Shown here one piece after another: positions 1 through 35,363 of a stretch of 35,363 nucleotides of DNA. The DNA comes from an uncultured virus (IMG/VR IMGVR_UViG_2061766007_000564) (taxonomy: Duplodnaviria; Heunggongvirae; Uroviricota; Caudoviricetes): IMG/VR virus record IMGVR_UViG_2061766007_000564. One strand, 5' to 3'. The translations under genes were made by a program, and so were the position numbers. The first letter of the stretch is position 1. Every line of letters starts with the position of its first letter. Below the pieces are notes generated by a model. It was not told the DNA's origin. It saw only the letters and a program-made list of their open reading frames with translations, and made no database searches.

Positions 1-1
1 T

Positions 2-501
2 ACCCCGGCTTCGCATTCACACGGTAATATAGCAAACGGCGGCACATTGACCGATACAGCTGCAGCTGCAGCAGGAAACGACTACGTGGTCATAAGGGAC
101 GCCGATGATGCAAAGATTCAAACTTCTACCATCAAGGGTACAGATGTAGCGGATGCCGTGAGTAAGAAGCATAGTCATTCTAACCTAACGCTATCTACTA
201 CTGCACAGGCGTATGACGGAACCCACACCTTAGCGTTACCGTCAACCGACCCGTATACTTCAGCAAGAACACCGGCGTCACATACGCATGGCAATATCGC
301 GAACGGCGGTACTCTTACTGATACAGCAGCTGCGGCAGCTGGAAATGACTACGTGGTCATAAGGGATGCCGACAATGCGAAGATTCAGACTTCTACCATC
401 AAGGGCACGGACGTGGCTGATGCGGTGAGTAAGAAGCATAGCCATTCTACACTAACGCTGTCTACTACTGCACAGGCGTATGACGGTTCTCACACCTTAG
501 C
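2..501 (+). CDS. Tail fibre protein fragment with 89-aa His-x-His repeats (open at window edge and at gap)
   Basis: Open frame TPASHSHGNIANGGTLTDTAAAAAGNDYVVIRDADDAKIQTSTIKGTDVADAVSKKHSHS..., Ser/Thr/Ala-rich with HxH motifs as in trimeric phage fibres. The same repeat recurs at 2050-2770. Confidence 0.7.
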
Positions 502-511
502 NNNNNNNNNN

Positions 512-1672
512 ACCAATCGGGCGGCCGCCGCGTGGGGGCATGCCCATACCACGGCGAGCCTGCTGTACATATTCCGGGTCCTCGGTCTCTACCGGCGGGA
601 ATGCATCGTAGAACGGCTGCCCGATGATATCGACGACATTCTCTTCGGTAAGGAGGTAGTCCGAACTGCCGTTTGCGTCGTTCCACCTCGGGGTGGCCGT
701 GCAGAGGTCGCCTTCCGGGTCGACGATGACGGCAAGCATGCTTGTACCGTATTCATCCAGCGGGCAGTTCTCGCCCGGTTCCGCCGGGATGTCCTCGAAG
801 CCGTCCTTCAGGCAGAAGTATACGGTGTTCTTCCCTTCGAGCGTATAGGAGTCCCACATCATCTGCGAAGTGCAGATGCACCACGGGGACACCGGGAAAT
901 ACTGGCGGTACCCGGTAGCGGCCCGGAAGTCCGGGATGTGCACGATACGGTAGTTGCCGCCGGGATTTGCGGATGTGTACCCTCTTACCGCATTGCGCCG
1001 TTCCTCGAGGTCCCTACTGAGGGCATTCCCGAAGCCGCCGCGGATATCCCGGAGGGTCATGCCGTTGAAGTCGATGTCGAATTCGGCATCTTCAGCCTGC
1101 GGGTCGGGACATACCTCGCATGCGTACTTCACGAAACTCTTGAGGAGCTTGACTTCGCCGGCTTCCTGTTCCGGTGAACCGAATCCGCAACCGCCTAGGC
1201 CCGGACGGAGCAGCGCAATCCTGGTGACGCCGGGCATGTAGTCCCGGTTTGCACCTTCGAAATTGAAGAATGTCTGCCTGATGTTGTTCAGGATGCTCTG
1301 CATGAGAGTAAGCTCGTTGCCTCTCCGGTTGGTGAAGCTCTGCTCGTTGAATTCGGGGAGACTTACGTTCTGGCCAGCCGGCGATGCCTGGAATTCCCGG
1401 AGGAACTGGGAGACCGGTTTCATGTGGTCGTCGTGGATTCTCTGGTACATCTGCTGGACTCTCGGGCTGTTCCAGTCAATCTGGCCGCCGCCGAGCATGT
1501 TGTACACGATGGTCTTGTAGACTGCCTCGCGGGTCATCGCATCGATTTCGTGCTGCGTCTCGAGCAGGATGCTCTCATTGATTGGTTGACCGAAAATCCG
1601 TGAATAGGCCTCGGAAATGCATCTCGCCATGTTTTCCGGGACGATGTAGTTGCTGTTCTGTCTGGTAGCCAT
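512..1672 (-). CDS. Hypothetical phage protein with W-C/'NCPxDEYG' domain (paralogue of 13733-16510); 3' end lost in gap
   Basis: ATG at 1672 (MATRQNSNY) lies downstream of a minus-strand TATAAACT. YRIVHIPDF..PWCI..NCPLDEYGTSMLAVIV..RWN aligns by eye with the 925-aa ORF. Confidence 0.75.
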
Positions 1673-1701
1673 TCCGCACCCTGCAAATATTCTGTTAATC
1701 G

Positions 1702-1744
1702 GTAGTTTATATTCCAGCCGGGCGGCTTTGATGATATAAACTAC
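1702..1744. promoter_or_regulatory. Back-to-back TATAAACT motifs (divergent late-type promoter pair)
   Basis: GTAGTTTATAT (1702-1712) and ATATAAACTAC (1734-1744) are perfect inverted copies. TATAAACT recurs upstream of other genes in the window. Confidence 0.65.
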
Positions 1745-1784
1745 GGATAATTGAAGTTTTACGGTATTGCCGANNNNNNNNNNA

Positions 1785-3308
1785 GCAAACGCCGCCCTGG
1801 TAGGCATTACGGTAACTTCTACTTCCGTATCCGACGGTACAAACACATTTAACAAGTATACTCACCCGACCTATACGGCCCAGTCAGCAAAGGGAAGTGC
1901 CACCAAGGTGCCGCAGATTACCACTGATTCTACCGGACACGTTACCGGAATTACCGAAGTAACCATTACCGGCGTNNNNNNNNNNNNNNNNNNNNNNNNN
2001 NNNNNNNNNNNNNNNNNNNNNNNNNNNNNNNNNNNNNNNNNNNNNNNNNCAAAGATTCAGACATCAACGATTAAAGGAACTGATGTAGCGGATGCCGTCA
2101 GTAAGAAGCACTCGCACAGCACACTGACGTTGTCAACTACAGCACAAGCGTATGACGGAACCCACACATTAGCGTTACCGTCAACCGACCCGTATACTTC
2201 AGCAAGAACACCTGCCTCGCATACGCATGGCAATATCGCGAACGGCGGTACATTGACCGATACAGCAGCGGNNNNNNNNNNNNNNNNNNNNNNNNNNNNN
2301 NNNNNNNNNNNNNNNNNNNNNNNNNNNNNNNNNNNCAGTAAGCAAGAAGCACTCGCATAGTACACTGACCTTATCAACTACAGCACAGGCATATGACGGA
2401 ACACACACCTTAGCGTTACCGTCAACCGACCCCTATACTTCCGCAAGAACGCCGGCATCACATACTCACGGCAATATCGCGAACGGAGGTACTCTTACTG
2501 ATACAGCAGCTNNNNNNNNNNNNNNNNNNNNNNNNNNNNNNNNNNNNNNNNNNNNNNNNNNNNNNNNNNNNNNNNNNNNNNNNNNNNNNNNNNNNNNNNN
2601 NNNNNNNNNNNNNNNNNAGTGAGTAATAAGCATAGTCATTCTACCCTAACGCTGTCTACTACTGCACAGGCGTATGACGGTTCTCACACCTTAGCGTTAC
2701 CGTCAACCGACCCCTATACTTCCGCAAGAACACCTGCCTCGCATACGCATGGCAACATTACAAACGGTGGCGGAATAACTGCAACCGGGGTCGATATTGC
2801 CAATGGAGACGCCTTGGTCATTGTAGATTCTTCCGATACAAACAAGAAAGTCGCCAAGACTTCCATCACGTTTGACGGGACCACAACAACAAAGGCACTC
2901 ACGCCGAAAGGTACGTTTGAATCATTCGCCAAGTCGAGCGACATCCCGGCAGCAGTATCTGTCAAGGGCAACGCCGAATCCTCATATCGTACGGGTCAAG
3001 TCAACCTTACTCCGGCTAACCTTGGTATCTCCGCGACGACTTCTAGCGTGACGGTCGGCTCTACCACCTTCAATAACACTGACACCAAGGTCACACAGAC
3101 CAATACCGACACTTCCAGCAATGCGCAGTACCGGCTGCTGATGAGCTCCACCGCTGACGACACTACCCGTACCGAGGGTGCACGCAAGAGCACATACGCG
3201 TGGTTCAACCCGTCAACGCAGACGCTTGGCTCGCAGAAGTTCAACGTCGCGGGTGGATGCACCATGCAGTACAACTCGTCCACAATGTCGCTCGACTTCG
3301 TGTTCTAA
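1785..3308 (+). CDS. Tail fibre protein, C-terminal part with repeats (gapped)
   Basis: In-frame fragments ANAALVGITVTST..., repeat units, then a unique C-terminus ending ...MQYNSSTMSLDFVF-TAA at 3308. Confidence 0.7.
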
Positions 3309-3327
3309 ACAGTAAAATCTTTAAAAC

Positions 3328-3361
3328 AAAACCCTGAAATTCGACGAATTTCGGGGTTTTT
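3328..3361 (+). terminator. Rho-independent terminator (possibly bidirectional)
   Basis: AAAACCCTGAAATTC-GAC-GAATTTCGGGGTTTTT just downstream of the fibre gene stop; a haplotype copy lies at about 3446-3480. Confidence 0.7.
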
Positions 3362-3635
3362 ATATAGGTCAAACCTATAACGACGAATATTTTCAATAAA
3401 TCCCTGCCTACCCATCCTNNNNNNNNNNTGTAAAATCTTTAAAACAAAACCCTGAAATTCGACGAATTTTGGGGTTTTCTATAGTTCAAACCTATAACGA
3501 CGAATATTTTCAATAAATCCCTGCCTACCCATCCTACGGCATGGATACGTATCCTGACGACCGGCTACCCGACGACCGGCTACCCGCACACTAGCACTCG
3601 AATTACAGCCCCCGCATTACCGGGGAGCTGTACCG

Positions 3636-3643
3636 TATAAACT
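3636..3643 (+). promoter_or_regulatory. TATAAACT late-type promoter motif
   Basis: Exact motif 27 nt upstream of ATG 3671, preceded by a hairpin at 3604-3632. Confidence 0.65.
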
Positions 3644-3670
3644 GCAAATTTGAAGTAATTTAGATATTGT

Positions 3671-6061
3671 ATGGCACTGAAACTCTGGCTACCGCTCAAT
3701 GGAAACGCGACCAATTACGGGCTAACCGACATTGCGATGTCGGGCTCCCCAGCCAGCTGGCAAAACGGCCCCATTGGCAAGTGTGCGTCATTTAATAACA
3801 ATACCGGCAATGTCATATCGAACTCGACGACCGCCTTCAATTTCACTACACAGAACTTCTCGTGGTCCGTATGGATAAATAAGATATGGGCGTCGCACAC
3901 GACCAGTGCAATGTATGCGTTTACCGTAGGACGGGCGGACGCGGGCGGATACGGCTATGGTCTGGAAATCGCAAGCACGACCGAAGTGCGGCTCCGTTTT
4001 GGTTCATGGTCTAATACAATTTCCGGCGTGCCGGACAACGAATGGCATCATATCGCCTTCGTCAGGAACGGCGACACATTGAAGATATACCGTGACGGCG
4101 CATGCGTCGCAACGGCTTCCCGTTCAGGCAGCCTTCCCACCTATTCCGACGGGGGCGGTCCCGGTCTCGGATGTTTCCACTATACCGGGAACATATACCC
4201 GCTCATCGGGCATCTGTCCGACTTCCGTATCTATGACCACGCCCTGTCCACCAAGACGGTCAGGGAGCTTTCGCATGGACTCGCCTTACACATACCGTTC
4301 TACGGGGACGGATACCCGGGAATCGGGGAGAACATAGCAATCGGTTCATGGCGGAACATGGCCACTCGCAGCATAGGCCAGTACTATGACCGCCTGCTGT
4401 ACGACGCCGGGTTCTTCGGGCTGTCTGCCGGGGAGCAGTACACCTACACCGTGAAGCTCACCGCGCCGTCGGACAGGAGCGTCGCGGCACGCGTGCAGTA
4501 CTACACCAGCGATGGCGACCGGTTAAATATCGTGGGGAATTACGTACCCGCCGGAACCACCGGTTATTCTCACATTACCGAAACGCTGACTTCGGAACAG
4601 CGCGGCAAGTCGCGCATGGAACTGAACATACAGAACGGGAATACTTCCCTGACGAGCTCGGCGACATACTACGTTGGCGAGGTCAAGCTGGAACGGGGCG
4701 ACCATTCGACCGCATGGTCCCCTCACTCGGCCAATGCCGAGTACGGGTCCGACTACGGGATAGTCAAGGAGACGACCGGGTACGGCACCGTAAGCGTCAA
4801 CGGTTCCCCGAAAGCCATATCGTCGGGTCCCCGTTACGGCATGTCGGCCCATTTCGCCGGAGGGAATACCACGGAGGCCGGGGACTACGTGGAGTATACC
4901 GCACCGGTTGGACTGACCAAGGCAACATGGATGGTATGGATAAACATCGACGACACACAGGGAAGCTACCCTTCGCTGGATGCCAAGAAAGGCAACCCGA
5001 CGGGCGACCTGTGGCTCACGGTGAACACCGAAAGCAATGCCGTATGGGCATATTACAGCGGGATTTACAACAAAAGTCGGACCATTCTGTTCTCGCCGGG
5101 AGACTGGCACCACGTCGCGTTCGTATGGGATACCGGAATCACGCAATGGTACGTGGACGGCGAGGTGCAGGGCACAGCGGTCGACATGTCCTCCAAGAGC
5201 ACTACTTGGCCGTCTTCCGTCCACACACTAGGCACGAGCTATACCGGCAGCAGCTGGTCGGGCGCGAAGCTGAAGTCCAGGCTGTGCGACTGGCGGTTCT
5301 ATTCGACCGCCTTGTCCGCGGACGACATCATGGGAATCGTCAGGGCGCCAGTGTCGTTCACCGACAACGGCGAAGTGCACTGCGGGACTCTGGCCGAACG
5401 GGACGGGCAGGTATCCGTGGAGAAGTCGTCGATTGTGAAGTGCTCGTCTGTCACGGAAATCTACGGTAGGTTCGACAACAAGACCCGCATCGAGCCGGAC
5501 GGTTCCGCATGGGTCAGGATAGTGCACCACGCCGACCCTGGAGCAGGGAACCTTTTCGCCTCGTCCGATTCGTTCGGCACATGGGTGTACAAGGATGCAA
5601 AACGCTGGTTCCACGGGAAGATGTGCGACTATGCCGACCGTTGGGAATTCATGATAGAACAGAAGGCGAATTCAAGCGCGAGCACGCTGAAATTCAGGTG
5701 GGTACAGACGATAAACCCGAACACCGCCGCATACGCGGACGTTGCCGCAGCAAGCATCACCAAGAATACGTCTACCGGGTATACCTCGTTCAGCCATGGC
5801 GGCCTGTACAAGAGAAATTCAAGCGCGTACTACACTACCAACAATGGCACCCAGTCAAACTGGTGGGGTGCGGTCGGCGCATGGTCCAATACGACAAACG
5901 GAATACCGGCATGGAACGGCACCGAAGTCGGCTCCGGGGGGTTCGAGGACCTCTACATCCGGGTGGACGGCGGGGCCAACTGGAGTTTCCCGGACAACGA
6001 CCGGGTATCCATAGTGAAGACCGACAATTCACTGACGGGATACGGGATTGTCGAAATATAA
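3671..6061 (+). CDS. LamG/concanavalin-A-like domain virion adhesin or tail protein (796 aa)
   Basis: Two LamG-like units (WHHIAFVRNGDTLKIYRDG...LSDFRIYDHALS; WHHVAFVWDTG..WYVDG...CDWRFYSTALS), a central 'VKLERGDHSTAWSP' carbohydrate-binding-like phage motif, and a C-terminal 'DGSAWVRIVHH' segment resembling fibrinogen-C-like domains. Confidence 0.8.
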   Translation: MALKLWLPLNGNATNYGLTDIAMSGSPASWQNGPIGKCASFNNNTGNVISNSTTAFNFTTQNFSWSVWINKIWASHTTSAMYAFTVGRADAGGYGYGLEIASTTEVRLRFGSWSNTISGVPDNEWHHIAFVRNGDTLKIYRDGACVATASRSGSLPTYSDGGGPGLGCFHYTGNIYPLIGHLSDFRIYDHALSTKTVRELSHGLALHIPFYGDGYPGIGENIAIGSWRNMATRSIGQYYDRLLYDAGFFGLSAGEQYTYTVKLTAPSDRSVAARVQYYTSDGDRLNIVGNYVPAGTTGYSHITETLTSEQRGKSRMELNIQNGNTSLTSSATYYVGEVKLERGDHSTAWSPHSANAEYGSDYGIVKETTGYGTVSVNGSPKAISSGPRYGMSAHFAGGNTTEAGDYVEYTAPVGLTKATWMVWINIDDTQGSYPSLDAKKGNPTGDLWLTVNTESNAVWAYYSGIYNKSRTILFSPGDWHHVAFVWDTGITQWYVDGEVQGTAVDMSSKSTTWPSSVHTLGTSYTGSSWSGAKLKSRLCDWRFYSTALSADDIMGIVRAPVSFTDNGEVHCGTLAERDGQVSVEKSSIVKCSSVTEIYGRFDNKTRIEPDGSAWVRIVHHADPGAGNLFASSDSFGTWVYKDAKRWFHGKMCDYADRWEFMIEQKANSSASTLKFRWVQTINPNTAAYADVAAASITKNTSTGYTSFSHGGLYKRNSSAYYTTNNGTQSNWWGAVGAWSNTTNGIPAWNGTEVGSGGFEDLYIRVDGGANWSFPDNDRVSIVKTDNSLTGYGIVEI

Positions 6062-6082
6062 AACAGTTTTAAGGATGGAATT

Positions 6083-8406
6083 ATGGCACAACTTACAGAT
6101 ACACTGATTATCGGGGACCTGAGAGTTACGGGCAAGGTTTACGGCACCTCCACAAAGGTTTCGCTACCTCGCAACCCGGTATCCAACTACAACGACGACT
6201 ACTACATGAACACACTGGTAGTATCGGAGTTGGGACCGTCAGTAACTAACTGCCCGTCAGGAAACTGGTACCACACATATACCGGATGCGGTTCAGATAC
6301 CGGATATGCAACGCAGCTTGCACTCGGAATGGACACGGAGAAGCTGATGTACCGGTTCAAGAGGGGCGGAACCTGGCAAAGCTGGACTTCGATAGTCAGG
6401 GCAACAGCAAACACCCAAGTTGGCTCGACATCCAAGCCGGTCTACATAGACAACGTTGGAAGGGTGCAGGAATGCACGTCGATACCGTCCGCAGCCAACA
6501 ACGGTACGCTGACGATTACCCAGAACGGCAAGTCGGTTGGTACGTTTTCCGCAAACCAGTCCAGCAACACGACGATAGCCGTGACCGATTGTTCCGAGAA
6601 CGTCGTATACGGCCCTACATACAAAATCCGAAGGGACGGTACGGAAGATACGAGCAATCCTGGATGGGTAAAGGTCGTTTTTGTACCGGCGACGACAGTT
6701 AATTACAGGTCAGTCGTAGTTCGCGGAAAATTTATGTGCGCAAACGGCAACTGGGGACAGAACGCATACAGTGAAATGGAATTTCAGGCAGTCATCAACG
6801 TAACAAACCCAGGAAATTCGTANNNNNNNNNNCTATGCCGGACGTGCAGACTGCGTTCTGGACAAGGGAAGTTCAAACGGAAATCTCATATATTCGCACT
6901 GGAACGGCACCTCAATATCTAAGGTATCGCCTTCATCCGGTGAGGCGGCATCAGGTACAAAATGGCTTATCGGTGCATACTATGACACCGACGGGGCACA
7001 CTACTGTNNNNNNNNNNATATGCCGGACGTGCAGACTGCGTTCTGGACAAGGGAAGTTCAAGCGGAAATCTCATATATTCGCACTGGAACGGCACCGCAA
7101 TATCTAAGGTATCGCCTTCATCCGCTGAGACGGTATCAGGTTCAAAATGGCTTATCGGTGCATACTATGACACCGACGGGGCACACTACTGTNNNNNNNN
7201 NNGCAGAACGCATACAGCGAAATGGAATTTCAGGCAGTCATCAACGTAACAAACCCAGGAAATTCGTTCCTCTGGACATCCCCGTTCTACATGGGAAGCG
7301 GCATAGACGACCACGCAAGCATGGGCGAAGCCGACCCGAACAACTACATACGACTGGGAAAACTCTCGGACGGGTCGTTTGAACTTAACGTAAAGTTCGG
7401 GCAAAGCTATACGGCATACTCCGTAATATATTCGGTATTCACTAACGGCACTTCGTATACCGCATATGACACGGTTGTCGCAGCAAGTTCACCATCATCT
7501 ACGGTAAGTCCATCTTACAACCTCGGAACTGGCAAAGTTGTCGGAACCGGAGGTGCAGATTTCAACCCTATATATGTCAATAACAAAGGGTTCGTTAAAC
7601 AATGCTATGAGAATATTGAAGCAAACGGTACAGGAACAGTAAAATACCAGACAATCGGATACTCGGAAGCAAGGAGCAGTTCAGGGAAAACATCAGTGTT
7701 TCTTCTAGTTCAGGGCGATATCGGGACCAGGCCGGGCGTATACCTGGTGAAATTCTCTTATAGAGGTTCTCCCGTACTTGAATACACTGTGCTTTCCGAT
7801 TCATCAGCGACGGTGTCGGAAACCGACAAACGTTTCGATATAGGCTATTATATTTCGGACAACAAGGCATACGTTACCATCAAGAAGGCTACGTGGACTG
7901 GGGACGAACCATTACGGGTAATATCCCGCGATGGCGGGTTCGTTGTTTCCATCGGGACAGCATCCACATCGGCGCCGTCCGGTTATACCGCAGGCACAAA
8001 GGTATCCTATTATACATACATGGACTATGCAACGACAAACCATAATCCATTGACAAATGATACGACCACACGTCTGACTGTTGCTGCTGCAAAAACTTAT
8101 TTCAACAACTATGTAGACCCATATAGTGTAAAATGCGTTTACAAGCAGAATGAAACCGAGGCAACCATAATCTTTGGTAAAGGCTCATCCAACAACTACG
8201 GCACCGTATTACAATGGGGATATAACGATAACTACCTTAGGCTGCTTAGAAACAATAACAACAGTTGGGATACTTCGTGGCAAAAAATNNNNNNNNNNAC
8301 AGTAAACGCATCCAATGTCACTGTGCAGAATGCACTGCAAATCAACGGTCGCTCAATTGTGGTAGGACAGCTCGGCACCGACACAAATACACTGTACTTC
8401 ATCTAG
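6083..8406 (+). CDS. Tail fibre/receptor-binding protein, split by scaffolding into 6083-6822 and 7203-8406
   Basis: RBS-like AAGGA before ATG 6083. Both pieces share the overlap QNAYSEMEFQAVINVTNPGNS, so they are one gene. Fibre-like motifs YRFKRGGTWQSW and NNNSWDTSWQK. Confidence 0.65.
6834..7192 (+). CDS. Two haplotype copies (6834-7007, 7019-7192) of a 58-codon fragment of a tail-like protein from elsewhere
   Basis: Frame YAGRADCVLDKGSS(N/S)GNLIYSHWNGT(S/A)ISKVSPSS...KWLIGAYYDTDGAHYC is open in both copies; all minus-strand frames contain stops. Confidence 0.5.
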
Positions 8407-8419
8407 CGAGATATATGCA

Positions 8420-9409
8420 ATGTACACCCACGACTCCACATTAGGTATCGCCATGTACCGCATGCCGGTAAGTATCATTCAGGACAGTAGCCAGACCAGT
8501 GACTACTACATAGGGACATCGTACCCGATGGTCGATATATGCCAGATAGGTAACCACCAGCTGGAACAGCAGCTCCGTGAAGTCGAAGTCCAGACAGGTA
8601 CATCTTTTACCTACAGGGACTATGGTGCATCCACAACGGTATACCAGGAAGTATGGAAAATACCGCATATGAACCGTCTACGTTCAAGGGTGAACGGCAT
8701 AATGTCAAGCCTCTACGGAAACGTTACGACAGGGAGGGCATCATACCCGTTCGGTTTCTACTGCAGCAGTTCCACGGGTATGCCGACAATCTACAAGAGG
8801 GAATACCGCAACATCACGGTCAACGATTCAATAAACCTCGTCACGTTCGAGCCAGCCCCATCAAATGGATGGGGAAATTCCGCGGACTGGAGAATTCTCG
8901 CTTCAAACACACAGGACGCTACTACCCCGTGGGCGTTCAAGATAGACTTGAAAACATGGTACGGCATACTTAAACGATTCTTTTCATCGGATTACCGCGT
9001 ATATATCACCATGGACATGGTATTCTTCATCCTGAAAAGATTCGATGACGAGGACCTGGAGGTTGCTTCCGGTATGCAAATTATGTGTACCGAATACAAG
9101 ACTCTAAGTCAAAGCAGCAGTGTGACAAACAGTGTACTTGGAAAAAAGGAGGGCACAGTCTACAACCTGGGATTCGGCGAAATGCTCCCGTTGAATGACA
9201 ACAACTACACCCGTACTTTCTTCCATACGCATAACCTGCTGTACACCAACAGCCTAGGGGCAAGTGTACCGGCAAATGCGTGGGAATTTTACTTCACCCC
9301 GATAATGCCGACATTCATGTCTGAGTTTACGCAATATATACAGAACGCCGCGTTTGGACCCGTGAGGCCAAGCGTACGGCTATCGGTATGCGTGGTGTAT
9401 GATGGGTAG
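8420..9409 (+). CDS. Hypothetical protein, probably tail-associated (329 aa)
   Basis: Long ORF starting 13 nt after the fibre gene stop, same strand and similar composition. Confidence 0.7.
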   Translation: MYTHDSTLGIAMYRMPVSIIQDSSQTSDYYIGTSYPMVDICQIGNHQLEQQLREVEVQTGTSFTYRDYGASTTVYQEVWKIPHMNRLRSRVNGIMSSLYGNVTTGRASYPFGFYCSSSTGMPTIYKREYRNITVNDSINLVTFEPAPSNGWGNSADWRILASNTQDATTPWAFKIDLKTWYGILKRFFSSDYRVYITMDMVFFILKRFDDEDLEVASGMQIMCTEYKTLSQSSSVTNSVLGKKEGTVYNLGFGEMLPLNDNNYTRTFFHTHNLLYTNSLGASVPANAWEFYFTPIMPTFMSEFTQYIQNAAFGPVRPSVRLSVCVVYDG

Positions 9410-9425
9410 CGCCTGAACGTCACGC

Positions 9426-10946
9426 CTAGGCCATGGCCGAGGCCACATCCGCATACCCGAGCATCTCGAGCTCGACCTCCCGGTCGAACTCCATCTCCTC
9501 CCCGGACTTCCAGGACATCCCGAACTCCTCCGAGGTCATCGTCGGCACGCCGACGTGCCTGAGCTCGTCCTCGACTATGTCCCGCACCCTGTCGGCGTAC
9601 TCCTCGGCGACGATTATCGAGTCGTGCACTGTGCAGTAGGGGCACCCGACCTCCCGGGAAACTCTCGGTATGGCCTTCCCGAACACGAAGTCGCTCTCTA
9701 TCCTCTGCATCTCCCGGGCGAGCGCCGCGTAGTTCCCGGACTTCATCCTCTCTATCGCCAGAAGTAGCGACGGGAAGTGCTCGGCCCACACCCTCCTGAC
9801 GGCGGCCTTCATCTCGTCCCCCTCACCGTCGACGTAGACCGGCCCGAACAGCATCACGAAGAAGGCGTGCTTCGCCTCGTCCCTGCCCACCTCGCGGTCC
9901 AGGTCGAAGTCCATGGACATCTCCCCGGCGAAGAACTCGTACAGCCTGCCCTCCTTCAGCAGCGCGTCGTACCTGTCGCACTCGGCGAGGTATTCGCCGA
10001 CGTCGCGGATGGCGGCCTGCCGCCTCAGCTCGTTCAGGGTCGGCGACGAAGTGAGGTCCAGCAGCCCACCCGTGTCGGCAAGCGACCTGAATATGGCCCC
10101 CAGGAAGGCCCCCTGGGAGCTCTTTATGTCGACCCCGGCGGTCGGCTTCCCGTCGCAGAACAGGCACTGCGACCTGACTTCCTTCTTGAGCTGCGTGATG
10201 TTGGTGTGTATGCGGCCGAAACGGTCCTTCTTCACGAAGAGCGCGGCCGGGTTGTCGTTGACGGAGTTGAACCGGTCGACCTTCTCGAGCTCGCGCTTCT
10301 TCCTGGACGGGGTCATGGACCTGTCCTCGACGAGTCCATCCAGGACCTTCGCGGCACGCTTCCTGTCGAGCTTGAAGTGCGACAGGCCCTCGTGGCACGC
10401 GGCCACCCTCTGGTCGAGCATCTGCCTGGCCTTGACGTCCATGGCGCAGGCCTCGAGCCTCTTGAGGAACGGCCTGGACTTTATCTCAAAGGTGCGCATA
10501 CGGCCGAACTTCCGGGATTCCCCGGTGACGTCCTGCATGCGCCTCTCCCGGCTGTAGCAGTACTCCTTCCAGTAGTTTTCGTACGGGGAGCACAGCCAGA
10601 ACGCCTTGCTCCGGCCCCTGACCTTGTCCGTGCCGGGGAAATACGAGAAGCTGCGCCTGATGAACCCCCAGGTGACAAGGTCGTTGATGACCATGTTGTA
10701 GTCGTTGCCGACGGCTGCATGGAGAAATACCGACTGGAGATGGCAACGCCAGGTTCTTACGTCGATTTTGCCCCCGAGCATCCTCGTGTCGTGATAGACG
10801 CGCTTCAGCTGGCGCGATACGAGGTGAAGCACGAACATGTACTTCTCCCTGTACCGGGCGCACCCCGGGAATTCCTCGAGTTTCTCCCTCAAGGGCCTGA
10901 GAAAAACCTCCGGTACGCGCATCTTGTAAGAGAATTTGGGGGTCAT
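9426..10946 (-). CDS. Divergent family-A-like polymerase (TV-Pol-like) with no recognisable exonuclease domain
   Basis: Motifs GRIHTNITQL, motif A VDIKSSQ, motif B RDEAKHAFFVMLFG, MQRIES and motif C TVHDSII in the correct order. Start moved to ATG 10946 (MTPKFSY) because a promoter lies just upstream. Confidence 0.7.
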   Translation of the reverse strand: MTPKFSYKMRVPEVFLRPLREKLEEFPGCARYREKYMFVLHLVSRQLKRVYHDTRMLGGKIDVRTWRCHLQSVFLHAAVGNDYNMVINDLVTWGFIRRSFSYFPGTDKVRGRSKAFWLCSPYENYWKEYCYSRERRMQDVTGESRKFGRMRTFEIKSRPFLKRLEACAMDVKARQMLDQRVAACHEGLSHFKLDRKRAAKVLDGLVEDRSMTPSRKKRELEKVDRFNSVNDNPAALFVKKDRFGRIHTNITQLKKEVRSQCLFCDGKPTAGVDIKSSQGAFLGAIFRSLADTGGLLDLTSSPTLNELRRQAAIRDVGEYLAECDRYDALLKEGRLYEFFAGEMSMDFDLDREVGRDEAKHAFFVMLFGPVYVDGEGDEMKAAVRRVWAEHFPSLLLAIERMKSGNYAALAREMQRIESDFVFGKAIPRVSREVGCPYCTVHDSIIVAEEYADRVRDIVEDELRHVGVPTMTSEEFGMSWKSGEEMEFDREVELEMLGYADVASAMA

Positions 10947-10953
10947 GCGACCA

Positions 10954-10982
10954 AATCTAGGCAAAATCCATCCTTCTGGCAA
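10954..10982 (-). promoter_or_regulatory. Sigma70-like promoter for the polymerase gene (leaderless)
   Basis: Minus strand reads TTGCCA-N17-TAGATT, then 7 nt to ATG 10946. Confidence 0.6.
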
Positions 10983-11103
10983 GAGTTTATGCCCCCTCGA
11001 GGGGGCTTCCGCATGCCAAATATGGCAATTTTCCGCTACGGCGGAGTATTTCCGCCTCCGGTAGCGGGTTTTCCCCCGGGAAACCGCCCAGGAGCCGGGT
11101 AAC

Positions 11104-11310
11104 CCCGACTCCACTAAGTACTATAGATATGTTTACGGTTTTTACCATCTGTTCCGGCAGGTTTCCAACCCGTTTTTCACGGGCTGGAGCCCGACTCCAC
11201 TAAGTACTGTAGATATGTTTACGGTTTTTACCTGGTGTTTCCTGGTTCATCTACGTGTGTACGGATGGGTGGAGCCTCAACACTACTATGAACTGTCAAT
11301 ATGTTTACGG
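11104..11310. repeat. Three direct repeats with 86-bp period and hairpin-forming spacers
   Basis: 43-bp copies at 11104-11146 and 11190-11232 differ by one base; a degenerate third copy ends at 11310. Core ATATGTTTACGG starts at 11127, 11213 and 11299. Confidence 0.9.
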
Positions 11311-11359
11311 ATATCGGGCGGAAAATCGTCAAAAAATTGTCCCTGACGGGCTCCCGGGG

Positions 11360-11388
11360 TTGACCGGGAGGGGGCCGTTTGCTATATT
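11360..11388 (+). promoter_or_regulatory. Sigma70-like promoter (leaderless) for 11395 and the helicase gene
   Basis: TTGACC-N17-TATATT with extended -10 TGn; ATG 6 nt downstream. Confidence 0.7.
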
Positions 11389-11394
11389 CATCGC

Positions 11395-11862
11395 ATGGAA
11401 CCTATGGATTTTCGCAAACTGAACGCCGCCAGGGTGGTTCTCTGCCCTGCCCTTGACGTATCTGCCGGGGTAGTTTCCGGTTCTATGGAGTACAGTGTCT
11501 ATCTGTCGATGTCCGGCGGGGTCCCGACCGAGAGGTGCGGGGAACTTCCCGAGATTTCCGACGGCGTGGAGGACGCGGACCTGTTTTACCGGGCGCTGGA
11601 CCGGGCAATCCACTCGTATGTCGACTGGTCGGCGCGTTTCGCCTACCTCAGGAAGTGGGGCGGGATGTTCCGGGAGACCGGTTTCAAGTTCATGCCGTCC
11701 CACCAGTACAAGGTCATCATGTGGGTTGACTCGCTTGACGGCGAAGGGTACGTGTTCTCGTTCCTTCCGCTGCGCGAGTCCGGCAAGGTATCGCCGGACA
11801 CGGTGCCGGAGGCGGCGCACAGCGTACACGTGACGTTCGCATCGCTCGAAGAGGGGGCGTGA
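11395..11862 (+). CDS. Hypothetical protein (155 aa)
   Basis: ORF directly after the promoter; its stop overlaps the next start (TGATG), suggesting translational coupling. Confidence 0.7.
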   Translation: MEPMDFRKLNAARVVLCPALDVSAGVVSGSMEYSVYLSMSGGVPTERCGELPEISDGVEDADLFYRALDRAIHSYVDWSARFAYLRKWGGMFRETGFKFMPSHQYKVIMWVDSLDGEGYVFSFLPLRESGKVSPDTVPEAAHSVHVTFASLEEGA

Positions 11863-13721
11863 TGGATTCCCAGTTCAACGTGACGGTAACGTTCGACAAC
11901 GTGGACGGCGTCTTGGCGAAGATGCACGTTACCGGTGAGAATCCCAGTGCGAACCGGGATGTGCTCAGGTACACGCTGAACACGCTGACCTACTACGACA
12001 AGTCGAAGAAGTTCACCTGGGCCGCGAAGCACGGGTATGACGACTGCCTGGTCAAGTTCTTTGACGGCCGCGCGCGCACCCTTCCCATAGGCCTGATACC
12101 CAGGCTCTCCCATTACCTGAAGGATGCCTACAAGGGCCAGGTTTCCGTGAAGATTACGCGGTCGATACGGGAGATGTTCACTCCCCCGTTCGGACCGATT
12201 TCTTCCGATGTCGTCCGCTCGTTCGAGCGCACTCTGAACATGTACGACCAGGGCAAGTACCTCGAGAAGGTTGCCGAGAACCCGAACCTGCAGAAGTCCG
12301 ATTTCAGCCTGAAGATGTTCGACCACCAGGAGCGCATAGTGCTGGAGGCGCTTAACCGCAGGAGGGTTTCGATTCTCGCTTGCACGAGCTCCGGCAAGAG
12401 CATGTCCATGATGGTCATAGCACGCTACCTGATGGAGCGCGAGCACAAGAAAATCCTGATTATCGTCCCCAACGCCGCGCTCGTCAAGCAGCTCTACCGG
12501 AACTTCGAGATGGACTACGGCTGGGAGGAGGCCAAGGACTTCTGCACACAGATTTACAGCGGGTCGTCCGACAAGCTTTCCAAGAAGAAGATTGCCGAGC
12601 TGAAGAAGCTGTCCATCGGCGAGGAGATGACGCTCAAGCAGATTACGATTTCCACGTGGCAGTCGCTGAGGCTGAAGGACGACTCGTTCTTCAAGGTGTT
12701 CTCCGCGGTGCTCGTCGACGAGGCGCATTCCGCCAAGGGCGAGGAATTGAGGAACATCCTGGCGAAGTGCATCTACGCCAACAACTTCAAGGTGGGGTTT
12801 TCCGGGACATTGCCGGATGCCGAGCTGGCCAACGAGAACGTGTCGAACCATATCGACGCCGGGTATATCGAGGGAGGACTCGGGCCGAAGCTCGACGTCA
12901 TCCACCTGAAGGACCTCATCAGGATGGGAATCCTGACTCCCTTGGAAATCAAGGCGATATTCATCCCGTACCCGATGAAGCTGAGGCCGGCAATCTGCTC
13001 GGACAAGACCAAGTACGAGGACGAGCGTGCCATTGTCACCGAGAACAGTTCGCGCAAGGATGTCATCGGTATGCTGTTTGACGGCGGCCGGATAAATACC
13101 GAACAGAACACGGTAATCCTCTTCAACTTCAAGGACCATCTCCATGAGTTCTACGAGATGATGAAGGAGAAGCACCCTGAGTACAAGTACCTGGTCGTCG
13201 AGGGCGACGTCGCAATCGACGAACGTGACGACATCAGTCTTGAGATGGAGAAGTCCACCGGCCATATCCTCATCGCGACATACGGGTGCATGAAGCAGGG
13301 CGTCAATATCAAGCTGCTGCACAACCTGGTCTTGGCCGAGCCGATGAAGTCGGCATATACAATCGTGCAATCATTGGGTAGAATTGTCCGCAAGCATCCG
13401 GACAAGAAGCTGGCGACTACGTACGATATCGTGGATGACGCCACGTACTATACAAACCCGAGGAACGGTGGCCCGGGAACCCGTCAGTACAACTACATGA
13501 TGCGCCATTACTATGAGCGGGTCAAGTACTATGCTGCCGAGGACCTTCCCATAGAGGAGATACACCTGGACGGGATATACGAGGCTGCGGTTACACCGGA
13601 CGATATCAAGAAGCGCCGGGAACGTGCCGCGGAACAGGCTGCCAAGCAGGCGGCAAAGCACCCGCAGCGGTTCACCATGTCGAATGGCGGATTCGGTAAT
13701 CGGACGATGTTTACCCGTTAA
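11862..13721 (+). CDS. uvsW: UvsW-like SF2 DNA helicase
   Basis: Walker A ACTSSGKS, IIVPN, STWQSL, VLVDEAH, GFSGT, QGVNIKLLHNLVLA and QSLGRIVR, in a T4 UvsW-like layout. Confidence 0.85.
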   Translation: MDSQFNVTVTFDNVDGVLAKMHVTGENPSANRDVLRYTLNTLTYYDKSKKFTWAAKHGYDDCLVKFFDGRARTLPIGLIPRLSHYLKDAYKGQVSVKITRSIREMFTPPFGPISSDVVRSFERTLNMYDQGKYLEKVAENPNLQKSDFSLKMFDHQERIVLEALNRRRVSILACTSSGKSMSMMVIARYLMEREHKKILIIVPNAALVKQLYRNFEMDYGWEEAKDFCTQIYSGSSDKLSKKKIAELKKLSIGEEMTLKQITISTWQSLRLKDDSFFKVFSAVLVDEAHSAKGEELRNILAKCIYANNFKVGFSGTLPDAELANENVSNHIDAGYIEGGLGPKLDVIHLKDLIRMGILTPLEIKAIFIPYPMKLRPAICSDKTKYEDERAIVTENSSRKDVIGMLFDGGRINTEQNTVILFNFKDHLHEFYEMMKEKHPEYKYLVVEGDVAIDERDDISLEMEKSTGHILIATYGCMKQGVNIKLLHNLVLAEPMKSAYTIVQSLGRIVRKHPDKKLATTYDIVDDATYYTNPRNGGPGTRQYNYMMRHYYERVKYYAAEDLPIEEIHLDGIYEAAVTPDDIKKRRERAAEQAAKQAAKHPQRFTMSNGGFGNRTMFTR

Positions 13722-13732
13722 GGAAAGCTGCC

Positions 13733-16510
13733 TTATTCTTCAAGTGCCCAGTTTGGATTGTGGCCGATAAAATAACCGATATTCATTTCGGCCCAGTCAC
13801 TGTCTCTCATTTTGCGTTGAATGTCACTGCCGTTCCTAGCATCGTATTTTTCGATGAACTTGGCTAGATGGCTACGCAGCGATTCGAGCGATGGTTCCCA
13901 GTCGAGTTCCTTTTCGTTGATGACATCGTATAGGAATTTCCTTGCGCCGTCGGATACAATGGCGATGTTGGTAGGCTTCACGACATGCAGTGAGTCGACC
14001 CACCCAATGTTTGATTGCACTAGCTGATGGTCCAGTTTGCCGTCCGTTGTCGTTTTCCTGACTTTGTAAATGCTGAACTTGCCTTCCAGGGTCCTTACCT
14101 GGTATACGCCGTCGCTCCAGGCCTCAGAACACAGCACTCGCGACCCGGAAAGTGCGGGAGATATTGGTTTGCCTGTCGTCCGGTCAACGAATATCATCCA
14201 ATCCGCCTCGTTTATGTGCTTGTCCTTACATCCAAAGATTGTCGGTTGTGTGCCGTACATGTAACTTAGTTTGGTGAATTTTGGTGTACGGTGAGTGCCA
14301 TCGGTGTCGGCTATTACATAGGGCAGTGCGTCGTCGCCGGTCTTCATCACTATGGCCTCGTCGCTGTAGGGGAACGAACCGCGCGGGACTGGCCGGTCAT
14401 ATATAGGCTTGAGTGTATCCATATTTATGAGATAGGTATCACCGTTTGCGTCGGTACATTCGAATACTTCTTCACCAAATGAAGAGTAGTATCCGTGATA
14501 ATGTGAGCGTACCCAGGGGGTTTCCATATGTGGCACCGGCTTGATATCTGTATATTTCCCGTCAAGAATGGGACCGTCCTTCCAGTAAACTTCAGCGAAC
14601 TGGTCTCCACGTCTTCTATAGATGCCCTTGGTCGGAGGTTCATCCAGGTCAGTTGCTATGAACTCGCAACGCATCAGTGAGAATATCGAGTATGACCCGT
14701 CTTCCATTTCCAGCACGAGTACTTTGTCACCATCGAAGTGGTGTTCGTGCCCGTAATCGCGGCTTTCGAATTCACATATTTTTTCGGGTCTTCCGTTACG
14801 GATGACCATGAGGTCGCTGCCGACGTTGTATGCGACAATTACATGGCCTCGGCTCGGATAGACACATTCCATGAACGCGAGGCCTGGACACAGGCCCGGG
14901 GATACGAGTCTGGTAATTTTCTTTGTTTCCCTATTGTATGCCAGCACTTCCGGCTGGCCGTTAGCGTATTCGGTATCAGTCGGGTCGTATTCTTCTTCCC
15001 AGTATTCTTCCTTCGGTTCTACATTCTCATCACAAATTATGATGCCTTCTTCCGGGTAAATCTCAATGTCGGAGTGCATCGCGGTAATCTTGCGACCGGA
15101 TGCGTCAATCAAGAAAGTATCGTCATCCTGGTCATTTAATCTAACCTCGTACACTCCGGACAGTTCGGTACCTTCGACGTTATCCATGAATTGATAGCCA
15201 TAGGAATCTTCTGATGACCCGCCTATCAGGTTTGCGATGCCGCCGTGTCCAACCAATACGTAGGCGAATTCAGCGTATCCCCATTCGTCTTCCAGAGTGA
15301 ACGTGAGACGGATGGCTTCATTATCGAGAACCTCGACCGCCGTCGGCTCGTAACCTTCCAAATCATATACGGGACGGCCATCCGCTGCATTGACCAGTAT
15401 TTCTAGGTCTGCCTTTTCGAGATGCATGCTAACCATTCGGTACTCATCCCATTTATGGTCAAATCCAATTTCCTGTATGTTGCCGCCATTTTCCTTGTAA
15501 ACATCCATCGGGTTCCGGCCAGCGGCAATTTCTTCCACCAAGTGGCTGAACGATTCTGCGGTGCCGGTGATTTTGGCCTTAGGCGGGCATAACACACTGA
15601 GCGGGCGTCCGAGCAGTTCCTCGAGCTCTTCAACGTCCAGCTCGTGGTCCGATGCGCCGTGGCTATAGTTCCACCTTACACAGCAATGCTCCAGGGTTCC
15701 CCGCAGTCCAATCATAATTCCTATGAGGGAAAGACCGTATTCATCCTTTGGGCAATTTTTACCTACTTTGGCGGTCATATCTTCCGCACCGGGGGCGATT
15801 AGATAGTATGCTGTGTTCCTGCCGTTTTTCGTGTAGCGGTTCCAGTACCCATTATCCTCTATGATACACCATCTGTCATTCGGGTTGGAATCAAAGAAGT
15901 GGGTGTATTGCTGCGACTGCGCAAAGGATTCAATATGCACAACCCTGTAGTTCGTATGCCCGGTATCCACCATGTCGGTACTGGTGCTTTCTCCGGTTCG
16001 GCTTCCGAAACGCGCCAGTAGTTCATCCAGGTTCATCCCATCCAGGTCGAACGAGAAGTCGTTGATGTGCGCTTCACCGCTGAGCAATCCGACTATCCGT
16101 CTTACATCGGGAATCAGGTCATCCTTGGGCGCAGGCTTGTTGCTGCGGTAGTCGTACAGGTTTTCCGGCCACAGGCCCATGTCGAGCAGGGCTATCCTTG
16201 CGATACCCGGCTCGTACCTGTCCGGCATCCCGCGCCTATGGAAGAATTCTCCGCGGATGTACGATTCCAGCACCATGGCCCAGCTCATTTCGTTCCCGTG
16301 CTGGGAGATGAACGGTTCCTCTTTCTCGTTCATGGCCACCGAGTCCCATCCACCGGGAGGTTCCTCCATGAATTGCCGGATGGCCCGTCGGGTCTTCTGG
16401 GCAGGGTTCAAACCTTCGAAAAGGGCGGAAAACGCCGTCGTGGCGGCCTCAATCATTGGTTTTGAGACCCTTTCTATCTCCAGATGCTTTCTGAACTCGG
16501 TGTAATTCAT
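13733..16510 (-). CDS. Large hypothetical protein (925 aa): W-C/'NCPxDEYG' domain plus acidic C-terminal beta-repeats
   Basis: Domain shared with 512-1672. C-terminal strands FLIDASGRKI, YLINMDTLKPI and IFVDRTTGKPI resemble WG-like beta repeats. Confidence 0.8.
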   Translation of the reverse strand: MNYTEFRKHLEIERVSKPMIEAATTAFSALFEGLNPAQKTRRAIRQFMEEPPGGWDSVAMNEKEEPFISQHGNEMSWAMVLESYIRGEFFHRRGMPDRYEPGIARIALLDMGLWPENLYDYRSNKPAPKDDLIPDVRRIVGLLSGEAHINDFSFDLDGMNLDELLARFGSRTGESTSTDMVDTGHTNYRVVHIESFAQSQQYTHFFDSNPNDRWCIIEDNGYWNRYTKNGRNTAYYLIAPGAEDMTAKVGKNCPKDEYGLSLIGIMIGLRGTLEHCCVRWNYSHGASDHELDVEELEELLGRPLSVLCPPKAKITGTAESFSHLVEEIAAGRNPMDVYKENGGNIQEIGFDHKWDEYRMVSMHLEKADLEILVNAADGRPVYDLEGYEPTAVEVLDNEAIRLTFTLEDEWGYAEFAYVLVGHGGIANLIGGSSEDSYGYQFMDNVEGTELSGVYEVRLNDQDDDTFLIDASGRKITAMHSDIEIYPEEGIIICDENVEPKEEYWEEEYDPTDTEYANGQPEVLAYNRETKKITRLVSPGLCPGLAFMECVYPSRGHVIVAYNVGSDLMVIRNGRPEKICEFESRDYGHEHHFDGDKVLVLEMEDGSYSIFSLMRCEFIATDLDEPPTKGIYRRRGDQFAEVYWKDGPILDGKYTDIKPVPHMETPWVRSHYHGYYSSFGEEVFECTDANGDTYLINMDTLKPIYDRPVPRGSFPYSDEAIVMKTGDDALPYVIADTDGTHRTPKFTKLSYMYGTQPTIFGCKDKHINEADWMIFVDRTTGKPISPALSGSRVLCSEAWSDGVYQVRTLEGKFSIYKVRKTTTDGKLDHQLVQSNIGWVDSLHVVKPTNIAIVSDGARKFLYDVINEKELDWEPSLESLRSHLAKFIEKYDARNGSDIQRKMRDSDWAEMNIGYFIGHNPNWALEE

Positions 16511-16519
16511 AACACGGGT

Positions 16520-16527
16520 AGTTTATC
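16520..16527 (-). promoter_or_regulatory. GATAAACT variant of the late-type motif
   Basis: One mismatch to TATAAACT, 9 nt upstream of ATG 16510. Confidence 0.5.
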
Positions 16528-16538
16528 TATTTGGAAGA

Positions 16539-16549
16539 TTTGCTATATT
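16539..16549 (+). promoter_or_regulatory. Extended -10 promoter TTTGCTATATT (leaderless) for NIF3-dut
   Basis: Same 11-mer as 11378-11388 and the same 6-nt distance to the ATG (16556). Confidence 0.65.
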
Positions 16550-16555
16550 TGGGGT

Positions 16556-17338
16556 ATGAAATTTGCGGAATTTGATTCGAAGCTCAATAACCTGCTCATG
16601 CCGTGGAAGTTCGACGACTTCTGTCCGAACGGTTGCCTGGTGGAACCTTTCCTCGGGGACAATCACCGGGTCAAGAAGGTGGTCACCGGGGTAAGCCTCC
16701 GGGATGAACTCATCGACCGAGCCATCAAGGCGAAGGCCGACGTCCTCGTGGTGCACCACCCGAACGGCTTCTGGAAATCCGAGAAGGACAAGCGCCTTGT
16801 CGGTACGTTCGGACGGTACATGACCAAGCTGGTCAGGCACGGTATCGCCCTGTACGGCTTCCATCTCCCGCTTGACGCACACGAGGAAGTCGGGAACAAC
16901 ATCTGCATCGCTCGTGAATTGCAGCTTGGTGACCGCGCTGAGGATTACGAGGAGCCTAGTCGGTTCATGGAACAGGATATCGGCGTCATTGCGAATACCC
17001 GGGTGAACAAGGAGGTCCTCGACCGCGCGTTCCCGCATGGGTGGCAGGCGTTCGGCCCTGCTCTCGAGGACAAGCCTTACATTGTCGGCATCTGCTCCGG
17101 CAGCGGGACCTCTGGCCTGCAGGTCGCGGTCGACTGCGGCTGCACCATGTTCGTCACCGGGGAAATCCGGGAGTCTACACCGATTTTCGCACAGGAGAAC
17201 GACATCACGGTCATTTCGGCTGGCCACCACCGGTCCGAGGTGTTCTGTGTACGGGCCCTGGCCGAATACATCAGCGCGAGACGGGACCTGTTCCCTGGCG
17301 TACGCGCACAGTTCATAGATATTGACAATCCAATTTAA
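16556..17338 (+). CDS. NIF3/YbgI-like dinuclear metal-centre protein
   Basis: D..PNG.LV, VKKVVTGVS, ADVLVVHHP, LYGFHLPLDAH.EVGNN, CSGSG, FVTGE, AGHHRSE and FIDIDNPI motifs. True start is probably MKFAEF at 16556. Confidence 0.9.
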   Translation: MKFAEFDSKLNNLLMPWKFDDFCPNGCLVEPFLGDNHRVKKVVTGVSLRDELIDRAIKAKADVLVVHHPNGFWKSEKDKRLVGTFGRYMTKLVRHGIALYGFHLPLDAHEEVGNNICIARELQLGDRAEDYEEPSRFMEQDIGVIANTRVNKEVLDRAFPHGWQAFGPALEDKPYIVGICSGSGTSGLQVAVDCGCTMFVTGEIRESTPIFAQENDITVISAGHHRSEVFCVRALAEYISARRDLFPGVRAQFIDIDNPI

Positions 17339-17347
17339 GGAGAACAT

Positions 17348-17785
17348 ATGTCATTACCAAAGACAATTACCGTACAGTACCTTGACGAAACCGTAAAGCG
17401 TCTGTCCGAAAACGAGAAGGGCGACTGGATTGACCTTTATGCGGCCCAGACCGTCGAGCTGAAGCAGGGCGAGCACAAGCTCATCCATCTCGGCGTGGCG
17501 ATGAAGCTGCCGGAAGGTTACGAGGCGCATATCGTGCCCCGCTCCTCCACTTACAAGAAATGGGGCATCATCCAGGCCAACCATGTCGGCATCATCGACA
17601 ATTCCTATTCCGGACCGAATGACTGGTGGATGATGTCCGTAATCGCAATGCGCGATACCGTCATCAACAAGGACGACAAGATTTGCCAGTTCCGCATCAT
17701 CGAACGCCAGCCGTCCATCTTTTTCGACGAGGGGAAGATGGAAGGCGAGGACCGTGGCGGATTCGGCTCTACCGGGAGCAAGTAG
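17348..17785 (+). CDS. dut: Trimeric dUTPase
   Basis: Motifs GDWIDL, IVPRSS, GIIDNSYSG, KICQF and RGGFGSTG; RBS AAGGAG. Confidence 0.92.
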   Translation: MSLPKTITVQYLDETVKRLSENEKGDWIDLYAAQTVELKQGEHKLIHLGVAMKLPEGYEAHIVPRSSTYKKWGIIQANHVGIIDNSYSGPNDWWMMSVIAMRDTVINKDDKICQFRIIERQPSIFFDEGKMEGEDRGGFGSTGSK

Positions 17786-17806
17786 AGCTACTCAGTTTGC
17801 CATAAC

Positions 17807-17841
17807 AAGGTGCCGGGAACGTCGAGTTCCTGGCACTTTTT
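17807..17841 (+). terminator. Rho-independent terminator after dut
   Basis: AAGGTGCCGGGAAC-GTCGA-GTTCCTGGCACTTTTT. Confidence 0.75.
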
Positions 17842-17843
17842 GA

Positions 17844-17851
17844 TATAAACT
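17844..17851 (+). promoter_or_regulatory. TATAAACT late-type promoter motif
   Basis: Exact motif 7 nt before ATG 17859; no Shine-Dalgarno sequence. Confidence 0.65.
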
Positions 17852-17858
17852 GGCGAAT

Positions 17859-20800
17859 ATGAACGAGCTGCGCAGATTTATACTTGAATCACATTTCTCA
17901 CCTCGGTTTGCCAAGGCGGTGTACGAGTCGCTTAGCCTTTTCGAGGCAGTGAACATCAACAAGGACTTCCTTATCAGGGAAGCCGGTTCGCCGGAAAGGT
18001 TCGCTGCGGCCAAGTCCGCCGTGCAGAATGCATGGAAGGCGGAGAACATGGACGCGGAGCTCAACCAGAAGACGGCGCAGAAGGTCCTCAACATCCTGTA
18101 CCTCATGGAAATCAGGAAGCCTGGATTTACGGACGCCGAGAAGCTGCACTCGATTCATGACCTGGCACTGCACAACATGCTCGACACCAAGTTTCTCAAC
18201 CTCGTGAATTCGGATTCTACGCCAGAACAGGCGGACGAAGCACTGAAGAATGCCGTGGAGCACCAGGAACAGCAGCAGAAGGCATATCCGGGCCTCAGTG
18301 CCGAGGAGGAGGCGATATGGAACCGCGTGAAGGTATACCACGAGTTCCCGGACGGTTTCAAGTGGGTCTATGCGGTTGACGAAAAAGGTAACATCACCAG
18401 CTACATCCCGTCCAGGGTCACCGGAAAGACCATGAACCACTGCGGGAACTCGCCCAGGGCCGGTTCTGACGACCAGTATTGGGAATTGCGCGACGCTAAC
18501 GGCAAGGCATACCTTACAATCATCCTCAACAAGGATGGCGAGCTGGAAGAGTCTAAGTCCTGGGGAAACCAGGTGAACAAGTACCGCAGGCAGATTCAGC
18601 CGTACGTCAAGTGGTTCCTCATGGACAAGGTCAACGGGGTCGGCCACAGGTACGACTACGGCTACTCGACACATACGAACTACGGGGTGAAGGACTTCAT
18701 GGGGGACGACCCCGAGTTTGTCGATTACGTAACCGAGTTCAAACCGGCATTGCTCGGGAATACCGAGGAGAAGATTCTGTTCTGGCATGGCGCTGTCGAA
18801 GCCGGCGTGGTGACCAAGGAACAGCTAAAGAAGATGTTTGTACGTGACCTTAGCGTGGACGAGCTGCTCAAGAACAAGGATTTCAAAGCCTACAAGACGG
18901 GGTCTAAGTTCAGCTACGACAAGAAGGGGGCCTATTACGGGAGCAATGTGTTCGGGGCAAACCGCTTCGAGGTACTGTGCGCTTCATGCGACGGATGCCC
19001 GTTCACCCCGGAAGAGCTGAAGAAACTTATACTTGAGGGCGACATAGGACTGGAGGAGTTCGTGAATTACAACATACACCTCCTTACGCCTGACCTGCAG
19101 AAGGCATTCGTCGAGTCCAACGCCAGCAATTTTGACGACATTGTCAATCTGGCGGAGCAGGTTGCATCGTTCAAGGTTGACGAAAGCCTAGTGGAAGGAC
19201 TTATCAATCCAATCCGGAAAGGTGATTCGGATGCGACCGTGCGTCTGCTTAGGTACCTGGCCAGTGCCAACCCTCCCGACAAGGTAAGTAAGTGCGCCCA
19301 TGATGTATTCGGTGACCCGACCCTGGTTGCGGCGATGTTTCCTGACCAGGATGACGAGCGGGAGATGTACGAATATGAACGGTGTCTACGAATCATGCTC
19401 GACGTGCTCGGAAGATTTCCTGACCTGAAAATTTTGCCTGAAATAGTTAGACCGTTCGAGTACCTAATTAAGTATGTCAATGGCTTGGGTGACGATTCGT
19501 ATCGAAGGATACGATATGTCACTGAGCTGATGAAGGGAGTGCTTGCCCTGGATACGGAGAGGGGGTCGTTATTCATAAAGTCGCTACAGCCTAATGAGGT
19601 GCTGAAGGCAATGACACCAATTCCGGACGAGGACGACTTCGAGGATTTCATGAGTCTGTTATCTCTGGCGGCAAAGACCACGAAGCTGTATGGTCCGCAA
19701 TACCAGATGACGAAATTTCCCGATTCCCAGTTAAAGCTGATTTACCTGCTCAACCTCGGCAAGGAGGGTATCAGGGTACCCGGCATGGAGAAGATAGCTT
19801 CCACCGTTGCAAACCGGGTCAAGACTTTCATTGCCAGGAAAGAGGTGCCTGAGGAGAACGAGTGCTCTACATACCTGCTTGGACTTTCGGCCAGTCCGGA
19901 AGCATGCGACATGCTCGATACCGGCGAACTCGGACTATTCCTGTGCATGTGCGAACGTCACGGTCCGTATGATATATTTGATGCGCAGGGCAACCCGGAA
20001 ATAATCGCCCGCGGAATCGAGGATATCAAGCGGGTACATGATAATCCGTCCAAGAAAATCGTACAGGATTTTGGCGAAGATAGACTGTTCAACTTTTTGA
20101 ACCGTGTATCCGGTTCCACTCCGACCCCGGAGTTCAATGACCTTATTCTCGGTTGTCTATACCTGAGGGCTACGCTAGGTTGCCATCCATGCAATTCTAG
20201 TAACGCTAGCGCAGCCACCACAATGTGGGCTGACATGGACGACGGGTTCAAGAACCTTGCTAGGGACAAATTTATCACTATTCCCGTAGAGGAGTGGCCT
20301 AAGTGGGTGAAGCTCCTGGGTTCCAGGAACTTCCTCCGCTGGTATATAGTGCAGCTTAACCCGGATGCCATTTATGAGGACGAGAACGCGATGGGCTGCA
20401 TAATCAGGGCATTGACCGGGCACAACATCCTGTGCGATGCCGGTGAACTTAGTACGCCGGGCAATGACGAAGACGTCCATTCCGTGATAAACGACCTAGA
20501 TAGCGCGGTGGATTACGTTACCATTATTAGGCTGCGCAAGGTAATCGCAGCAAGGCTATCCCCGAAGGTGGAAGATGGCAGTGTGCGCATTTCGTACAAA
20601 ACGTTGAAGGAACTTGGGTCCAACGGGATGCTTAATCCAAGGGCGTACCGAATCGCCATGGAAATGAATACGTCGGGCGAGAACGGGGAAGTCGATACCG
20701 AGACTGTGATAACCCCCGGCGAAGTGTGGAAACTAATCAGGTCCCCGATGCTTCCGCGGCTAGTATACAACACGCTCAGCCAGTACTTCACCAAGTACGC

Positions 20801-21176
20801 CAAGCATTCGTTCGATAAGTCGAACGAGTACTACGATGAAAGGAGTACGGTAATTAGGTTCAGCGGTATGGTGGATAAGCTGGAGGAAAAGTCCGCCTAT
20901 TACCAGGTGATGAAGGCGTGTGAACTCGTTGAAAAGTCTGGCCTTCTAAATAAGATGGACGCGTTTAGGAAAAAACTGGTCACTGCCAGGGAAGGCTTCC
21001 AGGTTGGCAGAAAGTTCAAAGGTATGGGTTACCAGTATGAATGGTATTATACCGACGTAATGGTGGCCGCACTAGACAGTTTAATTGACTTGGTTAAGCA
21101 ATACAAGGATAACCCGATACCGGAACCGAAGACGAAGAGAGGTAAAAGGAAGGCAAGCGATGGAAAGGCTGCGTAG
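17859..21176 (+). CDS. Large PcfJ-like domain protein, paralogue A (1105 aa)
   Basis: GKTMNHCGN..YWELRDANGKAYLTIILN..GELEESKSWGNQ resembles PcfJ-like domains; strong similarity to the next gene. Confidence 0.75.
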   Translation: MNELRRFILESHFSPRFAKAVYESLSLFEAVNINKDFLIREAGSPERFAAAKSAVQNAWKAENMDAELNQKTAQKVLNILYLMEIRKPGFTDAEKLHSIHDLALHNMLDTKFLNLVNSDSTPEQADEALKNAVEHQEQQQKAYPGLSAEEEAIWNRVKVYHEFPDGFKWVYAVDEKGNITSYIPSRVTGKTMNHCGNSPRAGSDDQYWELRDANGKAYLTIILNKDGELEESKSWGNQVNKYRRQIQPYVKWFLMDKVNGVGHRYDYGYSTHTNYGVKDFMGDDPEFVDYVTEFKPALLGNTEEKILFWHGAVEAGVVTKEQLKKMFVRDLSVDELLKNKDFKAYKTGSKFSYDKKGAYYGSNVFGANRFEVLCASCDGCPFTPEELKKLILEGDIGLEEFVNYNIHLLTPDLQKAFVESNASNFDDIVNLAEQVASFKVDESLVEGLINPIRKGDSDATVRLLRYLASANPPDKVSKCAHDVFGDPTLVAAMFPDQDDEREMYEYERCLRIMLDVLGRFPDLKILPEIVRPFEYLIKYVNGLGDDSYRRIRYVTELMKGVLALDTERGSLFIKSLQPNEVLKAMTPIPDEDDFEDFMSLLSLAAKTTKLYGPQYQMTKFPDSQLKLIYLLNLGKEGIRVPGMEKIASTVANRVKTFIARKEVPEENECSTYLLGLSASPEACDMLDTGELGLFLCMCERHGPYDIFDAQGNPEIIARGIEDIKRVHDNPSKKIVQDFGEDRLFNFLNRVSGSTPTPEFNDLILGCLYLRATLGCHPCNSSNASAATTMWADMDDGFKNLARDKFITIPVEEWPKWVKLLGSRNFLRWYIVQLNPDAIYEDENAMGCIIRALTGHNILCDAGELSTPGNDEDVHSVINDLDSAVDYVTIIRLRKVIAARLSPKVEDGSVRISYKTLKELGSNGMLNPRAYRIAMEMNTSGENGEVDTETVITPGEVWKLIRSPMLPRLVYNTLSQYFTKYAKHSFDKSNEYYDERSTVIRFSGMVDKLEEKSAYYQVMKACELVEKSGLLNKMDAFRKKLVTAREGFQVGRKFKGMGYQYEWYYTDVMVAALDSLIDLVKQYKDNPIPEPKTKRGKRKASDGKAA

Positions 21177-23948
21177 GTTTATACTGGAATCCGCATTTAC
21201 CGAGAATTTCTCCAGGGCCGTATATGAGGCGCTTGGTATTTTCGAGGCGGTGAGCATCAACAAGGATTTCCTGCTGAAGGCTGCCGGCAGCCCGGAGGCG
21301 CTGAAGGAAGCGAAGGCACGCGTTGCGACCGCATGGTCTACTGCAGGCATGGAAAACGTTGTCCGCAACGGTAACATGCAGCAGAAGCTGTTCAACTTCC
21401 TGTACCTGATGGAAATCCGCAAGCCGGGGTTCGTCGACCGCGACGTATTGACCAAGATACACGACCTTGCAATCCACGGCTCGCTGGACCAGAAGTTCCT
21501 TGCCAAGGTGAACTCGGATACGAAGCCCGAAGAGGCCGGCGTCATTCTCGAACAGGCAATCGAGAGCGCCGTGCAGAACAGTAAGCCGTACCCGTCGTTG
21601 ACCCCGGAAGAGGAGAAGGTATGGAACAGGGTGAAGGTATATCACGAGTTTCCCGACGGGTTCAGATGGGTGTACGCCCTGAATTCATCCGGTACGGTGA
21701 CCGGCTATATCCCGTCCACCATCACTGGAAAGACGATGAACCATTGCGGCAACCAGCCGTCCAACCGGGCCGGTGACGAATACTGGGAGCTGCGTGACGC
21801 AAGCGGAAAGGCATACCTGACTGTAATCCTGAACGGCCATGGCCAGATTGAGGAGTCGAAGTCATGGGGTAACCAGCTGAACAAGTACAGGCAGCAGATT
21901 CTTCCGTACGTCAAGTGGCTGCTCAAGGACAGGAAGGTCACCGGAGTCGGACCGAGATACAATATCGGCTATGCGACCCACATGAATTTCGGCGTCAAGG
22001 ACTTCATCGGGGACGACCCAGAGTTTGTCGACTATGTCATCGAGAACAAGCCTGAACTAATCGGCAACACCGAATCCAGGATTCTGTTCTGGAAAGGTGC
22101 CATCGAGAAGGGCGTCATCGGTGTGGAAGACTTGAAGCGTGCGTACGTCTCCAAGGTTCCCCGGTCGAAGTTCCTGCAGGAAGTTCCTGGCATGGAGGAA
22201 TATGCAGACCAGGCCAAGTTCAAGCTCGTTGACGGCAAGGACGACCCGCCGGACTCCATGTTCGGCGCAAACTCGTTCGCCGTGCTCTGCGCTTCATGTG
22301 GGGAGAACCCGTTCACCGAGGACGAGCTTGCCGACCTTATCCGCAAGAAGAAGCTCCCGCTCGAGGTATTCTCTAACTACAACATAAAGTTGCTTACACC
22401 GAGGCTGCAGGAGGAGTATGTCAGGTCCGACGCACGGAACCTCGACCTCCTCATCGAGATTTCAAATCAGGTAGCCGCATTCAAGCTTGTACCGAACCTC
22501 TGGTTGAGCCTCGTGCCGACACAGGAGGAAATAGAAAACGCCGGCGACCAGTCGGAACGCGGTGGTCTCCTCAAGCGGTGCCTGAAGGTACTGAAGACCA
22601 TAGAGACTGCTAACCCGCCGTCAAAGATGACAGACTCGGCCGCTCAACTGATGTCCAATGCAGTGTTCCTCAAGTTCATGTACGCGGCAATGTGCATGAC
22701 CCCTGCACAGTTCGACAGCGCTTTCAGCTATAACGTATACGGCGAATCCCCGATGACAATCTATGCCCACATGGCCACCGTCATTTCGAAGTTCCCCGAT
22801 ATGCCGCTTCCCGATGGGTTCGAAAAGATGCATGCCAAGCTGATTACCGTCAATACCAAGGCGGCGAATACCGCCGGGACCGGGGTAAAAAGGTTCAGTG
22901 CGCAGCAGCGCATCGACATATCTTGGCTCGACGTGCTCCGGGGCGATGCCGGGATAGGGAGCCCGAGGAACAGTCCGCTTATCGAGCAGTACAGCGACAC
23001 CATGATAGCGTTTATCCTGAGCATATGCGGGAAGACGGACACCTGGGACTCCAGCTACGACCGCGCAAAGGAAGAAATCGAGCTACTGTGCAAGCTGTTC
23101 ACCGGTGAGCGCGTGCTTGGTATAGCCAACGGGCGTAACGGGAAACGCCTCGTCACCAGCGCCTTCTCGCTTGCCGCGCTGGCCGCCACCCTGCCGGACA
23201 GCGAGGACCTCGAACTGGTTGCCCACGAAGCGCTTAAAGCGTATTTCTACGTGCCGACCAACGGGAAATCCGAGTATACATGGAACCTCCCGGATTCCTC
23301 AAGCCATGCGGACAGCGATATGCATGCCGCCATGATGGATATGCTGACCAGCCGGCCCAATACGATAAGGGAGCTCGACTGGACCGACAAGAGGACGCTG
23401 TGCGGTGTAGCCAACCTCATCGCCAGGTTTCGAAAGTACAAGATAACCTTCCCCAAGGAAGGCATGGAGGACCTGGTCGTAACGTTCGTCACCGCCCTGC
23501 ACGGCAATGCCGAAGTTGCCGTGGAGCTCTGGAATGTCAGCCTAGCCGGATACGGCATATGGCATGACAGCTACCTGATGTCCAGGTTCCCCGATTCGCT
23601 GGCGCATGTCGTCAAGCTGTACGGTATCGAGCACGGAATCATCCAGGTGTTCTTCCGGGAAATGGCCGAGCGACGCCTGGCCGACGGCCAGTCACACCTG
23701 GTGGGTTGCTGGTCGGTATTCGAGATACCTTTCTCCGAATGGGAGGAGGAATACCAGCAGTACGGTGAGAAGTTCATTACCGGGTACGTGCTGGCAGCTC
23801 CGGCGGACACCATGGCCGCGGACGAGTACATTACCGGGTTCGTATGCGACAAGCTATCGGAAGGCTCCATGGATTTGGTGCATGCGGTCGGATGGATACT
23901 GAGCGAGGCCGCGTATTCAAGACAGAGGGCGTGCCTGGCCAGGACAAT
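21160..23948 (+). CDS. Large PcfJ-like domain protein, paralogue B (3' end lost in gap)
   Basis: Start MERLRRFILES at 21160 mirrors MNELRRFILES of paralogue A and overlaps its stop codon. Confidence 0.75.
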
Positions 23949-23958
23949 NNNNNNNNNN

Positions 23959-24782
23959 GCGGACCATCTGCCTGTATGCGTCGTACATCGCGTCGACTAC
24001 GATAAGCGCGGAGCCGAAGTTCTCGTACGGGTTGGCCGAGATGTCGTTCCACTCCACCGGGAATTCCGGGGTAAGGTATTCGTTGTCGGGCCATGCCGTC
24101 CTTGATAGGTCCACCGGGTTTTCCCATGCCATGATGTCGTACTCGCCACGCGGGAGAATCCATGTCTGCACGTGAGTCTTGTCACGGTAATCGAATACCC
24201 TCCCATCCAATGCGGGGGCGATAATCTCCTGGACACGGGACTGGATTATGCCGTCATTCGGCCTGCCAGAATCGGTACCGTTGTCCTTCATGTAGTTCAT
24301 GTAGCCGCACACGTTGAGGAACCAGTTGCCGAAACGTCCGGTGTCGTTTAGCCACCAAGTCCAGTAAGCCTGGTCGGCAGCGGCGAATTCGGCCGTGCCC
24401 GGCTGGTACTTAGTCACCTCGGAGTAGTTGTCCACTGCGCGGTGCACCAGCTCCTTGTCCATCTTGACGTCGGTGTCCGAAAGCACGCCGGCGTCAAATG
24501 CGGCATTGTAGTAGTCGACGAGCATGTCGACCAGCTCGTCGCTCGAAATCGTAGTATATGACTTGTTTGTCGGGTTTTCCCACTGGTTGAACGCGGTGTA
24601 CTTGTCGTATCCGAGGCTGGCGTTCATCGGGTGGATTTTCCATATGTCACTGCGCACCATGCCGAGCATGTAACAGTCGCCGGTGGCCAGCTTACCTACC
24701 TGTACCAGCCTTGGCAAGGCCCTTAACATGATTCCCGCACGCTTCAGCTCGGAAGGCTCCAGCATGCCGCCGTAGATGATGT
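23959..24782 (-). CDS. Upstream fragment of the giant 24793-27352 protein, inverted in the scaffold
   Basis: Ends in ENFGSALIVVDAMYDAYRQMVR, the same peptide that begins the + strand piece at 24793; only synonymous differences. Confidence 0.7.
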
Positions 24783-24792
24783 NNNNNNNNNN

Positions 24793-27352
24793 TGAGAACT
24801 TCGGCTCCGCGCTTATCGTAGTCGATGCGATGTACGATGCATACAGGCAGATGGTCCGAGCCACGACAGCGCAGGCGCTCGTTCTCGGCGCTGCCAGTGC
24901 GGCCCGTGCTGCCCTCGCGCTCAACGAGATTTCCGATGACCTGGAGGAACTCCGGGATACCTGCAACAAGCTGATGTGGTACCAGAGGGTAGTCGAGGAG
25001 TCTCCTTTCACAAACAAGTCTATAATCGAGGGGCTTGGCGATGCCACGCTGACCTCGTCATTCCCCGCACACCTCATGTTCCCCGTGCACATGTACAAGA
25101 AGGTAAAGGTCAAGTACAAGAGATGGGGGCGCACGAGGCACAAGATGGTCAAGCGTTCCATAGGCGTACGCTGGGCCGAGGTAACGTTTACTGACGCGGC
25201 CGTGTTCGGGGAATACCCGGTGGTCGAGGAGGAGGCCGGCGAGATAGTCAGCTACCGTTCAGGCTATACTATNNNNNNNNNNNNNNNNNNNNNNNNNNNN
25301 NNNNNNNNNNNNNNNNNNNNNNNNNNNNNNNNNNNNNNNNNNNNNNNNNNNNNNNNNNNNNNNNNNNNNNNNNNNNNNNNNNNNNNNNNNNNNNNNNNNN
25401 NNNNNNNNNNNNNNNNNNNNNNNNNNNNNNNNNNNNNNNNNNNNNNNNNNNNNNNNNNNNNNNNNNNNNNNNNNNNNNNNNNNNNNNNNNNNNNNNNNNN
25501 NNNNNNNNNNNNNNNNNNNNNNNNNNNNNNNNNNNNNNNNNNNNNNNNNNNNNNNNNNNNNNNNNNNNNNNNNNNNNNNNNNNNNNNNNNNNNNNNNNNN
25601 NNNNNNNNNNNNNNNNNNNNNNNNNNNNNNNNNNNNNNNNNNNNNNNNNNNNNNNNNNNNTTTCGGCAAGCCGTGCAATCTCGTCTGGTGCGGTCGCCTT
25701 GCCGTAGGACCCTCCATATTCGACTGGGAGTTCCTGCCAATCGGAGTCGGCCACAAGGACGCCCCGAAGTTCAGGGACATCATAATGTCGCAGTCGGACC
25801 CGGTACATGAGCTCGGGTATGTAGACGTCGATGCAGCCGGGTATGTCAGGAAGAAGGCCGACCCAGGATATACCGGGCCGTATGTCCTGGCGGACTCCAA
25901 GGCACTGGCCAATGCGGTCATGTGCGGGGGCCACAGGTACATGAGTCCGGACAACATAAGGAACTTCGGGCACGTTTCCGACATAGTGCTTTATGACGTG
26001 AAGGAATTCATCAACCTAATCAAGCTGAAGATGGGTGCGAACGGGACGTCACTCCCGGAATCCGGCAGCATATACGACTGGAAGGCAATCAACCAGGATT
26101 CGTGCGACCAGCTGGTTAGGTATTTCGCCATGGTCGGCAGTGTCGCCGCCGCGAAGACTCTCCTTGCCGGCGACTTCGTCGAGCGTTACATGGCGGTCGA
26201 CGAGCGTTATGCCGACATGTCCCCGGTGGACTACGTCAAGGGGATGCTAGGCAGCCACTACAACGACATCCGCGTGTGCATCGAGCGCGACGGGACGTCT
26301 TCGTTCATCACGTTGCACGACGGCATCATGCACGTCAGGTCGTTGGAGACCTACCCGAACAACCCGCCGACCAGGTTCGACCTGCACAAGCAGCAGCGGG
26401 TGGACAGCGAACACATGCTGTGGGGTACATGGCAGGATGGAGTGTTCTATTCCGAGGACGAGCGTCCCGTCCCTTATGTGGATTCCGAGCGTCCGGTACT
26501 TGACGGGTATTCCAATGGCGAGTGCGTAGGCGGGGAGGGNNNNNNNNNNCGGCAGCCACTACAATGACATCCGCGTGTGCATCGAGCGCGACGGGACGTC
26601 TTCGTTTATCACGTTGCACGACGGCATCATGCACGTCAGGTCGTTGGAGACCTACCCGAACAACCCGCCGACCAGGTTCGACCTGCACAAGCAGCAGAGG
26701 GTGGACAGCGAACACATGCTGTGGGGTACATGGCAGGACGGCGTGTTCTATTCCGAGGACGAGCGTCCTGTCCCGTATGTGGATTCCGAACGTCCGGTAC
26801 TTGACGGGTATTCCAATGGCGAGTGCGTAGGCGGGGAGGGCATGCTGCTCCACCAGCTCATCGCTGCCAAGGTTCACAAGAACTACCTCGAGATAAAGAA
26901 TCGGTTCGAGAATTACGGCGGCAACCTGATGTATGACCGGTTCGAGGACAGCCCGAACTCCGGCATGTACGACATGCTCGAGAACGAGTTCGGCCTCATC
27001 AAGGCGCAGGACCTCATTCCGTTCGATTCACTCGAGGCCATGCTATTCGGCGTACAGGACGGTTTCGGCCGTGACAAGGTGATGGCCGACGGTTCCATCT
27101 ACGANNNNNNNNNNTGAGGCCATGCTCTTCGGCGTACTCGGCGACCAGGACGGTTTCGGCCGTGACAAGGTGATGGCCGACGGTTCCATCTACGAGAAGG
27201 TAGTCAACAACGCCCAGCTGGCGGGAATCCGCAGGGCGGACCTGACAAAGGAACACCTGCACGTGAAGGACACCCCGTCCAAGGATGACGGCAAGTCCAT
27301 GTACGACAGGATACTCAAGGGCAAGGGATACATGGCGAACGACCTGATTTAG
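24793..27352 (+). CDS. Giant probable virion protein (gapped; includes a degenerate M15-like domain when 34345-34851 is restored)
   Basis: Open pieces at 24793-25272, 25661-26539, 26550-27104 and 27115-27352; the later pieces share overlapping ends. Stop TAG at 27352. Confidence 0.6.
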
Positions 27353-27359
27353 GCGCATG

Positions 27360-27367
27360 TATAAACT
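27360..27367 (+). promoter_or_regulatory. TATAAACT late-type promoter motif
   Basis: Exact motif followed by GGAGG RBS and ATG 27396. Confidence 0.7.
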
Positions 27368-27395
27368 ACTGAAAACGTTTGTCGGAGGATAGTTG

Positions 27396-29012
27396 ATGTC
27401 CGCCCAGGTCATTATCAAGAAATATACCGGCCTCGATTCCGAGTTTGGTACCGTGGTAAAGAGCCTCGGTATTAAGAGGGTGGACACGTCGGTTCCTTCA
27501 GTCTACAGTTCCAACAACCTAGGCGGAAAGGTCATCCCGGCCGACGATGCCAGTGAGGCCAAGTTCTATTCCGTGTACCGGCCGGACAAGCCGGAGTGCT
27601 GGAACTACTCGATGGAGTGTGTCTTCAAGGTTCATCTCATCAAGCCGCCCGACATCCAGCTCAGCAATCTCTGCATCTATCCGGTCGGCGAACCGCCGAA
27701 GGACAGGGAACACGCGCCTAAGCTGATGATTGGCAACTCCGTCGCCTATTCGAAGCCGACCAATGCCAGGAGCAAGAAGGCAATCCACGACATTTGGGAC
27801 TACAGCAAGGACAACCCGTTCTACCTCAGCGTATCCGGCCTGTACGGGCAGGTTGTCGACCCGACAGTCGGCAAGACCGAGTACTCAGTCGAATACAAGG
27901 ATTGCGGCTACGGTAACGTNNNNNNNNNNATGGGACTACAGCAAGGACAACCCGTTCTACCTCAGCGTATCCGGACTGTACGGACAGGTTGTCGACCCGA
28001 CAGTTGGCAAGACCGAGTACTCAGTCGAATACAAGGATTGCGGCTACGGTAACGTCGTGTTCCTTGACGGCGAGCGCCAACCAGCTGTACCGGTCGCGGT
28101 GCGTACCGACGCCAGGGACGTGACCATCAGGTTCAAGGACCGTACCTTCTCGGCAAGCACCGAGGATACCAGGCGCAAGCTGCTCGATTTCGTCGACCCC
28201 GATACCGGCAAGGTAATCGACCCGAAGTATACCAGGGTGGTGAAGCAGAGGGATGCCCACGGTGACGGCGGTGCCCTCGAGCTCATAGTGAAGAAGACCG
28301 GGGATACCCCGGAGGATACCTGGAACCTCATGGACATCTACCCGTCCGGACTCATCTACAAGATTCAGGCGGACAATGAGTACGACTATGCCGGAAGCGG
28401 CTACATGGTCTACTGGCTGAACCTCTATGCCCAGACCGCCGGNNNNNNNNNNCGGACGGCAATATCTCCGAAACGCCGGCACCCAGGCCGTACGACAAGC
28501 AGGTCGTGTATTACGACGTCGATGCCAGGCAGGAGCCTGACGGACGGATGGCGTTCTACATCAACGGTATGCGCCGGCCGACCCTGATGTTCGACCTCAA
28601 CAAGACGTACCATTTCATGAACGCGAGCGGTTCGAGGTTCCCGCTCAGGTTCATCGGGAACCCGTTCGCCCCGGTGGCCAACAATATCGACGACGTGATT
28701 ACCACCGGGGTGGTCGTCCTCCATGGCGGCACCGACATCGAGGAAGTGTTCGTCAATCCGGAGCAGGTCCTGAAGTCCGGACGGTGCATCGGGGCATACC
28801 AGAGCGTCTGCCAGCCGGGCATGGGCAATCTTGCCTATGTGCACCCCCTCGACATGTGCGGCAACTACAACATGTGCCGTGTCGGTGGCGGTATCTACAA
28901 TCCGCTGCTGGCCGGGGAGAGCGACTACGTATACCTCCAGCTGCAGGTCAGCGGGACCTGCGACCCGGGTTCTGCGGTCCCGACACTGGAAATTGGCTAC
29001 GACGAGACGTAA
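27396..29012 (+). CDS. Hypothetical probable virion structural protein (gapped)
   Basis: MSAQVIIKKYTG...; the first two pieces overlap at WDYSKDNPFYLSVSG; the last piece ends ...LEIGYDET-TAA. The join across the 28443-28452 gap is assumed. Confidence 0.55.
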
Positions 29013-29036
29013 TTTCACAAAAAATAAGTGAACGTG

Positions 29037-29044
29037 TATAAACT
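29037..29044 (+). promoter_or_regulatory. TATAAACT late-type promoter motif
   Basis: Exact motif upstream of an AAGGA RBS and ATG 29093. Confidence 0.7.
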
Positions 29045-29092
29045 TGCGGACAAATATCACCCCGATGGCGGGAACTTAAAAGGAAATGCAAA

Positions 29093-30921
29093 ATGACACA
29101 GGCAGAAAACAACAAAGCGGCGATGGACAGGATTTTCGCCCTTGAGGACTCTAAGGAGTTGTTCGAGGCCGTCGGGAATCTCAATGACGACCAGTCCATG
29201 ATTGGCGATGGCGTGCAGGACAATACCGAATATGGCGTGGATGACATGCTTACGGTTGTTCCGGGAAGCACCGACCCGTTCGCTGGTCAGTCCATTACAA
29301 CTCAACAGGAACCTTCCGACGAGGAAAAGCGTTTCGTAATCGACGAATTCGCTGCTCAGATGGCCCAGGCTCACAAGACCATTGTTGACAAGGAAGCCAT
29401 TGACACCTTCGCCCCGATTATCCAGGACAAGGTGAGCATGAACGTCAACCAGTTCCTTACTGACGTGCAGAACGCTGCTACCCAGCGTCTCAGCTCCCAG
29501 AATGTTTCCGATGCCCAGCCGTCTGGTGCTACCCCGGAAGAAGACTTGGCTCTCGCTGACCAGCAACAGGGTGGCATGGATGCCGGCATGGACCCGAATG
29601 CCGCAATGGGCACTCCCGCCATGGAACCTGCTCCGGGCGGTATCGCACCTGAACCGTCCCTCGACGCCAATGTTGGCGACCAGATGGGTGGCGACCTCGG
29701 TGCTGCTCCTTCCGACGACCTCGGTCTCGGCGGTCTCGATGATGGCACGGGCGGTGACGACCTTGGCCTCGGCGATACCGGCGAAGGCGACCTCGGTCTT
29801 GGCNNNNNNNNNNATCGGTGCTGCTCCGTCCGACGACCTCGGTCTCGGCGGTCTCGATGATGGCACGGGCAGTGACGACCTTGGCCTCGGCGATACCGGC
29901 GAAGGCGACCTCGGTCTTGGCGACGAAGGTGCCGCTGATGGCGACCTCGGCCTTGGTGACGAAGGTGGCGAAGGCGACCTCGGCCTTGGCGACGAAGGTG
30001 GCGAAGGCGACCTCGGCCTCGGTGACGAAGGTGCCGTTGATGGCGACCTCGGCCTTGGTGACGAAGGTGGCGAAGGCGACCTCGGCCTTGGCGACGAAGG
30101 TGGTGAAGGCGACGTTCCTCCTGCCGAAGGCGACGACGATGTTCTCGGTGGCGACAGCAACCTAGACTCACTCGACGACGGCCANNNNNNNNNNTGACGA
30201 AGGTGGCAAAGGCGACCTCGGCCTTGGTGACGAAGGTGGCGAAGGCGACGTTCCTCCTGCCGAAGGCGATGACGATGTTCTCGGTGGCGACAGCAACCTA
30301 GACTCCCTCGACGACGGCCAGTTCGGCGAAGATGATGCCGACAAGTCTTTCGACGAAGAATCCGATGCAGAATTCGAAGCCGAGATGGCAAGCAGCCGCG
30401 CAATCCTTGAATCCCTCCACGACAAGTACGTGGAAGACAAGGCCCGCGAGGATGTCCGTACGCTCGTAGAATCCTTCCAGCGCGCAAAGAACGCAAAGAA
30501 GGCCCAGCTCGAAGCAGCACAGGCAGCAGCCGAAGCCAAGGAAGAACCCAAGGAAGAACCTAAGGAAGAATCCTACAAGGTGATGGAAGAATCCGCCGCT
30601 GAGATGCGCGACGAACTCGGCAACAAGGTTGCCGCCATGGTCGAATCCGCATCCGACGCAAAGGCTAAGGCCATCCTCGAGAATGCCTCCAAGGCTTTCG
30701 CCGGTGCAGAAAAGCGCAAGTCCGCTCGTGAAGCACAGACACGCCTCAAGGCAAAGCTCGAATCAATCTCTGCCAACTACCATGCCTCCGTGGCACGTGA
30801 GCAGTCCAAGAAGGTAGAGAAGGCACGCGCACTCCACGAATCAGCTTCCGTGGCCAAGAAGGCCCCGAAGCCGGCTACTCTTTCCGAGAAGCTCGCAAAC
30901 CTCGTGGCAAAAGTCAAGTAG
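29093..30921 (+). CDS. Acidic low-complexity protein, prohead core/scaffold-like (gapped)
   Basis: Central GDLGLGDEG repeats; helical Ala/Lys/Glu-rich C-terminus with repeated ILES, LVES, MVES, KLES and LHES; own promoter and terminator. Confidence 0.55.
29690..30252 (+). repeat. Intragenic 33/36-bp tandem repeats encoding GDLGLGDEG(GE/AAD/AVD)
   Basis: Repeated GGCGACCTCGGCCTTGG(C/T)GACGAAGGT; copy number uncertain because of two gaps. Confidence 0.85.
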
Positions 30922-30940
30922 CCTCTAGCTAAACGATATC

Positions 30941-30970
30941 AAAGGAAGGCCGGTGACGGCCTTCCTTTTT
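30941..30970 (+). terminator. Rho-independent terminator
   Basis: AAAGGAAGGCCG-GTGA-CGGCCTTCCTTTTT; haplotype copy at 31213-31242. Confidence 0.85.
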
Positions 30971-31275
30971 CTATTGCGATATAGTTTCTGTGACGAAAAC
31001 NNNNNNNNNNAAACACCTCAAGGCAACGCTCGAATCAATCTCTGCCAACTACCATGCCTCCGTGGCACGTGAGCAGTCCAAGAAGGTAGAGAAGGCACGC
31101 GCACTCCACGAATCCGCTTCCGTGGCCAAGAAGGCACCGAAGCCGGCTACTCTTTCCGAGAAGCTCGCAACCATCGTGGCAAAAGTCAAGTAGCCTCTAG
31201 CTAAACGATATCAAAGGAAGGTCGGTGACGGCCTTCCTTTTTCTATTGCGATATAGTTTCTGTGACGAAAACGCA

Positions 31276-31283
31276 TATAAACT
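31276..31283 (+). promoter_or_regulatory. TATAAACT late-type promoter motif
   Basis: Exact motif 23 nt upstream of ATG 31307. Confidence 0.7.
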
Positions 31284-31306
31284 CCGAAATAAGCAGGTAA
31301 ATTTCC

Positions 31307-33874
31307 ATGGGACACTTCGACGGAAGACTTAAGAGGGCGCTAACCGACGCCGTTGAGAAGGTGAAGGAACAGTCGTTCTACGACTGTCTCAAGGCCCATG
31401 GCTTCTTCAACGTTTCCGACCCGGACAACGGCCTTACCGACTGGCAGAAGGCCTCCGTCCCGGAATACAACCAGAACAAGATGAGCGCACTCGCGGACGC
31501 CATCGCCGACATGTTCATGGACATACTCGGCAACGACGAGTACGGCGTGCTCACAGTCGCGCTCGAGAACATCATAAACAAGCTCGACCTCCGCGCATCG
31601 ATGACGGCGGGCGAGATGGACACCATCGGTTCCGCCCTCGGCGTCCTTACCGCCGGCACAAGCGAGACCGCACGACAGGCAATCTCCGGCGCAATCGCTG
31701 CCGCCATGCAGGGGAACAAGTTCGACCCTGACGTGCTCCCGCCGATATCCCTCGGGATAAGCGGGCTGCCTTTTTCCATAGCCAACTGCTACAAGCCGGG
31801 AACCCTCGCGCCGAACTACGAGTTCCTTTTCGAGTGGGAAGCGGAGAAGCACGACGGCTTCTACACGGTGGGTGACAAGCTGTACCTCGGTGCAGGAATA
31901 CCGCTCGCTCTGGGAGGTGCAGCCAAGATTCTCGTCCTCCGTACTATTTTCGGGGTTCCCAACGTGGACAAGAACTGCCAGCCTGAAGGCGATATCGAGG
32001 GCGGCATGACCCTCGAGCAGTTCCAGACCATACAGAAGGTGATGGACATGCCGGCGAGCCAGGCGATGCTCCTGGACGAGGTCAAGGATTTCCGGCTTAC
32101 CGACAAGCAGATACAGGCTTCCTATTTCCGCTACGTGCATTTCGTAATCTGGGGGCCGCTTGCGAACCAGAACAACTGGGCATACATGCACTGGGGCGTG
32201 GTAACGAACAACGCCTGCCCCGAACCGGTGCGCACCGCCATATGCAGCTACTTGCGTACGGAAGGCATGGCAATCGACCCCGCGGTCAACCCGGAGGCGT
32301 TCGCAATCAGCCACTGCCTCAACGCGGGCATGGCCTACCATATCGGCCGCAATACCCCGGTCACCCTGGTCGGCCTCGACCACCAGAAGGTGACCGCCTA
32401 CAGCAAGCAGGAAGGCAACATCGACTGCGCCACGGGAACCGCCGCGCANNNNNNNNNNAAATGCAGGCATGGCCTACCACATCGGCCGCAATACCCCGGT
32501 TACCCTGGTCGGCCTCGACCACCAGAAGGTGACCGCATACAGCAAGCAGGAAGGCAACATCGACTGCGCCACGGGAACCGCCGCGCAGTACCCGGGAGTC
32601 AAGAAGGACCCGAAGCTGGCCAACCTGCACTTTACCCTCATCGCCGATATCCTTGCCCACCTGACGAAGGGCTCGTCACCAAACGACGAGCAGCTCAGGC
32701 AACGCAGGGTCGCAGAGGCTAACCTCATATATAATTATGTCGGCCTTCCGCAGATTACATACGGCGACCCGGTCGGCAAGTACGACTCGCAGCTGCTNNN
32801 NNNNNNNACAGCTCAGGCAACGCAGGGTCGCCGAGGCTAACCTCATATATAATTATGTCGGCCTGCCGCAGATTACATACGGCGACCCGGTCGGCAAGTA
32901 CGACTCGCAGCTGCTCGGCAGGGCGGCGGAGGGCCGTGGCCTGGTCAGCCTGATGACCTCGGTGCTGTTCGCCTTCAGGAACGAGACCGCGAACCTGGTG
33001 GCCGGCGGCGACGTGAAGATTATTTACCAGAACAACAAGATTGACCCGGATGGCACCATACTGCAGGAACGTTCCAAGGACGTGCTCCGGTACGCCGGCG
33101 CCCTCGCAGGAATCAAGACCATGCCGATTTCTTCCCTGTACCGCCCGCCGGAAAAGCANNNNNNNNNNCGGCACCATACTGCAGGAACGCTCCAAGGACG
33201 TGCTCCGGTACGCCGGCGCGCTCGCCGGAATCAAGACCATGCCGATTTCTTCCCTGTACCGCCCGCCGGAAAAGCAGGGGGCGACCATGGGCGAGAACTG
33301 GCACGCGGGCAACAGGATAAAGTACGCGCCGGCAGGCGCCGCCGTGAACAAGGTGTACGATGACGACGCCAGGAAGAACCCCGGGCCGAAACCGGGATTC
33401 GTCACCGACGAGCGCTTCCGTTCATATACCAAGCAGAAGATGATTGAGAAGTGCAAGCAGCTGTGCGCCGAGGACCAGGTGGTGTCACGCCACTGCTGGG
33501 ACTACACCAGGGTGCAGGCAATTGACATCTCATCCAAGCAGCTCGTGCAGCAGTTCAAGTACAGCGAGGACACCATTCTCCGCCTGGGCCAGGTGTTCCG
33601 CCAGCTCAAGGAAGACGGCGTGCTCAAGAACTATATCGCACCGGACGGCCTGGGCAATCCCGGCGCGAAGACGGGCGAGCCCGCCTTCCACATAGAGGTG
33701 TGGACTTCCGGCAAGGGCTCGCAGATTTCCATCCCGCTCGCCAAGGAGGACCCGTCCGCCATGTCGCCGACAGACAAGGACCAGGTCGCCCAGATGAACA
33801 ACCCGAATTTCATAAGCATACCGGCACTCGATGCCGTGTTCACAAAGGACAACGTCGACAAGAGGAAAGAATAG
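31307..33874 (+). CDS. Putative virion peptidoglycan hydrolase: lysozyme-like region plus M15-type Zn peptidase (one gene, gapped)
   Basis: Four pieces joined by overlapping ends. FLFEWE..GFY..LYLGAGIPL and LRQRRVAEANLI recall GH24/pesticin lysozymes; SSLYRPPEKQ..VSRH..QAIDIS..FHIEV matches M15-type metal ligands. Confidence 0.55.
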
Positions 33875-33876
33875 CC

Positions 33877-34334
33877 ATGTCCCAGCTGTATAAGGATAAC
33901 AAGGAAAAGTTCGATGCCAAGGTGTACGGCTATCTCGTCAAGAGGCTTACCGAGCCGTACGAGTCGACCGACGCGTTCGGCATGGGGCACATCGACGAGC
34001 AGGGGAACGAGGCCAACCCGAACGAGGACTGGTCCTATACGAAGCTCGACAAGCTGGTGTTCGACCTGCGTGCCGCACTCGGCGACGGAATCAGGAAGAT
34101 TGTCAAGGAGTCATTCGACGGAGTCGACTCGATGGCTCTCATGAATGCCCCGGTAAATCCCAAGGAATACCTGCGGAAATATGACGGAATCGTCAAGCTG
34201 GTCGAGGAGGTTACCTATCTCCCCGACGCCCAGCGCGGACAGGGCGGACCGTCGAACCCCAAGGTCGACTCCGGGATGACACGGGAGGAACGCGTGTCGT
34301 TCGCCCTCACGGTCGCCACGGCAATCCTTGCGTC
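33877..34334 (+). CDS. Hypothetical protein resembling a conserved T4-like myovirus family (truncated by gap)
   Basis: YLVKRLTEPYESTDAFGMGHIDEQG..SYTKLDKLVFDLR pattern recalled from T4-like phage hypothetical proteins; not verified by search. Confidence 0.5.
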
Positions 34335-34344
34335 NNNNNNNNNN

Positions 34345-34851
34345 GCCTACTGCAAGGCGACCGCACCAGACGAGGTTGCACGGCTTGCCGAAGCTTCCCG
34401 CAAGGCATCCCTCGGTAAACGCGCGGGCTACCTGGAATAGCTTCTTCATGTCCTTCTCGTCGGTCTTCTCCATCGGGGTCTTGCCGTCATTCTTCATGAT
34501 GAGAATCTTTGCGGCCAGCCCGTAGTTGTGCCAGGAAAGGAACTCGCTTTCCGGACCGCCAGAGCACATGTTCGCCTGGTCAGCCATCGACCTGTAGGTC
34601 TCTATCAGCTGTACCCGGTTGCTGCCGAACTCGTGCCTGAGTATGGAAAGCAGCATGGCGACCTTGTCGTGGATACCCAGGCCTTCCCTCAGGTCCTCTA
34701 TCTTGTCGGACGACGGGTAGAATATGCGCCATCCGTCATGCTTGCCGGCAGGGTCGATACCGGCGTTACGCACTGCCTCGAACACCTTCGACTGGCTGAG
34801 CGAGCCGTAGTCTGCAAAGGCCTTGCGCCTGATTTCTGAATCGTACGGGAG
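34345..34851 (-). CDS. Misplaced fragment of the giant protein; belongs immediately before 25661
   Basis: Ends FGKPCNLVWCGRLAVG, identical to the peptide at 25662-25709; contains ETYRSMADQ..SWHNYGLAAK. Confidence 0.75.
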
Positions 34852-34862
34852 NNNNNNNNNNG

Positions 34863-35363
34863 CACGACTTCCTGTGGATTTCCCCGGCCCGCGCCCGCAG
34901 CATCGTCGAATATGTCGACATGATTCCGCGCAGCGTCGCCGCCGTGACGTTCTACGTGAAGCACATGTCGTCCAAGGAACCGACCCGCTACCGCGTCGGC
35001 ACGCAGATTGACTGCTTCTGCCATGCCCGCCGGGAACCCGAAGGCTTCTTCCCCGCATACAACGCATTCCCCAACACCGGCGTAACGCTTTTCCGGGTGA
35101 ACGACACCAACATGCCGCTCCGCGACCCGGTCACCCCGGTATACGCCAACAAGTGGGTCGACTCCGAGTTCCGCCAGATGACCCCGACACGTTTCAAGGA
35201 CGAGACCGCATCCAAGCGCTTCTACCCGACCGCCTATTCAGTGCGCTGCTACCGCTACGCAATCCGTTCCGGCGTCGAGATGGAATTCAACGACAAGCTC
35301 GTCCCCGTCGGCTTCGACGTACAGGACCTCAACATGCAGAAGGCCAGGGAGATGTACATGCAT
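34863..35363 (+). CDS. Hypothetical protein fragment, open at both ends (absent from the ORF track)
   Basis: 167 uninterrupted codons HDFLWISPARARSIVEYVDMIPRS...QKAREMYMH with strong C/G third-position bias. Confidence 0.65.

Follow-up and report, generated by a model that had tools for sequence, protein, structure and literature searches.

DivPolA2 proteins are known from barbaviruses, from Vibrio phage 1.063.O and from ICP1 (gp100), in variable gene neighbourhoods; repair or transcription has been proposed as their function, and a link to origins is not described (Yutin 2024, PMC11348598). A skew of bidirectional replication is seen in about 30% of huge phage genomes (PMC7162821), and ICP1 begins by theta replication from one origin, which mapping placed "near the 60 kb position" (PMC7145576); the available parts of these two reports do not name the initiator. 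Our literature search found no paper connecting the polymerase family to origins. Here, we analysed a window of 35,363 nucleotides from a T4-like jumbo phage of the cattle gut (IMGVR_UViG_2061766007_000564), in which a distant relative of divPolA2, as judged by sequence, is encoded beside direct repeats (boxes) and a UvsW helicase. We propose, with a probability of about 0.6, that the tract between the genes is the main replication origin and that the boxes are bound by this 506-aa protein (P0001), which would lay the first primer.

The leftward gene of about 506 aa and the rightward 155-aa and UvsW-like genes of the preliminary description were confirmed as ORFs of 506, 155 and 620 aa (Table 1), the last matching T4 UvsW (PDB 2oca) with an E of 1.8e-42 over residues 156-562. 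The array was also found, as described, between two divergent promoters; they are of sigma-70 type, and both are kept in 10 aligned loci. UvsW is divergent and upstream of the polymerase gene in 56 of 71 loci, and orf155 is present in 37/71, all with a polymerase identity of at least 37%. The predicted model of orf155 (pLDDT 86) gave a best Z of 3.7 in the fold search, with no OB-fold row, and no helix-turn-helix match was found for it. No D5 helicase, resolvase, integrase or transposase was detected among the 32 window ORFs by the Pfam and PHROGs scan. The polymerase family comprises 5645 clusters at 50% identity, with one gene copy per genome in 10/10 relatives. Gp23, PolB and UvsW identify the phages as T4-like. 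Since PolB is encoded in 5/5 relatives, the 506-aa polymerase is not the replicase; a DnaG-like primase is also found in 5/5 genomes, by weak matches below the cut-off.

Table 1. Features of the polymerase-box-UvsW locus, in window coordinates.
Feature	Position	Strand	Basis
P0001, 506-aa protein with a likely winged helix and a PolA/T7-RNAP core, candidate origin initiator-primase	9426..10946	-	ORF from ATG, without exonuclease
Motif C, T439-V-H441-D442-S443	9618..9632	-	Invariance and residue mapping
Motif B, R355-x3-K359-x7-F367-G368	9843..9884	-	Residue mapping
Motif A, D273-I-K-S-S-Q278	10113..10130	-	Residue mapping
Winged-helix-like domain, residues about 10-124, candidate box-binding head	10575..10919	-	Fold matches
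Sigma-70-type promoter of polymerase gene, TTGCCA-17-TAGATT	10954..10982	-	Outside boxes; conserved block
Box 1 core	11120..11137	-	Repeat unit 11103-11138
Cumulative G-C minimum over window, predicted origin	11200	.	Inside array
Box 2 core	11206..11223	-	Repeat unit 11189-11224
Box 3 core	11292..11309	-	Repeat unit 11275-11310 (75% identity with unit 1)
Sigma-70-type promoter of orf155-uvsW, TTGACC-17-TATATT	11360..11388	+	Outside boxes; conserved block
orf155, conserved alpha/beta protein	11395..11862	+	155-aa ORF
UvsW-family SF2 helicase	11859..13721	+	620-aa ORF; match to T4 UvsW

Family-A palm motifs A, B and C and the lack of an exonuclease had been read from the sequence of P0001, with a palm fold to be sought by structure prediction. 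A Pfam scan matched nothing. The model contains a PolA/T7-RNAP core (residues 165-467) after winged-helix matches at residues 10-124, and an exonuclease domain would not fit. The fold search returned Klenow (Z 11.2, rmsd 4.5, 244 aligned) level with yeast mitochondrial RNAP (Z 11.1, rmsd 11.2, 350 aligned). By this model, the protein has a PolA/T7-RNAP-superfamily core and a probable winged helix, the exonuclease being absent. The palm residues D273, R355/K359 and H441-D442 are invariant among 47 close relatives; R245, D273, K359 and D442 are invariant across 142 diverse homologues, R355 being kept in at least 90%. The best PDB sequence-profile match is N4 RNAP2 (E 0.008), and both D241-R-F-G-R245 (a DxxGR before the hairpin Arg) and H441-D-S443 are T7 RNAP-like rather than Pol I-like; we take DxxGR to typify T7-type single-subunit RNA polymerases. 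In a search for the two-helix antiparallel thumb of TV-Pol, the model was seen to have two helices, 195-207 and 213-227, ahead of the hairpin.

The choice of sugar is less clear. Q278 at motif A +5, found in 99% of 179 sequences, aligns with Pol I E710, T7 RNAP G542 and N4 RNAP2 G80, and position 367 is F in 78% and Y in 20%. With Q278 and F367, P0001 has neither the Glu (E710) and Tyr (Y766) gate pair of DNA polymerase I nor the Gly (G542) and Tyr (Y639) pair of T7-type RNAPs. As Klenow E710Q is a slow mutator according to the available text of PMC3715850, Q278 leaves the sugar choice undecided. The active-site residues lean towards dNTPs, and a DNA primer would be favoured over an RNA primer by a narrow margin. 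Of the earlier suggestion that the enzyme makes primers or short RNAs, RNA as the product is doubtful, because the ribonucleotide-gate position is Gln instead of the Gly of T7 and N4 RNAPs.

The N-terminal domain matched nothing in Pfam and PDB sequence searches. Its best fold match, a weak one, is Fur (Z 6.0, rmsd 2.8, 81 aligned), followed by further winged-helix rows at Z 4.6-5.6, and its conserved residues are G80, Y83, L90, Y102, G111, K114 and W117. Both this winged-helix-like domain and the skew minimum within the array had been overlooked in the earlier reading.

As previously reported, the non-coding tract contains three direct repeats, beginning at 11103, 11189 and 11275 (spacing 86/86). 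The boxes share a layout of AAACAT, an AT-rich part and RG, in a single orientation. The 18-nt core pattern, written from the three window copies themselves, occurs three times in the window, and 0/100 shuffles reach three. The array is real and not an assembly artefact, since it is spanned by a public contig that covers 9472-12524 and departs from the window by 7 differences and a single gap. This contig lacks a base at 11271 and, in relatives, 39 box spacings range from 73 to 901 bp with an even spread modulo 10.5, so that the "phased" exact 86-bp spacing had to be abandoned. The same applies to the "hairpin" character of the repeats: 9/9 folds in the window lie inside the shuffle range (z -1.22 to +1.40), and 150 folds of relatives' boxes have a mean z of -0.3. 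A hairpin promoter or hairpin origin of the type used by N4 vRNAP, which reads hairpin promoters, was considered and rejected, a stable conserved stem-loop per repeat not being found.

Boxes are present in 41 of 71 distinct loci and on the opposite strand in none (0/71). Their sequence and orientation are kept down to 23% protein identity and, in most box-bearing loci from 100% to 23% identity, a box lies 50-550 nt upstream of the polymerase gene. The strict pattern finds two upstream boxes only, in G001 and in G002, and a clade pattern finds upstream boxes only, in G006 and G007; a relaxed pattern, written after the boxes had been seen, gives 3-11 matches per genome. The adjacent repeats sought beside homologues exist in other identity bands and are missing from loci at 31-36% identity (0/17).

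The cumulative G-C curve, whose inspection had been suggested at the outset, reaches its minimum inside the array. Among 11 sequences, which are kin so that these counts are not independent events, the minimum lies at most 300 nt from the gene start in 6 and at most 3.3 kb in 8; in G001 it falls at 118732, between boxes at 118703 and 118799. In 6/6 sequences, plus-strand and minus-strand genes show a third-codon skew shift in the same direction, so gene orientation alone fails to explain the skew, and the genes point away from the minimum. The three misses are G008 (flat), G010 (22 kb away, in a broad valley) and G009 (near only by the detrended minimum). In G003, which belongs to the box-less band at 31-36% identity, the minimum is 3.3 kb away from the gene, so that some clades can do without boxes. 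Two huge phages show a slope change only, 15-20 kb from the gene. The global minimum is at 93 kb in ICP1 and 42.6 kb in Barba8A, with local minima near the gene at 54.1 and 22.1 kb, respectively, and a search for direct repeats next to the genes of ICP1, Barba8A and Aeromonas gave none. Finally, of the 57 loci that have 7 kb of flank or more, 14 carry parS downstream, and an upstream parS occurs in 0/71 loci. It matches the optimal B. subtilis sequence, and in that bacterium parS is located close to the origin (available part of PMC4333373).

Because the boxes adjoin the polymerase gene at the place where, by strand composition, replication begins, the two are probably an origin with its own primer-making enzyme. 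That the region is a replication origin appears highly probable; that the 506-aa protein acts at the boxes is probable, and its priming there is moderately favoured. The preliminary origin and priming idea gains the skew minimum at 11200, the conserved boxes and the UvsW linkage, and it loses its hairpins and exact phasing. What we observe directly is that the tract sits at the skew flip, that its boxes are conserved and point in one direction, and that the protein has the fold described above with its catalytic residues intact; box binding, priming and the other steps of the following mechanism are inferred. The polymerase gene would be expressed early via its host-type promoter, the winged-helix head would read the box and the AT-rich half of the box would melt. 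The PolA/T7-type core would then begin a short primer de novo at the box-terminal RG, heading to its own gene (at box 1, leftward from 11122-11121), before the PolB, helicase and DnaG-like primase of the phage take over. A second fork from lagging-strand priming would lead to the bidirectional skew, and UvsW may strip or remodel the primer-template loop, by which origin use would be regulated, as in T4. Tandem same-direction boxes would offer more chances of firing, fixed spacing being unnecessary.

This proposal is in line with the invariance of the catalytic residues across the 142 homologues, with the precedent of CCPol-MP, described in the available text of PMC7581432 as a PolA-fold dNTP primase starting at a putative origin, and with the position of the distant homologue ICP1 gp100 near the mapped theta origin. 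However, the winged-helix match does not exceed Z 6.0, the genomes already have a DnaG-like primase (weak matches, 5/5), the global skew minima of ICP1 and Barba8A lie elsewhere, and the relaxed box pattern is post hoc, with its 3-11 matches per genome.

The alternative that survives best, although we consider it unlikely, keeps the origin without the priming: the protein would be an iteron-type initiator, a helicase loader or a primer extender, and a host-RNAP transcript from either flanking sigma-70 promoter would prime as a T4-style R-loop, to be unwound later by UvsW. Conserved divergent sigma-70 promoters stand on both sides of the array, T4 oriF and oriG fire via R-loops unwound by UvsW (available text of PMC3016281), CCPol alone only extends primers and requires MP for priming (available text of PMC7581432), and orf155 has no OB-fold match. 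However, promoter transcripts would not cover the boxes because both promoters point away from them, invariant catalytic residues would be superfluous for a pure binding protein, and the boxes are strictly one-directional, with RG after the AT-rich stretch.

It is less probable still that the boxes serve to control the divergent promoters, as transcription operators or as targets of orf155 or of a host protein, and that the genes lie at the origin only as early genes tend to. While the boxes do sit between two promoters, and orf155 and boxes occur together in 34 loci and are both missing from the 17 loci at 31-36% identity, the boxes are clear of both promoters (nearest gaps of about 50 and 135 nt, no overlap), and 6 distant loci have boxes and UvsW with no detectable orf155 (the genes of one, L040, were inspected). 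Moreover, orf155 has no helix-turn-helix match, and in 6 sequences the skew minimum coincides with the boxes, give or take a few hundred bases.

We regard it as very improbable that, like N4 RNAPII, P0001 acts as a minimal single-subunit RNA polymerase, transcribing phage genes with the boxes as its promoters. The N4 RNAP2 match, the T7 RNAP-like DxxGR and motif C HDS, the tie of yeast mitochondrial RNAP with Klenow and the transcription role raised for divPolA2 (Yutin 2024, PMC11348598) would fit. On the other side, strict boxes occur at one place in G001, G002, G006 and G007 and not before gene blocks, the sole gene that they face is already served by a conserved sigma-70 promoter, and the protein has the gate Gln and, where T7 RNAP has Y639, a Phe. 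Equally improbable is that P0001 is an accessory DNA polymerase for repair or gap filling, which would work with UvsW in recombination and repair and be unrelated to the boxes. The missing proofreading domain, the UvsW linkage (56/71), the repair role proposed for divPolA2 (Yutin 2024, PMC11348598) and the skew minima of G008 and G010, which are not at the gene, would point to such a role. It accounts neither for a one-directional box 50-550 nt upstream in most box-bearing loci from 100% to 23% identity nor for the skew minima.

The locus offers a candidate initiator protein and an 18-bp candidate site. If the priming origin is correct, it would give divPolA2 a function beyond the repair or transcription proposed so far, bring a site-specific primase into the PolA superfamily and provide a marker for origins in uncultured jumbo phages. 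More tentatively, at somewhat less than even odds, P0001 may represent an undescribed, widespread initiator class in which a single chain reads a box by its winged helix, opens it and primes de novo via a PolA/T7-type active site. In that case, T4-like jumbo phages would have a single chromosome-like bidirectional origin, and some clades would borrow parS to use host ParB/SMC. This class would take in divPolA2 and ICP1 gp100, the latter being the theta-origin initiator, swapped between isolates like a replicon cassette.

Compared with divPolA2, P0001 shares a palm with intact catalytic Asp, the lack of an exonuclease, an extra N-terminal globular domain and a regular PolB alongside. The profile-profile alignment (hhalign) gives a probability of 98.1% and an E of 7.8e-14, over residues 238-467 (the catalytic core) only; a close alignment against AUR84708 alone gives 0.4%, with the N-terminal domains colinear, non-significantly. 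Foldseek matched P0001 to a Barba31A protein (E 1.6e-5), a broad HMM found 3/10 divPolA2 proteins at E <1e-6, and the divPolA2 protein was the best match of the broad profile in the Barba8A and ICP1 genomes. When the whole ICP1 genome was searched, gp100 (58951-60618) emerged as a distant homologue, with an E of 6.2e-6. Motif A reads DIKSSQ in P0001 and DFKAFE in divPolA2, and the neighbourhood of P0001 (UvsW, boxes, skew minimum) is conserved whereas that of divPolA2 is variable.

As regards the earlier link to TV-Pol, the minimal nuclease-free core is shared, and the group nearest to P0001 in the literature is divPolA2, not TV-Pol proper. With TV-Pol (Iyer, Abhiman and Aravind 2008, PMC2579912), P0001 shares this minimal core, a hairpin Arg, two Asp, RxxxK, a helicase neighbour and a proposed primase role; in a loose first look, the broad profile gave no candidate in Ma-LMM01, the sole TV-Pol carrier tried. 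CCPol-MP (Bebel 2020, PMC7581432; Rice 2022) has a PolA-superfamily core and, in the available text, primes with dNTPs at a putative origin. The helicase neighbour is an SF2 UvsW here, as opposed to D5 or Cch2, the head is fused and winged-helix-like versus a separate OB-fold SSB in CCPol-MP, and, unlike TV-Pol and CCPol elements, the carrier is a T4-like phage of 160-430 kb that has a full replisome.

T4 itself shares UvsW and, at oriE, direct repeats (iterons) at a putative origin, in addition to the R-loop origins oriF and oriG (PMC3016281). According to the available text of that paper, the several origins of T4 lack a common motif and depend on host RNAP, acting at MotA promoters, for their priming; a polymerase of this kind is not described there for T4, whereas the phages studied here have a dedicated polymerase gene and one dominant skew minimum. 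T7 RNAP and mitochondrial RNAP, which also prime, belong to the superfamily of P0001, and T7 RNAP shares the DxxGR and HDS motifs. Just after T7 gene 1, phi1.1A and phi1.1B are tandem same-direction sites 75 bp apart that prime T7 replication, and T7 promoters are laid out as a recognition part, TATA and a +1 G. P0001 differs in size (506 aa versus 883) and gate residue (Gln versus Gly), and its boxes are confined to one locus, while T7 sites serve as promoters genome-wide. Finally, iteron plasmid replicons encode a winged-helix Rep beside direct-repeat origin sites, and ColE2 Rep is an origin-specific primase that combines initiator and primase in one chain; from these, P0001 is set apart by a catalytic domain of the PolA superfamily and not AEP, by free repeat spacing and by its jumbo phage carrier.

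The cumulative G-C minimum of the window falls at 11200, inside the array of three direct repeats (hereafter boxes) and 254 nt from the start of the gene for P0001, the 506-aa polymerase-like protein. The genome-wide tests rest on relatives, not on the window's own genome: ten long viral contigs (G001 to G010), picked from 57 viral loci to span clades, were analysed together with the window. They were covered wholly or mostly (111-400 kb), the ranges of G007, G009 and G010 being partial and chosen around the gene. In G001, the skew minimum lies between its two boxes, 174 nt from the gene start; the distance is 270, 249 and 11 nt in G002, G005 and G007, 217 nt in G006 (23% identity), and 1663 and 3295 nt in G004 and G003. 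The origin suspected in the preliminary description is matched by a minimum near the gene in 8/11 sequences, for a 7-kb target that represents 2-6% of each range and among genomes that are kin. It was missed in G009 (raw minimum 54 kb from the gene, 745 nt after detrending), in G010 (22 kb, in a broad valley) and in G008, which has a flat skew and whose clade is devoid of boxes and UvsW. To control for coding bias, the skew at third codon positions was examined, and it rises from left to right for + and - genes separately in 6/6 sequences. Most genes are oriented away from the site in the five relatives, the window itself having few genes. Altogether, the rumen clade and its near kin show a strong link with an origin, and more distant relatives a suggestive one.

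Features of the window, with coordinates on the whole stretch
Feature	Position	Strand	Remarks
506-aa polymerase-like protein P0001	10946..9426	-	ORF from ATG
Direct repeats, three (boxes)	starts 11103, 11189, 11275		copies 2 and 3: 94% and 75% identity to copy 1
orf155	11395-11862	+	divergent from the polymerase gene
UvsW-family helicase, 620 aa	11859-13721	+	T4 UvsW match, E 1.8e-42
Acidic protein, 925 aa	13733-16510	-	without family match
ORF pair	6835-7382 and about 8290		near-identical translations, 185 nt apart, both with X residues
Low-GC stretches	1501-3500; 24501-26000		GC 0.39-0.43 and 0.35-0.43; window average about 0.55

An upstream GTG would extend P0001 to 562 aa; the ATG start is favoured because relatives share it and a conserved promoter directly precedes it. 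The stretch is present in public runs labelled as bovine gut metagenome, and a single public contig covers 9472-12524, differing at seven letters and by the loss of one base, at 11271. For part of the stretch, short contigs of a related strain also occur in one run labelled as RNA, which has no bearing on expression. The ORF pair is probably a segment duplicated around N runs, a scaffolding artefact, and the low-GC stretches are possible recent insertions. The first 310 residues of the 925-aa protein have 29-34% matches located on the opposite side of the polymerase gene in loci L001, L060, L061, L063 and L068.

Two scans gave 137 loci carrying polymerase relatives, many of them redundant (57 viral and the best 80 of 107 metagenomic); 71 loci, window included, were surveyed for boxes after dropping duplicates and loci with less than 3.5 kb upstream. 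The window and its relatives share a core made of AAACAT, an AT-rich stretch and RG, always on the coding strand of the polymerase. With a relaxed pattern, which was written after the boxes had been seen, at least one box lies within 1.3 kb upstream in 41/71 loci, and on the opposite strand in 0/71; the fixed letters of the box profile are fixed by the search pattern itself. That repeats flank the homologues stands for part of the family: boxes occur in 34/37 loci at 37% identity to P0001 or more, in 0/17 at 31-36%, and in 7/17 at 22-28%. The three misses at 37% or more each carry a single variant box under another pattern. The 18-nt core written from the three repeats occurs in the window at these positions only, and three matches were obtained in 0/100 shuffles. 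Strict patterns find the upstream boxes and nothing else in G001 and G002 and, with a clade pattern, in G006 and G007; since the relaxed pattern gives 3-11 matches per genome, only the clade-specific form can be called unique.

The repeats had also been described as hairpins in exact phase, and neither trait survived. They fold no better than shuffles (z -1.22 to +1.40), nor do the boxes of relatives (mean z -0.3 over 150 folds, of which 16 lie below -2). Box spacings in relatives (n=39) range from 73 to 901 bp, three being 86 bp, and are flat modulo 10.5; the base deleted in the public contig likewise argues against exact phasing. The UvsW-like helicase was confirmed, and is divergent and upstream in 56/71 loci. 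orf155 is present in 37/71, and six distant loci possess a box and UvsW without detectable orf155. Searches of orf155 in PHROGs, the Atlas, viral folds and PDB folds gave no match, which is not proof of a new fold. In L040, a locus of a distant clade, the gene before UvsW (3751-4806, -) is not orf155; its product of 351 aa has a CxC...CxH pattern, which we take to be like a SWIM zinc finger. Other repeats were noted: an 81-nt tandem repeat within a gene (L111:10907 onward), and repeats of roughly 620-650 nt that extend over three neighbouring genes upstream of the polymerase (L051:3860-5400). Two long inverted repeats around the array were set aside, as they do not form a conserved block in an alignment of the tract from 10 loci.

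The box was considered as a parS site and rejected: its core resembles a parS half but lacks palindromic symmetry, and a search at two mismatches found no parS in the window. Among the 57 loci with 7 kb or more of flank, 14 have parS itself (at most one mismatch) downstream; upstream, it occurs in 0/71. Scans of the genomes gave a single parS in each of G003, G004, G007 and G010, at 2-6 kb from either the gene or the skew minimum; G009 has one at two mismatches, far off, and none was found in the window, G001, G002, G005, G006 and G008. As a separate marker, parS agrees with the skew-based origin position. Perfect or near-perfect palindromes are located at G003:214876, G004:83751, G007:95380 and G010:202318; near predicted origins they are often paired, about 20-60 nt apart. 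parS lies 3.3-7.1 kb downstream of the polymerase start in L004, L006, L010, L020, L025-L029 and L032, and in the same range in L036, L038, L045, L070, L074, L080 and others. No phage-encoded ParB (ParB_N gene) was found in five genomes, which suggests a use of host ParB/SMC. Upstream of the polymerase in G010 (L031) is a variant pair of boxes, CCGAAACCAT, at 218818 and 218988; the two copies are 170 nt apart and the pair occurs nowhere else in 200 kb. The skew minimum nevertheless lies 22 kb away, 5.6 kb from parS. Relatives encode PolB (5/5) and gp23 (5/5), with weak DnaG-like matches below the cut-off (5/5), and the polymerase gene is single copy in each of 10 relatives.

P0001 has no match in Pfam or PHROGs, and its 47 relatives have only weak PHROGs matches (phrog_4756 in 19, phrog_17 'DNA polymerase' in 3). 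PDB sequence searches returned nothing below E 0.1 with P0001 alone or a close alignment, and no match with an N-terminal alignment; Foldseek on PDB gave none at E 0.001, the top rows being PolA at E 2e-3. An initial viral scan with P0001 as single query found no match. Close relatives number 47 at full score among 48 matches, and the family reaches 5645 clusters at 50% identity (E up to 0.001). The model built from the 47 sequences (pLDDT 89, pTM 0.85) was compared with 48,161 chains. Residues 177-467 match Klenow (Z 11.2, rmsd 4.5, 244 aligned); yeast mitochondrial RNAP gives Z 11.1 (rmsd 11.2, 350 aligned), T7 RNAP Z 8.3 and N4 RNAPII Z 7.5. The protein has no exonuclease domain, so that the exonuclease-less polymerase first described holds, with a PolA/T7-RNAP core by fold and invariant catalytic residues. 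For the N-terminal part, residues 10-124, the matches are Fur (Z 6.0, rmsd 2.8, 81 aligned) and further winged helices (Z 4.6-5.6); a Z of 6 being middling, a winged helix there is probable but unproven.

Seven columns are invariant in 142 diverse homologues (R245, D273, Y336, K359, E417, H441 and D442). Lined up by motif with Pol I, T7 RNAP and N4 RNAPII from their records, P0001 is a mosaic, sharing DxxGR and HDS with T7 RNAP, and Q414 and the R258-to-D273 distance with Pol I (Q849, R690-D705). The ribonucleotide gate, which is E710 in Pol I, G542 in T7 and G80 in N4, is Gln in 99% of the 179 family sequences; Phe occupies the Y766/Y639 position in 78%. T7 RNAP Y639F accepts dNTPs. Klenow E710 is the steric gate, and E710Q a slow mutator (PMC3715850). 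Judging from these residues, we lean toward dNTPs as substrates, which is not a result.

With the position, boxes, fold, catalytic residues and linkage established for this locus, we propose that P0001 primes at the origin boxes (probability of about 0.6). Its head would bind a box, the AT-rich half of which would open, and its core would start a primer at the closing RG, directed toward its own gene. The phage replisome would then take over, and UvsW would limit the primer loop; T4 UvsW unwinds origin R-loops (PMC3016281). In the 10-locus alignment of the tract, conservation is confined to the boxes and to two terminal sigma-70-type promoters, and the remainder drifts. Alternatively, the origin could be primed by host RNAP, which we consider improbable. 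That the boxes are operators in this tract is less probable still. Finally, Yutin 2024 proposed repair or transcription for divPolA2, a divergent phage PolA group with a variable neighbourhood (PMC11348598); for P0001, either role seems very improbable.

P0001 is a distant relative of divPolA2. A 179-sequence profile matches ten divPolA2 proteins (probability 98.1%, E 7.8e-14), the match being confined to residues 238-467; when the close alignment was compared with AUR84708 alone, the result was not significant. In whole genomes, a broad profile picks out Barba8A gp034, ICP1 gp100 and N4 RNAP2, with no match in T7 and Ma-LMM01. ICP1_2006_E gp100 is at 58951-60618, and Barth et al. (PMC7145576) place the early coverage peak of a CRISPR-deleted ICP1 2006_E 'near the 60 kb position' of the reference used there. 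Speaking against an origin link in these phages, the ICP1 skew minimum near gp100 is only local (54.1 kb; global 93 kb), as is the one of Barba8A (at 22.1 kb, which is about 400 nt upstream of its gene; global 42.6 kb), and two huge phages have no more than a change of slope, 15-20 kb from the gene. No direct repeats were found next to the gene in ICP1, Barba8A, Aeromonas and 2/3 huge phages. In a deposited phage collection, the sole clear matches are LR756501, LR756502, LR745206, LR756504 and LR756511, all of them huge phages without annotation, 595-735 kb in length (24-27% identity, E 4e-21 to 8e-10). ICP1 isolates MW794179 (L216:2547-4214) and MW794180 (L217:3001-4305) carry one of two different divPolA2-family genes, encoding the 555-aa gp100 or a 434-aa protein (26% and 42% identical to AUR84708), and both occupy the slot between gp97 and gp103, like an exchanged cassette. 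In literature searches that left most subscription papers outside, no paper ties the P0001 family to origins, only the Yutin paper and its preprint treat divPolA2, and no origin link appeared for ICP1 gp100 or for parS/ParB in jumbo phages.

P0001 belongs to superfamily A and lacks defining traits of Pol I, of T7-type RNAP and of the TV-Pol neighbourhood. In CCPol-MP, a PolA core primes with dNTPs at a putative origin (PMC7581432). The box layout, with about 17 conserved positions, an AT-rich end and a purine start, recalls the T7 promoter. T7 phi1.1A and phi1.1B, which have a priming role in T7 replication, are 75 bp apart, and the window boxes are likewise in tandem. By analogy, we propose that P0001 may work like T7 RNAP at the T7 primary origin, or like CCPol-MP.
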